Below are positions 1-50,091 of a stretch of DNA of 50,091 nt, one piece after another. A program made the position numbers and the translations under genes. The notes beneath the pieces were generated by a model. It was given only the letters and a program-made list of their open reading frames with translations, did no database searches and had not been told where the DNA came from. The number at the start of each line of letters is the position of its first letter. Position 1 is the first letter of the stretch. Source of the DNA: Minisyncoccota bacterium (GTDB lineage: Bacteria; Patescibacteriota; Minisyncoccia; Phycocordibacterales; JACOZG01); NCBI GenBank assembly GCA_036517595.1, contig DATDVJ010000032.1:1-50091 (forward strand), in the 5' to 3' direction.

Positions 1-244
1 CTCGCACACCCCGTGTCACAGGGCGCACAATACGCCAGTAGAACCTGCGAAACTTTTGCACGATGGGTAGTAAGAATTTGATCATGTGTTTTTCCTTTCT
101 TTTGTGTTTATCAAAGAACTGTTGTTGTTCCAACTATTGGAGCAAACTCGGTATATTTCTAACACAACAACAGTCTTGAGTCAACACTTTGATTATTTTA
201 GGGTAAAGTCTAAATAATGAACCTGCGAATGCTAGAATTCTAGC

Positions 245-914
245 ATGGAACGCAGAAAGAAAAATTGTCCCAGTTGTTTGAAAACTAAATTCTGGAAAAC
301 CGGAGACGGGCGATTGAAATGTCGTCAGTGCCGGAAAACTTTCAAACCGAAAAACAACCCCTGCCGTCTCCGAGAAAAACTTTTACGACGAGTAATTTCC
401 GAATTTGTTCTCGAACATTCCACTAATGTTATTCTGGAGCGGGTGAAAATCACCAAACACAAACTACTGAAAACTCTGCGCCTCCTCCGCGTCTCCATGA
501 TCAAAGATGTGCCACCGATCTTTGAAGGAATAGTGGAAGTTGATGAGACTTATGTCGGTGGCCAATGGAGGAATAAACGGCTTGGAACCAAAGAGAACAT
601 CAGTGGAATCAAAACGAGGTCGGGGTACGACCAAGCAACCAGTCTTTGGGATCTTGTGTCGGAACGGCAAGGTGTTCGCGGAGTTGATTGACAGTGTTGA
701 AGCTGGTGATTTGCAACCGATCATTGAAAGGAAAGTTAAAAGGGGTTCAGTGGTTTGTTCAGACACTTGGCGTGGCTACACCGGTCTCGCCGTTAAGGGT
801 TATGTTCACTGAACGGTGGAACACGGCAAGAATGAGTACTCCGACCAGAAAGGAAATCACATCAACGGACTAGAAGGATTCTGGGGTTATCTCAAAAAGA
901 AAGGTCTTTATTAG
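245..914 (+). pseudogene. IS1595-family (ISXO2-like) transposase, degraded by one frameshift (about 590-615) and an in-frame TGA (810-812)
   Basis: ORF 245..691 opens with a CxxC...CxxC zinc ribbon (CPSC...CRQC) and VEVDETYVGG. Homology continues in a second frame (540..812: SKRGRGTTKQPVFGILCRNGKV...CSDTWRGYTGL). It then runs past the TGA as TVEHGKNEYSDQKGNHINGLEGFWGYLKKK to the TAG at 912-914. Confidence 0.75.
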
Positions 915-956
915 CAACATTATTTAAGCATTCGTAGTTATCAACAGGTCCGAATA

Positions 957-1199
957 TTGAACTTTACCCTTCCTAACGCGCGGCGAGGAAATGCCGAAGG
1001 CATTGGTAATACCCCTGAAGATTTACTCGTCATTAAAGAGAACAATTTATCGATACCAAACGCCGCCGAATGGGAGCTAAAAGCACAACGCCTCAATTCA
1101 ACCTCGCTTACAACACTTTTTCACATTGAGCCCTCGCCGCGCCCGAGCGTTCCGCCGGAGCGAAGCGGAGGCGGTCAGTCGTCGGGATTTGTTTGGTAA
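957..1199 (+). pseudogene. N-terminal remnant of an MvaI/BcnI-like type II restriction endonuclease
   Basis: This is a TTG-initiated 80-aa ORF. GIGNTPEDLLVIKENNLSIPNAAEWELKAQR...SLTTLFHIEP resembles, from memory, the N-terminal region of the MvaI/BcnI family. The rest of the enzyme is absent and no methyltransferase is nearby. Confidence 0.4.
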
Positions 1200-1228
1200 A
1201 AAGTTCGGATTTTGTTCATTTGCAACTT

Positions 1229-2203
1229 TCAAGCAAAATGGGTTTTGATGTACTCGGCGGTGTCGCTCATCGAGAAGGGTTGAGTGGAGTTGCCGACGCG
1301 AACGAAAAATTCTTCTTTGCCATCAGCATTTTTCAAATAGGCCGGTTTATGACTATTTTGAACATTGATTAAACAAACATCCTCATTGCCGATCCCTTCA
1401 AAGTTTACTTGCACATATTTGGCAAAAGGCAAGCCGATCATTGTTTTCATCAGTACCGCCAAATGATTCTCGAAGCCGTCGCGATTTTCCTTGTGCAAGG
1501 TGTGATAATCGTCCTTTAATCCACAGATGTCGCCCGCGTCATCAACGCCAATCAGGAGCGTTCCGCCCTCGGCATTTAGGAAGCCGACAATTGATTTCAT
1601 AATCGTTCTCTCAATTTCTTTATTGACCTCGTTTTTGCGTTTATCGAAGCGGAGTGTCGCTTTGAACTCTAGATTAGCGCTCTCCCCTCGCTCGAGTAGT
1701 GCTCGAGCATCTCTGGCCGGTTTTTGTTCAGTGAGACTCTCGACGGCTCGTTTAATGATCTTTACCTGCTCGTCGAAGTTGGAGATATTTCGCATTTTGG
1801 TCACTCGACCGTCGCGGTGTTCGATGATGATGGTCGCGTGATTTATTCGGCGGCTGAAAGGCGATTGATAGATCTCGATGGAAATGATGTCTGACAAGCT
1901 CACAGATTTTTGGTGGCGGAAGAAGATTCCGGACTTCCGGCTGATCTCCTTCTCGCCGATCTCGAAGTAGGTGAAGTACCAATTAACAAAGAGGGCCGAT
2001 AAGTAGCCGAGTTGGAAGAGAGAAGAGGCAATTAAAATAAAAATTTCATAACGAAGATAATGATGGAAGTTCCAACCTCGATAAAGTAACTCATAATTAC
2101 TGACGAAGGAGATCAGGAAAAGTATCACAAAGGCGATAATCTCCATCACCAAAACCTCCTTCAAAAAGACAAACGGCCCTTGTTTTACCACCATCTTGTT
2201 CAT
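1229..2203 (-). CDS. Membrane protein: N-terminal TM helices plus a bPH_2 (YdbS/YdbT-like) domain fused to a C-terminal AlbA_2/Schlafen-type putative nucleic-acid-binding domain
   Basis: Hydrophobic N-terminus (IIAFVILFLISF..., ILIASSLFQLGYLSALFV). bPH_2-like stretch YFEIGEKEISRKSGIFFRHQKSVSLSDIISIEIYQSPFSRRINHATIIIE. AlbA_2 signature ESANLEFKATL...IMKSIVGFLNAEGGTLLIGVDDAGDICGL. Confidence 0.7.
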   Translation of the reverse strand: MNKMVVKQGPFVFLKEVLVMEIIAFVILFLISFVSNYELLYRGWNFHHYLRYEIFILIASSLFQLGYLSALFVNWYFTYFEIGEKEISRKSGIFFRHQKSVSLSDIISIEIYQSPFSRRINHATIIIEHRDGRVTKMRNISNFDEQVKIIKRAVESLTEQKPARDARALLERGESANLEFKATLRFDKRKNEVNKEIERTIMKSIVGFLNAEGGTLLIGVDDAGDICGLKDDYHTLHKENRDGFENHLAVLMKTMIGLPFAKYVQVNFEGIGNEDVCLINVQNSHKPAYLKNADGKEEFFVRVGNSTQPFSMSDTAEYIKTHFA

Positions 2204-2266
2204 CTTCAGATTTTAGCATAAATCACTATACCCTTGCACGATGTATAGACATTTATATATACTTTA

Positions 2267-2518
2267 GTGATGATTGCAAATACTAAAATTCACAAAATTG
2301 GTAATAGTTTGGGAGTCTATATCTCTAAAAGAGTGGCTGAAAGGGCTGGATTGGACAAGGGAACATTAGTGCAAGTGCGTTCGGTCGGGCAGCGAATAAT
2401 TGTTGAGCCTGGTAGTCGTCGAGAAACATTGCAAGATCTACTAAAACGGTTCGACAAAAAAAAACATCAATCCATAGTTAATTTTAACAACGATGTCGAA
2501 CGAGAGATAATTGATTAA
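2267..2518 (+). CDS. mazE: MazE/AbrB-SpoVT-type antitoxin
   Basis: 83 aa with IHKIGNSLGVYISKRVAERAGLDKGTLV (SpoVT/AbrB swapped-hairpin motif). Its stop overlaps the ATG of the downstream toxin (ATGA-type junction at 2518). The start is GTG 2267 or ATG 2270. Confidence 0.75.
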   Translation: MMIANTKIHKIGNSLGVYISKRVAERAGLDKGTLVQVRSVGQRIIVEPGSRRETLQDLLKRFDKKKHQSIVNFNNDVEREIID

Positions 2519-2850
2519 TGAAAATTGTAACGCCGGAGCGAGGGGATATCGTTACGGCTAGTTTGGATCCTGTACATGGTCATGAGCAAAAGGGTCGTCG
2601 CCCGTTGTTGGTAATTTCTCACACTGATTTCAATGTTAAGACTGGCTTAGCTGTCGTTTGTCCAATTACTTCTAAAATTAGGGGCAGTCCGTTTGAGATC
2701 AATATTTTAGGAAAGCAAACCATTGGGGTCATTTTGACCAATCAAATTAGAACGATTGATTTTCATGTCCGACGAGCAATTATCTGTGATAGCGTAAACA
2801 GTTTTTGCCTGGAAGAGGTGATTGCTAAAATTAAGCTTATTATTGACTGA
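2518..2850 (+). CDS. mazF: MazF/PemK-family endoribonuclease toxin
   Basis: 110 aa with ERGDIV...LDPVHGHEQKGRRPLLVISHTDFN...GLAVVCPITSK, typical of PemK/MazF. It is coupled to the upstream antitoxin. Confidence 0.85.
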   Translation: MKIVTPERGDIVTASLDPVHGHEQKGRRPLLVISHTDFNVKTGLAVVCPITSKIRGSPFEINILGKQTIGVILTNQIRTIDFHVRRAIICDSVNSFCLEEVIAKIKLIID

Positions 2851-3771
2851 ATGAAATTTACTTCACTTTTGTTCATGCTGGCCCTACTTTCGATGGTGTA
2901 TCATTCACCAGCGCTTGAGCCGGCGACCCTTCTCTTCGTTGGCGATATCATGCTTTCGCGGGAAATCGGGAAGATTATGACGGAGAAAAATGATTGGACC
3001 TACCCGTTTCTCGAAATTAAAAATGTTTTAGGAAAAGCTGATCTTGTTATTGCTAACCTCGAAGGGCCAATTTCGAGTCGGGGGACCAAGGTGGGGAGCA
3101 TCTACTCCTTCCGCGCCGATCCACGCGCGGTGGTGGGTCTTACTTTTGCCAGCATGGATGTTGTTTCTCTGGCCAATAATCACATTTGGGATTATGGTCG
3201 TGAAGCATTCAGTGAGACACTCGAGATTTTGGAGGAAGCGAACATTGATTATATTGGCGGTGGCAAAGATTATTCCGAAGCTCATCAAGCCGTGGTCAGG
3301 GAAGTGAAAGGGACAAAGGTGGCGTTCTTGTCTTACACAGATCTGATTCCCAAAACAGTTACCGAAGAATTGTCGAGGCCGACGGTCGCCTTTTTGGATC
3401 TGGAACAAATAATTCCGGCTATTGCGCGAGCGAAAGAGTTAGCTGATCTGGTCGTGGTCACTTTCCATTGGGGTGATGAATATGAGACCAAGCATAACCA
3501 GAAACAAGAGGAAATCGCTCACGCGGTTATCGTGGCCGGTGCCGATCTGGTAGTTGGCCACCACCCCCATGTTGCCCAAGAAGTCGAAGAATATAAAGGT
3601 GGTTACATTGCTTACAGTCTCGGCAATTTCGTTTTCGATCAGAATTTCTCGGTCGACACTCGGTCTGGTCTAATGCTTGAAGTTACTCTGGAGAATAAAA
3701 AAATTGCTAAAGTTGATGGACAAAAAGTAAAGTTTACTTCGACCTACCAACCAATTTTGGATTTAGAATAA
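2851..3771 (+). CDS. CapA-family (PGA_cap) metallophosphatase-like protein with an N-terminal signal/anchor
   Basis: Motifs FVGDIMLSR, ANLEGPISS, LANNHIWDYG, HWGDEYE, VGHHPHVAQ and YSLGNFVFDQ match the CapA/poly-gamma-glutamate capsule family. Confidence 0.8.
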   Translation: MKFTSLLFMLALLSMVYHSPALEPATLLFVGDIMLSREIGKIMTEKNDWTYPFLEIKNVLGKADLVIANLEGPISSRGTKVGSIYSFRADPRAVVGLTFASMDVVSLANNHIWDYGREAFSETLEILEEANIDYIGGGKDYSEAHQAVVREVKGTKVAFLSYTDLIPKTVTEELSRPTVAFLDLEQIIPAIARAKELADLVVVTFHWGDEYETKHNQKQEEIAHAVIVAGADLVVGHHPHVAQEVEEYKGGYIAYSLGNFVFDQNFSVDTRSGLMLEVTLENKKIAKVDGQKVKFTSTYQPILDLE

Positions 3772-3788
3772 GGTGTTATAATCCGACA

Positions 3789-4379
3789 ATGGAGCCAGAA
3801 ATAAAAATGAGATGGTATCACCACCTTTCGCCCCGGGCATACATTTTGATGAGTCTTGGTCTGATATCATTGACGGCGGTTACTCTCTATTTAATGGGAC
3901 AAGTCCCTTGGTGCAAGTGCGGAGTGGTTCGGCTTTGGCATGGTGTCGTTTTTAGCGCCGAGAATTCGCAGCATCTATCAGATTGGTACACTTTTACTCA
4001 CATTATTCACGGTTTCGCTTTCTATCTTCTCTTTAAATTATTATTTCCACGATTACCGGTCCCCTTGCGTTTGCTACTGGCTATCGCGCTAGAGGGAGCT
4101 TGGGAAATTCTCGAAAACATGGACTTTATCATTAATCGTTACCGTGAGGTGACAATTTCACTCGACTATTTTGGTGATAGTGTTATCAATTCTGTTTCCG
4201 ATATTTTGGCGATGATTGTCGGGTTCTTTTTGGCCTCGCGGATCCGAATGGCGCTCTCGATTGCCTTGGTGGTTGTTTTCGAAGAGATGCTGGCCTATTT
4301 CATCAGAGATAATTTATTGATCAACATTATTATGCTGGTCTATCCTCTTGAAGCGCTCAAATTCTGGCAATTAGGTTAA
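3789..4379 (+). CDS. DUF2585/UPF0314-like integral membrane protein
   Basis: Multi-TM protein of 196 aa. The SDWYTFTHIIHGF motif is characteristic of the family, recalled from memory. Confidence 0.55.
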   Translation: MEPEIKMRWYHHLSPRAYILMSLGLISLTAVTLYLMGQVPWCKCGVVRLWHGVVFSAENSQHLSDWYTFTHIIHGFAFYLLFKLLFPRLPVPLRLLLAIALEGAWEILENMDFIINRYREVTISLDYFGDSVINSVSDILAMIVGFFLASRIRMALSIALVVVFEEMLAYFIRDNLLINIIMLVYPLEALKFWQLG

Positions 4380-4823
4380 TAATTCTTCGATCGCTTTTTT
4401 TATCGCGCCACCGTCGGCCTCACCATTCAAGTCTTTCATTACTGCACCAATGAGTTTACCAGTGTCTTTCTTGTTAGTGATTTTCAGTTCGGATATTTTG
4501 GCACGGACGCGCTCAGTTATCGCCTCGCGCGATAACTCTGGCGGCAGATAAGCCCGAATGGTTTCAAGCTCGGTGGCTTCCTGTTTTACGAGATCATCGC
4601 GACCACCTAGGCGAAATTGCTCAATTGAATCTTGACGCTGTTTAACCGCTCGGCGAATGAGAGTGGTCACTTCCCCGTCTTTTAAAATTTCATTCGGTTT
4701 CCGACGCGTGGCGATGAGTTCATTGGTGCAGGCGGCGAGAAGTCCGCGCACAGCATTCAGCTTCAGCACATTTTTTTCCAACATCGCTTTTTTCACATCA
4801 TCCTTAATTTGTTGGTGGAGCAT
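4371..4823 (-). CDS. GatB/YqeY domain protein
   Basis: 150 aa with KDDVKKAMLEKNVLKLNAVRGLL...IRRAVKQRQDSIEQF...E..IRAYLP, typical of YqeY. Confidence 0.85.
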   Translation of the reverse strand: MLHQQIKDDVKKAMLEKNVLKLNAVRGLLAACTNELIATRRKPNEILKDGEVTTLIRRAVKQRQDSIEQFRLGGRDDLVKQEATELETIRAYLPPELSREAITERVRAKISELKITNKKDTGKLIGAVMKDLNGEADGGAIKKAIEELLT

Positions 4824-4851
4824 CGCTCAATTGTAGCATATAATCCTTTTC

Positions 4852-7839
4852 ATGCCATCGAGTAAGTTTGATAAATTATATCGACAGTTGAACCCGGCCC
4901 AGCGGGCGGCCGTTGACACCATCGACGGACCGGTGATGGTGGTCGCCGGTCCGGGGACGGGGAAGACGCAAGTGCTCACTCTCCGTATCGCCAATATCCT
5001 GCGTCTTACTGACACGAGCCCCGATAGTATTCTGGCCATCACTTTTACCAATTCCGGTGTCCACTCGATGCGCGAACGCTTGGTCGAGACGATCGGTAGC
5101 CGTGCTTATCAGGTCGCAATTCACACTTTCCACGGTTTTTGCAACGAATTGATTAAACGTTATCCTGAACACTTCCCAAGAATTGTGGGGGCTCGTCCAG
5201 CCAATCAAGCTGACGAGCTTAAGGTGATGGAGAATGTTATTAATCAGAGTCATCTCAATCTTCTCAAACCTTGGAATGATCCGTATCACTATCTCACGGC
5301 GGCGCTCGCGGCCACTGATCGCCTGAAAAAAGAGAATCTCTCACCCCGTGATTTCAAAGTAATTGTGGCTCGGGCGATTAGTGAGTTTGAGGCGACACCA
5401 GATCTTTGTCACGATAAGGGAGCACACGCTGGTAAAATACGAGGCAAATATCACTCTCAACGCTCACAGCTCTTTAAGAACCGCGAATTGGTGATTATCT
5501 ATCGCCGTTATGAAGCCGCACTCGCGGCGAAGAAGTTGTACGATTTCAGCGACATGGTGATGGAGGTGATCCGCGTGGTCGAAGCTGATGAAGATTTTCG
5601 CCTGATGCTTCAAGAAGAATACCAATATCTTTTAGCCGACGAGCATCAAGACGCTAACCAGTCGCAGAACCGCCTTCTCGAGCTCCTCGCTAGCTTCCAT
5701 GAATCCCCGAACCTCTTCATTGTTGGGGACGACAAGCAAGCCATCTTCCAGTTCCAAGGGGCGTCACTTGATAACTTTAATTATTTCCGACGGCTGTATC
5801 CGCGCGCGCGGCTGATTACCTTGACTGACAACTATCGCTCGACCCAAGAGATTCTTGATGCGGCTCGCAGTGTCATTCTCTCGAGCCAATCAATCACTGC
5901 TGATAGTCGAATCAAGTTACGGTCACGATCCTTGACTAATCAAACGGGGTCTAACAATCGCGAGCGAGTCAGAGTCTACGTCGCTTCTGATGCGGTTCAT
6001 GAACTTCGCTTTCTGGTAAATGACCTCGAGTTGCGGATTAAAGGCGGGACGCCGCGGCGAGAACTCGCGGTTCTCTATCGTGATAATCGTGACGCGGAAG
6101 CGATTATCGAGGCACTCGAGCGCGCCAATTTGCCTTATCGAGTGGCGGCGAGCACCAATGTTTTGACCGATATTGATATTCAGAAATTAATTGCTCTGCT
6201 TAGGGCGATTCATCACTTCGGCGATGATCGATATTTGATTCCGGTTCTTCAGCTCAACCTTTTCGGTCTCAATGGGCTTGATCTCTATCGCTTGAATGAG
6301 TATGCCCTCGGTAAGCGGCTCAATCTTTATTGGTTGATCAATGATCGTAAGCAATTACAACGACTTGGTCTTAAGCAAGCGACGGCGATTAATAATTTAT
6401 ATCAAATGCTCGAACGTTGGCACCAGATAAGTCACAATCAGACGATCACTGATCTTTTCGGGGCGGTTATTAATGAATCCGGTTTCCTTAAAACTTTACT
6501 CAAACATCCACGGGCGGTGGAGAAATTGAGTCGTTTGCACGCCTTTTTTGACGAGTTGAAGTCGCTCGTCGCGGCGGAGCCGCGCTACTCCCTTGCACAG
6601 TTTCTCGATCACTTGGCAACACTCGAGACGCATAGTGCCCCCTTGGGGAAGTCGACCACGATCGAGTCGGATGGCATTCAGATCTCGACTGTTCACCGTG
6701 CCAAGGGATTGGAGTGGGATTATGTCTACATTATGGGCGCTTATGATGGCCACTTTGGTCATCGTCGCCGTCATAATCGTTTTCTCCTTCCGACGCGAGG
6801 TGAAACCCTGCCGTTAGTTATTAATGATAAAGAAGAGGATGAGCGGCGACTTTTCTATGTGGCGCTCACCAGAGCGCGACGAGGGGTGACGATTAGTTTT
6901 GCCGCGAAGAGTGAGAGCGATCGGCGGCAATTACCGAGCCAGTTTATCGAAGAGATTGATAAAACCTTGGTCGACTATTTACCAGTGACCCAAAATGCGG
7001 CCGGACACGATGATCTCTTACCTCGACGGGAATCTGGTTTAGGCCTGCGTCATCACGAGTACTTGCGACGGCTATTCCGTCAACAAGGTCTCTCGGTAAC
7101 GGCGCTCAATAATTATCTCCGTTGCCCCTTACGTTACTATTTCCAGAATCTTCTGCGTTTGGTAAAAGTTAAAGACCGACGGCTCATCTATGGTACGGCG
7201 ATGCACGGAGCGATGTTTGATTTTTTCGAAGAATATCGCCAGGGGAAAAAACCGGGGGGAACTTTATTAACCAAATCGCTCAAAAATCGCCTCGAGCGCG
7301 AAGCGTTATCAGTTACCGACCAGTTGGCGGTACTCAAACGGGGGACTAAAGCTCTCGCCGGTTATTATGATCAGCATAAAAAAACTTTTATTCCGCCGCT
7401 TATAAACGAGCTTTCGGTTCGCGGTGTTTTACTTGACTCGAAATCATCGCGCCTTGTGCCCCCGATTCGACTCGTCGGCCAGATTGATAAAGTTGAATTA
7501 CTGGATGATGGAAATACGGTGCGAGTGGTGGATTATAAAACCGGTCGCCCAGGGAAAACGGATGATTATTGGCGCCAATTGGTTTTTTATAAACTCCTGC
7601 TCGATCGTTGGACGAATGGGAAGTATGAAGTGAGAGAAGGAGAGTTAGATTTTTTGGAACCGGCGAAGAATGGGATTTACAAGCGAGAGTTTTTCACCAT
7701 CACTCGTGAAGACACTAAAATTTTGGCAACCACTGTTCGTCAGGTGGCCGCCGAGATTCTCTCACTTGATTTCCTAAACCGTGGCTGTCACAAATCCGAT
7801 TGCCAATTTTGCACCCTCTGGGCGATGTCGCAGTCTTGA
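4852..7839 (+). CDS. UvrD/PcrA-type SF1 helicase fused to a C-terminal PD-(D/E)XK (AddB/Cas4-like) nuclease with a Cys cluster
   Basis: Walker A AGPGTGKT, DEHQD (motif II), and the VHRAKGLEWDYV and YVALTRAR helicase motifs. C-terminal LNNYLRCPLRYYF ... IDKVE...VVDYKTG ... CHKSDCQFC. Confidence 0.85.
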   Translation: MPSSKFDKLYRQLNPAQRAAVDTIDGPVMVVAGPGTGKTQVLTLRIANILRLTDTSPDSILAITFTNSGVHSMRERLVETIGSRAYQVAIHTFHGFCNELIKRYPEHFPRIVGARPANQADELKVMENVINQSHLNLLKPWNDPYHYLTAALAATDRLKKENLSPRDFKVIVARAISEFEATPDLCHDKGAHAGKIRGKYHSQRSQLFKNRELVIIYRRYEAALAAKKLYDFSDMVMEVIRVVEADEDFRLMLQEEYQYLLADEHQDANQSQNRLLELLASFHESPNLFIVGDDKQAIFQFQGASLDNFNYFRRLYPRARLITLTDNYRSTQEILDAARSVILSSQSITADSRIKLRSRSLTNQTGSNNRERVRVYVASDAVHELRFLVNDLELRIKGGTPRRELAVLYRDNRDAEAIIEALERANLPYRVAASTNVLTDIDIQKLIALLRAIHHFGDDRYLIPVLQLNLFGLNGLDLYRLNEYALGKRLNLYWLINDRKQLQRLGLKQATAINNLYQMLERWHQISHNQTITDLFGAVINESGFLKTLLKHPRAVEKLSRLHAFFDELKSLVAAEPRYSLAQFLDHLATLETHSAPLGKSTTIESDGIQISTVHRAKGLEWDYVYIMGAYDGHFGHRRRHNRFLLPTRGETLPLVINDKEEDERRLFYVALTRARRGVTISFAAKSESDRRQLPSQFIEEIDKTLVDYLPVTQNAAGHDDLLPRRESGLGLRHHEYLRRLFRQQGLSVTALNNYLRCPLRYYFQNLLRLVKVKDRRLIYGTAMHGAMFDFFEEYRQGKKPGGTLLTKSLKNRLEREALSVTDQLAVLKRGTKALAGYYDQHKKTFIPPLINELSVRGVLLDSKSSRLVPPIRLVGQIDKVELLDDGNTVRVVDYKTGRPGKTDDYWRQLVFYKLLLDRWTNGKYEVREGELDFLEPAKNGIYKREFFTITREDTKILATTVRQVAAEILSLDFLNRGCHKSDCQFCTLWAMSQS

Positions 7840-7874
7840 AGTCTTAAACTTTTGACGGCCGTAAATAATTTGAG

Positions 7875-7912
7875 AGGTGTAAAATTGTAACGATCGTAAA
7901 CATTTTACACCT
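7875..7912. terminator. 11-bp hairpin between convergent genes (putative bidirectional terminator, weak U-tract)
   Basis: AGGTGTAAAAT-N16-ATTTTACACCT lies between the helicase stop (7839) and the MFS stop (7938). Confidence 0.4.
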
Positions 7913-7937
7913 GACACAAAAACAAACATAGAATATC

Positions 7938-9065
7938 CTATCTCGTATCTTCGAGCGTCAGCGAGAAGTAGAGGCCGAGGAGGAGCAGAAAACTAATGAA
8001 GATAAAAAGAGAGAGGAGAGAGAAGAACTGAAGCATGATAATGCTCGCGAGCGAACCAGTGAGATAAGCTAGGGGGATTGTTAGTCGCGATAAGCTGATC
8101 ACTCCGAGATCACCCGCCGACACTTTTTTAAACAAATAAGTTTCTTTCATTGATTCGATCGCGCTGGCGCCAACCCGAGTTAAGAAAAGGAGGCCGGCCC
8201 ACACGGCGAAGCTCTGGCTGGTGAGCGAGGCGATCGGGATTGTGGCCAAGGCAGCGATGATTAGTCCGAGACTCAAAATTTCTTTTTCTCCCAATTTGCG
8301 ATCGGCGAGCCAGCCAAGTGGATATTCGATAAGAACGAAGGGGAGAAGCATAATAGTGAAGATAAGCCCGATTTTACCCCAGTCGAAGGCCAGAGTGTCA
8401 TGGAGATAAATTGGCAAATAAATCACCATGAAGAAATAGAAAAGGTTGAGCAAGAAATCAATCACCAGTATTTTCCGAAGATTGAGGTCGCGGAGTTTCT
8501 CCCATAGTCGTAAGCCGTTGGCCGGTAGCGGTCGATCGGTAAGTCGCCAAAACATTTGATAAAGGAGTGGCAAGGCGACGAGACCAGATAGCCAGTAGAT
8601 GGTTTGATAACTACCGGTGTAATCAATCGACTGGCCACTGATGTAAGGAGCAATCAAAACGGCCGCGTTTATGGTGGTGAGGTAACCACCACGAATACGG
8701 CCAGTGCGCTTGTCAGAAGATAGGGTTTCGAGATAAATATCAAGCCAGAGACCAAGGCCAACAATGCTTGAATAAGAAATAATAAAAGCCAGAACCTCGA
8801 TGACTGGTGTCCGACTCATGGCAAGGGTAATGATTCCAATAAAAAAGGCGATCGCGAACCACCGGCTCGGTTTAAGAATTCCGAAGCGCTGGCCAAGCGT
8901 GGGGATAAGCGAGATGGTGAGCATGGCAACCAAAGCGGCTAGCGCATAAACAAAACCGACATTCTTCTCGCCGACAATGGTCCCGAGGAATGACGAGTTA
9001 ACATAATAGGCGAGCGCGGCGCTTAGGGTGAGTGAGAAACCGGCGAGAAAAATGTTGCGGGTCAT
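7938..9065 (-). CDS. MFS-type transporter
   Basis: 375 aa with about 12 hydrophobic segments and a central basic loop (LRKILVIDF), which is MFS-like topology. Substrate unknown. Confidence 0.7.
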   Translation of the reverse strand: MTRNIFLAGFSLTLSAALAYYVNSSFLGTIVGEKNVGFVYALAALVAMLTISLIPTLGQRFGILKPSRWFAIAFFIGIITLAMSRTPVIEVLAFIISYSSIVGLGLWLDIYLETLSSDKRTGRIRGGYLTTINAAVLIAPYISGQSIDYTGSYQTIYWLSGLVALPLLYQMFWRLTDRPLPANGLRLWEKLRDLNLRKILVIDFLLNLFYFFMVIYLPIYLHDTLAFDWGKIGLIFTIMLLPFVLIEYPLGWLADRKLGEKEILSLGLIIAALATIPIASLTSQSFAVWAGLLFLTRVGASAIESMKETYLFKKVSAGDLGVISLSRLTIPLAYLTGSLASIIMLQFFSLLSLFIFISFLLLLGLYFSLTLEDTR

Positions 9066-9262
9066 AACGAAAAAAACTTTACTACTTCTAACTTAATATT
9101 TTCTAGTCGCTGATTTGACACCTTCCCTTTCCGCGAAAGAATTCTTTTCTGTGAAATAATTTTTATTTGGTGAATGCACAGAGCGCTAGTGACACCTTTC
9201 CATTCAAACGGAGTGTATCCGGCAATGTCTTTCATTTTGTTTGAAATACATCTTTTTAACAT
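9062..9262 (-). CDS. Hypothetical small protein (66 aa)
   Basis: The only support is an ATGA stop/start overlap with the MFS gene. No recognisable domain. Confidence 0.3.
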   Translation of the reverse strand: MLKRCISNKMKDIAGYTPFEWKGVTSALCIHQIKIISQKRILSRKGKVSNQRLENIKLEVVKFFSL

Positions 9263-9456
9263 TTACGACCCCTTGCGGGGCCGTTGACGCCTAACGGCGT
9301 TGGTATTTCTATATTACCTGAAGTGACAGAGGAAAGTCAATCAAAAATTACCCTGTGGATAACCAAAAAGAAAGGGCGACCGTTTCCGCTCGCCCTAGTG
9401 ATTATCGGGGTTCCCTCCATAGGTGGGCAAGCGCGCGAATGATATGATTAGGTCAA

Positions 9457-10389
9457 ATGAAAAAACGAGGATTTTTATTCGTTATTGTATTGGGGGTCGC
9501 GCTAGTAGTTGTATTTTTATACCGATTTGAACCGAAAAATTCAAACCCCAATCAGCAATCAGACTCTCAACTACGCGTCGTAACCAGTTTCTACCCCCTG
9601 TATTTCTTTGCCGAATGGATCGGTGGGGACCTAACGCATATCACCAATATCATACCGGTCGGTATTGAACCACATGATTATGAACTAACTGGTCAGGATA
9701 TGGCCACGATTGAGAAAAGCAAACTCGTGATTCTAAACGGTGGCAGATTAGAGTCGTGGGGCGAGAAAATAAAACAAAATATTGATCTCCACAAGACATT
9801 GATCATCACCGTGGGAGAAGGTTTAGCGACTCAATATTTTGTTGAGGATGAAAAGAATCGCATTGACCCGCATGTCTGGCTAGCGCCAGCGCTCGCCAAG
9901 CAGATGGTTAATAAGATCGCCATCGGCTTCGCCGAAGCTAACCCGACAAACGCTGGTTATTATGCCGCCAGGGCCGCCACTCTTGACTTGGCGCTTGACT
10001 CGCTTGATCAAGAATATCAACAAGGTCTCGCCAATTGTGTCAGACGAGATTTTATCACCTCGCATAACGCTTTTGGCTATCTTGCCGCCGCTTATAACCT
10101 CAACCAAATTCCGATTGCTGGCTTGTCACCAGAAACCGAACCATCACCGCGACAATTAGCAGAAGTCGCGCGATTAGCTAAACAGACCGGAGCAAAAATA
10201 ATTTTCTTCGAAAGTCTAGCATCGCCAAAACTCTCGCAAGCAATCGCAGGTGAAGTTGGCGCCCAGACAATGGTTCTCAATCCGATCGAAGGTTTGACTG
10301 AAAGCGAAATTGTCGCCGGCAGGAATTATCTGACCGAGATGCGTCAAAATCTCATTAATCTCAAAATTGCGCTACAATGCACACCGTGA
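9457..10389 (+). CDS. Metal (Zn/Mn) ABC transporter substrate-binding protein, ZnuA/TroA family
   Basis: Signal/anchor followed by VVTSFYPLYFFAEWIGG, EPHDYE, DPHVWL, HNAFGYL and PSPRQLAE, which are cluster A-I SBP hallmarks. Confidence 0.85.
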   Translation: MKKRGFLFVIVLGVALVVVFLYRFEPKNSNPNQQSDSQLRVVTSFYPLYFFAEWIGGDLTHITNIIPVGIEPHDYELTGQDMATIEKSKLVILNGGRLESWGEKIKQNIDLHKTLIITVGEGLATQYFVEDEKNRIDPHVWLAPALAKQMVNKIAIGFAEANPTNAGYYAARAATLDLALDSLDQEYQQGLANCVRRDFITSHNAFGYLAAAYNLNQIPIAGLSPETEPSPRQLAEVARLAKQTGAKIIFFESLASPKLSQAIAGEVGAQTMVLNPIEGLTESEIVAGRNYLTEMRQNLINLKIALQCTP

Positions 10390-11114
10390 ATCACAACGAA
10401 AATATTATCGAGGTCGCTGATATCTCTTTCGGCTACAATGATGATCTTATTTTGCAAAACATCAATTTGACTATTCATCGTGGCGATTATCTCGGTCTCG
10501 TGGGCGGAAACGGTTCAGGAAAAACAACTTTGATCAAAATTATTCTTGGCCTGTTGAAACCAGCTTCTGGCACAATTAAACTTTTCGGCGAAGATAGCCA
10601 TCGTTTTAAAGATTGGGCCAAGATTGGTTATGTCTCGCAGAAGGCCACAAATTTTGATCTCAATTTCCCGGCGAGTGTCGGTGAGATCGTCTTGATGGGG
10701 CGATATGGACGGCGCGGGTTATTCCACAGTGTGACCGAACAAGATCGAGAGCGAGCGAAGGTCGCTCTCGAACATGTTGAATTGTGGTCAGATCGAGATC
10801 GCCTGATCGGCGATCTCTCCGGTGGGCAACAACAACGCGTGTTTATTGCTCGAGCTTTAGCGGCGGAGCCGGAAGTGATCTTTCTCGACGAACCGACAGT
10901 CGGGGTAGAGAAAAATATTAAAGATGAATTCTATGCTTTACTCAAAAAGCTGAACCAGAAACTTCAACTTACCATTGTTCTCGTCACTCACGATATTGAG
11001 AGCATGGTTAACGAAGCAATGCATATCGCCTGCATTGACCGAACTTTATTTTTCCACGATTCGGTTCACGAATTTCTAAAAGATTCCCCTGTTATCCATC
11101 ATCCTCATTCTTAA
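10377..11114 (+). CDS. Metal ABC transporter ATP-binding protein (ZnuC-like)
   Basis: Walker A GGNGSGKTT, signature LSGGQQQR, Walker B IFLDEP, H-loop VTHD. Confidence 0.9.
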   Translation: MHTVNHNENIIEVADISFGYNDDLILQNINLTIHRGDYLGLVGGNGSGKTTLIKIILGLLKPASGTIKLFGEDSHRFKDWAKIGYVSQKATNFDLNFPASVGEIVLMGRYGRRGLFHSVTEQDRERAKVALEHVELWSDRDRLIGDLSGGQQQRVFIARALAAEPEVIFLDEPTVGVEKNIKDEFYALLKKLNQKLQLTIVLVTHDIESMVNEAMHIACIDRTLFFHDSVHEFLKDSPVIHHPHS

Positions 11115-11121
11115 TCCAATC

Positions 11122-11919
11122 ATGTTCGAATTTTTCCAATATAGTTTCATCTTACGCGGCCTCGAGGCGGGAATAATCGTGGCCGTGATCGCTCCGCTCA
11201 TTGGCGTCTTCCTTGTCCTTCGCCGTTACTCGCTCATCGCTGACACTCTCGCTCATGTTTCTCTGGCCGGTATCGCTCTCGGTATTTTACTCAAGCTCAA
11301 TCCGATCTTCACCGCCATCGGTGTCACCGTCGCCTCATCGCTCGGCATTGAGCGCTTGAGGGCTTCTCGGCGAGTGTCTGGGGAATCGGCACTCGCACTC
11401 TTTCTCTCGGGCTCGCTCGCGCTCGCCACCGTCTTGCTTTCCCTCGGGTCTGGATTGAACACTAGTTTGCTCAACTACCTGTTCGGTTCAATTGTGACGG
11501 TCACCCAAAATGATGTTTACACTATCGCCATTCTCGGCATAATCGTCATCGTCACCCTAGTGGCTTTCTATAAAGAATTGGTCTATATTTCGTTTGATGA
11601 AGAATCGGCGCGAGTGAGCGGCATCCCAGTTCGATTGATCAATACTATTTTAGTTGTCCTCGCCGCCTTAACTATCTCTTTGGCCATTCCAGTGATCGGC
11701 GTTCTCTTGATCGCGGCACTAATCGTTATCCCCGTGATTGCGGCGCTCCAACTTCGGCAAAATTTCGCTCGAACAATTATCTCTGCCGAGATTATCTCGC
11801 TCTTCTCCGTTCTGGTGGGTATTTTCACTTCATTCTATTTTAATCTTTCCACCGGTGGAACGATCGTGTTAATCATGCTCGCAATTTTCTTAACCATTTT
11901 AGCGTTTAAAAAAACTTGA
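11122..11919 (+). CDS. Metal ABC transporter permease (ZnuB-like)
   Basis: 265-aa polytopic ABC-3 type permease with FEFFQYSF..RGLEAGIIVA..., sitting in an operon with the SBP and ATPase. Confidence 0.85.
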   Translation: MFEFFQYSFILRGLEAGIIVAVIAPLIGVFLVLRRYSLIADTLAHVSLAGIALGILLKLNPIFTAIGVTVASSLGIERLRASRRVSGESALALFLSGSLALATVLLSLGSGLNTSLLNYLFGSIVTVTQNDVYTIAILGIIVIVTLVAFYKELVYISFDEESARVSGIPVRLINTILVVLAALTISLAIPVIGVLLIAALIVIPVIAALQLRQNFARTIISAEIISLFSVLVGIFTSFYFNLSTGGTIVLIMLAIFLTILAFKKT

Positions 11920-11955
11920 GTGCTTAACCATGTTTTATGCTAGAATAGAGACATC

Positions 11956-12894
11956 ATGAAAAACACCATCATCATGCTTATAGTTCTTGTGCTTATCATC
12001 GGTTTTGGCGTGTACTTTTTAACCCGTGGTTCACCTCAAAACTCTGATCTGTCAACTGATCAAAATGCGGAAACTGATATTAATCAGCCGTCGTCAAACA
12101 ATGCCCCAATAAATCCAATAGGTGAGCCACCGATTACGGAGCAAAATAAGTTGGAGTCGGTAATTGGGAAATCAATCGAGAACCGCGACATCACGGCCTA
12201 TTATTACGGTACTGGTGACAACGAGATTTTATTTATTGGCGGAATTCACGGTGGCTACTCGTGGAATACCACTCTTGTGGCTTATGAGCTGATGAGCTAT
12301 TTGAAGACAAATCCCGACATTATCCCAAATAAGGTGAAGGTGACGGTTATTCCCGTTTTAAACCCGGATGGACTCGCCAAAGTAATGGAGACTTCCACAA
12401 TCAACTTCAAACCATCAGATGTCGTGGCATCAAAAGCGATTCAAATCTCCGGGCGTTTCAATGCCAACAACGTCGATCTCAATCGTAACTTCGATTGTGA
12501 TTGGCAAACCGAGGGGAAGTGGCAAAGCAAAACAGTAAGTGGTGGAAATGCCGTATTTTCCGAACCCGAGAGTCAGGCACTTAAAAATTATATCGAAACT
12601 CAAACACCACGAGCGGTGGTCGTTTGGTATAGTGCCGCTGGCGGCGTCTTCGCCTCAAATTGTCACGACGGCATTTTACCCGAGACCAATACTCTGACAA
12701 ACATTTACGCTAAAGCTTCCGGTTATTCAGCCCATGATAAATTCGACTTTTATGAGACGACTGGCGACTTAGCAAACTGGCTAGCGAAAAAGAACATCCC
12801 CGCGATCAGTGTGTTACTCTCCACCCATCAAGATATTGAGTGGAATAAAAACCAAGCCGGCATCAAGGCAATTTTAGACTATTACGCCAAATAA
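11956..12894 (+). CDS. M14-family zinc carboxypeptidase, membrane-anchored (paralogue 1)
   Basis: N-terminal TM segment, then FIGGIHGGYSWNT, NPDG, NANNVDLNRNFDCDWQ, FSEPES. Confidence 0.8.
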   Translation: MKNTIIMLIVLVLIIGFGVYFLTRGSPQNSDLSTDQNAETDINQPSSNNAPINPIGEPPITEQNKLESVIGKSIENRDITAYYYGTGDNEILFIGGIHGGYSWNTTLVAYELMSYLKTNPDIIPNKVKVTVIPVLNPDGLAKVMETSTINFKPSDVVASKAIQISGRFNANNVDLNRNFDCDWQTEGKWQSKTVSGGNAVFSEPESQALKNYIETQTPRAVVVWYSAAGGVFASNCHDGILPETNTLTNIYAKASGYSAHDKFDFYETTGDLANWLAKKNIPAISVLLSTHQDIEWNKNQAGIKAILDYYAK

Positions 12895-12916
12895 CTTGTC
12901 GTGAGTTTGTTGAACC

Positions 12917-13813
12917 ATGCGACCCATCTATTTTCTCGTTACTGCCGCACTGCTCGTGGGCTTGTTTGTGTTTGTTATTTTGCCGAGCCGCACTACCCCG
13001 GAATCAGCGAGAACAGCGATAGAATCAATTGAAACAGTAGATTATGTTCCCGGGCATCGAGCAATCGGTTTATCGGTGGAGGGGCGACCGATCGAGGCCT
13101 ACACCTATCGGCCTCATCAGCAAGCAGCTGGTCTCGATCAAAAACAAAAACACTTGGTTTTCATCGGCGGGATCCACGGCGGTTATGAGTGGAATAGCGT
13201 TCTTCTGGCTTATAAATTTATAGACTATTTTGATGCTAATCCGGAAGCCATTCCCGCCAACTTAACTATCACCATCATCCCGTCGGCTAATCCTGACGGG
13301 GTATACAAAATAATTGGTAAGGAAGGGCGCTTCACTGTGACCGATGTCCCTACCGATAAGCCCACCGCGCCCGGACGTTTTAATGCGCATAAAGTTGACC
13401 TTAATCGTAATTTCGACTGTCAGTGGCAACCGGAAAGCACTTGGCGGGGGAATCAAGTCAGTGGTGGATCAACGCCCTTTTCCGAACCGGAGACTATCGC
13501 GATCCGAGATTTTGTTTTAGGGAATAGCCCGACAGCGGTTGTTTTCTGGCATAGTCAAGCCAACGCTGTGTATGCGTCAAAATGCGAAAACGACATTTTG
13601 CCAGAAACCCTTGAAATCATGGAAGCCTACTCGCGCGCCGCTCAATATGCAGCAATTAATTCCTTCGATGCCTATGAGATCACCGGCGATGCAGAAGGTT
13701 GGTTAGCTTCAATTAATATTCCGGCTATCACTGTCGAACTCAAGACGCATGAGACCATTGAATGGGAGAAAAATTTGGCCGGTGTTAAAGCCCTTTTTGA
13801 ATACTACAACTAA
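12917..13813 (+). CDS. M14-family zinc carboxypeptidase, membrane-anchored (paralogue 2)
   Basis: Same motif set as the upstream gene (FIGGIHGGYEWNS, NPDG, NAHKVDLNRNFDCQWQ, FSEPET). This is a tandem duplication. Confidence 0.8.
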   Translation: MRPIYFLVTAALLVGLFVFVILPSRTTPESARTAIESIETVDYVPGHRAIGLSVEGRPIEAYTYRPHQQAAGLDQKQKHLVFIGGIHGGYEWNSVLLAYKFIDYFDANPEAIPANLTITIIPSANPDGVYKIIGKEGRFTVTDVPTDKPTAPGRFNAHKVDLNRNFDCQWQPESTWRGNQVSGGSTPFSEPETIAIRDFVLGNSPTAVVFWHSQANAVYASKCENDILPETLEIMEAYSRAAQYAAINSFDAYEITGDAEGWLASINIPAITVELKTHETIEWEKNLAGVKALFEYYN

Positions 13814-13820
13814 TTTACCT

Positions 13821-14912
13821 ATGCCTAACTCACTCATCACTTCGGTTATTATTGCCATCGTTGGAGTTGGTTTAGGCATCATTGCTACAAGAATTATTGG
13901 ACGAAGGAGGGGCGAGGTGAAAACGGGGGCCAACGACCAGAGTTTGCTTCTGATCCAGAATCAATTGAACGAACTGGCGCGAACCAACGCTGAGCTCTCG
14001 CGCGTCCTCGATGCTCGCTTAGTCGAATCTAACCGCACGGTCCACCAATCGCTGGAAAAGCAATTCGGTGAGACTAACAAGATTGTACGCGATGTCACCG
14101 AACGGCTGACTAAACTCGATGAGACCAACAAACAAGTCATCTCTTTCGCTGATCAACTTCAATCACTTCAGGACATTCTCAAAAATCCGAAACAGCGCGG
14201 CATCTTGGGTGAATATTATCTTGAGACTTTATTGAAAAATGTCCTTCCGCCCGGGAGTTACAAGATGCAATACCCCTTCAGTGATGGCACCATTGTTGAC
14301 GCAGTTGTTTTCGTTAAAGACAAAATTATCCCGATTGATTCCAAGTTTTCGCTCGAGAATTACAATCGGTTAGTGGAAGAACGCGATCCGATGGAGAAAG
14401 AACGATTGGAAAAACTTTTCAAACAAGACTTGAAAGGACGCATTGATGAGACGGCCAAATATGTCAAACCGGCTGAGGGGACGATGGATTTCGCTTTTAT
14501 GTTTATCCCGCATGAGGCAATTTATTATGATTTGCTTGTCGCTCAAGTGGGTACAGTTAAAATTAACACTCGTGACTTGATTGAATACGCGTTCAAGGAG
14601 AAACATGTTATAATTGTCTCGCCCACTTCTTTCTTGGCTTATCTCCAGACCGTCCTGCAAGGACTCAAAGCGCTCCAGATTGAAGAATCGGCGAAAGAGA
14701 TCAGGGCGCGCGTGGAAGATTTAGGACGCCATCTAAGTTCATATGAAGCCTATATGGTGAAGTTGGGGAGTGCCCTGGGGACAAGTGTCGGTCATTATAA
14801 TACCGCCTATCGAGAGTTAAAAAAGATTGATAAAGATGTGACAAAAATGGTCGGGACAAGTCCGGGGATCGAGACCATCCTTATCGAGAAACCGGCGATT
14901 GAAGGGGAGTAA
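13821..14912 (+). CDS. rmuC: DNA recombination protein RmuC
   Basis: N-terminal TM plus coiled coil, then FSDGTIVDAVVFVKDKIIPIDSKFSLENY ... FAFMFIPHEAIYYDL ... IIVSPTSFLAYLQTV. I moved the start from 13749 to the ATG at 13821, just after the upstream stop. Confidence 0.85.
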   Translation: MPNSLITSVIIAIVGVGLGIIATRIIGRRRGEVKTGANDQSLLLIQNQLNELARTNAELSRVLDARLVESNRTVHQSLEKQFGETNKIVRDVTERLTKLDETNKQVISFADQLQSLQDILKNPKQRGILGEYYLETLLKNVLPPGSYKMQYPFSDGTIVDAVVFVKDKIIPIDSKFSLENYNRLVEERDPMEKERLEKLFKQDLKGRIDETAKYVKPAEGTMDFAFMFIPHEAIYYDLLVAQVGTVKINTRDLIEYAFKEKHVIIVSPTSFLAYLQTVLQGLKALQIEESAKEIRARVEDLGRHLSSYEAYMVKLGSALGTSVGHYNTAYRELKKIDKDVTKMVGTSPGIETILIEKPAIEGE

Positions 14913-14929
14913 TAATCAAAAATTACAAC

Positions 14930-15055
14930 ATGAAAAATTATGACAAAACAGGGAAGAAGCCGGGGCAACCGGCGTATCGCACACCATCATGGTTCAAGAG
15001 CGCACCCAAACGCCAAGGAGGATTCAAAGGTGGCTTTCGCAAGCCGAGTGTTTAA
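14930..15055 (+). CDS. Untracked 41-aa highly basic ORF (MKNYDKTGKKPGQPAYRTPSWFKSAPKRQGGFKGGFRKPSV)
   Basis: Read directly from the sequence: ATG at 14930, TAA at 15053-15055. It fills an otherwise empty gap between rmuC and the dehydrogenase. No convincing SD. Confidence 0.3.
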   Translation: MKNYDKTGKKPGQPAYRTPSWFKSAPKRQGGFKGGFRKPSV

Positions 15056-15076
15056 AGAGTAATGTGAGGAGAAATT

Positions 15077-16159
15077 TTAATCAACCCCAAGCCGGCGCCT
15101 AGCAATCGCCATCGCCACCACGCGAGGGGATTGGCCAGTCTTTTTTGCCTCAGTGAGTACGGTAATGACACTTTTGGTGATCTTTTGCTTCACCAACTTA
15201 AACATTTTGTCGGTCGAATAACCACGATGCTCGGCATAAGAGGAGATTACTCCACCGGCGTTGGCGACGACATCAGGGACGATCAACACGCCACGGGAGA
15301 TAAGTTTGGCCTCGGCCTCCGGCGTCACCGCAATATTGGCCCCTTCCACAATCACGCGCGCTTCAACTTGATCGGCATTACCCACATTGATGACATCGGG
15401 CAAGGCGGCGGGAATAAGCACATCAACCGGTAGAGTAAAAACTTTACTATTATCCAATTTCTCGCTGTTCAAGAAGTTGATCACCGACCCCTTCGCCTTC
15501 TTCACCTTGAGCAATTCTTTCCACAGTAAGCCATTTCGATTATAAACCGTACCTTTCGAATCGGAGACAGCCACAATTTTCAAACCAGCTTCGGTTAAGA
15601 AACGAGCGGCAAAAATGCCGACATTACCAAAACCTTCAATTGCTACCCGAGCGCCAGCGAGGGGGAGACCGCAGTGCGCCAAAGCAATTTTCACTGCTTC
15701 GGCCACACCAAAGCCAGTGCTCCCTAATTCGTGGGGGAGACCACCCAAGCGCTTGGGCTTGCCGGTCGCCACTTGTCTTATTCCCACAGCTTGGACAAAC
15801 ACCGCCATCTCCTTCTCGGTCATATTGATATCCGGCCCGGCGATGTAGAGCTTAGGGAGGAAAGGTTTAAGTTCGCGAGCAAACCACTCGACAACTTTTT
15901 TCTTGCGTTTAGAGTCAACCGTCTTGGGATCGAAAGTAATACCCGCCTTAGCTCCACCGAAGGGGATACCAGCGAGCGCATTCTTATAAGTCATCGCTCG
16001 CGCGAGCCGCAACACTTCTTCCTCACCGACGGTTGACGTCATCCGAATTCCACCCTTGCCTGGGCCGAGATTGGTATTATCAATCACCAAGATTCCTTCG
16101 ACACCAAGCTCATGGTTGCGAACTTTGATCACGTACCGCGGACCAATGTTATCTGACAT
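15077..16159 (-). CDS. Glu/Leu/Phe/Val dehydrogenase family enzyme (short, about 360 aa, Leu/Glu dehydrogenase-like)
   Basis: GPGKGGIRM catalytic-lysine motif, GIPFGGAKAG, and the Rossmann motif IEGFGNVG. Confidence 0.85.
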   Translation of the reverse strand: MSDNIGPRYVIKVRNHELGVEGILVIDNTNLGPGKGGIRMTSTVGEEEVLRLARAMTYKNALAGIPFGGAKAGITFDPKTVDSKRKKKVVEWFARELKPFLPKLYIAGPDINMTEKEMAVFVQAVGIRQVATGKPKRLGGLPHELGSTGFGVAEAVKIALAHCGLPLAGARVAIEGFGNVGIFAARFLTEAGLKIVAVSDSKGTVYNRNGLLWKELLKVKKAKGSVINFLNSEKLDNSKVFTLPVDVLIPAALPDVINVGNADQVEARVIVEGANIAVTPEAEAKLISRGVLIVPDVVANAGGVISSYAEHRGYSTDKMFKLVKQKITKSVITVLTEAKKTGQSPRVVAMAIARRRLGVD

Positions 16160-16179
16160 AAGATAATAACTCTACCGTC

Positions 16180-16207
16180 TTGCTTTAAAATTGGCAATAT
16201 GTATAAT
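16180..16207 (+). promoter_or_regulatory. Putative sigma70-type promoter of rplU (TTGCTT-N16-TATAAT), only 9 nt from the ATG
   Basis: TTGCTT at 16180-16185, TATAAT at 16202-16207, ATG at 16217, with no SD in between. Confidence 0.4.
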
Positions 16208-16216
16208 TACCGAATT

Positions 16217-16555
16217 ATGAAATTTGCGGTGATTAAGACGGGGGGGAAACAATACCGGGTAGCACCCGGTGATGTGGTGACGGTTGAAAAACTGCCTGAA
16301 TCTGCTGGTGGGCAAGTGGGAGAGAAGGTCATCTTCAAAAAAGTTCTACTGACCAACGATGGAGAGAAAACTACGATTGGTGTCCCAACAATCTCTGGGG
16401 CAACTGTGACAGGAAAAACTATCGCTACTGGCCGATCAAAAAAAATTACTGTTATTAAATATAAATCTAAAGTCCGCTACCGCGTGAAGCGCGGTCATCG
16501 TCAACCCTATACTAAAGTTAAAATTGCTACGATCGATTCTGGAGCGCGTTCTTAA
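16217..16555 (+). CDS. rplU: 50S ribosomal protein L21
   Basis: MKFAVIKTGGKQYRVAPGDVVTVEKL... is the canonical L21 N-terminus. I moved the start to the second ATG. Confidence 0.9.
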   Translation: MKFAVIKTGGKQYRVAPGDVVTVEKLPESAGGQVGEKVIFKKVLLTNDGEKTTIGVPTISGATVTGKTIATGRSKKITVIKYKSKVRYRVKRGHRQPYTKVKIATIDSGARS

Positions 16556-17150
16556 TTGTGTCGGCATCAGAGTATTCAAGTTCCGTGCCCGTCGAGAGTC
16601 CGCGACCCAACACCGTCAATCGCAATCCTCCTTTCGTCCACCTCTCAAGTGCTTGCTTAAGAAATTCGATCGTGTGGTCACCTTCGGGGTTAACGGCTAG
16701 CGCTACGATAATTTCTGTTAATTCTTTGGTCACGACTCGTTTACTAATCAGATTTACCAGTTCTCGAAGCCGTACCGTAGAAGGTGGATCTTTATCTAAA
16801 ATTGGCACCAAACCACCCAAAACAAAAAAATAACCTTGATAAACACCAGTTTGCCTCACAGCTTCTAGGTCAGCGTCTTTTTCGATAATCATCAACAAAT
16901 TCCTATCCCGTCCGGAATCTCGACAAAGATCGCAAATTTTAGTCGCCCGATGATCAATTGGATAGAAACAAAAACAACTTTCGCATTGAGCGACGACAGT
17001 GGTGAGTTCACGGAGATCAGCGATCAAACGCTCAATCGGCCCGTGACCAACGTGGAGAAGATGATAGACGAAACGGCGCGCCTGCCGCGACCCAATTCCG
17101 GGGAAACGACGGAAGGTTTCGGTCAAACGATCAATGATGTTCTCGGGCAT
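16527..17150 (-). CDS. recR: Recombination protein RecR
   Basis: FPGIGSRQARRFVYHLL (HhH), the C4 zinc finger CESCFCF...CDLC, and a Toprim region. Confidence 0.9.
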   Translation of the reverse strand: MPENIIDRLTETFRRFPGIGSRQARRFVYHLLHVGHGPIERLIADLRELTTVVAQCESCFCFYPIDHRATKICDLCRDSGRDRNLLMIIEKDADLEAVRQTGVYQGYFFVLGGLVPILDKDPPSTVRLRELVNLISKRVVTKELTEIIVALAVNPEGDHTIEFLKQALERWTKGGLRLTVLGRGLSTGTELEYSDADTIKNALQNRS

Positions 17151-17165
17151 AAAGAAAGAAGGGGA

Positions 17166-18581
17166 TTAGGTAAACGCGCCGAAATCACTTTTTTCAACGG
17201 TTGAGAAACTCACCCGCTGCTCGTCGAAATAGAGTTCGATTGAACCGGTTGGGCCATTGCGATGCTTCTCAATCATGATCTCGGCGATATTTTTCTTATC
17301 CGAGGTTTCGTCATATTTGTCAGGCCGATGAATAAACATGACCACATCGGCGTCTTGCTCGATGGAGCCAGAGTCGCGAAGGTCCGAGAGGCGCGGCCGA
17401 CCACCACGCTGTTCGACGGCGCGATTGAGTTGGGAAAGCGCGAGCACCGGGATATCGAGCTCGCGCGCGAGACCCTTGAGTGAACGCGAGATCTCGGTCA
17501 CTTGCTGGACAAGAGAATCACTATCTCGCCGCGGGATCATGAGCTGGAGGTAATCAACCACGATCAGACCGAGATTGTGCTCAGCCTTGAGGCGGCGTGC
17601 TACCGACTTCATTTTGGTAATGTTGTTGGAGGCATCATCGTCGATGAAGAGCGGCGCCTTCGAGAGGGCGTCAAGAGCATCGCGGATGCGAGAAAACTCA
17701 TCATCCACCGATAACCGGCCGGTACGAAGCTTCCATGAATCCACATTACTCTCGGCGGCGATCAGGCGATCGACGAGTTGTTGCGAACTCATCTCGAGCG
17801 AGAAGACGCAGACTGGCGTCTGACCCTTCGCCACATGGCGAGCGATATCGAGCGCGAGCGAGGTCTTGCCCATCGAGGGTCGAGCAGCGAGAATAATCAG
17901 ATCGGACTTCTGCAAACCAGCTAACTTATCATCAAGTTGTTTGAAACCAGTCGCCACACCACGGAGAGTGTCACCTGATTTATGAAGTCGCTCGAAACGT
18001 TCCCACGCTTCCGCTAGACTATCCTTGAGAGTGATGAAACTTTTTTTAGAAAAGCTGATGATCCCGAGAATCGCCTTCTCGGCGGATTCGAAAATGTTAT
18101 CAACATCTTGACCCTCATCGTAACCGAGTTGAGAGATGTGCTCGGCCGATTCAATCAAATGTCGAAGTTGAGCCTTTTTCTTAACAATCGCCGCGTAAAA
18201 TCCCAAATTGCTCGCTGAGGGAACGGTGTTGACCATCTCGGCCAAGTAACCAGCGCCACCGATTGATTCGAGTTGTTTCGCCCCTTGGAGCGCACTGGTC
18301 ATCGAGATGAGGTCAATCGGCTCACTCTTGTCGAAAAGCTTGAGCATGGCCTTATAAATCCGGCAGTGCTTCTCGGCGTAGAAGTCGTCAGGTTTAATGA
18401 TCGTCACAATCTCATTCAAACCGGCCGGTTTGACCATAATCGAACCGAGCAAAGCCTGCTCGGCGGAGACATCCTGCGGTGGCACACGCAGGCCGGGTTT
18501 CGTAAATGGGGCAGCGACAGTCGCCATGTCACTCGATTGTAGCATAGCCCCAAAGCGACGGAAGCCAGTCAAATCAAACAA
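17166..18581 (-). CDS. dnaB: Replicative DNA helicase DnaB
   Basis: PPQDVSAEQALLGSIM, Walker A ARPSMGKTSLAL, VVDYLQLM, LSQLNR. The true start is probably one of the internal Met codons (18545 or 18527). Confidence 0.9.
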   Translation of the reverse strand: MFDLTGFRRFGAMLQSSDMATVAAPFTKPGLRVPPQDVSAEQALLGSIMVKPAGLNEIVTIIKPDDFYAEKHCRIYKAMLKLFDKSEPIDLISMTSALQGAKQLESIGGAGYLAEMVNTVPSASNLGFYAAIVKKKAQLRHLIESAEHISQLGYDEGQDVDNIFESAEKAILGIISFSKKSFITLKDSLAEAWERFERLHKSGDTLRGVATGFKQLDDKLAGLQKSDLIILAARPSMGKTSLALDIARHVAKGQTPVCVFSLEMSSQQLVDRLIAAESNVDSWKLRTGRLSVDDEFSRIRDALDALSKAPLFIDDDASNNITKMKSVARRLKAEHNLGLIVVDYLQLMIPRRDSDSLVQQVTEISRSLKGLARELDIPVLALSQLNRAVEQRGGRPRLSDLRDSGSIEQDADVVMFIHRPDKYDETSDKKNIAEIMIEKHRNGPTGSIELYFDEQRVSFSTVEKSDFGAFT

Positions 18582-18604
18582 ATAGGGGATGATTGGGGGA
18601 TAAA

Positions 18605-19993
18605 TTACTTTTTCCTCAATCTTGGGCCCTCGGGAGTATCTTCAATAGCATAACCGGCAGTGGTGATCTCTTGTCGAAGTGAGTCGGCACGGGAGAAATC
18701 GTTAACTTCGCGCGCTGATTCTCGATCAATCACGAGTTGCTTAACTTCATTAGGAATTTCAGAAAAAACCTCTGGCTCGGTAGCCGAGGCAAGGTCAAAA
18801 CCCAACACTTTGTCGAACTCGAGAATCGTGGTGAGCATGTCGGGCGAGGCGGGGGAGTAATCACCGAGAAGTTGCCAGACAATCGACAAGGCCACCGGCA
18901 AATTAAGATCATCATTTATTGCTTCAGTGAATTTGCTTAAATATTCTTGATTGATAATTCCAGTTTTACCACCACTTTTATTTTTTTCTGAAAGATCAAA
19001 AACATAATGCCGTAATCTTCGTAAAGAATTTGCCGCCCCGGCTAACGCCTCCCAAGAGAAATTCATCACTGTCCGATAGTGGGCCGAGAGTAACCAGTAA
19101 CGATACGCGAGCGACGGTACGCCACGAACGATAATCTCGGCCAGGGTAATGATGTTACCTTCCGATTTAGCCATCTTGCTATTCGCCATATTTACAAAGG
19201 CGATATGAAGCCAATGATTAGCGAGTGGCCGACCGGTCACCGCTTCCGATTGAGCCATTTCATTCGTATGGTGAGGAAAGATAAGATCCGTGCCACCTAA
19301 GTGGAAGTCGATAGTATCGCCAAGAAGAGTGCGGATCATCGCCGAGCATTCGATGTGCCAACCGGGTCGGCCTCGGCCAAACGGCGCCTCCCACCCTACT
19401 TCACCATCAGCCGCTTGCCAGAATTTCCAGAGAGCGAAATCACTCGCTGCCTCTTTATCATATTGATCACTCCCAATTCGCGATTGCGTCGCGGTGGGAT
19501 TAAACTTTAATTGAGCCAATGCCCCATAGTCTTTGGCTTTTGCCACGCGGAAATAAATTCCGTCGACCGCTTGATAGGCCAAATCGCGTTGTAATAAAAT
19601 ATCAATCATCTCAATTATCGGTTTAATATATTCAGTGGCAAGCGGCGTATGTGTCGGCCGTTCAATATTCAGTGAATCAAGATCAGCGAAAAAAGTTTCT
19701 TCAAAAGGCTTGGTGAAGGAAGGGAGGGGCACGCCGGCCGCGCGGCTACCCTTGATTGTTTTATCATCCACATCGGTCACATTCATCACCGCTGTCACTT
19801 GATAATTGTTCCACTCCAATACTCGTCTTAACCAATCGCTCACCACGAAAGTGCGTAAATTGCCAATATGGGCCGGCGCATAAACCGTTGGGCCACAAGT
19901 ATACATCGCCACTTCTTCCGATCGAAGAGAGTGGAAGGGGACAATCTTCCGCCGAAGAGTATTGTAAATTTGAAGCGGCGAAGTTAGAGCCAT
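18605..19993 (-). CDS. cysS: Cysteine--tRNA ligase
   Basis: MYTCGPTVY..AHIGN (HIGH) and KMAKSEGN (KMSKS), a class I CysRS layout. Confidence 0.95.
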   Translation of the reverse strand: MALTSPLQIYNTLRRKIVPFHSLRSEEVAMYTCGPTVYAPAHIGNLRTFVVSDWLRRVLEWNNYQVTAVMNVTDVDDKTIKGSRAAGVPLPSFTKPFEETFFADLDSLNIERPTHTPLATEYIKPIIEMIDILLQRDLAYQAVDGIYFRVAKAKDYGALAQLKFNPTATQSRIGSDQYDKEAASDFALWKFWQAADGEVGWEAPFGRGRPGWHIECSAMIRTLLGDTIDFHLGGTDLIFPHHTNEMAQSEAVTGRPLANHWLHIAFVNMANSKMAKSEGNIITLAEIIVRGVPSLAYRYWLLSAHYRTVMNFSWEALAGAANSLRRLRHYVFDLSEKNKSGGKTGIINQEYLSKFTEAINDDLNLPVALSIVWQLLGDYSPASPDMLTTILEFDKVLGFDLASATEPEVFSEIPNEVKQLVIDRESAREVNDFSRADSLRQEITTAGYAIEDTPEGPRLRKK

Positions 19994-20925
19994 CGGCGAT
20001 ATTTAGCTAAAGCCAACATGCCAAAAAGTGTTGCCAGCATTAAGGCCAGAACGAAATAATAACTGTGTGGCGAATCAGCTAAAGGAAGAATTATATTCAT
20101 ACCGAAGAATTGAGTAATAAGCGTCAAGGGGAAAAAGATAAAAGCCATGACAGTGAAAACCTTCATCGTCTCATTGGTCTTGATCGAGAGAAGGGACTCG
20201 TTTGTCTCGCGGAGATCAGTGAAGGTTTCGCGATTGCTCTCGAGCATGGCCCAAATCCGATTATACTCGCCACTCACCGCGCCAAGATAGTAGTGGAAGT
20301 CGTCATCAAAGAATTCTCGAGAGACAGCTTGCAAAGAATCAAGCACCCCGCGATGATGCTTGAGCGCCCAGCGGAAATCAAGCAAGGTGTGATTAACTTC
20401 GGCCAGAAGTTTGACCATCGCTCGCTCTTCACCAGAAAATACTTTCCCTTCAGCTTGCTTCAATACACCGTTGATATAATCAAGGCCAGTCGTCAACTCA
20501 CCATAGAGTTGCCGAACCAGGTGGTAAAAGAGAAAGCCGGCATGTGTCTTGTCCTTACCACGATCCTCAAGCTGACTAGGTTGGAAGATGGTGGCAAATT
20601 CTTTTATCCCCACCACCGGTTGATAATGAGTGGTAATTAAAAAGTTGTGTCCGATAACGAAATCGATTTCTTCTGTGTCAGCATTATTCTGAACACTACC
20701 AGCGTTCACTCGCTCGCTGTAACAAATTTGGCAAATTGGGAAGTGGAGAATAAGATAGATGAAATCGCTATAAAGATCGACTTTGGAACGTAAAGAGGGT
20801 TGATTGAGTTCATGGGTAACCAGCGGATGAACTTTGAATTCACGCGCGGCCGAAGCAAGTTCTGACTCGGTCGGCGACTCGAGATCAATCCAGATTAATT
20901 CTTTATACTGATGCCGGGTAAGCAT
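19984..20925 (-). CDS. corA: CorA-family Mg2+/Co2+ transporter
   Basis: Two C-terminal TM helices with FFGMNI (the GMN motif). I set the start to the ATG at 20925 because the track start is a TTG, so the start remains uncertain. Confidence 0.8.
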   Translation of the reverse strand: MLTRHQYKELIWIDLESPTESELASAAREFKVHPLVTHELNQPSLRSKVDLYSDFIYLILHFPICQICYSERVNAGSVQNNADTEEIDFVIGHNFLITTHYQPVVGIKEFATIFQPSQLEDRGKDKTHAGFLFYHLVRQLYGELTTGLDYINGVLKQAEGKVFSGEERAMVKLLAEVNHTLLDFRWALKHHRGVLDSLQAVSREFFDDDFHYYLGAVSGEYNRIWAMLESNRETFTDLRETNESLLSIKTNETMKVFTVMAFIFFPLTLITQFFGMNIILPLADSPHSYYFVLALMLATLFGMLALAKYRRWL

Positions 20926-20988
20926 AGTTAAATATTTGTTTAGTATATCGCCCTCCCTCGTTGACCACAAGAGGGAAGTGGTGCGATA

Positions 20989-22278
20989 ATGGCCGCACTA
21001 TCTGAAATCATGCTTCGGTCACTTAAATATCTAGTAATTGGATTCTGCGTAATTGTCTTCCTTGCCGCCGCCTTCGGCGGCGGTCTCTATGTCGGTCTAA
21101 TCAATAACGAAAACAACGGAAGCGAGTTGAAAACAGCCGAGAGGACGAAAACAAACGATGCAGTCGACAATGTCGATCTCTCGCCCTTCTGGAAAGCCTG
21201 GCGAATCTTGGATGATAAATTCGTTGATAGCCATGCGCGCCCCGCCAACGGCGGGGCGAGTACCTCAACCGCCACGACCACTTCCACCACCGAGAAACGG
21301 GTTTGGGGCGCGATTAGTGGGATGACCGATGCCCTTGGTGATCCGTATACAGTCTTCCTGCCACCGGAAGAGAAAAAGAATTTCGAGGAAAGTATTATCG
21401 GCAATTTTGGCGGAGTTGGTATGGAGGTAGATATCAAAAATCATGTCTTGACGGTTGTCAGCGCGCTGAAAGATACACCGGCAAAAGGAGCGGGGATCAA
21501 ATTCGGCGATCAGATAATTAAAATTGATGAACAAGAAACTAGGGCACTCACTCTGACCGAGGCAATCAACTTGATCAGAGGTGAAATTGGCAGTTTGGTG
21601 ATTCTTACTATCCGTCGTGAAGGTGAGGACGATCGACCCATCACCGTCACTCGAGCAAAAATCTCAATTCCCACTCTCGGCACCGAAACGAAAGATGGCG
21701 TTTTTATCATCCGGCTTTACAATTTCAACGGGAATGCTACGAGCAACTTCCGCGAGGCCTTACGAGAATTCATCGGCGCTGAAACTGACAAAATGATTAT
21801 TGACTTGCGTGGTAACCCCGGCGGTCTGCTTGATGCCGCGGTCGATATGGCATCATGGTTCCTGCCCGCCGGCAAGCCCGTGATCATCGAACATCGCGGT
21901 GACACCGAGGAAGAAAAGATTTATCGTAGTTACGGTTATGATGTTTTCACTGATCAATTGAAACTTGCCATTCTAATCGATGGCGGTAGCGCTTCGGCCG
22001 CCGAAATTCTGGCGGGCGCCTTGTCGGAACACGGAATTGCGACTTTGATCGGGGAGAAGAGTTTCGGTAAGGGGTCCGTGCAAGAACTGGTGGAGGTGAC
22101 CCCCGAAAGTTCGCTCAAAATCACTATCGCTAAGTGGCTCACGCCTAAGCATAAAAGTTTGGTTGATAATGGTCTTGAACCAGATATTCTGATCAAGATG
22201 CCAGATGCTCCACCAACCGCCACCAGCACTGATCCAGTCCTCCTACGCGCCATCGATTTCTTGAAACAGAAGAAATAA
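20989..22278 (+). CDS. S41-family C-terminal processing peptidase with a PDZ domain
   Basis: PDZ segment (GMEVD...GAGIKFGDQIIKID), DLRGNPGG, and GSASAAEILAGAL...GEKSFGKGSVQ. Confidence 0.85.
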   Translation: MAALSEIMLRSLKYLVIGFCVIVFLAAAFGGGLYVGLINNENNGSELKTAERTKTNDAVDNVDLSPFWKAWRILDDKFVDSHARPANGGASTSTATTTSTTEKRVWGAISGMTDALGDPYTVFLPPEEKKNFEESIIGNFGGVGMEVDIKNHVLTVVSALKDTPAKGAGIKFGDQIIKIDEQETRALTLTEAINLIRGEIGSLVILTIRREGEDDRPITVTRAKISIPTLGTETKDGVFIIRLYNFNGNATSNFREALREFIGAETDKMIIDLRGNPGGLLDAAVDMASWFLPAGKPVIIEHRGDTEEEKIYRSYGYDVFTDQLKLAILIDGGSASAAEILAGALSEHGIATLIGEKSFGKGSVQELVEVTPESSLKITIAKWLTPKHKSLVDNGLEPDILIKMPDAPPTATSTDPVLLRAIDFLKQKK

Positions 22279-22410
22279 CCGATTTAAATTTGATTTAAAA
22301 AATTAATCCACATTTCACACGGCCGTGGAGGTTGTGGTGTAATTTAAAAAAATAATTATATGTGGTTGTCAATGGTGCGGGGAAATGGAAATAGAGTTAT
22401 AGTTAGCGGC

Positions 22411-22881
22411 ATGAAGATCGTCCTTCTGAAAAATGTCCCCGAGCTCGGGCGGCCGTATGAGGTTAAGGAAGTCAAAGCCGGTTACGGGCGAAATTTTATC
22501 CTGGCTCGAGGTTTGGGAATAATTGCTACCAAGACAGCTCTAGCTCAAGCCGAGATCAAGCGTGACAAGTTGGAGAGAGCGACGGTTGAGAAACGCGAGC
22601 GTTTGGTGAAGGAAGTGGCTGAACTCAAGCAAATAACCATCACGCTCACCAAGCGCGCCAATGAGCTAGGGCATCTCTTCAGTGGAATTGATAACAATGA
22701 CCTTGTCGAAGCGCTCCGCGTTCAAACAACTTTTGACCTTGAACCGAATTGGGTTACCTTGAAACAACCAATCAAAGAAATCGGTACCCACACTATTCCG
22801 GTGAGCCACGGCGAAATAAAAACGAGCTTCACGCTCGTTGTTGAACCAGAAATTAACGACGCTAGTGTTAGGTCACATTAA
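22411..22881 (+). CDS. rplI: 50S ribosomal protein L9
   Basis: [31 protein letters not shown] is the canonical L9 N-terminal domain. Start moved to the ATG at 22411. Confidence 0.85.
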
Positions 22882-23140
22882 CCATTTTCACCAGACGCTG
22901 ACGAGAGTCGTAGTTAGTTTTCCTTTTAGTCGCGAAGTTGACTACTCCCGCTGTAAGAGCGAAAATAGTATGGTCTTTACCGAGACCGGCATTCTTACCC
23001 GGGACGAAGTAGGTCCCGCGTTGGCGGACGATAATTGCTCCCGACTTGGCGGTCGCGCCGTGCGCGAGTTTGACCCCAAGGTATTTGGGGTTCGAATCTC
23101 GAAGATTCTTAGCGGTACCGCCAGCCTTACGATGTGCCAT
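22868..23140 (-). CDS. rpmA: 50S ribosomal protein L27
   Basis: [24 protein letters not shown]...IIVRQRGT...PG.N.G.GKDHT.FAL. Confidence 0.95.
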
Positions 23141-23147
23141 AGACTAT

Positions 23148-23525
23148 ATGAGTATAATCGAACGTCTAGATAAAATCAAGCCTTGGTTAATGCCAATCAA
23201 TCTTATTTTGATCGGAACGCTTGGCTTTGGTCTTGGTCGTTGGTCGAAGATTGAAGAAAGTAAAACCCCAGTCTTGATCGAAAATCCAATTTTGGTAGGG
23301 GAGTCGACGGCTAAAACAGCGACTGCCCTCAACACACCGACAACCACGATCAGTAATAATAACGCGAGCAAAAACTTTGTTGCTTCAAAAAATGGTACCA
23401 AATATCATTACCCCTGGTGTCCGAGTGCGGGAAGTATTAAAGAGGGGAATAAAATTTGGTTCGCGACTATTGAAGAGGCGAGAGCGGCTGGTTACGCACC
23501 GGCCTCTAATTGTCCGGGATTGTGA
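23148..23525 (+). CDS. Membrane-anchored small protein with a C-terminal Ada-Zn-binding-like ('sunset'-type) motif
   Basis: One TM segment (LMPINLILIGTLGFGLG), then KNGTKYHYPWCPSAGSIKEGNKIWFATIEEARAAGYAPASNC. Start set to the ATG at 23148. Confidence 0.55.
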   Translation: MSIIERLDKIKPWLMPINLILIGTLGFGLGRWSKIEESKTPVLIENPILVGESTAKTATALNTPTTTISNNNASKNFVASKNGTKYHYPWCPSAGSIKEGNKIWFATIEEARAAGYAPASNCPGL

Positions 23526-23548
23526 GAAATTTTCCCAACTGATATAAC

Positions 23549-23576
23549 ATGTCGCACAATATATCTTTTGCGACAT
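23549..23576. terminator. 8-bp hairpin between convergent genes
   Basis: ATGTCGCA-N12-TGCGACAT lies between stop 23525 (+) and stop 23583 (-). There is no clear U-tract. Confidence 0.35.
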
Positions 23577-23582
23577 ACACCA

Positions 23583-23954
23583 TTAAATATCCCAACAACT
23601 CTGACTCCAACGCCAGTGCCGATCGCCATCATTCTTTATAAGCCACATGGCGTATTCAATATTCCCCGCTGGCGTGTAAATATCGAAACCCTTAGTCTGG
23701 CTCTGTTCCAAATGATACTTCTCATTGATTTGAAAAATCCCAACATCCGAAGGATTTTTATTACCACGCACCAAAGACCCGTCCGCACGAAATTGCTGAA
23801 GACGACTCTCACAGCGAGCAATATCAAGTGCCACGGTCGAATCAACCCCATAGTGCGCACTAATTTCTTCGATGAGCTCCGGAATAGTGTATTCTTGAAC
23901 TTGATTCATCGCCATCGAGGTCGAATTGCCACTACCAGTGGCGAAAGAAACCAA
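23583..23954 (-). CDS. Lytic transglycosylase (SLT/GEWL-like) domain protein
   Basis: IARCESRL...GIFQINEKYH...AMWL matches the SLT catalytic Glu-Ser and GxxQ(I/V) motifs. The track start is TTG, and internal ATGs at about 23915 are equally possible. No signal peptide is seen. Confidence 0.65.
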   Translation of the reverse strand: MVSFATGSGNSTSMAMNQVQEYTIPELIEEISAHYGVDSTVALDIARCESRLQQFRADGSLVRGNKNPSDVGIFQINEKYHLEQSQTKGFDIYTPAGNIEYAMWLIKNDGDRHWRWSQSCWDI

Positions 23955-24132
23955 CTGCGAGATAGCTATTAGACCGTTTAGGCCGATAGTGTTAAGGGAT
24001 ATAATGGTAGTAAAACAGATCAGGCCTGACGCCTAACCTGTCAAATAAGCTTTATAATGCAAGGGTATTTAGCCAACCTGATCTATCGATCTAAATACCT
24101 AGAACCACCCTAGCATATTCCCCCAGCCCTGT

Positions 24133-24240
24133 CTAGTTCTGAAACATCAATATGACTTTGTCAACAAGAGTCTGCAAATCGATGTGAAAATAAGATAAAA
24201 CAAGAGCGATGATAATCACCAATAAGATAAACTTGAACAT
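24133..24240 (-). CDS. Untracked 35-aa single-TM ORF (MFKFILLVIIIALVLSYFHIDLQTLVDKVILMFQN)
   Basis: Read from the sequence. It starts 13 nt downstream of the M23 gene stop. There is no homology evidence. Confidence 0.25.
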   Translation of the reverse strand: MFKFILLVIIIALVLSYFHIDLQTLVDKVILMFQN

Positions 24241-24253
24241 AATTATAAAAATA

Positions 24254-25522
24254 TCATAAATAGATAAGTGGATCAAGATAAGCCTCCGGGCTAGTCAAGG
24301 GCATAGTTATTTTTGCCCCCGCACAACTTTTGAAATTATACTCCCCAACTCGTACTCCCTGGGTAACTAATACCGAGAGATGAAGATGTGGTCCCGTCGA
24401 ATAGCCAGTATTGCCACTGTAAGCGACTACTTGACCGGTTTTTATTATCTCCCCAGCGACGGCTTTAATGAGTGAGAGGTGACCATAAATGGTACTCAAA
24501 CCATTCGCATGTTTAATCAACACCCATTTGCCGTAAGAAGCCCCAGGACAAGCTCGATCCGTATCGCCAACGGCCGTAATAACTCCAGCCAGCGCCGCCT
24601 TGACTGGTGTCCCCACCGTGGCTCTGAAATCAACCCCATTATGTGTCCCCGAAACATAGAGGCGTTTGGCATCCATCGTTTTGCCAAATTGCTGAGTGAT
24701 AAAAATACTTTCAAGTGGCCAGGCGAGAATCCCCTTACCGGCCGATGGAATGCTTTTGGGATCGATCACGATTCGGAGTTGATTCTCGAAATCGAAGAGT
24801 TCTTTCTCAAAGGCTTCTTTCTTCGCCTGGGTTCCCACCAACAAAATTTTATAATTCGCCTCTTTATTCTTCGTTGATTTAAGCAAGCGGTCCTTCTCGG
24901 CCTTATTATCTTCGGCCAGAACTTTCTGATCCGCTAAACGAGTTCGCAACCGGTCAAGTTCATTGCGCTCGTTTTCGGTCGCCAATTTCGAGACTTCAAG
25001 CTCACTACGGAGAGAACGTAGGGTCGCAATGCTATCTTGCACTTGATGTTGTAGGGCCGTTAACTGGTCGAGTTCGTTCCAAAAATCGGCGAGGTGTGGA
25101 TAAGCAAGCATGATCTCAAATAAAGATTCGTTATCTCGACTTCGCCACTCTCGGAGACTTTCACCAAGCGCCGCTTGACGGCTAGAGACGGTCCGATTTT
25201 TGTTACCAATATCAAGGGCGATTTCTTTAATCTTCAAATCAGTTAATTCAATTTTATTTTCGGTTACTTTAATATCGGCGGCTAACTTCTTGCGCGTTGT
25301 TTCCAGACGTTTAATTTCGCTCTGCAAACTTGAAGATACTTTAACTGTCGCCGTAAGTTCTTCCTGATAACCAGTAATCTCGTTCTCAAGACGCTTAATC
25401 TCTGCTGACCGACTAGCGATCTGTAAGCGCAATTCATCGGCCGTCGCCGCGAACGACGACTGGACAAAAATCGCCAAAAGAACAAAAACTGCAACAAAAG
25501 TTATGACTCCCCTATTCAACAT
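24254..25522 (-). CDS. M23-family peptidase with an N-terminal coiled coil (EnvC-like)
   Basis: Signal/anchor MLNRGVITFVAVFVLLAIF, a long heptad-rich region, then HNGVDF...G..V.IKH.NGLSTIYGHLS...GNTGYSTGPHLH. Start trimmed to the ATG at 25522, giving an 11-nt overlap with the gltX stop. Confidence 0.85.
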   Translation of the reverse strand: MLNRGVITFVAVFVLLAIFVQSSFAATADELRLQIASRSAEIKRLENEITGYQEELTATVKVSSSLQSEIKRLETTRKKLAADIKVTENKIELTDLKIKEIALDIGNKNRTVSSRQAALGESLREWRSRDNESLFEIMLAYPHLADFWNELDQLTALQHQVQDSIATLRSLRSELEVSKLATENERNELDRLRTRLADQKVLAEDNKAEKDRLLKSTKNKEANYKILLVGTQAKKEAFEKELFDFENQLRIVIDPKSIPSAGKGILAWPLESIFITQQFGKTMDAKRLYVSGTHNGVDFRATVGTPVKAALAGVITAVGDTDRACPGASYGKWVLIKHANGLSTIYGHLSLIKAVAGEIIKTGQVVAYSGNTGYSTGPHLHLSVLVTQGVRVGEYNFKSCAGAKITMPLTSPEAYLDPLIYL

Positions 25523-26813
25523 CGTAACGATTAAGAATTTTCTGCAGGCGAGTGAGAGTCTCTTTCTTGCCGAGAATACTAGCGATGGTGAAAGGGTCGG
25601 GTGAACGTTCGCGACCGGAGAGTGCGACACGAAAAGTTCCAAGTACCGCCGCTCGGCCGATCTTCTCCGCATAAGCGGTTAGCGCTGTTTTAATCTGTTC
25701 AGAGTTAAAACTGTTTTCGGAAATACTTTTTAGCAAAGTAATAGTTTGGCTCAAAGTTTCGGGATTTTTTAATAATTTTCGAGCGACCACCGGTGTTGTT
25801 CGAAAATAATCATATTCCCCGTTCGCGATAAATGATTTGGCTTCTTCAAGAGTTGCCACTCGCTCGCGGAGAAGCGGGATGAGTTTCGGGCGAAGTTCAG
25901 TCGACCAGTCGGAGGTAAAACAATCTTGCCATATCGTTTCGGAGACCTGCTTCAAGTATTCTCGATTCAACCATTTTAACTTCTCGAGATCGAAGATGGC
26001 ACCGCCATGTTGGATCCGCTCGAGTGAAAAAAGTTTGACCAATTCTTTCAACGAAAAAAGTTCTTGATCCGTCCCCGGATTCCAACCAAGCAAGGCAAGG
26101 TAGTTGACCAAAGCCTCCGGTAAATATCCTTGATCGCGATATTCAGTGACACTCACGGCACCGTGACGCTTCGACAGCTTTGAACGATCGGGGGCCAGAA
26201 TGAGTGGGATATGAGCATAGATCGGACGCGGAGCGCCGAGTGCCTCCTGAATCAAAATTTGTCGCGGGGTGTTGGAGATATGATCTTCGCCACGAATCAC
26301 ATGCGAGATATTCATCCGCCAATCGTCCACCACCACCGCGAAGTGGTAGAGTGGCTCGTCAAGACTTTTCGCCATCACGAAGTCACCAAGCTCGGTAGTA
26401 TCGAAACTTATTTCACCACGAATGAGATCAGTAAAAGTGATCACTTTACCCAAATTGCGCAAACGAATCACCTCTCCCCTTTTATCTTTTTTCTCAATCT
26501 CTTCCCTAGAAACATAGGCTGTATTGTTTGAGATTAATTTTTCCAACGCCGCGCGATAAATCGCCGAACGTTCAGATTGGCGGATCGGTTGGGCATTATC
26601 AAATTCGAGACCGAGCCAAGTTAAACTCTCGATAATATTTTGTTCGAATTCCGGCTTCGACCGTTCACGGTCGGTGTCTTCAATCCGCAAAAAAATCTGT
26701 CCGCCATTTTGCTTGGCAAATAAGTAATTAAATAAAGCCGTTCGAGCACCACCGACATGCAATGGCCCCGTCGGACTTGGTGGAAAACGCACAATTACCT
26801 GTTTATTTTTCAT
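25512..26813 (-). CDS. gltX: Glutamate--tRNA ligase
   Basis: RFPPSPTGPLHVGGARTALFNY (HIGH region) and KLSKRHG (KMSKS). Confidence 0.9.
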   Translation of the reverse strand: MKNKQVIVRFPPSPTGPLHVGGARTALFNYLFAKQNGGQIFLRIEDTDRERSKPEFEQNIIESLTWLGLEFDNAQPIRQSERSAIYRAALEKLISNNTAYVSREEIEKKDKRGEVIRLRNLGKVITFTDLIRGEISFDTTELGDFVMAKSLDEPLYHFAVVVDDWRMNISHVIRGEDHISNTPRQILIQEALGAPRPIYAHIPLILAPDRSKLSKRHGAVSVTEYRDQGYLPEALVNYLALLGWNPGTDQELFSLKELVKLFSLERIQHGGAIFDLEKLKWLNREYLKQVSETIWQDCFTSDWSTELRPKLIPLLRERVATLEEAKSFIANGEYDYFRTTPVVARKLLKNPETLSQTITLLKSISENSFNSEQIKTALTAYAEKIGRAAVLGTFRVALSGRERSPDPFTIASILGKKETLTRLQKILNRYDVE

Positions 26814-27939
26814 GACTCACAATGATCGATAAGATTTCGGCGGCGATTTTTTCGGCAGCGTCGGGGCGAGCAAAACTTTTTGCTCCCACCCGCATCGTCG
26901 CGAGCAATTCTTGATTATTGAGTAAACGGAAAATTTCCGATTGGAGCACTGAGGGGGTCAAATTCCCCTGCTCGATCACCGTCGCTCCACCCGAGCGAGC
27001 GTAAGTGAAAGCGTTGGTGCGTTGATCATGGCTGATTGACTCGGGAATTGGGATAAGAATCGCCGGCAGTCCCCACTGGGCGAATTCGAAAATTGAAGAG
27101 CCGGCGCGCGAAACAACGAGCGCCGACGCTCCAGCCACCATTCGAATCGCCGAGCTATTAAGGAAGCCTACCGGTTTATATCGCGCGCGGAAAGATGATT
27201 TCTCCAAGACAACTGACGCGCGTTGCTTCACTTCCTTCAAATTATTTTCACCCACTTGATGGACAACCTGACATTTCCCTAAGAGAGTCGGCAAAATGTC
27301 GAGCAAGATTTCATTGATAATCGCGGCCCCCTGTGAGCCACCCGTTACATAAACAATGGGAAGATTTGATTCAAGATCCAAAAACTCGCGCGCGCCAGCA
27401 GTGAGCGGGTAGAGAAGATCATGACGAATTGGATTACCAGTAACCGCCGCCACTGATCGCTTTTTCTCTGGGAAAAAAGTGATAACTTCTGGATAAGAGA
27501 CGGCGATGCGCGTCGCTCGGCGCGCCGCAAAATAATTAACGCGGCCGGGCCGAGAATCTGATTCGTGGACGAAGATAGGGATACGGAATAAACGCGCCGA
27601 CACCACCACCGGAAAACTGGCATAGCCACCTTTACAGAACACCAGATCGGGATAAATAGCGTAAAGTTTTATGATTGCCTCAATAATGCCGATGCCGGTT
27701 TGAAAAAAATCGGGAATAATTCGCCAGGAGAAATAGCGCCGCAAACGGCCGGCGCGCACGCGCCGGAACTCAATCTGATTCTCAAATAAGGCTCGCTCGT
27801 CATAAGGATTTTCGGAGAGAAAATAGTATTTAAGATTGAGTAACTTGTGCTTACGAGCAATCACGTTGAGAGCTTCCACCACTGCGATAATCGGATAAAA
27901 GTGCCCGGCTGTTCCCCCACCAGTAAAAATGATTTTCAT
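26803..27939 (-). CDS. murG: Undecaprenyldiphospho-muramoylpentapeptide beta-N-acetylglucosaminyltransferase MurG
   Basis: MKIIFTGGGTAGHFYPIIAV and GGSQGA....SRAG...E... Start set at the ATG at 27939. Confidence 0.9.
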   Translation of the reverse strand: MKIIFTGGGTAGHFYPIIAVVEALNVIARKHKLLNLKYYFLSENPYDERALFENQIEFRRVRAGRLRRYFSWRIIPDFFQTGIGIIEAIIKLYAIYPDLVFCKGGYASFPVVVSARLFRIPIFVHESDSRPGRVNYFAARRATRIAVSYPEVITFFPEKKRSVAAVTGNPIRHDLLYPLTAGAREFLDLESNLPIVYVTGGSQGAAIINEILLDILPTLLGKCQVVHQVGENNLKEVKQRASVVLEKSSFRARYKPVGFLNSSAIRMVAGASALVVSRAGSSIFEFAQWGLPAILIPIPESISHDQRTNAFTYARSGGATVIEQGNLTPSVLQSEIFRLLNNQELLATMRVGAKSFARPDAAEKIAAEILSIIVSHEK

Positions 27940-27949
27940 AATATTTGCA

Positions 27950-29062
27950 TTAGAACCGCGATTCGCGGGCCACATTCAGTATAACACCAGCCCCAAGCAT
28001 GGAAAACAAGAGAGCGCTCCCGCCATGACTGACAAAAAGAAGCGGAATTCCGGTCAAAGGAAAAAGACCGAGCATTGAAGCGATATTGATGAACGCCCCC
28101 GTTGTCATAAGAACAATGAAACCAACCACTAATAATTGACCAAAACGATCAGGGGCGCGGGCGGCAATTCGCAAACCCCAGATGACAAAAAAAGTAAAAG
28201 CGGTCACCAAAGCGCCACCGCCAAGCAGACCAAATTCTTCGCTCGCCACGGCAAAAATAGAATCCCCGATCGGCTCCGGTAAATAATTGAACTTCTGAAG
28301 ACTTTGACCGAAGCCACGGCCAGTGGGACCACCGGCGCCAATGGCGATAAGCGACTGGTTGATTTGCCAAGCTGAAGACTCGATTTTTTTATCAGGATAG
28401 AAAAAAGTGAGGACGCGTTCACGAACGTAAGGTTTGAACATAATAATAAGCGATAGACCAATCAAAGTGATCAAACCTAAAACCAAAAGTTGCCGCCACT
28501 TAGCACCCGCGACAAAAAACATTGCCATAGAAGCACTCAATAAAACAAGAAATGTTCCGATGTCTGGTTGAGCAATAAGCAAGGCCCCCACTAAGCCAAC
28601 AAAAATCAAAAATGGGGTAAACCCTGATCGCCAAGTGGTAACTCGATCACGAATTTTCGACAACCAGGCGGCGAGAAAAATAATCAAGCTGAATTTCAGA
28701 AGTTCCGAAGGTTGGAATGTTCTTGAACCAAGAGAAATCCAACGATGGGCTCCGCCGGAGGCAAAACCAATTCCGGGAACAAAAACCAGCAAGGTCATAA
28801 TTGAAGCAACGATTAGCAGCCATGGCGCAACTTTCAACCAATAGTGATATGGCCACCGACGGAAGATAAGCAATAGGACTAACCCAACCAAAAGCGTAAA
28901 TAATTGGTTAAAAACAACTTTGGTGTAACTGGCACCATCTCGACTAAGCAAACCCAGGGAAGCGGATGAAAAAATAAGGAAACCAGCCGCCGCTAAAACA
29001 ATGATGAAAAAAAAGAAACGCCGATTTTTCTTCCGGGATCGAGAAGACATATTAACGGCCAA
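27950..29062 (-). CDS. ftsW: SEDS-family peptidoglycan glycosyltransferase FtsW/RodA
   Basis: Ten-TM layout with FQPSELLKF, LIAQPDIGT, PEPIGDSIFAV..EE.G and SHGGSAL. Confidence 0.85.
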   Translation of the reverse strand: MAVNMSSRSRKKNRRFFFFIIVLAAAGFLIFSSASLGLLSRDGASYTKVVFNQLFTLLVGLVLLLIFRRWPYHYWLKVAPWLLIVASIMTLLVFVPGIGFASGGAHRWISLGSRTFQPSELLKFSLIIFLAAWLSKIRDRVTTWRSGFTPFLIFVGLVGALLIAQPDIGTFLVLLSASMAMFFVAGAKWRQLLVLGLITLIGLSLIIMFKPYVRERVLTFFYPDKKIESSAWQINQSLIAIGAGGPTGRGFGQSLQKFNYLPEPIGDSIFAVASEEFGLLGGGALVTAFTFFVIWGLRIAARAPDRFGQLLVVGFIVLMTTGAFINIASMLGLFPLTGIPLLFVSHGGSALLFSMLGAGVILNVARESRF

Positions 29063-30110
29063 TAAGAGTAATAATCATACCGATCACTGCCATAATAATT
29101 CCGATAATCCAATAACGCATAACTATTTTGGCGGGCGACCAACCGATGGCCTCGAAGTGATGGTGAAGCGGGGCAATGCGAAAAACTTTTTTCCCCTGAC
29201 GAAATTTTTTCGACCCTAGTTGAATAACATTCCCGAGCACCGTAGCAAAAAGAGGGAAAGCAATAATCGGTAGGGTCACGACCGATTCGGTTAAGAAAAC
29301 AATAATCGTCAGTGTCGTCGTCAACCCAAGAATTCCCGTCTCCGACATATAGAATCGGGCCGGCGGAATATTGAACCACAAGAAAGCTAAGATTGCCCCG
29401 GTCACGACGGCACAGAAAGCCGCGAGATCAATCTGATTTTGGAAAAAGGCGATACCAGTGTAGGCACCGAAAATAATGGCCATCACTCCCCCCGCCAAAC
29501 CGTCTAGGCCGTCAATGACACTGCTCGAGAAAAGAAAAATCATTATCAAAACGAAAAAGGGAATGATTAGCCAACCAATCGAGAGTTCACCACTGAAAGG
29601 GATATCGATTGAGGAACGTTCGAGTTTGAAATAAAACCATAATGCTCCTAGAATTCCTAAGAGAGTCACGAGAAGGAGTCGTTTGCGGAAAGAGAGTCCC
29701 CCAGCCACATATCTTCCCTTACCACTTATCTCAAGCCAATCATCGGCCAAACCAATTAGCGAAGCCATGATTAAAGTGAAAAGAGGTAACCAAGTCTGAT
29801 TACGACTTAAGAAATTTAATTTTTCGGTCACCGGTGTTGGATAAAAAACAGCGATGAGAGCAAAAAGTAGAGTAACCAGTCCAACGGTGGCCCAAATAAT
29901 TATCCCGCCCAAGCGAGGAGTCCCGACATCGCGATCGTGGTGAAGTTGATCGAAGATCGGTGTAGGCTGACCATCTGGCGCCACCTTGCCCGCTCGCTTT
30001 TTCCACATTCGATGCTGGTATAAGTAATGGGTTAGAATTGGCGTAATCGCCACCCCGATGAAGAAGGCCACCGTGGAAGGAGCAAAAACTTTTACCACAT
30101 CGATAATCAT
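29052..30110 (-). CDS. mraY: Phospho-N-acetylmuramoyl-pentapeptide transferase MraY
   Basis: GLADD, VIDGLDGLAGG and APLHHHFE motifs. Confidence 0.95.
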   Translation of the reverse strand: MIIDVVKVFAPSTVAFFIGVAITPILTHYLYQHRMWKKRAGKVAPDGQPTPIFDQLHHDRDVGTPRLGGIIIWATVGLVTLLFALIAVFYPTPVTEKLNFLSRNQTWLPLFTLIMASLIGLADDWLEISGKGRYVAGGLSFRKRLLLVTLLGILGALWFYFKLERSSIDIPFSGELSIGWLIIPFFVLIMIFLFSSSVIDGLDGLAGGVMAIIFGAYTGIAFFQNQIDLAAFCAVVTGAILAFLWFNIPPARFYMSETGILGLTTTLTIIVFLTESVVTLPIIAFPLFATVLGNVIQLGSKKFRQGKKVFRIAPLHHHFEAIGWSPAKIVMRYWIIGIIMAVIGMIITLIGR

Positions 30111-30979
30111 GATAATAGATAAGTCTTAATCACCGTGTCCACTAAAGACTTCACATCGGTAAAACGCCCCGACTCGGTTGAGCCCAAAACAACAATCACC
30201 ACGGGCTGATTCAATCCACGGTCGAAAGCGATGGCCAGAGTCCCCGCCGCCGCATCAGTAAAACCAGTTTTTGATCCCAAAAGGCCGGGCAGATCTGATA
30301 AGATTTCATTGGTGTTCTCGAAGCGATGACGCAGGCCTTCAACCGTTGGCACTTCAATCTCCTTAAATCTGGTCGACGCTAGCAACTCTGGCCGAAACGA
30401 GAGGATGTAAACGAATAGGTGTGCGATATCATAAACTGAACTGTATGATCCGGCCGCGCCACTATTGAGGTCAAGACCAGTCGAATTAGTGAAGACTGTT
30501 TGAGCGAGATTGAGTCTCTTGGCTTCAGCATTCATCGCCGTCACCAGATCTTGGCCAATTGAATCTTGAGTAGCAGTAGCCAAAGCTAGTGCCCCATTAT
30601 TGGAAGAACTTATGAGGGTCAAGGCCACTAAATCCTTGAGTTGATAATGACGATCGGGAAGATCGGGGAATTGAACGATCGTTGACTCTGGTAGAAATTC
30701 GGAGGCCACGAGCGCCGACATCACTTTAGTGAGAGAAGCAATGGGCAAGCGTTCGTGTTCACTCTTAGCATAAAGCACTCGACCAATGTCCGGTTCGTAG
30801 ACAAATGCCGCCTTCGCCTCAATTGAGAGTGAGTCAAAGAGATTAACCGCGACCGGCTGTGGTAAAACATACGCTTGAAACCAAGTAAAATTATCTAGCT
30901 CTAACCAGAGACCGTAAGAGGCAGACAGAATCGCCACGGCTGCGAGAAAATGCTGGATGAATGGTGAAATCGTTTTCAT
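30107..30979 (-). CDS. D-alanyl-D-alanine carboxypeptidase (S11, PBP5-like)
   Basis: SxxK (IASLTKV), SxN (SSNN) and KTG (SKTGFT) motifs, plus an N-terminal anchor. Confidence 0.8.
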   Translation of the reverse strand: MKTISPFIQHFLAAVAILSASYGLWLELDNFTWFQAYVLPQPVAVNLFDSLSIEAKAAFVYEPDIGRVLYAKSEHERLPIASLTKVMSALVASEFLPESTIVQFPDLPDRHYQLKDLVALTLISSSNNGALALATATQDSIGQDLVTAMNAEAKRLNLAQTVFTNSTGLDLNSGAAGSYSSVYDIAHLFVYILSFRPELLASTRFKEIEVPTVEGLRHRFENTNEILSDLPGLLGSKTGFTDAAAGTLAIAFDRGLNQPVVIVVLGSTESGRFTDVKSLVDTVIKTYLLS

Positions 30980-31512
30980 ACGGTAATAGAGTTAGTGGTA
31001 ATTTCTCTAAGTTTATCAACCACTCGACGATAATCTGGCAATTCCGAAATTTCCTTAACTCCGAGCCAAGAGAGAAGCTTGAAGGTGGGACGATAAAGGA
31101 AACCGCGAGCATCTGCTGGATTAGTGATCTTATTGATCAAACCACGTACTAAGAGATTACGGAGAATGAAACTCGAATTAACGCCGCGAGTATAATCAAT
31201 CTCGGCGCGGGTAACAGGCCCACGATAAAGTACGATGGTTAAAGTCTCGAGTCCAGCCTTCCCAATATCGCGCGCCAGTTCATCTTTAGTCAACTGTTCA
31301 ATCAATCCCCCCATTGCCGGCGCTGTACCTAGCATCACCTCATCGCCATTGCGTACCAAAACAATCCCCCGACCGTTCAGTTGAATCGTAAGCGTTTCGA
31401 GAGCTTGAGCAATCTCATGCTCGTCGCGCGAGAGCGATCGAGCGAGATCAGCCACGGTCAGCGGTTCTGCCTTCCAAAAAAGAATGGCCTCGATTTTAGC
31501 CGTTAAATCCAT
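30976..31512 (-). CDS. scpB: Segregation and condensation protein B
   Basis: EAILFWKAEPLTV..L..... and LETLTIVLYRGPVTRAEIDYTRGVNS match the ScpB tandem wHTH. Confidence 0.9.
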   Translation of the reverse strand: MDLTAKIEAILFWKAEPLTVADLARSLSRDEHEIAQALETLTIQLNGRGIVLVRNGDEVMLGTAPAMGGLIEQLTKDELARDIGKAGLETLTIVLYRGPVTRAEIDYTRGVNSSFILRNLLVRGLINKITNPADARGFLYRPTFKLLSWLGVKEISELPDYRRVVDKLREITTNSITV

Positions 31513-31566
31513 GTCAAATTCATGATAATAATAAGTGAGACAAATTATAACCTGAAAAGGCGGATC

Positions 31567-32298
31567 TTAGCCATAGCGCGGCGTGTTTGAATCTCTGGTC
31601 TCAATCTTAATATCGGAGAAATGCCCAGGTTGAGTGACACTCACCAGGCCTTGTTTAAAAAGTTCGAGGAGAGCGAGAAAACTAACGATAACACTTATTT
31701 TATCACTTTTATCTTTTACAAAATCTTTAAAACTCATCGACAACACCGATTCCATTCGGCGCGTGAGATCAGCGATCACTGATTCGATACTGATCAAACG
31801 TTTGACCGAAGTGGTTGGCAAAATTTCAGTTTTAGGTAAATTACGAACCAGTTGTTCTATCACTAAGTGTAGGGCCGGTAGGGTAATTTCTGGGGTTGGC
31901 GAAAAAATTGGGTTCACCACTCGCTGTCGCGGATCGCGATAAAAAATTAGTGGCGTCGCCAAGGCTTCTCTAACGAACGAGCTGGTTTCTCGAATCAACT
32001 GATAGAGCTTAAGTCGGCGCTCGAGATCACCAATCTGTTCTTCTTCTTCACTGGTTACCGGCAAAGTGGGGAGAAGCGAGATCGATTTGATTAATATTAG
32101 AGTTGAAGCGATGACGACGAAATTGCCAAGAATTTCCATGGTCGGACGCGGAAGTTCCTTAAGATATTCAAGGAAACTGTCGGCCACAGTGGCAAGGGAA
32201 ATTTTATTGATCTGAAGTTCTCGCTCCTCAACAAGTTTGAGTAGGAGATCGAGCGGCCCCTCAAATTCTCCAACTCGAACGGCAAAAGTCTCGGGCAT
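31567..32298 (-). CDS. scpA: Segregation and condensation protein A
   Basis: FEGPLDLLLKLVEERELQINKISLATVADSF is the ScpA kleisin N-terminus. Confidence 0.9.
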   Translation of the reverse strand: MPETFAVRVGEFEGPLDLLLKLVEERELQINKISLATVADSFLEYLKELPRPTMEILGNFVVIASTLILIKSISLLPTLPVTSEEEEQIGDLERRLKLYQLIRETSSFVREALATPLIFYRDPRQRVVNPIFSPTPEITLPALHLVIEQLVRNLPKTEILPTTSVKRLISIESVIADLTRRMESVLSMSFKDFVKDKSDKISVIVSFLALLELFKQGLVSVTQPGHFSDIKIETRDSNTPRYG

Positions 32299-32450
32299 TG
32301 CCCCTAAATTTTACCCGACTTAGCCCTATTTCGATAGCTTGACAAACAATGCTTTGAATGCTAGCTTGAATTTGGATTTAGCAAAAAAGTTGAGATAACG
32401 TGTCTCAATAAATCGCACCTTCACAACTCAAAACAGAAGGAGAATTATCG

Positions 32451-33701
32451 ATGTACGACCCCTATGCTGGATTCACCAAGACCGTTCTCTCGAACGGGCT
32501 TGAAGTCCATTCCGTATTTTGGGATCGCCCCTGGATTGGGATGATCGTAGTCGTTCATAGTGGTGGCAGAGAAGATCCAGTGGCAATGCCGGGACTAGCC
32601 CACTTTGTGGAGCATCTTGTCAGCCAAAACATTCCTGACCGAGAATTCGATTCGACGAAAGAGTTCTTCGAGACTTGCGGTGGACTAGTGGAATTTGGTA
32701 TCACTAACTACCTTTCGACTCGATACAAGTTCGCTGTTCCAGCTCATCTCGCTACCTTCAGCGAAGCTCTGGTGATTTTCGGCTCAATGCTCCTCGGAGC
32801 TAAACTTGAGAAAAAGGTGGAGCGTGAGCGCAAGGTTATTTTCCGAGAATTCAACTGGCGATACCCATTCCTCGAGCAGTTGGATTGGGACATGGGCATC
32901 CGGCGCGCTTTGTTTAAAGGACATCGGCTTGAGACGTGGAATAGACCGCTCGGTCGACCAGAGGGTTTTCTTTCCGTCACGGAAGCTGACCTTCAAGGTT
33001 TCTACGACCGGCACTATGTTCCGACGAACATGAGCTTAGTGATCATTGGTGGTCTTCCGACTGAAGCAGTGATCGCTAGACTCGAAGAGAGTCCTTTCGG
33101 GAGACAAAAGGTTGGCACAAGGAATTCAATTCCACAGCCATTCAATCAATTTCCAGTTCCGATAGAACGAGCTAAGACTGTAAAGCTTTCCGACTACATT
33201 AGCCTTAAGATTGACCAGACAGAATATAAAGCGACTTGGGCTTTCCCTGCTGATTTTCCCCGGCAGGCCCGCCGAGTGTTCGATCAAATGCTTAGGAAGA
33301 TTCTGTTCGATGAGATCCGTGAGAAGCGTGGCCTCGCTTACAACATCGGCACAGACTATACTGGCTTCCATGATGTCTACGAATACGAGATCAAAGGAAT
33401 AATCAGTCCGGACGCTACCCCTTATATCAACGAGCTTGTCCGTAAATGCATCTCGATGATTCCACAGAGACGGGATCTTTTCGATCGAAAACGGCGGTCT
33501 TGCCTCCAGCAATGTCTGATGACTGATGTTTCGGGATCGGACCTAGCCAATAACTCAGCCGGAGATTTAGCTTCTCATCATCGAATTATCCCGATTCAGG
33601 AAATCTTGGAGGAGCTCAATCTGGTCACTTATAGACAGATGACCGAAGCAACCGTCCTCCTCAGCCCTGAACGACAGTATACCTTCATCACTTGTCCTTG
33701 A
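32451..33701 (+). CDS. M16-family (pitrilysin/insulinase-like) zinc peptidase
   Basis: Inverted zinc motif HFVEHL (HxxEH) followed by a downstream E. Confidence 0.8.
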   Translation: MYDPYAGFTKTVLSNGLEVHSVFWDRPWIGMIVVVHSGGREDPVAMPGLAHFVEHLVSQNIPDREFDSTKEFFETCGGLVEFGITNYLSTRYKFAVPAHLATFSEALVIFGSMLLGAKLEKKVERERKVIFREFNWRYPFLEQLDWDMGIRRALFKGHRLETWNRPLGRPEGFLSVTEADLQGFYDRHYVPTNMSLVIIGGLPTEAVIARLEESPFGRQKVGTRNSIPQPFNQFPVPIERAKTVKLSDYISLKIDQTEYKATWAFPADFPRQARRVFDQMLRKILFDEIREKRGLAYNIGTDYTGFHDVYEYEIKGIISPDATPYINELVRKCISMIPQRRDLFDRKRRSCLQQCLMTDVSGSDLANNSAGDLASHHRIIPIQEILEELNLVTYRQMTEATVLLSPERQYTFITCP

Positions 33702-33732
33702 GGAGAAAAAGAAGAGACCACAGTAAAATATG

Positions 33733-35172
33733 TCAAGGCTTAGCCTTGACATTAAGCGCCCTCTCCGGGGGGCGCTTTTTTTTCTCTTCGAGAATTTTGA
33801 TTCCTAATTCTTTCAATTGCGCGGGGTCAACAGATGCTGGTGCATTCATCATTAAATCTTTCCCCTCCCCTGTCTTGGGGAAAGCAATCACTTCGCGGAT
33901 ATTGGGCTCACCAGCGAGGAGCGCGAGCAAGCGATCAAGCCCCCAAGCAATACCGCCGTGTGGCGGCGCGCCAGACGCAAGGGCGTGGAGCATGTGGCCG
34001 AAATCACTTTCAATTTTTTCTTTAGCATAACCGAGAATTTCGAAGACCGCGCGGAGAGCTTCCGACTCGTGATTGCGGATACTCCCCCCGCCAATCTCGA
34101 AACCGTTCAGTGTGACATCGTATTGGGTCGTCTTAATCTCACCTAGCTTCTCTTGCTTCAAGAGCCATGACAAATGCTCTGGTGTCGGCGCCGAGAAGGG
34201 GTTGTGAGTGAAGGTCCAACCGCCATCAGTCTTCTCGAAGAAGGGGAAGTCGATCACCCAACAGAAAGCGAGTAAATTTGGATCCGTTTTATTTTCTCTC
34301 AAATCTGGCCGATCGGTGCCATACTTACTCATCGCTTCGTCGTAGGTTAGACAAGGGAAGGGTAAAGTTTGAATCTTCTTCTTTGGCACCAACTTTTTCA
34401 CAATCTCAATCAGCAGTGCTTCATTGAGTGCCATCACCTCCTCGCGATTGACGAAGCTCATCTCCAGGTCAAGCTGGGTGAATTCCGGTTGGCGGTCACC
34501 GCGAGTATCTTCATCACGGAAGCAACGAGCAATTTGAAAGTAGCGCTCCAAACCCGCCACCATTAGCAGTTGCTTATATTGTTGCGGCGATTGCGGCAAA
34601 GCGTAGAAGAAGCCGGCAAAGAGTCGTGAAGGAACGAGATAATCCCGCGCCCCTTCCGGCGTCGACTTGGTGAGAATCGGTGTCTCCACCTCGGTAAAAC
34701 TTCGCTCATCCAGATAGTCTCGGATCAGTTTAATCACATGATGACGCAGACGGAGATTCGCCTGAAGGCGCGGTCGACGCAAATCCAAATAACGATACTT
34801 CAAACGAATCGCCTCACTAATCTCCCGCCCATCACTTATAAGATCAAAAAGGGGGGTCTTGGCTTCATTCAAAATTTTAATTTCTTTAGCCACCAGTTCA
34901 ATATCGCCATTCTGGATCTCTAAATTGATCATCTTGTCTGGTCGCTTATTGATCTGCCCGACAACCTCAATCACCCATTCCGGGCGAAGGCGATCCGCCA
35001 AAGTGTGAGTCTCAATCTCATTCGGTAAAGCGACCACTTGCACCGAGCCACTTCGATCGCGAACATCGAAGAAGATAAGCTTACCGTGATCCCGCCGCAC
35101 GCTGACCCAACCCATAACCTTCGCCGTCTCCCCTATTTGTTTATCCAACGTCCCAATCATTGTGCGTTCCAT
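33733..35172 (-). CDS. aspS: Aspartate--tRNA ligase, bacterial type but lacking the GAD insertion domain
   Basis: OB-fold N-terminus, motif 2 FQIARCFRDEDTRGDRQPEFTQLDLEMSF, motif 3 GGIAWGLDRL. DRPDLRENKTDPNLLAFCWVIDFPFF joins directly where E. coli AspRS carries about 130 aa. The last 16 aa or so are read-through of the opposing terminator. Confidence 0.9.
   Translation of the reverse strand: MERTMIGTLDKQIGETAKVMGWVSVRRDHGKLIFFDVRDRSGSVQVVALPNEIETHTLADRLRPEWVIEVVGQINKRPDKMINLEIQNGDIELVAKEIKILNEAKTPLFDLISDGREISEAIRLKYRYLDLRRPRLQANLRLRHHVIKLIRDYLDERSFTEVETPILTKSTPEGARDYLVPSRLFAGFFYALPQSPQQYKQLLMVAGLERYFQIARCFRDEDTRGDRQPEFTQLDLEMSFVNREEVMALNEALLIEIVKKLVPKKKIQTLPFPCLTYDEAMSKYGTDRPDLRENKTDPNLLAFCWVIDFPFFEKTDGGWTFTHNPFSAPTPEHLSWLLKQEKLGEIKTTQYDVTLNGFEIGGGSIRNHESEALRAVFEILGYAKEKIESDFGHMLHALASGAPPHGGIAWGLDRLLALLAGEPNIREVIAFPKTGEGKDLMMNAPASVDPAQLKELGIKILEEKKKRPPERALNVKAKP
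33755..33783 (+). terminator. Rho-independent terminator of the M16 gene
   Basis: AGCGCCC-loop-GGGCGCT is followed by T8. It is preceded by a second perfect hairpin, TGTCAAGGC-TTA-GCCTTGACA (33731-33751), which contains the aspS stop codon. Confidence 0.7.
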
Positions 35173-35189
35173 AATAACTTATTTATAAC

Positions 35190-35225
35190 ATAAAAAACTC
35201 CGAGCCACCACTTTGGTTCGGAGTT
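35190..35225 (-). terminator. Rho-independent terminator after the M23-domain gene
   Basis: On the minus strand, AACTCCGAACCA-loop-TGGCTCGGAGTT is followed by TTTTT. It lies between stop 35250 and the aspS start at 35172. Confidence 0.6.
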
Positions 35226-35249
35226 AAGAAAAAAAGAAAGGAGAGAAAA

Positions 35250-36389
35250 TCAATCGAGGTCATTGGGTTCAACCGCGTGCCAGTCACCAAGATATCTATC
35301 CACTATCGGTTCGTAGCCGATAGTGAAACGGCTAAGAGGATTCTCCTGATTGGTGGCATGAACAAAGCAGACTGGAACAGTTCCCGTCCCGTGATCGAAA
35401 CAAAGGGATCGTAGGTCGTAGGCCGCCGATAAATCAGTTCCAAGATCGATGAAAGTTTCCATTCTGATTCTCGTTAAGCCGGCTAATTCGGCCATCCGAA
35501 TCATGTCCTCTCGTGCTCGAGAAGCTTGAAAATGATTTCCGGGAACAACAATGGTAAGGACGCAATCTCGCCAAGGTTTGATTCTGAAGTTACCACCCGG
35601 ACTAAAAACTAGACTGCCCGAAAAATCCCAGATCCATCTTTTAGCCGGACCTCCATCAACCTCAATACTAGGATCAATCCAACCTGCTCCAATCGCCGAG
35701 AAAAGCGAGAGCGTTTTACCACCAGAAGTGACATAAGTTAAGGCTCCCGGAGCATAACCTGGAAGTTTAACCCTTTCGTCATTGGCAACAAATAATGAAT
35801 TGGCGAAAAGATTCACGCTAACTTTGGTGGCTCGATCGTCAATGAATAGGGATGGATCAAGATATTTCCGGACCGTGGCAATGGTTAATGTCGGAGAGTA
35901 ATTCGAACTCATTGTCTGATTCACTCGACGGAGTTCGAAATGGAGATGGGCCGCTCCCGCATAATAACTATTAGCATCCCCGATCTTGCCTAAAGGTTTG
36001 GCGGGGAAAACAAGCTCGTTTATTTTTACCAGAATTTTACTCAGGTGGAAATAATACGAGTACACCACTTGGTTATCTGGCAACAAATGCTTGATTACCA
36101 CCACCTTACCGACAGAACCTTTCTGGATGGGATCAAGAACTTTCACCACTTTCCCCGCGGCCATTGGATAAACCGGTTTGCCGTAATCGGTGCTGCCGCC
36201 CTTGTTACCATTCCAATCTTCACCCATGTGGTACTTATTCTTGTAGAGCGCCAGGAAGGGACTAGCATTGTAGTAACCAGATGCTGGCCGTACGGGGAGA
36301 CTGAAATCCATTGCCACGGGTTGAGCCATTACCTCACAAATCGAACCAAAAAACGCCAGACAGACTGAACAGAAAATATAATTTCTCAT
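35250..36389 (-). CDS. Secreted M23-peptidase-domain protein with a C-terminal region of unknown function
   Basis: Signal peptide, then HMGEDWNG...GKVVKV...VVIKH...YYFHLS...AAHLHFELR. The C-terminal 200 aa or so are unassigned. Confidence 0.7.
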   Translation of the reverse strand: MRNYIFCSVCLAFFGSICEVMAQPVAMDFSLPVRPASGYYNASPFLALYKNKYHMGEDWNGNKGGSTDYGKPVYPMAAGKVVKVLDPIQKGSVGKVVVIKHLLPDNQVVYSYYFHLSKILVKINELVFPAKPLGKIGDANSYYAGAAHLHFELRRVNQTMSSNYSPTLTIATVRKYLDPSLFIDDRATKVSVNLFANSLFVANDERVKLPGYAPGALTYVTSGGKTLSLFSAIGAGWIDPSIEVDGGPAKRWIWDFSGSLVFSPGGNFRIKPWRDCVLTIVVPGNHFQASRAREDMIRMAELAGLTRIRMETFIDLGTDLSAAYDLRSLCFDHGTGTVPVCFVHATNQENPLSRFTIGYEPIVDRYLGDWHAVEPNDLD

Positions 36390-36489
36390 TCTCTTACCTT
36401 TCTTAAATCAAAGAACTATTTTTGAAAACAAAACGCCAACCTTAATCTTACACAAATTCAGAAATTTTTACCACTACCAAAACAACTCT

Positions 36490-37002
36490 TTATTTGAAGA
36501 ATTTAAAAGTGAAAAGGATAGTTTTAATAATTTTATCGTCTTCTTCTTGGGCAAACATTGATTTCATAAAATAATATACCAGGTCACCTTTTTCAAAATA
36601 AATATCATAAGTAGTATCTGATAAATTAATCATGTTTATACCATTAACCACAAGATTTTTAACTTCCGGACGGGGAAAAATTCTATCTAAAACATCGATG
36701 GCGATAGTGCCATTAAAAACACCTAGGCCGACAATTTCTACCCCTTTATTTATGAACGAAAAATATAAATTCTCTAGATCTGTTTGTTTAGAAACATTAA
36801 CCTCCCAATCTACTGGGTATTTTACTTCAAAGCCATACTTTTCATTTCGATAAGTGAGCCATTCGTTAACATTTGGAATAAGAGAGTCTTGGAGACTCAA
36901 CGGGATGGTTCCCGTTCGGTTCTCCAGATGATTCACTACGGCGTAGAGAGAAAGGACGAGTGCGAAAACAAGAAATAATGTGGCTTTCTTTGTTTTGGTC
37001 AT
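36490..37002 (-). CDS. Hypothetical membrane-anchored/secreted protein
   Basis: N-terminal TM segment (ATLFLVFALVLSLYAV), a 4-nt overlap with the trpS stop, and YRNEKYGFEVKYPVDWEV beta-rich repeats. No family assigned. Confidence 0.5.
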   Translation of the reverse strand: MTKTKKATLFLVFALVLSLYAVVNHLENRTGTIPLSLQDSLIPNVNEWLTYRNEKYGFEVKYPVDWEVNVSKQTDLENLYFSFINKGVEIVGLGVFNGTIAIDVLDRIFPRPEVKNLVVNGINMINLSDTTYDIYFEKGDLVYYFMKSMFAQEEDDKIIKTILFTFKFFK

Positions 37003-37967
37003 AGGCCGGCGAATTCACGCACTTTCATCATCTTCGCCTTCGCCACCGAGCGGGCCGCGACCGCGCCCCGCTCCAGAATAGTCACCACCTCTTCTGACCG
37101 ACTAGCAATTTCTGCTCGCTTCGCTCGCAATGGTTCAAGATAACGATTCATGTTTTCGAAGAGAATCTCTTTTGATTCGCGATAACCAATTGCCCCTTCC
37201 ACATAACGTCGTTTTATTTCAGGTAAATCTCGGTCGGAAAATAATCGGTGCAAAGCGAAGACATTACACTCCTCCGGATTCTTCGGTTCGGCTTCGCCTT
37301 TCGAGTCCGTTTTAACACTCATCACTAATTGCTTGAGTTCGCGCTCGGTGGCAAAAAGTGGAATGGTATTGCGATAACTCTTCGACATCTTCTGGCCGTC
37401 GAGACCAATTACCGTTTTGACTTGATCAAGAATCATTGACTCTGGCAATTTGAAAACTTCACCGAAGGTTCGGTTGAACTTTTCGGCCGTGTCACGAGCG
37501 ATCTCGACATGCTGTTTCTGGTCTTGACCGACCGGCACTAGGTCAGGATCATAAAGAAGAATATCGGCGGCCATGAGTAAGGGATAGGTGAAGACGCCGA
37601 CATTGACCTCACGATTCTTCGCCTCGGCATCTTTGAAGGCGTGGGCGCGAGCGAGATAGGGCATCGTCGTTAAACAGTTGAAAATCCAAGCGAGCTCGGT
37701 GTGAGACGGTACATCGGATTGTTTGAAGATAGTGACCTTTTCGGAATCAAGGCCAATCGCCAGATAATCCATCGCCACATTGAGCGTATCTTGATGGAGT
37801 TCGACCGCGTCAGTGACACTTGTCAACGCGTGGAGATCCGCAATCATGATGAAAGAACGGTATTCATTCTGAAGATCCACGAACTGCTTCATTGCGCCAA
37901 AATAATTGCCGATATGTGGGCGACCGGTTGGCTTCACACCAGAAAGAATGATTTTTTGCTCAAGCAC
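36999..37967 (-). CDS. trpS: Tryptophan--tRNA ligase
   Basis: SGVKPTGRPHIGNYFG (HIGH) and KMSKS, in a 322-aa class Ic enzyme. Confidence 0.95.
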   Translation of the reverse strand: MLEQKIILSGVKPTGRPHIGNYFGAMKQFVDLQNEYRSFIMIADLHALTSVTDAVELHQDTLNVAMDYLAIGLDSEKVTIFKQSDVPSHTELAWIFNCLTTMPYLARAHAFKDAEAKNREVNVGVFTYPLLMAADILLYDPDLVPVGQDQKQHVEIARDTAEKFNRTFGEVFKLPESMILDQVKTVIGLDGQKMSKSYRNTIPLFATERELKQLVMSVKTDSKGEAEPKNPEECNVFALHRLFSDRDLPEIKRRYVEGAIGYRESKEILFENMNRYLEPLRAKRAEIASRSEEVVTILERGAVAARSVAKAKMMKVREFAGL

Positions 37968-38007
37968 AGTAAAATTTATGATAGCAAATTACGCCCCAGT
38001 CACCCTA

Positions 38008-38036
38008 TTGACAAGAATATGCTTATCTGCTAGGAT
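38008..38036 (+). promoter_or_regulatory. Putative promoter TTGACA-N17-TAGGAT (with TGC extended -10) for the PEP-CTERM gene
   Basis: TTGACA at 38008-38013 and TAGGAT at 38031-38036. An SD-like TGGAGA sits before the ATG at 38099. Confidence 0.4.
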
Positions 38037-38098
38037 CACATCGATGGCCTGTCGTGTGACCGGCCCAGTGGAAGGTCTTTGATTTTTGGAGACTGCTG

Positions 38099-38851
38099 AT
38101 GAAAAAGAGTGTCGTTTTTACGGCTTTGTTGGGCCTTGTTTTGGGATTTTACTCCCCGATCAAGGCGGGACCGGTGGTAGATCCACCAACCAAGGGAGGA
38201 GGAGATAGTGGCACGAATATTTCGACAAGTAGTTTGTGGGGTTCGGATTGGGCCAATGGTTTTGTGTCGGGGCCCATCGTGGTTCAGGACATGAGCACTG
38301 GGGTCTATGTCAATTCGAACCCAAATCCCGTACCAGGAAATATTGGCTGGTTTGGAGTGAATGTTTGGGCGTCTGGGATGTTTTATAAACCGGGCGACCC
38401 AACACCATCAACTCAAACAATAGGAGCAAGCTCGAGTTTACGGACTAATGAGGTCCATTCGGAACCATGGCCAGACGGTGGAGAAATAATTCTCTTCGAC
38501 CAAACTCTATCTATTGATGCTCGAGGAAATAGTGGTTCTTGGATCAATCTTGAGACTGGCGATTACACGGCATGGCTCTCCGGCAACTTCGATCTCAAAG
38601 GTGGAGTATTCACAAACGTTGATGTCTATCTCAACCAAAAAGAGTGGATTGATACCGGACCGAAACCATCATGGTTCCACGATTGGGATGCCCATATATC
38701 AGCATCCGGGATTATCACTTCACCAATTTTCTCGGTTGCCGTCGTCCCTGAACCAGCAACATTAGGACTATTCGCGATTAGCGGTGCCGCAACACTTCTG
38801 CGTCGCAAACGCAACCGCGCTCGGCATCGCGATCACAATCTGATCGCATAA
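38099..38851 (+). CDS. Secreted protein with a C-terminal PEP-CTERM-type sorting signal
   Basis: Signal peptide MKKSVVFTALLGLVLGF. The C-terminus VPEPATLGLFAISGAATLLRRKRNR gives a PEP motif, a TM helix and a basic cluster. Confidence 0.65.
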   Translation: MKKSVVFTALLGLVLGFYSPIKAGPVVDPPTKGGGDSGTNISTSSLWGSDWANGFVSGPIVVQDMSTGVYVNSNPNPVPGNIGWFGVNVWASGMFYKPGDPTPSTQTIGASSSLRTNEVHSEPWPDGGEIILFDQTLSIDARGNSGSWINLETGDYTAWLSGNFDLKGGVFTNVDVYLNQKEWIDTGPKPSWFHDWDAHISASGIITSPIFSVAVVPEPATLGLFAISGAATLLRRKRNRARHRDHNLIA

Positions 38852-38873
38852 ACTTCTACAAGTAACTCACCCC

Positions 38874-38916
38874 GAACCCCGTTTCTCGATTTCATTTGAG
38901 ACGGGGTTCTTTTTTG
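38874..38916 (+). terminator. Rho-independent terminator
   Basis: GAACCCCGT-loop-ACGGGGTTC is followed by T6. Confidence 0.75.
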
Positions 38917-38930
38917 TCCGCAACCTCTTC

Positions 38931-40106
38931 TTACAATATTTTCAAAAACTTGATCTTCCCTTTTTGTAACACTGACCCAGATTTAATTTGATAATGATTC
39001 TCCGTGATCACCTCGCCATTCACCTTCACTCCCCCCTGCTCAATAATCCTTCCCGCTTCTGATCGTGACGAAGCAAGTCCAGTTTCAATCAAGATCGAAA
39101 CAAGATCATATTTAGTCGGCTTGAACTTTGATAAATTATCCGGAATCTCTTTGTTCGAGAAAGTGTTGATAAAATATTCTGCCGCCTGCTTGGCCGCCAC
39201 TTCAGAATGATAAAGACGCACAATTTCCGACGCGAGCTTCATTTTCAAATCCCGGGGATTCACGCCTGCCTTGAGCGAAGCCTCATACTCTTCGATCATC
39301 ACCATCGGCACGCGAGTGAGTAAAATAAAGTATTTGATAATCACCTCGTCGCGGAGCGACATCACCTTACCAAACATGTCATCAGGGGTATCAAGCAGAT
39401 TGATGGTATTACCAAAGCTCGAACTCATCTTGCGTCCGTCTAATCCATCGATCAGCGGGCCCGTGATAATGTCTTGCGGCGGTTGATTATAGAATCTTTG
39501 TATATCACGACCAGCGAGCAAGTTAAAGCGCTGATCGGTTCCACCAATTTCAACATCGGCCTTCACTGCAACCGAATCATACCCCTGCATCAGTGGGTAG
39601 AGAAGTTCGCGAAGCGAAATTCTTTTACCGGCCTCGAGCCGTCGTTTGATATTCTCGCGCGAAATAAATTCGTTAAGGGAGAAAGTAGCGGCTTGACGAC
39701 CAATCTCCAGATAATCCAATTTCGCTAGCCACTCGCTGTTGTAGTGGATCTCGGTCCGATTAATGTCCACGAGTTTCGAAACCTGCGCAATATAAGTTTC
39801 CAAATTCTGTTTAACCATCTCCCCCGAGAGCATTGGCCGCTCACTATCTTTATCCGAAGTATCGCCGATGAGACCGGTAAAATCACCGATGATAAAAATG
39901 ATTTGATGCTCGAGTTCTTGGAAGTCGCGGAGTTTGAGGAGCGGGATTGACCGACCCAAATGTAAGTTCGGACTGGTTGGATCAATTCCTAACTTAACGC
40001 GAAGCGGCTGACCACTTTTCAACTTGGCCTCGAGATTAACGCGATCCACTATCTCCTCAACTCCCCTCGTCAACAATTCATCTATTTTATCCTTTTCCGT
40101 TACCAT
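38931..40106 (-). CDS. tyrS: Tyrosine--tRNA ligase
   Basis: GIDPTSPNLHLGRSIPL (HIGH), KMSSS, and a C-terminal S4 domain (RSEAGRIIEQGGVKVNG). Confidence 0.95.
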   Translation of the reverse strand: MVTEKDKIDELLTRGVEEIVDRVNLEAKLKSGQPLRVKLGIDPTSPNLHLGRSIPLLKLRDFQELEHQIIFIIGDFTGLIGDTSDKDSERPMLSGEMVKQNLETYIAQVSKLVDINRTEIHYNSEWLAKLDYLEIGRQAATFSLNEFISRENIKRRLEAGKRISLRELLYPLMQGYDSVAVKADVEIGGTDQRFNLLAGRDIQRFYNQPPQDIITGPLIDGLDGRKMSSSFGNTINLLDTPDDMFGKVMSLRDEVIIKYFILLTRVPMVMIEEYEASLKAGVNPRDLKMKLASEIVRLYHSEVAAKQAAEYFINTFSNKEIPDNLSKFKPTKYDLVSILIETGLASSRSEAGRIIEQGGVKVNGEVITENHYQIKSGSVLQKGKIKFLKIL

Positions 40107-40230
40107 TATAATTCACAGTATAACACACCTTGCGATGAAATATCCCCTGTGGTAAAAATAAGGCTGGATGGTTTGACCAGTCTGTGTTGATTGGTGTCGA
40201 AATTTCATAGTTCTTTTGGGAGATTCGGCC

Positions 40231-40563
40231 ATGCTGAAGCAGAAGTTTGATTGGGCTGATGCTGTTATTAATGTGATTGTAGTCTGCATTTTGTGGTCTA
40301 TCGCCGGGTATGGATCAGGAGCCACAAATGATCCCAGCGATGTCTACAAGATTTGTCGACGATTACCATACGCTGATGACTACACCATTGATCTTCTAAT
40401 TCGAACGACACGGGAAGCTAAAGATCTAGGAGCTAGTGATATGGTAATTTTATCCACCATGGCTAATTCTTGTGATAACTCCTGTGTTGAGCCAATCTGC
40501 AGTCCCCCGATTTGCGATGAATGCATGCTCGCCATCGTCGATCTCGTTTATTGGGAGTGGTAA
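40231..40563 (+). CDS. Hypothetical small Cys-rich protein with one N-terminal TM helix
   Basis: SD GGGAGA sits 7 nt before the ATG at 40231, and the gene has its own terminator downstream. Seven Cys residues, including CDNSCVEPICSPPICDEC. Confidence 0.5.
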   Translation: MLKQKFDWADAVINVIVVCILWSIAGYGSGATNDPSDVYKICRRLPYADDYTIDLLIRTTREAKDLGASDMVILSTMANSCDNSCVEPICSPPICDECMLAIVDLVYWEW

Positions 40564-40582
40564 ATTTTCGTTCATCACTCGA

Positions 40583-40627
40583 AACCCTCGCCATTCGTCA
40601 AAACGAATTTAGCGGGGGTTATTTTTT
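40583..40627 (+). terminator. Rho-independent terminator of the Cys-rich ORF
   Basis: AACCCTCGC...GCGGGGGTT (one G-U pair) encloses a small inner hairpin and is followed by ATTTTTT. Confidence 0.5.
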
Positions 40628-40883
40628 GCTTCCAGTTCCACCACGAACCGACTTCCCTTCCCCTTACCATCCGATTCTGCCCATATCCTCCCATTGTGCG
40701 CCTCAACGATTTGCTTGGCCACATAGAGGCCGAGACCAGTGCCAGTGATATTGACCTTGCCGGCATCATCGGCACGAGTAAATTTCTGAAAGAGTTTCGG
40801 GATCACTTCGGCTGGAATACCCACACCAGTATCAGCTACTTCCAATCTGATTTTATTCTCTATTTTACTTAATCTAACCTTGA
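40609..40883 (-). pseudogene. 3' remnant of a sensor histidine kinase (HATPase_c end only)
   Basis: It encodes ...KVRLSKIENKIRLEVADTGVGIPAEVIPKLFQKFTRADDAGKVNITGTGLGLYVAKQIVEAHNGRIWAESDGKGKGSRFVVEL. That is nearly identical to the C-terminus of the 44819..46450 kinase. It has no start codon and no HisKA domain. Confidence 0.85.
40655..40883. repeat. Copy A of a 229-bp direct repeat (kinase 3' end)
   Basis: Hand alignment to 44844..45072 gives 13 mismatches in 229 nt with no indels. Confidence 0.9.
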
Positions 40884-40920
40884 ATCTTTGAATTACGAAA
40901 CTCCGCCAGTGGATAATTTT

Positions 40921-41214
40921 TCACCCCACACAAAATCGCACAGCTTTCTGTGATTTATCAAAAATCAAGTTTTTCTTTAAACAATTTCTCCAGCCCAGCA
41001 CAAAGGCTAGAATGGAGTAGATGTAATTGGCGAAGTAGCCGTCAATTGATCGGGGGAAAGAAGTTACCAAGTTGTAGAGCATTTTAAGATTGCGGAAATT
41101 GAGCTCAATCAACATTCTGGTGTCGTAGAGTTTAGCTTGAATTTCCGTCATCAGTTTTTTCATGTTCTTTCTGGGTTTGGCAAATCCCAGAATGTCCCCA
41201 AGAAGCCAGTCCAT
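40921..41214 (-). pseudogene. C-terminal remnant of a DDE transposase (IS982/IS5-like)
   Basis: LYDTRMLIELNFRNLKMLYNL...RS resembles the Y-x2-R-x3-E-x6-K C-terminal DDE signature. The N-terminal two-thirds of a transposase is missing. Confidence 0.45.
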
Positions 41215-41292
41215 TCAAAGATCTTCAGTATTTTTCCCCGCCATATCGGAGTATTACAGATGAAGGTGGAGTTAAAAACAATTTTAACCGGG

Positions 41293-41751
41293 CTAATTAT
41301 CACCCCATATTTTCTTAGCCAATTCGGCCAATTTAACATCGTCAGCTCGTTTGTGATCATGGGAAGAGATGTAACCCTCGTATTCTTGAAAATATTTATT
41401 GACATTTGATTTTCTTGGTTTCCAAACTGGATCATTGGTGCCATGCATGGGGAAAAGCTTGGCATGAACATGATCAACACCGAATCCTTCTAAGATCATC
41501 CCCGTTCGACCAATGTCAGACAATTTAGCATCGAGAAGCTTCGCCACTTTCTTAGTGGCTAAGATCAAGTTGGTGAGGACATCTTCAGGTAAATCAAAAG
41601 CGTAACTAGGGTAATGTTTTTTTGTAATCACAACCGAGAATCCTTCCGTGTTAGGGAAAATGGACAGAAAAGCTAGGTGCTTTTCGTCCTCCCAAACTTT
41701 ATGACATGGTGCGTCACCTTTAACTATTTTGCAAAAAATACAGTCAGACAT
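41293..41751 (-). CDS. HIT-family (histidine triad) nucleotide hydrolase/transferase
   Basis: CIFCKIVKGD... and the histidine triad VDHVHAKLFP. Confidence 0.9.
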   Translation of the reverse strand: MSDCIFCKIVKGDAPCHKVWEDEKHLAFLSIFPNTEGFSVVITKKHYPSYAFDLPEDVLTNLILATKKVAKLLDAKLSDIGRTGMILEGFGVDHVHAKLFPMHGTNDPVWKPRKSNVNKYFQEYEGYISSHDHKRADDVKLAELAKKIWGDN

Positions 41752-41789
41752 AGTGATGATATTAAAGCAAGGCGGAGCACAAATTGCAA

Positions 41790-41826
41790 GAAAAAAACAG
41801 CAAGGAGATTATTCTTGCTGTTTTTT
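41790..41826. terminator. Bidirectional Rho-independent terminator
   Basis: A7-ACAGCAAG-loop-CTTGCTGT-T6 lies between the AspRS-2 stop and the HIT start. Confidence 0.7.
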
Positions 41827-41835
41827 GCCTGATCC

Positions 41836-43143
41836 TTACGGAGTCAAGCGATTTGGTCCACGATATAGATAAGTTACTTCACGAACATTCTTGTGATCCA
41901 AGAGAACCATGAGAAGCCGCGTAAGCCCAGCGCCAAAACCTCCATGAGGGGGGCAGCCGTAACGAAAAAAGTCGATGTAGTGCTTGATTGAATCAAGTTC
42001 TATCCCTTTTTCTACGGCCTGTTTTTTTAAGACATCAATCCGATGTTCACGCTGTGCTCCGGTCGTGATCTCTAGCCCCCGCCAAAGGAGATCGAAGCTT
42101 TTAGTCAGGGTCGGATCGTTTTCATGACGCATGTGATAGAACGGTCGAACATCGATGGGATAGTCAGTGACGAAAACAAATTCGTGACTGAACTTCTTCG
42201 CGATATAATCTGCAATGCCACGTTCTCCTGGTGGGTCCAAGTCAGATTTGTGTTCGATAACATGGCCACAATCAGCAAGAATTTGACGGGCCTCCGATAG
42301 CTGGATTCGAGGAAAGGGGAGCGATGGCACTATCACATCGACACCGAAACACTCCTTAATCTCCTCTCCGTGAGTTTGCGAGACTTGACCGATTGCATGC
42401 TGAAGCCATGCTTCTTCAAACTCCATCACTTCGTCGTGTGATTCAATCCAAGACATCTCGGCATCAATAGAGGTGAACTCCGTATCGTGACGAGAGGTGA
42501 AAGACGGGTTAGCTCTGAAGACTGGACCAATCTCGAATACTCGATCAAATCCCGCTGCCATTGCCATCTGTTTGTAAAATTGAGGCGATTGGGCCAGCGA
42601 TGCTTTTTGACCGAAATATTCAAGCTGAAAAAGCTCAGACCCAGATTCACTTGCTGCTCCCATCAATTTCGGAGAATGAATCTGAATAAAGCCTTGTTGC
42701 TCCCAAAATTCCCTCATTGCCCGCTCCAGTGTTGTTTGAACACGAAAAATGAGGTTGTTTTCAGGCCGGCGAAGACTTAACGCCCGCCAATCCTGCTGAA
42801 GATCCGAGGATGATTCATCTGTAATAGGAAGCGGTGTTTCAGCCCGATCGACAATGATCAGTGAGTCAATAACGATCTCCATTCCACCAAGTTTGATCGT
42901 CGGATTGACAACAACTTGGCCAGAGATGGCAAGAGCAGATTCTGGGGTAAGAGATGATATCCCCAACTGAAGGTTATCTCCTTCTCCGCCTTTCTCGTGA
43001 CAAAGTTGAACCAGACCAGTATGATCCCTCAAAACCACAAACTGCATGCGCTTTTGGTCGCGGACAAACTGCACAAAACCAGCGACTTGGACTTTTTGAC
43101 CAGAAGGAACCACTGACAAATTTTTGACCAATACTCTTTCCAT
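41836..43143 (-). CDS. Second aspartate--tRNA ligase, archaeal/eukaryal type (435 aa)
   Basis: OB fold, QSPQFYKQMAM, motif 2 FEIGPVFRANPSFTSRHDTEFTSIDAEMSW, motif 3 GCPPHGGFGAGLTRLLM. The SD AGGAG precedes the ATG. Confidence 0.8.
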   Translation of the reverse strand: MERVLVKNLSVVPSGQKVQVAGFVQFVRDQKRMQFVVLRDHTGLVQLCHEKGGEGDNLQLGISSLTPESALAISGQVVVNPTIKLGGMEIVIDSLIIVDRAETPLPITDESSSDLQQDWRALSLRRPENNLIFRVQTTLERAMREFWEQQGFIQIHSPKLMGAASESGSELFQLEYFGQKASLAQSPQFYKQMAMAAGFDRVFEIGPVFRANPSFTSRHDTEFTSIDAEMSWIESHDEVMEFEEAWLQHAIGQVSQTHGEEIKECFGVDVIVPSLPFPRIQLSEARQILADCGHVIEHKSDLDPPGERGIADYIAKKFSHEFVFVTDYPIDVRPFYHMRHENDPTLTKSFDLLWRGLEITTGAQREHRIDVLKKQAVEKGIELDSIKHYIDFFRYGCPPHGGFGAGLTRLLMVLLDHKNVREVTYLYRGPNRLTP

Positions 43144-43171
43144 GATTTTAGTCTCCTCTCACTTTAAGTTT

Positions 43172-44488
43172 CTATGGAGCAACTCTCCGCCTAAATGTTC
43201 GCGGAAAAGGAACTGCGTCCCTTACATGCGGAATGTTGATGAGCCAGCGAATCAATCTTTCGACACCCATACCAAAAGCTGAATGTGGAACACAGCCAAC
43301 TTGATGGATGTCTCGAATGAATTCATATCTTGGATCACCGTCTTTCCCTTTTTCCCTCATTCTCTCGTCAAGCATTTGAAGGTCGAAGATCTTTTCGGCA
43401 GTACCAAGAATCTCACCATAACCATTGCTGGCAATCAGATCAGCAACACGAGTGATTCTCGTGTCATCTGGGTCAATTACATAAGGAAAAGGCTCGATTG
43501 ACCGCGGTATTCCAGTAACCCAAAAAGGTCTCTGAAACAACTTAGACAATTCGGCTTCTTCCTCCGACCCTAGCCCTTTACCAAACTCAATAATTACTCC
43601 ATTTCCATTGAGAAGTTTGATTGCCTCACAGTAACTAACGCGGGGGAATGGAGTAACTATTCCATCTACGCACAAAGATGTTCCGAGTGTAGAAAGCATC
43701 TTCTCGGTATCCTTTTGGCACTTGCGACTTACATAGCTAACGATACTCTCAACAATCTCAATAATGTCATCGAGATCCGCCCAAGCCACTTCGGCCTTGA
43801 TGTGCCAATATTCCATCAGATGGCGTTTGCTTTTTGATTCTTCACCCCGAAAACTTGGGCCAATGTTATAAACCCTCTCGAATGCGTGAACTGCGGCTTC
43901 AAGATAGTAACCGACACACTGAGTTAGAAAGACATTCTCACCGTGGACATTGACAGACATGGCACTTCCATCGTCGTAGAGTGGCACTGGTGTTAAGATC
44001 GGAGCTTCAATTGCTGTAAACTGGTGATCATAGAACCATTGCCTGATATGATGCATGAGACAATCACGGAACTGAAGAATTGCCATTACTTTTGGGTTTC
44101 TCAGATAGACATGCCGATTCTTGAGAAAATGTGGGGTCAAGGTCTCATCGAAAATATCGACATTCCCCCTCGGATAGGGGTAAAAAGACTTTGTCACCTT
44201 TCCTATAATTTCCACATCAGCTGCAAGGATTTCTGGCTGCCCTCGGTCAGAACACGATCGTCTCCCCCTAACAACAACTCCTGATTCTACTAACAATCTC
44301 TTCACTAACTTAAACTTCTCCGCCGACAAGAGGTCTTCGGTAATCACCACTTGAATTTTACCGGTACTGTCACAAACATCCCAAAAGATAATCTTTCCTT
44401 GCTTCCTTTTCGCACACACCCAACCAGACAAAACAACATCGACCCCACATCCAATTTGGAGGAGGTCTTTAACGAACTTTTTCTTCAT
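43172..44488 (-). CDS. asnS: Asparagine--tRNA ligase
   Basis: OB fold, motif 2 YNIGPSFRGEESKSKRHLMEYWHIKAEVAW, motif 3 GCVPHSAFGMGVERLIRWL. Start set to the ATG at 44488, preceded by GGAAGGAGAATCGG. Confidence 0.8.
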   Translation of the reverse strand: MKKKFVKDLLQIGCGVDVVLSGWVCAKRKQGKIIFWDVCDSTGKIQVVITEDLLSAEKFKLVKRLLVESGVVVRGRRSCSDRGQPEILAADVEIIGKVTKSFYPYPRGNVDIFDETLTPHFLKNRHVYLRNPKVMAILQFRDCLMHHIRQWFYDHQFTAIEAPILTPVPLYDDGSAMSVNVHGENVFLTQCVGYYLEAAVHAFERVYNIGPSFRGEESKSKRHLMEYWHIKAEVAWADLDDIIEIVESIVSYVSRKCQKDTEKMLSTLGTSLCVDGIVTPFPRVSYCEAIKLLNGNGVIIEFGKGLGSEEEAELSKLFQRPFWVTGIPRSIEPFPYVIDPDDTRITRVADLIASNGYGEILGTAEKIFDLQMLDERMREKGKDGDPRYEFIRDIHQVGCVPHSAFGMGVERLIRWLINIPHVRDAVPFPRTFRRRVAP

Positions 44489-44818
44489 CCGATTCTCCTT
44501 CCAAAAAGTAAAGTGGTTCTGGAAACATAGGCTTACTAACTTATATACCATTTTCAAGGTACAAGTCTATCCTCTTGCTAGCAATAAAATAATTATATGT
44601 CAATAATACTTTGCTTTTCACAACATTTATTTTATTTTAGCAATTTAACAATTAACACAACTCCATCACAGGTGGCGTGAAGGTTGTGGAAGAATTACGA
44701 ATTAAGCAAACGGTTATAGAGAAAAGCCATTAGATTGATACGGTTATCAATAAATATTTTCCGAGATAAAGATTACCAGATTAGTTTTGTTGGCAAAGAT
44801 AATGACCTGAAAAATTTA

Positions 44819-46450
44819 TTATAACTCCACAACAAACCTTGACCCCTTCCCCTTACCATCCGATTCTGCCCATATCCTCCCATTGTGCGCCTCAACGATT
44901 TGCTTGGCCACATAGAGACCGAGGCCGGTGCCGGAAATGTTGACCTTGCCGGCATCATCGGCACGAGTAAACTTTTGAAAAAGTTTGGGAATCACTTCGG
45001 CTGGAATACCCACACCAGTATCAGCTACTTCCAATCTGATTTTATTCTCTATTTTACTTAATCTAACTTTGATCTCACCCTTTGGGGTATATTTGATGGC
45101 ATTATCAATTAAGTTGCCGACCACTTGCGAGAGTTTGCCCGAATCGCCCACCAACTTATAATCTCCCGCCGGATCGGCCTCGAACGAGAACTGCAATCCC
45201 TTCTTTTCAATATTGACTCTCAACTCCTTAGATACATTCTCGACCAGTTCTTTAAAATTAAGCTCGCTTTGATCATACTTCATCGTTCCTAATTCGATTC
45301 GCGTGATATTCAAGAAATCCTCAATCACCTTAACCAATTTCTCACTGGACTGAAAAATGATGTCCACCGCCCCGCGCGCTTTCTCCTCCACCGGACCGAA
45401 GGAGTTCTCCAGCACCATTGAGGCGTAACCCTTGATCGCCGTGAGCGGGCTACGCAGTTGATGCGTCGCCATAGACACGAATTCCGTCTTCAGCTTGTCC
45501 AATTCCTGCAATTTCTCATTGGCCACCCACAATTTATCATTGGACTTGTTCAACTCCTTCATCAGCCCCTCAACTCTCTCCCGCAAAGCGACTTCCTTCT
45601 GGACGCTACGGATGATGAAAATACCAACCACCACTAAAACTACAAACAAACCACCATTTAATACCCCGTCTTGCCAACGGTCAGAGAGCAAGGTTCGCAC
45701 CAAAACTAATATCCACAGTGCGAATACCAATAACTCAGTTGCAATAACTTTCACATTAAATAACCCGTGTTTGAGAATAGCGTAAGAAGTAAAGATGATG
45801 AAAGGTAGAGTAAAAATTGGAGCATAAGAAACGAAAAATGAATTATTGAAAACAACAGGAAGAATAAGATTGAAAAGAATGATAAGCATGTAAGTTATAG
45901 AAGTACCTATTAGTACATCTCGTAATTGGTCTCTCTCAACATATTTTGCTTTTCTAGTTTTACGAAACAATAAAATTATTCCACCTAAAACTAAACTTAG
46001 TATAACTGGGACGAACAAGAAAATTCCTGGTCCATATGCCAACTTGGATATTGTCCCGTCGAGATTAAACTCCAGTATCCGATTAAAAACCAGGGGAGTT
46101 AAACTTAAGACAGAAGTAAAAACTGTGATGGGAAAAATACAAAATTTGTAAAACCAAGAAAATTTTATATTTTCATTTGGAAATACATAGAATAACCTGA
46201 GGAGGACAAAAGAATACCAAACTGCCAAAAAAATAGTTATTTTTAAAAAATTAAAAGAAATTTCTCCCGGTAAACCATTGAGACTTAAATAATTAAAAAT
46301 ACTATATCCAATTGCTATTAAAACGAAGAGTAGAAAGGTTTTATTTGTTATACTTTTTCTGTTATTTAAAAACACAACAAAACCCAAGATCGTAATGGTT
46401 ATGACCGCGAGACCAACCCAAAGCAAATCAAGATTTTTCAAGATGTCCAT
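44819..46450 (-). CDS. Sensor histidine kinase with a large polytopic N-terminal sensor
   Basis: About 8 TM helices, a coiled linker, HisKA SMATHQLRSPLTAI, and HATPase_c (N box DNAIKYT, G boxes DTGVGI and GTGLGL). Start set to MDILKNL (46450). No response regulator is present in the window. Confidence 0.9.
   Translation of the reverse strand: MDILKNLDLLWVGLAVITITILGFVVFLNNRKSITNKTFLLFVLIAIGYSIFNYLSLNGLPGEISFNFLKITIFLAVWYSFVLLRLFYVFPNENIKFSWFYKFCIFPITVFTSVLSLTPLVFNRILEFNLDGTISKLAYGPGIFLFVPVILSLVLGGIILLFRKTRKAKYVERDQLRDVLIGTSITYMLIILFNLILPVVFNNSFFVSYAPIFTLPFIIFTSYAILKHGLFNVKVIATELLVFALWILVLVRTLLSDRWQDGVLNGGLFVVLVVVGIFIIRSVQKEVALRERVEGLMKELNKSNDKLWVANEKLQELDKLKTEFVSMATHQLRSPLTAIKGYASMVLENSFGPVEEKARGAVDIIFQSSEKLVKVIEDFLNITRIELGTMKYDQSELNFKELVENVSKELRVNIEKKGLQFSFEADPAGDYKLVGDSGKLSQVVGNLIDNAIKYTPKGEIKVRLSKIENKIRLEVADTGVGIPAEVIPKLFQKFTRADDAGKVNISGTGLGLYVAKQIVEAHNGRIWAESDGKGKGSRFVVEL
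44844..45072. repeat. Copy B of the 229-bp direct repeat (inside the intact kinase gene)
   Basis: See copy A. The offset between copies is 4189 bp. Confidence 0.9.
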
Positions 46451-46522
46451 TGGGGTATAGTATAACACATCATAATTTTCTCAATTTAACTATCGCTTCA
46501 TGCAGGATATTCCTAAATATAT

Positions 46523-47116
46523 TCATTGACTTTCATTGCCCTCTTTTATTTTTTCAAGAACTTCAGAGAAGGTTTTCCCGGCTGAATAAATATCCCAGAT
46601 AATTTTTCTCCACGTCTGTTCTTCTGGCACCAGATGTCCCTTATCATTACTCCACATTTGAAAACCTCGGTGATCATTAAGGATGACTGGTATTGCCTCT
46701 TTGATATTGCGCGGCAACTCTTCCGGTTGAAAATAATGGCAAAGTTCATGCATAATTACTCTGATTCTTTCGGCCGGATTATTACCAAACAAGGGAGCAG
46801 AGAACCACCTTTTTTGATTATCTGGCGAATAATTGTAAGGAAAAATGTCTAATCTAGTAAAAAAACAGGTGAGTGTCGGCTCGGCGATCTCAATTTCATA
46901 AAAAGACCCAAGTTTATCGTAAAAATTTCGCTCAACTTTTTTCCATTCGTTTTCTATATTTTTTATATGACTGGTAACAAAACGCTCGTTAATATCAACA
47001 AGAACTCCATTTATTTCGGCTTGAATCAACGACAAAACTTCCGGTGATTTATTTGGCCTAATATAGGCATCAAATATTTCGACTTCTTTGCTTCTATCGT
47101 AGGTAAATAGAATCAT
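46523..47116 (-). CDS. Hypothetical HExxH-motif protein (possible zinc metallopeptidase)
   Basis: VIMHELCHYF contains HExxH. TATAAT sits 6 nt upstream of the ATG with no SD. It is the last gene of the RiPP-like cluster. Confidence 0.5.
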   Translation of the reverse strand: MILFTYDRSKEVEIFDAYIRPNKSPEVLSLIQAEINGVLVDINERFVTSHIKNIENEWKKVERNFYDKLGSFYEIEIAEPTLTCFFTRLDIFPYNYSPDNQKRWFSAPLFGNNPAERIRVIMHELCHYFQPEELPRNIKEAIPVILNDHRGFQMWSNDKGHLVPEEQTWRKIIWDIYSAGKTFSEVLEKIKEGNESQ

Positions 47117-47130
47117 ATTTACATTATAGA

Positions 47131-47162
47131 TAAAAAGGAGGCCAGTTACAATTCTGGCCTCC
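47131..47162 (-). terminator. Strong Rho-independent terminator after the peptide ORF
   Basis: On the minus strand, GGAGGCCAG-AATTGTAA-CTGGCCTCC is followed by TTTTTAT. Confidence 0.8.
47140..47157. repeat. 18-nt hairpin repeat GGCCAGTTACAATTCTGG, copy 1 (core of the terminator)
   Basis: Exact 18-mer shared with 48679..48696. Confidence 0.85.
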
Positions 47163-47191
47163 CGTTGTCGACAGCGATCTTTCGTATTCTG

Positions 47192-47338
47192 TTATACATT
47201 TCCGGTATAGCAATCACACGAGTGATCACTCTCGGTGTCGCAGTCTGAGTCGCATTCACTCTGAGATGCTTCTACTTCAGACTGTTGCCCGACCTTAATT
47301 TCCTCAAGAGTTTCCTCAAGAAGAGTCAGGGTCATCAT
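47192..47338 (-). CDS. Untracked 48-aa candidate RiPP precursor peptide: MMTLTLLEETLEEIKVGQQSEVEASQSECDSDCDTESDHSCDCYTGNV
   Basis: Translated by hand. The ATG at 47338 is preceded by GGAGGTG 6 nt upstream. It overlaps the rSAM 3' end by 23 nt in another frame, has TAA at 47192-47194, and is followed by the terminator. The N-terminal half is leader-like and helical; the C-terminal half is Cys/Asp/Ser/Thr-rich. Confidence 0.6.
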   Translation of the reverse strand: MMTLTLLEETLEEIKVGQQSEVEASQSECDSDCDTESDHSCDCYTGNV

Positions 47339-48665
47339 GGGCACCACCTCCTTTCTTTTCTTTGATCAGACCTTCTTTGGATAATCTCACGATCAGTTTT
47401 TTTGCCTCATTTTTTGTGGCCCCCATCTTTATTAACGTTGAGACACTCACGGCATCATCCTTTTTGATGAGGGCAGACAAGGCATCGAAAGCTGATTTAT
47501 CCAATAACGTTTGGCCAGCCTCGGCCTTAACTAAGATACCACCAAAGACTTCCTGTCTCAAGATGATGGGGTGGACAAATGAAAAAAGGTGGTTCTCTCC
47601 AATCACTGGGTCAAGCCTATTGATGAGGACAGTTTTAACACCTTGTGGGCCAATACAGTGGTAATCCTGACCGTTGCTTGAATTTGCTTCTTCAACTTGG
47701 CAACCACCAGTACAAAACTTCACATGCGGGCAGGCTTTGCAGCGCTCGACATATTGTCTGTCTCGGCAATCCACCATTCTTGCCCAGGTTTTTTCGAGGC
47801 CTTCTTCTAAGACATTCCCGTATTTAAGGGCTGAATGCCCACATGGTCTAATTTCTCCGTTTGCCCCAATTGACGCACTAGTCACACCGGCGGTACATTT
47901 CCGTCTGGCGAGATATCGATATTTTTCGACATCTCCTAAGGCACACCAGGGGTAGTGCTCAAACACATCGACATCATAACCCCATTTCTTCTTGAGTTCG
48001 TAGAGTGCTGTTAAACTGTCTCTCAGTTCTCGAATAGAAATAAGATTCTGGGAAAAGCCAATGGCGATTGGCCCTGGAGCACAAGCCCGAGTCGCTCCGA
48101 ATTTTGCCGCACCCCAACTTCCAACCAGATCGCCAGTGTCCCTTAGCGTAGAGATATTCCATTTTGTCAGAACCATGTTGACGAGCACCCGGAAGCCCAT
48201 CTTGATCGCCAGCTTTATATTATTTGTTGCTAGTTGCCAACTACCAGGAATTTGAGTTATGCCATCATGCACCCGTGCGTTGCTTGAGAGCAAGCTAGTC
48301 ATGATGCTGGTGATTCCCACTGCTCTTAATTGTAAACCTAGGCGCTCACTAAAAAGCGTTAGGTTCGAATTTAGGGTTATTCCCATGCCTGATTCTTTGC
48401 ATCTTCTAATTAGATGCAGTGATAAATCTGGCACGACTAGAGGTTCGCCACCGGTTACCACTACCCTAATGATTTGATTTTTCTCGAATTCTTCAACAAG
48501 CCGATCCAGATCCCGAAGAGACATTGTTTTGCGTGGAGAATCTTCGTGTCGGAAGTAGTTGTAACAATGTCTACAGATGTGATTGCAACACTCGGTAATT
48601 TCCACCTGAACGTTTATCGGACTTTTCAATGTCCTAAACATGACAACTTTATCCTTTCTTTTCAA
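47316..48665 (-). CDS. Radical SAM / SPASM-domain peptide-modifying enzyme with a C-terminal PqqD-like (RRE) domain
   Basis: C27-x3-C31-x2-C34 (CNHICRHC) and GGEPL. SPASM motif C309-x2-C-x5-C-x3-C322 (CKACPHVKFCTGGC) plus upstream Cys257 and Cys275. Residues about 360-435 look like a wHTH RRE. The start is TTG 48665 or ATG 48641. Confidence 0.9.
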   Translation of the reverse strand: MKRKDKVVMFRTLKSPINVQVEITECCNHICRHCYNYFRHEDSPRKTMSLRDLDRLVEEFEKNQIIRVVVTGGEPLVVPDLSLHLIRRCKESGMGITLNSNLTLFSERLGLQLRAVGITSIMTSLLSSNARVHDGITQIPGSWQLATNNIKLAIKMGFRVLVNMVLTKWNISTLRDTGDLVGSWGAAKFGATRACAPGPIAIGFSQNLISIRELRDSLTALYELKKKWGYDVDVFEHYPWCALGDVEKYRYLARRKCTAGVTSASIGANGEIRPCGHSALKYGNVLEEGLEKTWARMVDCRDRQYVERCKACPHVKFCTGGCQVEEANSSNGQDYHCIGPQGVKTVLINRLDPVIGENHLFSFVHPIILRQEVFGGILVKAEAGQTLLDKSAFDALSALIKKDDAVSVSTLIKMGATKNEAKKLIVRLSKEGLIKEKKGGGAHDDPDSS

Positions 48666-48678
48666 AGACCCAATCTCC

Positions 48679-48696
48679 GGCCAGTTACAATTCTGG
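48679..48696. repeat. 18-nt hairpin repeat GGCCAGTTACAATTCTGG, copy 2 (5' of the rSAM gene)
   Basis: Exact 18-mer, lying 14 nt upstream of the TTG at 48665. There is no U-tract here. Confidence 0.85.
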
Positions 48697-48734
48697 TCTA
48701 TCTATTGTCCATCCTATACCCGCTATGATTGATG

Positions 48735-49682
48735 TCAATGATAAATTCTCAAATACCCATCCATATAAATTTTAGTCTGCCAACCAGGAGTATTATTTGA
48801 TCTTAACTCTTCTTTACTTGGGTCACGCAAAAAACTTAGCAGTGCACCGTTTAGTAGTACCGGACGATTTTTCCAATTCGCTTTGATGGAACCAAGATTA
48901 ATTATCCAGCAATTTAAGTCATCATTTTCTATTCCCCTTTTCGCCACTATTTCGATCATTCGATCCAGTTTGATTTTAAGATTATCAGGCAAATGATGTT
49001 TAAACTTAGAGTGATACGCTAGATCAATATTTTTTTGTCCAAAGTATGTTTCAAGTTTGACCGCATCACCATTGATTAAGACTACCGTATATTGTTCATT
49101 TTGAAATTCTTGCTTTAACTGATTTACTTTACCTTGGTCGAGGTTGCTAATTCGAAACAATTTAATTTTCAGATCGACTAAATTCTCATTTGCAATATCG
49201 AGTGAAGTATTGCTATTATCAATGCCAAAGAAAATAATTTTTTGGTTATTCCCCTTTTCCCGTAGTTTAATAATTAGTTGTCTCTCAATCTCCATCGAAC
49301 CAGAACCAATACTAACGAGAATCAAGTGCCGTCCGGGCTGATTCAGCTCTGCAATTTGTTTTAAAATCTCTTTTCTGATTCGACCCAAAACGTCTGGGAA
49401 CTTCCATTTTTCAATTTCGAGTAATTCTTTCTGAAGCATTCGCTCCCACTTACCGTTACTTAAATGAAAATCGGAAAGTTCCAACAGTCGTTTACCATCC
49501 AGAGTAGGACGCACCTTTCTGAACCAATGCCAAAAATCACGGAAGCGATACAGAGAACGAAAAAAGTTTAGATTGGCTTCGAGGGCATACGAATTTTCAC
49601 ACTGGCCGCTTTTCTTGTGTATTTCAAGATCAACAATGATCTCGTCAAGTAATTGTTTTCTGACCAAATATTTACTATTCAT
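48735..49682 (-). CDS. Putative class I SAM-dependent methyltransferase
   Basis: Motif I-like LILVSIGSGSMEIE, post-I acidic IIFFGIDNS, and motif II-like VVLINGDAV. The assignment rests on motif resemblance only. Confidence 0.5.
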   Translation of the reverse strand: MNSKYLVRKQLLDEIIVDLEIHKKSGQCENSYALEANLNFFRSLYRFRDFWHWFRKVRPTLDGKRLLELSDFHLSNGKWERMLQKELLEIEKWKFPDVLGRIRKEILKQIAELNQPGRHLILVSIGSGSMEIERQLIIKLREKGNNQKIIFFGIDNSNTSLDIANENLVDLKIKLFRISNLDQGKVNQLKQEFQNEQYTVVLINGDAVKLETYFGQKNIDLAYHSKFKHHLPDNLKIKLDRMIEIVAKRGIENDDLNCWIINLGSIKANWKNRPVLLNGALLSFLRDPSKEELRSNNTPGWQTKIYMDGYLRIYH

Positions 49683-49843
49683 ATTCTAAACGAACTCCAA
49701 AAGATGGTCAGGATTGAGAAATAAAAGAAACTCCGATTAGTGATACTGCCGCGGTTACTCAACAAAACCGTGAAGCCCAAGACGCCAATACCGGCGATCA
49801 CCACGCCGACCGAAAGCAGATCAAGATTTTTCAGGATGTCCAT
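49679..49843 (-). pseudogene. 54-codon N-terminal fragment of a paralogous sensor kinase, ATGA-coupled to the methyltransferase start
   Basis: MDILKNLDLLSVGVVIAGIGVLGFTVLLSNRGSITNRSFFYFSILTIFWSSFRI compares with the kinase N-terminus MDILKNLDLLWVGLAVITITILGFVVFLNNRKSITNKTF... The upstream TATAAT and 8-nt spacer are also conserved. Its TGA (49679-49681) overlaps the ATG at 49680-49682. Confidence 0.6.
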
Positions 49844-49962
49844 TAGGATAGATTATAACAAGGTTGACAAAAATATCCAACTTGATAACATCAGTTCTAG
49901 AAAGTCGAGATCGGCTCGATGGGGTTTGCTCTTTACTACTGCGACGAAAGGGGGTGATAACA

Positions 49963-50091
49963 ATGCAGACCAAAGAAGTAACTTGGATCGGTCCTCGTTA
50001 CAACAAGGGTGGTGGAAACGGTGGTAGTGGCACCGGACAAACCGGCGGTAACGGGGGTGGAACCAGCACGGGCAACAATGGCTCGGGCGGT
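49963..50091 (+). CDS. 5' part of a Gly/Asn/Thr-rich low-complexity protein (runs off the window)
   Basis: The ATG at 49963 is preceded by AAAGGGGGTGA. MQTKEVTWIGPRYNKGGGNGGSGTGQTGGNGGGTSTGNNGSGG has no stop before the window end. TTGACA-N16-TAACAT lies at 49864-49891. Confidence 0.45.
   Translation, partial: MQTKEVTWIGPRYNKGGGNGGSGTGQTGGNGGGTSTGNNGSGG

Follow-up and report, generated by a model that had tools for sequence, protein, structure and literature searches.

Relationship to described systems

The closest described systems are those of the ranthipeptides, PapB/PapA (freyrasin), CteB/CteA (thermocellin, of the SCIFF type) and QhpD/QhpC, where a radical-SAM enzyme with a full SPASM domain is paired with a precursor made of a short leader and a Cys- and acid-rich core. 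They set the precedent for side-chain thioethers from Cys to Asp or Glu and from Cys to Thr. The enzymes SkfB, AlbA and SuiB combine a radical-SAM core and a SPASM or twitch domain with an RRE; SkfB forms a Cys-to-Met C-alpha thioether and SuiB a Lys-Trp C-C bond, so similarity of fold does not fix the chemistry. Finally, mycofactocin (MftA/B/C/E) and PQQ (PqqA/D/E/F) are made by a minimal set of small precursor, radical-SAM/SPASM enzyme, RRE and peptidase, with an invariant core and no exporter. PapB joins Cys to the beta-carbon of Asp in a thioether and accepts spacings of 0 to 6 residues between the two (PMC9413430).

The window analysed here, a stretch of 50,091 nucleotides, belongs to a Candidatus Paceibacterota MAG, in agreement with the reduced, CPR-like host assumed in the preliminary description. 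It contains the following genes and motif:

47316..48665, minus strand: radical-SAM/SPASM enzyme, candidate peptide maturase, 449 aa, TTG start (Pfam, NCBIfam, homologues, AlphaFold2, Foldseek)
47192..47338, minus strand: precursor peptide, 48 aa, MMTLTLLEETLEEIKVGQQSEVEASQSECDSDCDTESDHSCDCYTGNV (orthologues in every related locus, alignment)
47222..47254, minus strand: core motif CDSDCDTESDH within the precursor (six-frame regex scan, family alignment)
46523..47116, minus strand: HExxH protein, 197 aa, candidate leader peptidase, motif MHELCH

In our judgement this cassette rather probably represents a new family of ranthipeptide-like RiPP, encoded by three genes in CPR/Patescibacteria. It shares with the ranthipeptide systems the full SPASM domain and the architecture of the precursor. 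The differences are that the enzyme scores 47.5 bits with the PapB family model (cutoff 340), that its RRE-shaped domain stands at the C-terminus and not at the N-terminus, that it is partnered by a novel HExxH protein in place of a C39/ABC, S8 or M16 component, and that the hosts are CPR bacteria and the thioether chemistry is one that we infer by analogy. As had been noticed at the outset, the precursor has neither the CX3D repeats of freyrasin nor the SCIFF layout, and carries instead a single motif of fixed design, C-x(1-3)-D-C-x-T-x-x-D-H.

The radical-SAM/SPASM enzyme

The enzyme passes the Pfam cutoffs for both Radical_SAM (4.9e-22) and SPASM (27.1 bits, cutoff 21.5), which bears out its original identification. 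Its likelier start is the ATG at 48641 rather than the annotated TTG, since the homologues begin with MFRTLK or MYKTLK. The CX3CX2C cluster motif is present as C27x3C31x2C34, and seven Cys of the SPASM region are invariant (C241, C257, C275, C309, C312, C318 and C322). About 97 homologues were found at E<1e-34, nearly all of them in CPR bacteria. Among solved structures, the RiPP maturases SkfB and SuiB come nearest in both sequence and fold (E=4e-14 by sequence and 8e-16 by fold for SkfB). The best Foldseek matches are SkfB, SuiB, BlsE, MoaA, anSME and PqqE at 15-20% identity, and the AlphaFold2 model has a pLDDT of 85; identity to SkfB and SuiB is only 18-20%, and the domain order differs.

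The proposed C-terminal RRE-like domain (approximately residues 355-436) has in the AlphaFold model the beta3-alpha3 topology, in the order beta-beta-beta-alpha-alpha-alpha, that is seen in RREs, and gives weak matches to winged-helix proteins including the RRE protein TfuB1 and the SuiB N-terminus. Homology to PqqD could not be demonstrated at the sequence level: PF05402 was not detected in the window enzyme, and profile comparisons were non-significant. The RRE-like assignment is no more than suggestive.

In the NCBIfam search the enzyme reached no curated family cutoff, and it does not group with the maturases of PapB, AlbA (51.8 bits, cutoff 850) or SCIFF type. The top scores belong to the non-peptide heme enzymes NirJ2 (108 bits) and AhbD (102 bits), followed slightly below by GeoRSP (94 bits) and MftC (90.9 bits, cutoff 265); PqqE gives 46 bits (cutoff 381). 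Taken at face value, the two leading scores would make the protein an AhbD/NirJ-like heme maturase, or another cofactor maturase, with an incidental small ORF nearby. However, these scores of about 100 bits are to be read against cutoffs of 500, the enzyme possesses the additional C-terminal RRE-shaped domain, every locus has the conserved peptide, coupled to the enzyme in translation, and no heme-pathway genes occur among the called neighbours on the ten contigs with gene tables inspected. A non-peptide enzyme is therefore exceedingly improbable, and we regard this reading as already strongly disfavoured.

Two features of the auxiliary clusters bear on the chemistry. Four Cys ligands appear to be available to auxiliary cluster I (C241, C257, C275 and C322), unlike the situation in CteB, where an open coordination site of this cluster binds the substrate Cys. 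In auxiliary cluster II the fourth ligand may be the conserved Asp D334, as in PqqE.

Conservation of the cassette

Approximately 25 related loci were collected from Patescibacteria (Paceibacterota, WWE3, Collierbacteria and Saccharibacteria) by means of the radical-SAM enzyme, whose presence in all of them is therefore a matter of selection. The enzyme, of 430-450 aa, is followed by a peptide of 36-52 aa, which is retained beside every homologue examined, and then by an HExxH protein of about 195 aa in nearly all loci with sufficient downstream DNA. Among the 18 loci informative in this last respect the HExxH gene adjoins the radical-SAM gene in 16, and in one more it is divergent. A lack of conservation of the small ORF beside homologues, named in the preliminary description as evidence against the module, was not observed. 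As had been proposed, the genes for the radical-SAM enzyme, the Cys/Asp-rich peptide and the HExxH protein make up a genuine module, conserved and running in one direction; the fourth gene originally assigned to it, for a methyltransferase, lacks homologues throughout the related loci (flanks up to 5-6 kb).

Even at 30-40% identity of the radical-SAM enzyme (loci L028, L029, L032 and L033) a Cys/Asp-rich peptide still follows it, and an HExxH protein comes after the peptide. In these distant cassettes the Thr and His of the core are lost and the richness in Cys and Asp is kept, which suggests that it is Cys and Asp that react with each other.

The cassette is confined to CPR/Patescibacteria (ultra-small bacteria), and it is rare and patchy: a pattern scan over 185,579 species representatives gave 8 matches. 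Neither the peptide nor the HExxH protein falls under an NCBIfam or Pfam model, and the literature search retrieved no paper naming the core motif or a CPR radical-SAM RiPP. The gene family is apparently undescribed so far, as the preliminary description had surmised.

The precursor peptide and its core

The window peptide consists of a leader beginning MMTLTLLEE and an acidic, Cys-rich core. Some 30 distinct peptide sequences share the leader, with the consensus M-x-x-L-S-L-Y-E-D, and the near-invariant core C-x(1-3)-D-C-[DNH]-[TS]-[ED]-[SNG]-D-H, where both Cys are invariant and the Asp, the Thr and the Asp-His nearly so. In a six-frame regex scan the core motif was found once per locus in 25 loci, always beside the radical-SAM gene and in its orientation; the rest of the six-frame translations, of about 280 kb (24 related loci and the whole window), is free of it. 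Extra Cys and Asp residues vary in number among the peptides, and the C-terminal tails are variable.

The core is better conserved than the leader across CPR classes, which is atypical of antimicrobial RiPPs and recalls the cofactor precursors PqqA and MftA. One could accordingly keep the same cassette and substrate and suppose that the C/D/C/T/D/H residues are cross-linked, excised by the HExxH peptidase and released as a PQQ- or mycofactocin-like cofactor or small molecule acting inside the cell. The minimal set of radical-SAM enzyme, RRE-like domain and peptidase mirrors PqqA/E/D/F and MftA/B/C/E, neither an exporter nor an immunity gene is conserved across the neighbourhoods compared, MftC is among the top NCBIfam matches, and D334 would be a PqqE-like ligand. 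Nevertheless, we consider a cofactor product rather improbable. The MftC and PqqE cutoffs are missed widely, and the precursor has neither the C-terminal Gly-Val-Tyr of MftA nor the Glu...Tyr pair of PqqA. Comparison of the neighbourhoods yielded no conserved candidate for a cofactor-dependent enzyme, such as the dependent dehydrogenases of the mycofactocin and PQQ systems. The variable count of extra Cys and Asp and the variable tails suit a peptide product better, and the rarity of the cassette is unlike that of a core cofactor.

The composition of the core also allows for a metal-binding peptide with Cys as metal ligands, on which the enzyme would carry out a reaction that makes no Cys thioether: cross-linking through a C-C or C-O bond that involves His, Thr or Asp, epimerisation, or the conversion of Cys into a different residue. 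The pattern C-x-x-D-C...D-H resembles a Cys2/Asp/His metal site, no function in forming Cys-Asp thioethers has been established for the invariant Thr and Asp-His, and both the apparently full Cys ligation of auxiliary cluster I and the position of the enzyme outside the PapB, AlbA and SCIFF maturase groups would agree with such a departure. We nonetheless hold it to be fairly unlikely: what survives in the distant cassettes is the Cys/Asp richness and not Thr or His, and to our knowledge S-C bonds are the product of the characterised radical-SAM/SPASM enzymes acting on Cys-rich acidic peptides. PapB exemplifies this activity (PMC9413430).

The HExxH protein

The protein contains the invariant M-H123-E-L-C-H127 and, in the next predicted helix, the invariant K139-E140. 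Its family of 31 proteins has no Pfam model; a search of 1.84 billion proteins yielded only 128 family representatives, with HExxH kept in 121 of 127 and the downstream KE motif recurring in the stretches shown. It shares with MA-clan (gluzincin) zinc peptidases, for example Peptidase_MA_2, the HExxH in a helix, the Glu in the next helix and a beta-sheet ahead of the HExxH helix. Foldseek with the AlphaFold2 model (pLDDT 95) gave nothing significant (best E=0.3, TM below 0.3), the top-ranked of these non-significant matches being nearly all zinc proteases. No Pfam match was at or above the gathering threshold, and hhalign against a Peptidase_MA_2 protein gave a probability of 6%. The corresponding partner in L028 is homologous to the window family (hhalign probability 96.9%), and that in L033, in the equivalent role, is a genuine member of Peptidase_MA_2 (45 bits, cutoff 32.4). 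By its motifs the protein is a putative zinc peptidase of the gluzincin type, from a family so far uncharacterised. The earlier idea of a leader peptidase is no more than suggestive: it agrees with the conserved HExxH and downstream Glu and with the L033 partner, and finds no counterpart in a significant fold or Pfam match.

Organization and expression

The Shine-Dalgarno sequence AAAGGAGG lies 8 nt 5' of the peptide ATG, within the 3' end of the radical-SAM gene. The same nucleotides encode the conserved C-terminal KKGG of the enzyme, and for this reason we regard the peptide as translationally coupled to the radical-SAM gene; a Shine-Dalgarno in the stop region of this gene recurs among the related loci. 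Three further elements were located:

47136..47163, minus strand: intrinsic terminator directly after the peptide stop, 10-bp stem with 7 G-C pairs and a T-run
47123..47151, minus strand: promoter-like site TTGTAA-17-TATAAT (a consensus match only), overlapping the terminator just upstream of the HExxH gene
48679..48699, minus strand: 21-nt hairpin-forming repeat (family D5) with the core CCAGAATTGTAACTGG, in the 5' leader of the radical-SAM gene

The strong terminator reported after the peptide was recovered at 47163-47136, and the 15 related loci examined show the same succession of peptide, terminator, TATAAT box and HExxH gene. The repeat in the 5' leader has the same core as the terminator hairpin at 47140-47160, the pair flanking the radical-SAM and peptide genes (2 matches, 0.36 expected by chance). 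An equivalent was looked for in 15 other loci and not found, and the repeat is known from this genome only.

Proposed pathway

Judging from the sequence, the radical-SAM/SPASM gene and the 48-aa precursor are co-transcribed and translationally coupled, with the terminator setting apart the HExxH gene, which has a -10 box of its own. The enzyme most likely cross-links the peptide. Its C-terminal beta3-alpha3 domain, by the topology of the model, may bind the leader (x-L-S-L-Y-E-D) in the manner of an RRE. By analogy with PapB and QhpD (Cys to Asp or Glu) and CteB (Cys to Thr), the radical-SAM core and the two SPASM auxiliary Fe-S clusters would take a hydrogen from a carbon of the acceptor residue, one near-invariant Asp, Thr or Asp of C-x(1-3)-D-C-x-T-x-x-D-H. 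One or other of the two invariant Cys would then be attached to this carbon through its thiol, giving one or two small thioether rings of the ranthipeptide kind. The HExxH...E protein, as a zinc peptidase, could cut off the leader, and perhaps the C-terminal tail, which is variable, as well; the outcome would be a short peptide, cross-linked and very acidic.

Neighbouring genes

The four minus-strand ORFs first described are all present at the coordinates given for them, and the interval of the preliminary description holds one more, the last of the flanking features given here:

44819..46468, minus strand: polytopic HisKA_7TM sensor histidine kinase (Pfam HisKA_7TM/HisKA/HATPase_c; neighbourhoods)
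48735..49682, minus strand: class I SAM-methyltransferase-like protein, 315 aa, adjoining the cassette (sub-threshold Pfam)
49679..49843, minus strand: 54-aa ORF, N-terminal remnant of a paralogous HisKA_7TM kinase (56% aa identity, E=5e-15)

The downstream kinase, with a likely start at ATG 46450, has no response regulator adjacent to it and is an orphan polytopic sensor kinase, as had been stated. Kinases of the HisKA_7TM type are found next to the cassette at 6 of 21 distinct loci, in arrangements that vary. Together with the invariant core and the lack of a conserved exporter, these recurrent neighbours favour a role of the peptide in signalling or metal binding, or one like that of a cofactor, over that of a hypervariable antibiotic.

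The label of SAM methyltransferase proved weaker than originally given: motif I of class I enzymes (VSIGSGS) is visible, whereas all Pfam matches are below cutoff (Methyltransf_31, E=0.004, 17 bits, cutoff 27) and the best PDB sequence match is an EgtD-type methyltransferase at E=0.3. The gene is co-directional with the cassette and immediately upstream of it, and four other cassettes (L028, L029, L030 and L032) have unrelated methyltransferases of class I no more than 5 kb away, as one would like to see if the four-gene module were right and the protein a dedicated tailoring enzyme of the peptide. We find this quite improbable, and the methyltransferase is probably outside the peptide system, given the sub-threshold assignment, its absence from the related loci, and the promoter-like site and hairpin that intervene before the radical-SAM gene. 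In addition, its start overlaps the stop of the kinase remnant (ATGA), suggesting that it arrived through rearrangement. The remnant has a promoter-like site of its own at 49879-49852 and is linked to the kinase gene by a 55-nt DNA repeat of 85% identity.

A conserved, probable peptide-maturation cassette in CPR bacteria

The rSAM/SPASM gene of the window, together with the small peptide gene and the HExxH gene that follow it, very probably forms a peptide-maturation cassette, and its gene order, translational coupling, terminator layout, Fe-S motifs and peptide motif are all conserved. A search of 5.8 billion proteins returned about 97 homologues of the rSAM enzyme at E<1e-34, all of about 430 aa, with source names that are almost all from CPR bacteria (Parcubacteria/Paceibacterota, WWE3, and Daviesbacteria). 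From genome and metagenome scans and contig look-ups we assembled 33 loci (denoted here by L numbers), corresponding to about 25 distinct places, and their neighbourhoods were compared by tblastn and ORF clustering. Where enough downstream DNA is available (18 loci), 16 (plus one divergent) have the HExxH gene directly 3' of the rSAM gene. The preliminary description had made its reading depend on conservation of the small ORF beside the rSAM homologues, and an ORF of the same design was found in every locus. Apart from the peptide and the HExxH protein, the sole recurrent neighbour of the rSAM gene in the tblastn and ORF-clustering comparison is a HisKA_7TM kinase. The pattern scan matched 8 of 185,579 GTDB species representatives, a lower bound for a pattern-limited scan.

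In one locus (L003/L013), the downstream sequence available, 745 bp, contains no HExxH gene. Some 3 kb before its rSAM gene, the stretch L003:1432-4690 has a 42-aa ORF together with genes for a SET-domain protein, an M16 peptidase, and a further rSAM-like protein.

Gene layout and expression signals

The ORF listing agrees with the first reading of this region as containing four co-directional minus-strand ORFs, which are given here with the kinase gene and the terminator.

Features of the cassette region (ORF coordinates and lengths from the ORF listing)
48735..49682, minus strand: methyltransferase-like ORF, 315 aa
47316..48665, minus strand: rSAM/SPASM enzyme, 449 aa, TTG start
47192..47338, minus strand: precursor peptide, 48 aa
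47163-47136, minus strand: terminator with a 10-bp stem, 3' of the peptide stop
46523..47116, minus strand: HExxH protein, 197 aa
44819..46468, minus strand: kinase, downstream of the four ORFs, 549 aa

The rSAM gene more likely starts at the ATG at 48641 than at the TTG, because the homologues begin with MFRTLK or MYKTLK. The ATG of the peptide gene (product MMTLTLLEETLEEIKVGQQSEVEASQSECDSDCDTESDHSCDCYTGNV) lies 8 nt past a Shine-Dalgarno sequence, AAAGGAGG, within the final codons of the rSAM gene, and the same Shine-Dalgarno sequence encodes the ...KKGG C-terminus of the rSAM enzyme. Upstream of the HExxH gene, the window contains a TTGTAA-17-TATAAT site. The layout of these signals is conserved: the 15 related loci examined have a strong hairpin and T-run past the stop codon of the peptide gene, and a TATAAT box between this hairpin and the start of the HExxH gene.

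A 21-nt hairpin-forming direct repeat (core CCAGAATTGTAACTGG; 2 matches versus 0.36 expected) is present in the window at 48679-48699, in the 5' leader of the rSAM gene, and at 47140-47160, where it is the terminator past the peptide, so that the pair brackets the rSAM and peptide genes. As a family-wide feature this repeat was rejected, having no equivalent in 15 other related loci. Searches of the window for tRNA, tmRNA, and Rfam families found nothing.

The radical SAM/SPASM enzyme

By sequence, the enzyme is assigned to the Radical SAM superfamily (PF04055, 79.3 bits against a cutoff of 29.5, 4.9e-22); it also matches Fer4_12 in Pfam, and the C27x3C31x2C34 motif is kept in 98-100% of 46 homologues. 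Its proposed membership in the SPASM subfamily (PF13186 / TIGR04085 type) is likewise borne out by Pfam, PF13186 scoring 27.1 bits against a cutoff of 21.5. The SPASM criterion is the seven-cysteine motif C-x9-15-G-x4-C ... C-x2-C-x5-C-x3-C ... C with two auxiliary Fe-S clusters. In our alignments the SPASM region has seven invariant cysteines, namely C241, C257-x12-G270-x4-C275, and C309-x2-C312-x5-C318-x3-C322. The final, eighth cysteine (C337) is found in only 50% of the homologues; Asp334 is widely conserved and may act as the ligand in its place. By analogy with anSME and PqqE, auxiliary cluster I would be fully Cys-ligated, and cluster II would be held by three cysteines plus either Asp or Cys.

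No NCBIfam model reaches its cutoff for this enzyme, and the SCIFF maturase model is absent among the best 25 NCBIfam families listed for it.

NCBIfam scores of the rSAM enzyme (bits, then cutoff of the model)
NirJ2 (TIGR04055): 108.5, cutoff 500
AhbD (TIGR04545): 102.5, cutoff 500
GeoRSP: 94, cutoff 400
MftC (TIGR03962): 90.9, cutoff 265
AlbA sactisynthase (NF012164): 51.8, cutoff 850
PapB-family ranthipeptide maturase (NF047865): 47.5, cutoff 340
PqqE (TIGR02109): 46, cutoff 381

The top scores raised the alternative of an AhbD/NirJ-like function on a non-peptide substrate, but it was rejected on genomic context. Among solved structures, the best matches in both sequence and fold were the RiPP maturases SkfB and SuiB, followed by BlsE, MoaA, anSME, and PqqE, all at 15-20% identity.

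In the AlphaFold2 model of the enzyme (pLDDT 85), the C-terminal domain consists of strands at 361-389 and then three helices at 390-430 (pLDDT ~80-94). The modelled order of strands and helices is that of PqqD-like RiPP recognition elements (RREs), not that of classical winged helices. Pfam analysis of the full window protein gave no match to PF05402, and one of 25 C-terminal domains of the family matched it weakly (E=0.099). Against PDB sequences, the C-terminal profile retrieved winged-helix proteins, among them the lasso-peptide RRE TfuB1 (E=0.56, over almost the full length) and SuiB, matched in its RRE region (E=0.1), and hhalign comparison with two rSAM enzymes carrying PqqD domains was non-significant. 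Of the C-terminal RRE-like domain first described, the predicted topology fits, whereas the PF05402, profile, and hhalign comparisons are not significant; the name is a putative one, supported by predicted topology only.

The precursor peptide

The small ORF usually lies between the rSAM and HExxH genes; in L020 and L021 it is 3' of the HExxH gene. A profile search showed that gene calling had already picked up 24 of these peptides, all of them unnamed or "hypothetical protein" and none with a Pfam domain. In the peptide alignment, the leader consensus M-x-x-L-S-L-[YH]-E-D is followed by a variable spacer and then by the core, C-x(1-3)-D-C-[DNH]-[TS]-[ED]-[SNG]-D-H, in which the two cysteines are invariant. 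The shortest core is GGCHWDCDTESDHSGE (locus L008), one peptide (P0174) stops a single residue past DH, and the C-termini vary across the family. A scan of every locus and of the window in all six reading frames gave a single core-motif match per locus, always on the strand of the rSAM gene, and no match elsewhere.

The window peptide has no match in Pfam, and none in NCBIfam at E<=1, the SCIFF six-Cys-in-forty-five model included. A freyrasin-type precursor was also rejected: the layout of PapA is one of repeated CX3D motifs (PMC9413430), whereas the core here is a single C-x(1-3)-D-C-x-T-x-x-D-H motif without such repeats. These results uphold the initial view that the precursor fits neither the SCIFF nor the freyrasin layout. 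An MftA-type precursor was rejected as well, since none of the peptides ends in GVY.

The HExxH partner protein

Members of the HExxH family (n=31) share 44-60% identity and have invariant H123, E124, H127, K139, E140, N147, and D148. In the model of the window protein (pLDDT 95), HExxH lies at the end of one helix, E140 is in the next, and a small sheet precedes them; as modelled, this placement of HExxH and E140 is the gluzincin arrangement. A profile search of 1.84 billion representatives found only 128 relatives, and HExxH is kept in 121 of the 127 checked, with a recurring [DN]-[IL]-K-E motif downstream of it in the stretches printed.

For the window protein, Pfam had nothing at threshold (SprT-like, E=0.11; M78, E=0.17) and NCBIfam nothing significant; ten distant members of the family had no Pfam domain, and hhalign against a Peptidase_MA_2 protein gave a probability of 6%. 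A Foldseek search of PDB was also without significant matches (best E=0.3, TM <0.3), the top-ranked entries, none of them significant, being nearly all zinc proteases. The idea of a leader peptidase is consistent with the conserved HExxH and downstream glutamate, and it receives no significant Pfam, NCBIfam, or Foldseek match.

Methyltransferase, sensor kinases, and surrounding DNA

The preliminary description had counted the methyltransferase-like ORF as the fourth gene of the module. Its sequence has a motif I-like VSIGSGS, Methyltransf_31 is matched in Pfam only below threshold (17.2 bits against a cutoff of 27), and the best PDB sequence match is an EgtD-type methyltransferase (E=0.3). Because no homologue occurs in any related locus, we have removed it from the module: it is probably a bystander, and a role as tailoring enzyme is very unlikely. 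Its start overlaps the stop of a 5' kinase remnant.

The kinase downstream of the cassette is placed by its domains among the HisKA_7TM sensor histidine kinases (HisKA_7TM, PF16927, 34.8 bits against 28.6; HisKA, 54.6 against 26.9; HATPase_c, 106.8 against 26.4). Of 21 distinct loci with the DCxTxxDH motif, 6 have such a kinase beside the cassette, an association that is no more than suggestive. In L016 and L027 the kinase gene directly precedes the cassette in the same orientation; in the window and L021 it lies downstream, and in L005 it is divergent. L030 has two copies, which flank a FeeM/autoinducer-synthase-like gene. The adjoining kinases are homologous over their full length, with 36-46% identity. 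L030 is a CPR-like contig that carries the closest rSAM homologue (57% identity), and the adjacent stretch (L030:7519-11392) is rich in signalling genes: its two kinases enclose the FeeM-like gene (Pfam, 5e-14) and a UbiE-type methyltransferase.

Two kinase remnants were found in the window.

Kinase remnants
49679-49843, minus strand: 5' remnant, 56% aa identity to the kinase
40609-40845, minus strand: 3' remnant, a 78-aa ORF nearly identical to the kinase C-terminus, within a 247-nt DNA repeat of 92% identity

The DNA repeat pairs 40637-40883 with 44826-45072. Together the fragments bracket about 9 kb, in which the cassette is accompanied by the methyltransferase-like ORF, the complete kinase gene, two genes of class II aaRS-like type, and a small ORF at 41293-41751 that we take to be HIT-like. 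Such an arrangement suggests that kinase paralogues duplicated or recombined here in the past. The G+C content of ~44.3-49.9 kb is 0.39-0.41, compared with ~0.46 in the rest of the window, and its minimum, 0.29, is reached where the kinase gene encodes the membrane-spanning part. The low G+C and the kinase remnants point to a rearranged, possibly acquired segment at ~44.3-49.9 kb. At the end of the window (49965-50091, plus strand), a divergent Gly/Asn-rich ORF (MQTKEVTWIGPRYNKGGGNGGSGTGQTGGNGG...) runs past the last base.

Possible role and comparison with known systems

The cassette would work in the manner of the ranthipeptide and sactipeptide types of rSAM RiPPs, yet it falls in none of the curated families tested, and it differs from these types in its fixed core motif, C-terminal putative RRE, novel HExxH partner family, and CPR hosts. 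Neither the motif nor a CPR rSAM RiPP is described in the literature searched, which included the rSAM-RiPP compendium paper and had most subscription journals outside its scope; to that extent, the early suggestion that the system is plausibly undescribed holds. CPR/Patescibacteria have very small genomes, generally reported with few or no biosynthetic gene clusters. In one survey, the Patescibacteria MAGs had no such clusters (PMC11613949).

Two features argue against a classical bacteriocin: conservation is higher in the peptide core than in the leader, and the cassette loci share no conserved exporter or immunity gene. The candidate roles left are those of a signal, a cofactor-like product, or a peptide that binds metal. 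Retention of the cassette across several CPR classes, the nearly invariant core, and the frequency of kinases as neighbours suggest that a physiological function has been maintained, as opposed to an antibiotic that occurs sporadically. The most far-reaching possibility, which we consider unlikely in its entirety, is a novel CPR modified peptide with Cys/Asp/Thr/His cross-links in C-x-x-D-C-x-T-x-x-D-H, made by an rSAM enzyme with a C-terminal RRE, processed by a new zinc-peptidase family, and acting as a signal that the recurrently adjoining HisKA_7TM orphan kinases would perceive or through which they would control it; in an alternative form, the product would be a peptide-derived cofactor. 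If true, a peptide signal with orphan kinases would be a communication system for reduced, episymbiotic bacteria.

Aside from its role, the cassette is of interest for two new families, one of precursors and one of HExxH proteins, both without a Pfam or NCBIfam match, and for an rSAM/SPASM subfamily whose domain order is unusual in that the putative RRE is C-terminal. It is also a small testable system, three genes in ~2.1 kb, open to heterologous expression.

Proposed chemistry and distant cassettes

Thioethers are formed by the analogous enzymes QhpD and CteB, and the ranthipeptide class is defined by a thioether from the Cys sulfur to a non-alpha carbon of the acceptor residue. In the mechanism that we propose, the C-terminal domain would bind the leader; the rSAM enzyme, by analogy with PapB, QhpD, and CteB, would abstract hydrogen at a carbon of Asp or Thr and form a thioether with an invariant Cys; and the HExxH protein would remove the leader. 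PapB joins Cys to the beta-carbon of Asp and accepts Cys-Asp spacings of 0-6 residues (PMC9413430). On these analogies, a Cys thioether is a real possibility that we advance tentatively. An ordinary Cys-Asp thioether would define a new ranthipeptide family; otherwise, a new rSAM transformation would be involved.

Cys and Asp are favoured as the reacting residues, and the partner as a peptidase, mainly because Cys/Asp richness and the HExxH partner persist in the wider group: cassettes built on rSAM relatives at 30-40% identity keep both. In the distant locus L028, the peptide ...CDCDCHDCDDCVECDSCDCDC accompanies a 222-aa HELNH protein homologous to the window HExxH family (hhalign probability 96.9%). 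More Cys/Asp-rich peptides with HExxH proteins are found in L029 and L032, and in L033 the peptide ...SCDKDCDCWDCVECDDY occurs with a protein above the Peptidase_MA_2 cutoff (45 bits against 32.4).

At L032:1437-9280, less than 10 kb of DNA carries three rSAM cassettes. Two of them have the Cys/Asp-rich peptides and HExxH proteins; in the third, a 311-aa rSAM/SPASM enzyme is found with a Cys-rich peptide of 54 aa and a small methyltransferase. The stretch also encodes a split M16 peptidase. The Daviesbacteria genome of L029, in addition to its distant copy of the studied cassette, encodes a second, divergent 487-aa rSAM/SPASM enzyme (L029:2392-4867, minus strand), which adjoins a Peptidase_MA_2 protein and a peptide of 93 aa whose sequence ends in ...GSCDCDAGCFNCNCNCVIVCT.

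Follow-up and report, generated by a model that had tools for sequence, protein, structure and literature searches.

A conserved Cys/Asp-rich peptide gene next to a radical SAM/SPASM enzyme in Patescibacteria encodes a probable RiPP precursor

A 48-codon open reading frame (ORF) that overlaps the 3' end of a radical SAM (rSAM) gene is, as judged from its pattern of substitution across homologous loci, a real gene under purifying selection. It lies on the minus strand of a 50,091-nucleotide stretch of DNA from a Minisyncoccota bacterium (contig DATDVJ010000032.1), the whole of which is referred to here as the window. We propose that the Cys/Asp-rich product of this gene serves the adjacent rSAM enzyme as substrate, and for the gene being real and its product being such a substrate, taken together, we estimate a probability of about 0.72. 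This reading is based on the conservation of the ORF, its linkage to two other genes, the motifs and fold of the putative maturase, and the precedent for thioether formation in peptides of similar composition. That the modification is specifically a thioether is argued by analogy and is about half as probable. The peptide is probably a RiPP precursor, in which Cys-to-Asp/Thr thioethers of the ranthipeptide or sactipeptide type would form the cross-links.

The peptide ORF is read on the reverse complement from an ATG at 47338-47336 to a TAA at 47194-47192, and the sequence around its start is …AAAGGAGGTGGTGCCCATGATGACC…. An earlier note on this DNA, made from the sequence alone, had reported a GGAGGTG sequence 6 nt ahead of an ATGATG start and a 23-nt out-of-frame overlap with the 3' end of the rSAM gene, and both are correct (GGAGGTG at 47351-47345, ATG at 47338, end of the rSAM ORF at 47316). 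This Shine-Dalgarno sequence lies within the codons that end the rSAM reading frame (…K-K-G-G). In a mechanically generated list of ORFs, an in-frame GTG at 47347 would lengthen the peptide to 51 residues. Since this GTG falls within the Shine-Dalgarno sequence, the ATG at 47338 is the likelier start. The whole peptide contains 13 acidic residues, four cysteines and one histidine in its 48 residues. In the earlier description eight acidic residues were assigned to a 24-residue core, where the count is seven, and all four cysteines were placed in S-x-C-D or S-C-D contexts, which applies to three of them, the fourth being in D-C-Y. The peptide had also been described as unannotated. This holds to the extent that the protein collection lists no NCBI source for it, the neighbouring rSAM protein having an NCBI accession, but the exact 48-residue product is already present, without a name, in the JGI, ENA and Logan gene calls. 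The coordinates of the peptide gene and of the features around it are given in Table 1.

Table 1. Features of the rSAM-peptide-HExxH region of the window.
Feature	Position	Strand	Basis or remark
Radical SAM/SPASM enzyme, 449 aa from TTG	47316..48665	(-)	Pfam, alignment, AF2 model
C-terminal domain of the rSAM enzyme, aa ~355-441	47343..47603	(-)	AF2 secondary structure, invariant R/E/G
Peptide gene, 48 aa + stop	47192..47338	(-)	ORF and cross-locus conservation; product MMTLTLLEETLEEIKVGQQSEVEASQSECDSDCDTESDHSCDCYTGNV
Shine-Dalgarno GGAGGTG	47345..47351	(-)	Spacer of 6 nt, then ATGATG of the peptide gene
Intrinsic-terminator-like hairpin and T-run	47136..47163	(-)	Closes the rSAM-peptide bicistron
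TATAAT box	47123..47128	(-)	6 nt ahead of the HExxH ATG, no Shine-Dalgarno
HExxH…E protein, 197 aa	46523..47116	(-)	Conserved third gene (family F1)
Upstream copy of the 18-nt hairpin word CCAGAATTGTAACTGGCC	48679..48696	(-)	Exact copy

In its last 10 kb the window has 89 ORFs that reach 30 aa, and a 48-aa ORF by itself is therefore not above chance. What exceeds chance, in the sequences compared, is conservation across loci rather than ORF size. The locus set comprised 18 loci with most or all of a close rSAM homologue, together with three fragments, and was drawn from genome and metagenome collections by a search with the 17 closest rSAM sequences, further loci being added through exact-protein look-ups. 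The peptide is present in all of the sufficiently complete close homologous loci (∼17 distinct loci, all from CPR/Patescibacteria). Of the 17 close loci that extend downstream, 15 have an ORF of 37-52 aa that starts between −19 and +13 nt from the rSAM stop codon, and in all 15 the peptide start follows a GGAGG-like Shine-Dalgarno sequence. An apparent absence from loci L014 and L015 was ruled out, as the gene was found after the HExxH gene in both. The same order is seen in L028 and L029, which belong to the same subclade, while elsewhere the peptide gene directly follows the rSAM gene. A precursor located 3' of its maturase had been called a less common arrangement; the location is as described, but within this family it is the rule.

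Two outcomes in related genomes, loss of an intact ORF and drift that ignores codon position, had been named in the earlier note as signs of non-coding sequence. Neither is seen. The ORF, its Shine-Dalgarno sequence and the residue motif stay intact despite 40-60% amino-acid divergence among the close loci, and substitutions are strongly biased to synonymous sites, with pN/pS values of 0.08-0.41 in the eight peptide-gene pairs subjected to codon analysis. In the comparison with L027, a relative at 92% identity, the codons for C29 to N47 contain four synonymous changes and no non-synonymous ones.

Alignment of the family (alignments A3 and A6) reveals an N-terminal motif resembling M-x-x-L-S-L-Y-E-D, in which L4 and E8 are nearly invariant, a linker that is variable in both length and sequence, and a core of the form C-x2-D-C-[DNH]-T-[DE]-x-D-H. 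Residues C29, D32, C33, D38 and H39 are invariant in 24 peptide sequences and T35 is found in at least 90% of them. In the window peptide the leader motif is TLTLLEE at residues ∼3-9 (N-terminus MMTLTLLEE), which aligns to LSLYED of the family, and the conserved core is C29-D-S-D32-C33-D-T35-E-S-D38-H39. Its C-terminus is …CDCYTGNV, and the tails vary across the family. The bipartite division into leader and core put forward from the single sequence fits this pattern of two conserved segments, but the details are different. A variable leader had been anticipated among relatives, whereas its N-terminus is conserved. Conserved Cys spacing was also anticipated, and this applies to C29 and C33 but not to the other two cysteines, so that the family signature is C-x2-D-C-x-T-[DE]-x-D-H instead of one built on S-x-C-D spacing.

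Known families do not account for the peptide. When the 24 family peptides were compared with Pfam and NCBIfam at E values up to 10, there was no relevant match, the only ones obtained being spurious (three to MSCRAMM adhesins and a few chance Pfam matches). When 1.84 billion representative proteins were searched exhaustively with a peptide profile, only 24 clusters were retrieved, all of them short peptides of the same type. An Rfam scan of the whole window gave no match.

The adjacent gene had been identified as that of a radical SAM enzyme, and this is confirmed by Pfam matches to Radical_SAM (PF04055, 4.9e-22), Fer4_12 and SPASM (5.1e-06, above its cutoff). Translation of the enzyme probably starts at the ATG at 48641, giving the 441 residues of NCBI entry HEY4476862.1. 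The rSAM cluster motif CX3CX2C is located at C27/C31/C34 and is conserved in 88 homologues (alignment A4). When compared with the pattern C-x9-15-G-x4-C … C-x2-C-x5-C-x3-C, the enzyme was found to contain the full SPASM motif, C257-x12-G270-x4-C275 … C309-x2-C312-x5-C318-x3-C322, in addition to C241, and seven cysteines of the SPASM region are invariant among the 88 sequences of the same alignment. The closest PDB folds to the AF2 model (pLDDT 93) are SkfB and SuiB (E 1e-16 to 1e-14), followed by PqqE, TigE, anSME and ChlB, with SkfB being the best PDB match by sequence as well as by structure. The enzyme has the motifs and the fold of an rSAM/SPASM peptide maturase. About 100 relatives share 30-58% identity with it, and every named source is a CPR/Patescibacteria genome (Parcubacteria/Paceibacterota, WWE3, Collierbacteria and Daviesbacteria).

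No cutoff was reached when the enzyme was scored against the curated NCBIfam families. The highest scores were obtained with the heme-pathway enzymes NirJ2 (108 bits) and AhbD (102 bits), for which the cutoff is 500, and other scores were 90.9 bits for MftC (TIGR03962; cutoff 265), 51.8 for AlbA (NF012164; cutoff 850), 47.5 for PapB (NF047865; cutoff 340) and 46 for PqqE (cutoff 381). As the enzyme lies below all of the curated cutoffs, its reaction type is not readable from homology. A role as a heme d1 or heme b enzyme, as for NirJ2 and AhbD, was considered and rejected, the scores being far under the cutoff and the conserved neighbourhood containing no tetrapyrrole genes.

The C-terminal domain of the enzyme opens with an invariant R370-x-E372-x-F-G-G in the alignments. 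In the AF2 model its secondary structure elements follow the order β-β-β(-β)-α-α-α at residues 361-436, forming a winged helix, and this predicted topology is that of PqqD-like recognition elements. Based on the model, we propose that the domain is an RRE-like domain that binds the leader of the peptide. A PDB-sequence profile search with the domain yielded only generic winged-helix proteins and a sub-threshold match to SuiB, which falls in the N-terminal region of that protein. A Pfam scan of the 88 rSAM members gave a weak PqqD match in one (E = 0.014) along with weak wHTH matches, and no significant similarity emerged when the domain was compared by hhalign with the PqqD domains of P0115 and P0117. 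Two distant homologues carry PqqD at the N-terminus.

Clustering of ORFs over the loci gave only two shared protein families, the rSAM enzyme (F0, 19 loci) and an HExxH protein of ∼190 aa (F1, 16 loci), and the rSAM, peptide and HExxH genes are the only ones common to the neighbourhoods. Among close relatives the linkage of the three genes is strict. The HExxH gene was absent from the earlier note, and the system of radical SAM enzyme and peptide is extended by it to a third conserved component. An upstream 315-aa methyltransferase-like ORF was also considered as a member of the cassette and was rejected for want of conservation in the other loci. The compared neighbourhoods have no transporter or immunity gene in common, and an exported antimicrobial or classical bacteriocin role is therefore not supported.

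The 31 database homologues of the HExxH protein are all annotated as 'hypothetical', and the protein in the window is identical to one named in a 'Candidatus Paceibacterota' MAG. The motif itself is H123-E124-L-C-H127, and H123, E124, H127 and E140 are invariant in the 31 homologues (alignment A5). By sequence, HExxH…E is a gluzincin-type signature, in which the downstream Glu would serve as the third zinc ligand. The protein belongs to no Pfam, NCBIfam or PHROG family, and its sub-threshold Pfam matches are to zincins (PhageMetallopep, M78 and SprT). Its AF2 model has a pLDDT of 95, and a Foldseek comparison of the model with the PDB gave no significant match (best E 0.3), the weak matches all being metalloproteases. 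When the protein was aligned by hhalign with the HExxH neighbours of distant cassettes, the probabilities were 95% (L004), 89% (L025) and 60% (L022, of the Peptidase_MA_2 type), and the HExxH…E motifs were in register in these alignments. We propose from these sequence features that the protein is a zinc metallopeptidase that removes the leader.

The earlier note placed a canonical terminator after the TAA of the peptide gene. A hairpin and T-run are indeed present and begin 28 nt past the stop codon, not 30. The hairpin has 10 bp, of which seven are G-C pairs, and a loop of 8, and is followed by TTTTTATCT. A strong hairpin with a T-run follows the peptide stop codon in nearly all homologous loci, with sequences that are unrelated to each other. 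In 13 of the loci that were scanned, the ATG of the HExxH gene is preceded at 6-8 nt by a TAnAAT box and has no Shine-Dalgarno sequence. These features indicate two transcription units, an rSAM-peptide bicistron and an HExxH mRNA with its own promoter. As predicted from sequence, the latter is probably leaderless. The view that a precursor-like gene is real, is linked translationally to an rSAM/SPASM maturase and is closed by a terminator is supported, the modification of its product being a matter of inference.

The terminator stem in the window (47140-47157) is also the second copy of the 18-nt word CCAGAATTGTAACTGGCC, and the two copies bracket the rSAM-peptide unit. Two exact copies compare with 0.02 expected by chance. 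The repeat was considered as a feature of the family but was not found in the other loci.

Cys/Asp-rich small ORFs are also found downstream of rSAM homologues of 33-40% identity. Most of these more distant cassettes (L022, L024, L025, L032, L033 and L034) also have HExxH or Peptidase_MA_2 neighbours. Their peptide cores are different, being …SCDKDCDCWDCVECDDY in L022, …SSCDCDCHDCDDCVECDSCDCDCIDGD in L024 and …CVGCHCDCHECFCDCQDCY… in L034, and the peptide in L032 is MNELSLTY…CYDGGCRDTSRGCHGCEHD. The peptides in L024 and L034 contain CxC/CxxC runs, and L025 has two cassettes back to back. The rSAM homologues P0062 and P0067 are located in sugar-biosynthesis contexts with neither a peptide nor an HExxH gene, which places the boundary of the system at about 30-35% rSAM identity.

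In the mechanism that we propose, the rSAM and peptide genes would be co-transcribed and the peptide would be translated from the Shine-Dalgarno sequence inside the 3' end of the rSAM gene. The leader motif, x-x-L-S/T-L-x-E-D/E, would be bound by the C-terminal winged-helix (RRE-like) domain of the enzyme, and radical chemistry involving two auxiliary SPASM clusters would cross-link C29 and C33 to nearby acceptors in the core. The likeliest products would be thioethers between the Cys sulfur and a carbon of Asp, Glu or Thr, of the kind found in ranthipeptides or sactipeptides. The HExxH…E protein, which would be transcribed separately, would then cleave off the leader, and the outcome would be a very acidic cross-linked peptide of roughly 15-25 residues. 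With no conserved exporter or immunity gene, there is room for an intracellular, metal-binding or cofactor-like product. A bolder and more tentative proposal is that these peptides represent a new RiPP class, so far confined to CPR/Patescibacteria, with undescribed cross-links on C-x2-D-C-x-T-[DE]-x-D-H. The product might in that case be a very acidic peptide that binds metal, acts like a cofactor or takes part in host interaction in these episymbiotic ultra-small bacteria, and not an antibiotic.

The repertoire of SPASM enzymes further includes C-C or ether cross-linking, epimerisation and the oxidation of Cys. The peptide could conceivably be an rSAM substrate that acquires no thioether but undergoes C-C or C-O cross-linking, epimerisation, Cys oxidation or decarboxylation, and the product may be an intracellular redox cofactor or metal chelator like PQQ or mycofactocin, although we consider this rather unlikely. 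Such a product would be in keeping with a minimal cassette that occurs in very small genomes and lacks a conserved exporter or immunity gene. MftC and PqqE are among the scored relatives of the enzyme, and PqqE is among its fold matches, but both scores are far from the respective cutoffs (90.9 versus 265 bits and 46 versus 381 bits), and the core has neither the Gly-Val-Tyr terminus of MftA nor the Glu/Tyr pair of PqqA. A core as extremely acidic as this one, with its invariant D-H and its Thr, could suit metal binding; however, the only invariant side chains of the cross-link-donor type are those of the two cysteines, which are situated beside Asp and Thr acceptors for which there is precedent. 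The distribution of the cassette is also patchy, which is unusual for an essential cofactor. A Cys-to-Asp/Thr thioether remains the modification that we favour.

It is improbable that the peptide is not a substrate at all and acts, unmodified, as a Cys/Asp/His-rich accessory that binds metal or Fe-S, for instance as a metallochaperone or as a protein regulating the rSAM enzyme. The composition is like that of short metal-binding peptides and the CxC/CxxC runs of the distant relatives L024 and L034 are in line with this, but a leader-like motif followed by a variable linker and a core is the typical layout of a RiPP precursor, and two invariant cysteines are too few for a cluster ligand set. 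Moreover, the enzyme bears an additional domain that is predicted to be of the peptide-binding type, and the HExxH protein is co-conserved. That the frame is open by chance, within the 3' UTR of the rSAM gene, and yields no product is effectively refuted: short ORFs are plentiful in the window and several loci are also open in alternative frames over the same DNA, but the ORF, Shine-Dalgarno sequence and motif are intact across all close loci, pN/pS is well below 1 with core changes that are almost all synonymous and codon-periodic, the gene remains recognisably the same where it has moved to a position after the HExxH gene, and no Rfam RNA element was found that could explain the conservation.

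The CPR/Patescibacteria have tiny genomes and very little secondary metabolism. That the cassette has been kept in such genomes across Paceibacterota/Parcubacteria, WWE3, Collierbacteria and Daviesbacteria suggests that its function is indispensable in some niches. It provides a compact and testable pair of rSAM enzyme and candidate substrate with a sharply defined core motif, and possibly a new topology of cross-links on a peptide core. The HExxH protein constitutes a new family with a confidently predicted fold and no structural relative found in the PDB, and the peptide exemplifies the short precursors that are missing from the deposited annotation of a genome. If the chemistry proved to be that of an ordinary Cys-Asp thioether, the value would be smaller, namely a ranthipeptide-like family and a taxonomic extension.

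A search of the full-text literature found no description of this family of rSAM enzymes and peptides, only background on PapB and ranthipeptides and generic surveys of BGCs, in which 'ranthipeptide' or RiPP clusters are tallied for metagenomes where Patescibacteria are also present. The ranthipeptides (SCIFF; PapA/PapB, CteA/CteB and NxxcA/NxxcB) resemble the present system in having a short precursor, whose N-terminal leader precedes a C-terminal core rich in Cys, and a single rSAM/SPASM maturase with a peptide-binding domain (here predicted to be RRE-like). The core is likewise rich in Cys-Xn-Asp/Glu and in Thr, which are documented acceptors (PMC9413430, PMC8326336). PapB forms its thioethers in Cys-X3-Asp/Glu and accepts Cys-Xn-Asp/Glu spacings of n = 0-6 (PMC9413430). 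Cys-Asp links occur in freyrasin, a Cγ-thioether in thermocellin and a Cys-Asn link in NxxcA (PMC8326336). The invariant donor-acceptor pairs in the core of the present family are C29-x2-D32 and C33-x4-D38, in addition to T35. Unlike the ranthipeptide maturases, the enzyme falls outside the PapB family (47.5 bits, the cutoff being 340), its best 25 NCBIfam matches include no SCIFF maturase model, and the peptide matches no SCIFF or other NCBIfam or Pfam model. The system also differs from ranthipeptides in the C-terminal position of the putative RRE, in having only two invariant cysteines and the signature DCxT[DE]xDH, in the co-conserved HExxH partner, and in a distribution that is so far limited to CPR/Patescibacteria.

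The sactipeptide systems (AlbA, SkfB and ThnB) similarly rely on rSAM/SPASM or twitch maturases and on Cys donors, and SkfB is the best PDB match of the enzyme. Sactipeptide clusters normally include transporter or immunity genes and an upstream precursor, whereas the cassette described here has no conserved genes of these types and its precursor is downstream; the AlbA score is also low (51.8 bits versus 850). QhpD is an rSAM/SPASM enzyme that forms Cys-to-Asp/Glu thioethers in QhpC, a small Cys- and Asp/Glu-rich polypeptide, and the combination of enzyme and polypeptide is similar in the present case. However, QhpC is a subunit of a periplasmic enzyme and is encoded with qhpA and qhpB, no such genes lie near the cassette, and QhpD is not represented among the best 25 NCBIfam matches of the rSAM enzyme. 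Mycofactocin (MftA/B/C) and PQQ (PqqA/D/E) biosynthesis also involve a small peptide, an rSAM/SPASM enzyme, a PqqD-type element (putative here) and peptidase partners, without an exporter, and their products are intracellular. They differ in the residues of the core, as the window peptide ends in …CDCYTGNV and not in the C-terminal Gly-Val-Tyr of MftA, in the MftC and PqqE scores given above, and in having the recognition domain as a separate protein, while the putative one here is fused to the C-terminus of the enzyme.

The cassette would work like a ranthipeptide or sactipeptide system, yet belongs to no curated family. Its general rSAM/SPASM RiPP logic is familiar, and all three of its components (enzyme, peptide and protease-like protein) are uncharacterised. 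What sets it apart is the combination of a putative C-terminal recognition-type domain, an HExxH…E partner, the DCxT[DE]xDH motif, a precursor downstream of the maturase and a distribution that is, so far, exclusive to the CPR.

The HExxH gene, which encodes the proposed metallopeptidase of the cassette, has a TATAAT box 6-7 nt 5' of its ATG and no Shine-Dalgarno sequence, an arrangement kept across the homologous loci. An equivalent TATAAT was found in L002, L003, L005, L007, L009, L012, L013, L016, L021, L030 and L031, and L011 carries the variant TACAAT, 8 nt before the HExxH ATG. Since the conserved box lies so close to a start codon that lacks a Shine-Dalgarno, the HExxH mRNA is predicted to be leaderless and transcribed from its own promoter, immediately 3' of the terminator that closes the peptide gene before it. 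The rSAM ORF as called mechanically starts at TTG 48665 (-), and the 441-aa NCBI version starts from ATG 48641 (-). rSAM homologues begin at the equivalent of MFRTLKSP. In the stretch 48641-48665 (-), the first 8 codons of the mechanical ORF are probably not translated.

The rSAM-peptide unit is flanked on both sides by copies of an exact, hairpin-forming 18-nt word, CCAGAATTGTAACTGGCC, which occurs twice in the window versus 0.02 times expected by chance and was not found in the other homologous loci. Possible explanations are a shared regulator or RNA-stability site and a scar left by insertion or duplication.

Parts of the neighbouring histidine-kinase gene are also repeated in the window, its 3' end as a 247-nt copy (92% identity) and its 5' end as a 55-nt copy (85% identity) that continues into a short ORF. 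Given the positions of these copies, a block that runs from a methyltransferase-like ORF through the rSAM and peptide genes to the HExxH gene is flanked by a 5' fragment of the kinase on one side and by the full kinase gene on the other. This layout suggests recombination between paralogues, or an insertion. In L011, too, the cassette adjoins a kinase of this family, on the opposite side.

The cassette varies among the related loci. A 70-aa ORF (family F2) with no Pfam match lies immediately 5' of the rSAM gene in five loci of the subclade whose peptides end …DCHTESDH[DN]CYDD, and in no other locus; in L030 and L031 it has been called as a gene. At the contig end in L017, a 100%-identity repeat directly after the first peptide copy spans the 3'-terminal ~40 nt of the rSAM gene, the Shine-Dalgarno and the first ~17 peptide codons; it reflects either a second precursor gene in tandem or an artefact of the assembly. 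L025 (Daviesbacteria GW2011_GWA2_40_9) contains two divergent cassettes, back to back (392-5333).

Features of the cassette region and of homologous loci
Feature	Locus	Position	Strand	Remark
TATAAT box and spacer before HExxH ATG	window	47117-47128	-	
CCAGAATTGTAACTGGCC copy 1	window	48679-48696	-	between promoter-like site and rSAM start
CCAGAATTGTAACTGGCC copy 2	window	47140-47157	-	terminator stem after peptide gene
Histidine-kinase gene, full	window	44819-46468	-	
Copy of kinase 3' end	window	40637-40883		matches 44826-45072
Copy of kinase 5' end	window	49806-49860		matches 46413-46467
Kinase N-terminal fragment ORF	window	49679-49843	-	54 aa
Repeat after peptide	L017	1440-1750		
F2 ORF	L002	668-880		
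F2 ORF	L009	1632-1844		
F2 ORF	L010	698-910		
F2 ORF	L030	2444-2656		
F2 ORF	L031	340-552		
One of the two cassettes	L025			487-aa rSAM, Peptidase_MA_2 protein, 93-aa peptide with C-terminal end …GSCDCDAGCFNCNCNCVIVCT
The other cassette	L025			431-aa rSAM, peptide with C-terminal end …GGCYDGPECDECDPSPL, 220-aa HExxH protein

The remotest rSAM homologues examined, P0067 (L026) and P0062 (L035), are at ~30% identity. Both lie in a conserved sugar-biosynthesis context (DAHP_synth_1/CTP_transf_3/DHDPS/TylF). Neither locus has a Cys-rich peptide or an HExxH gene, and the two proteins therefore probably represent a non-RiPP sister subfamily.
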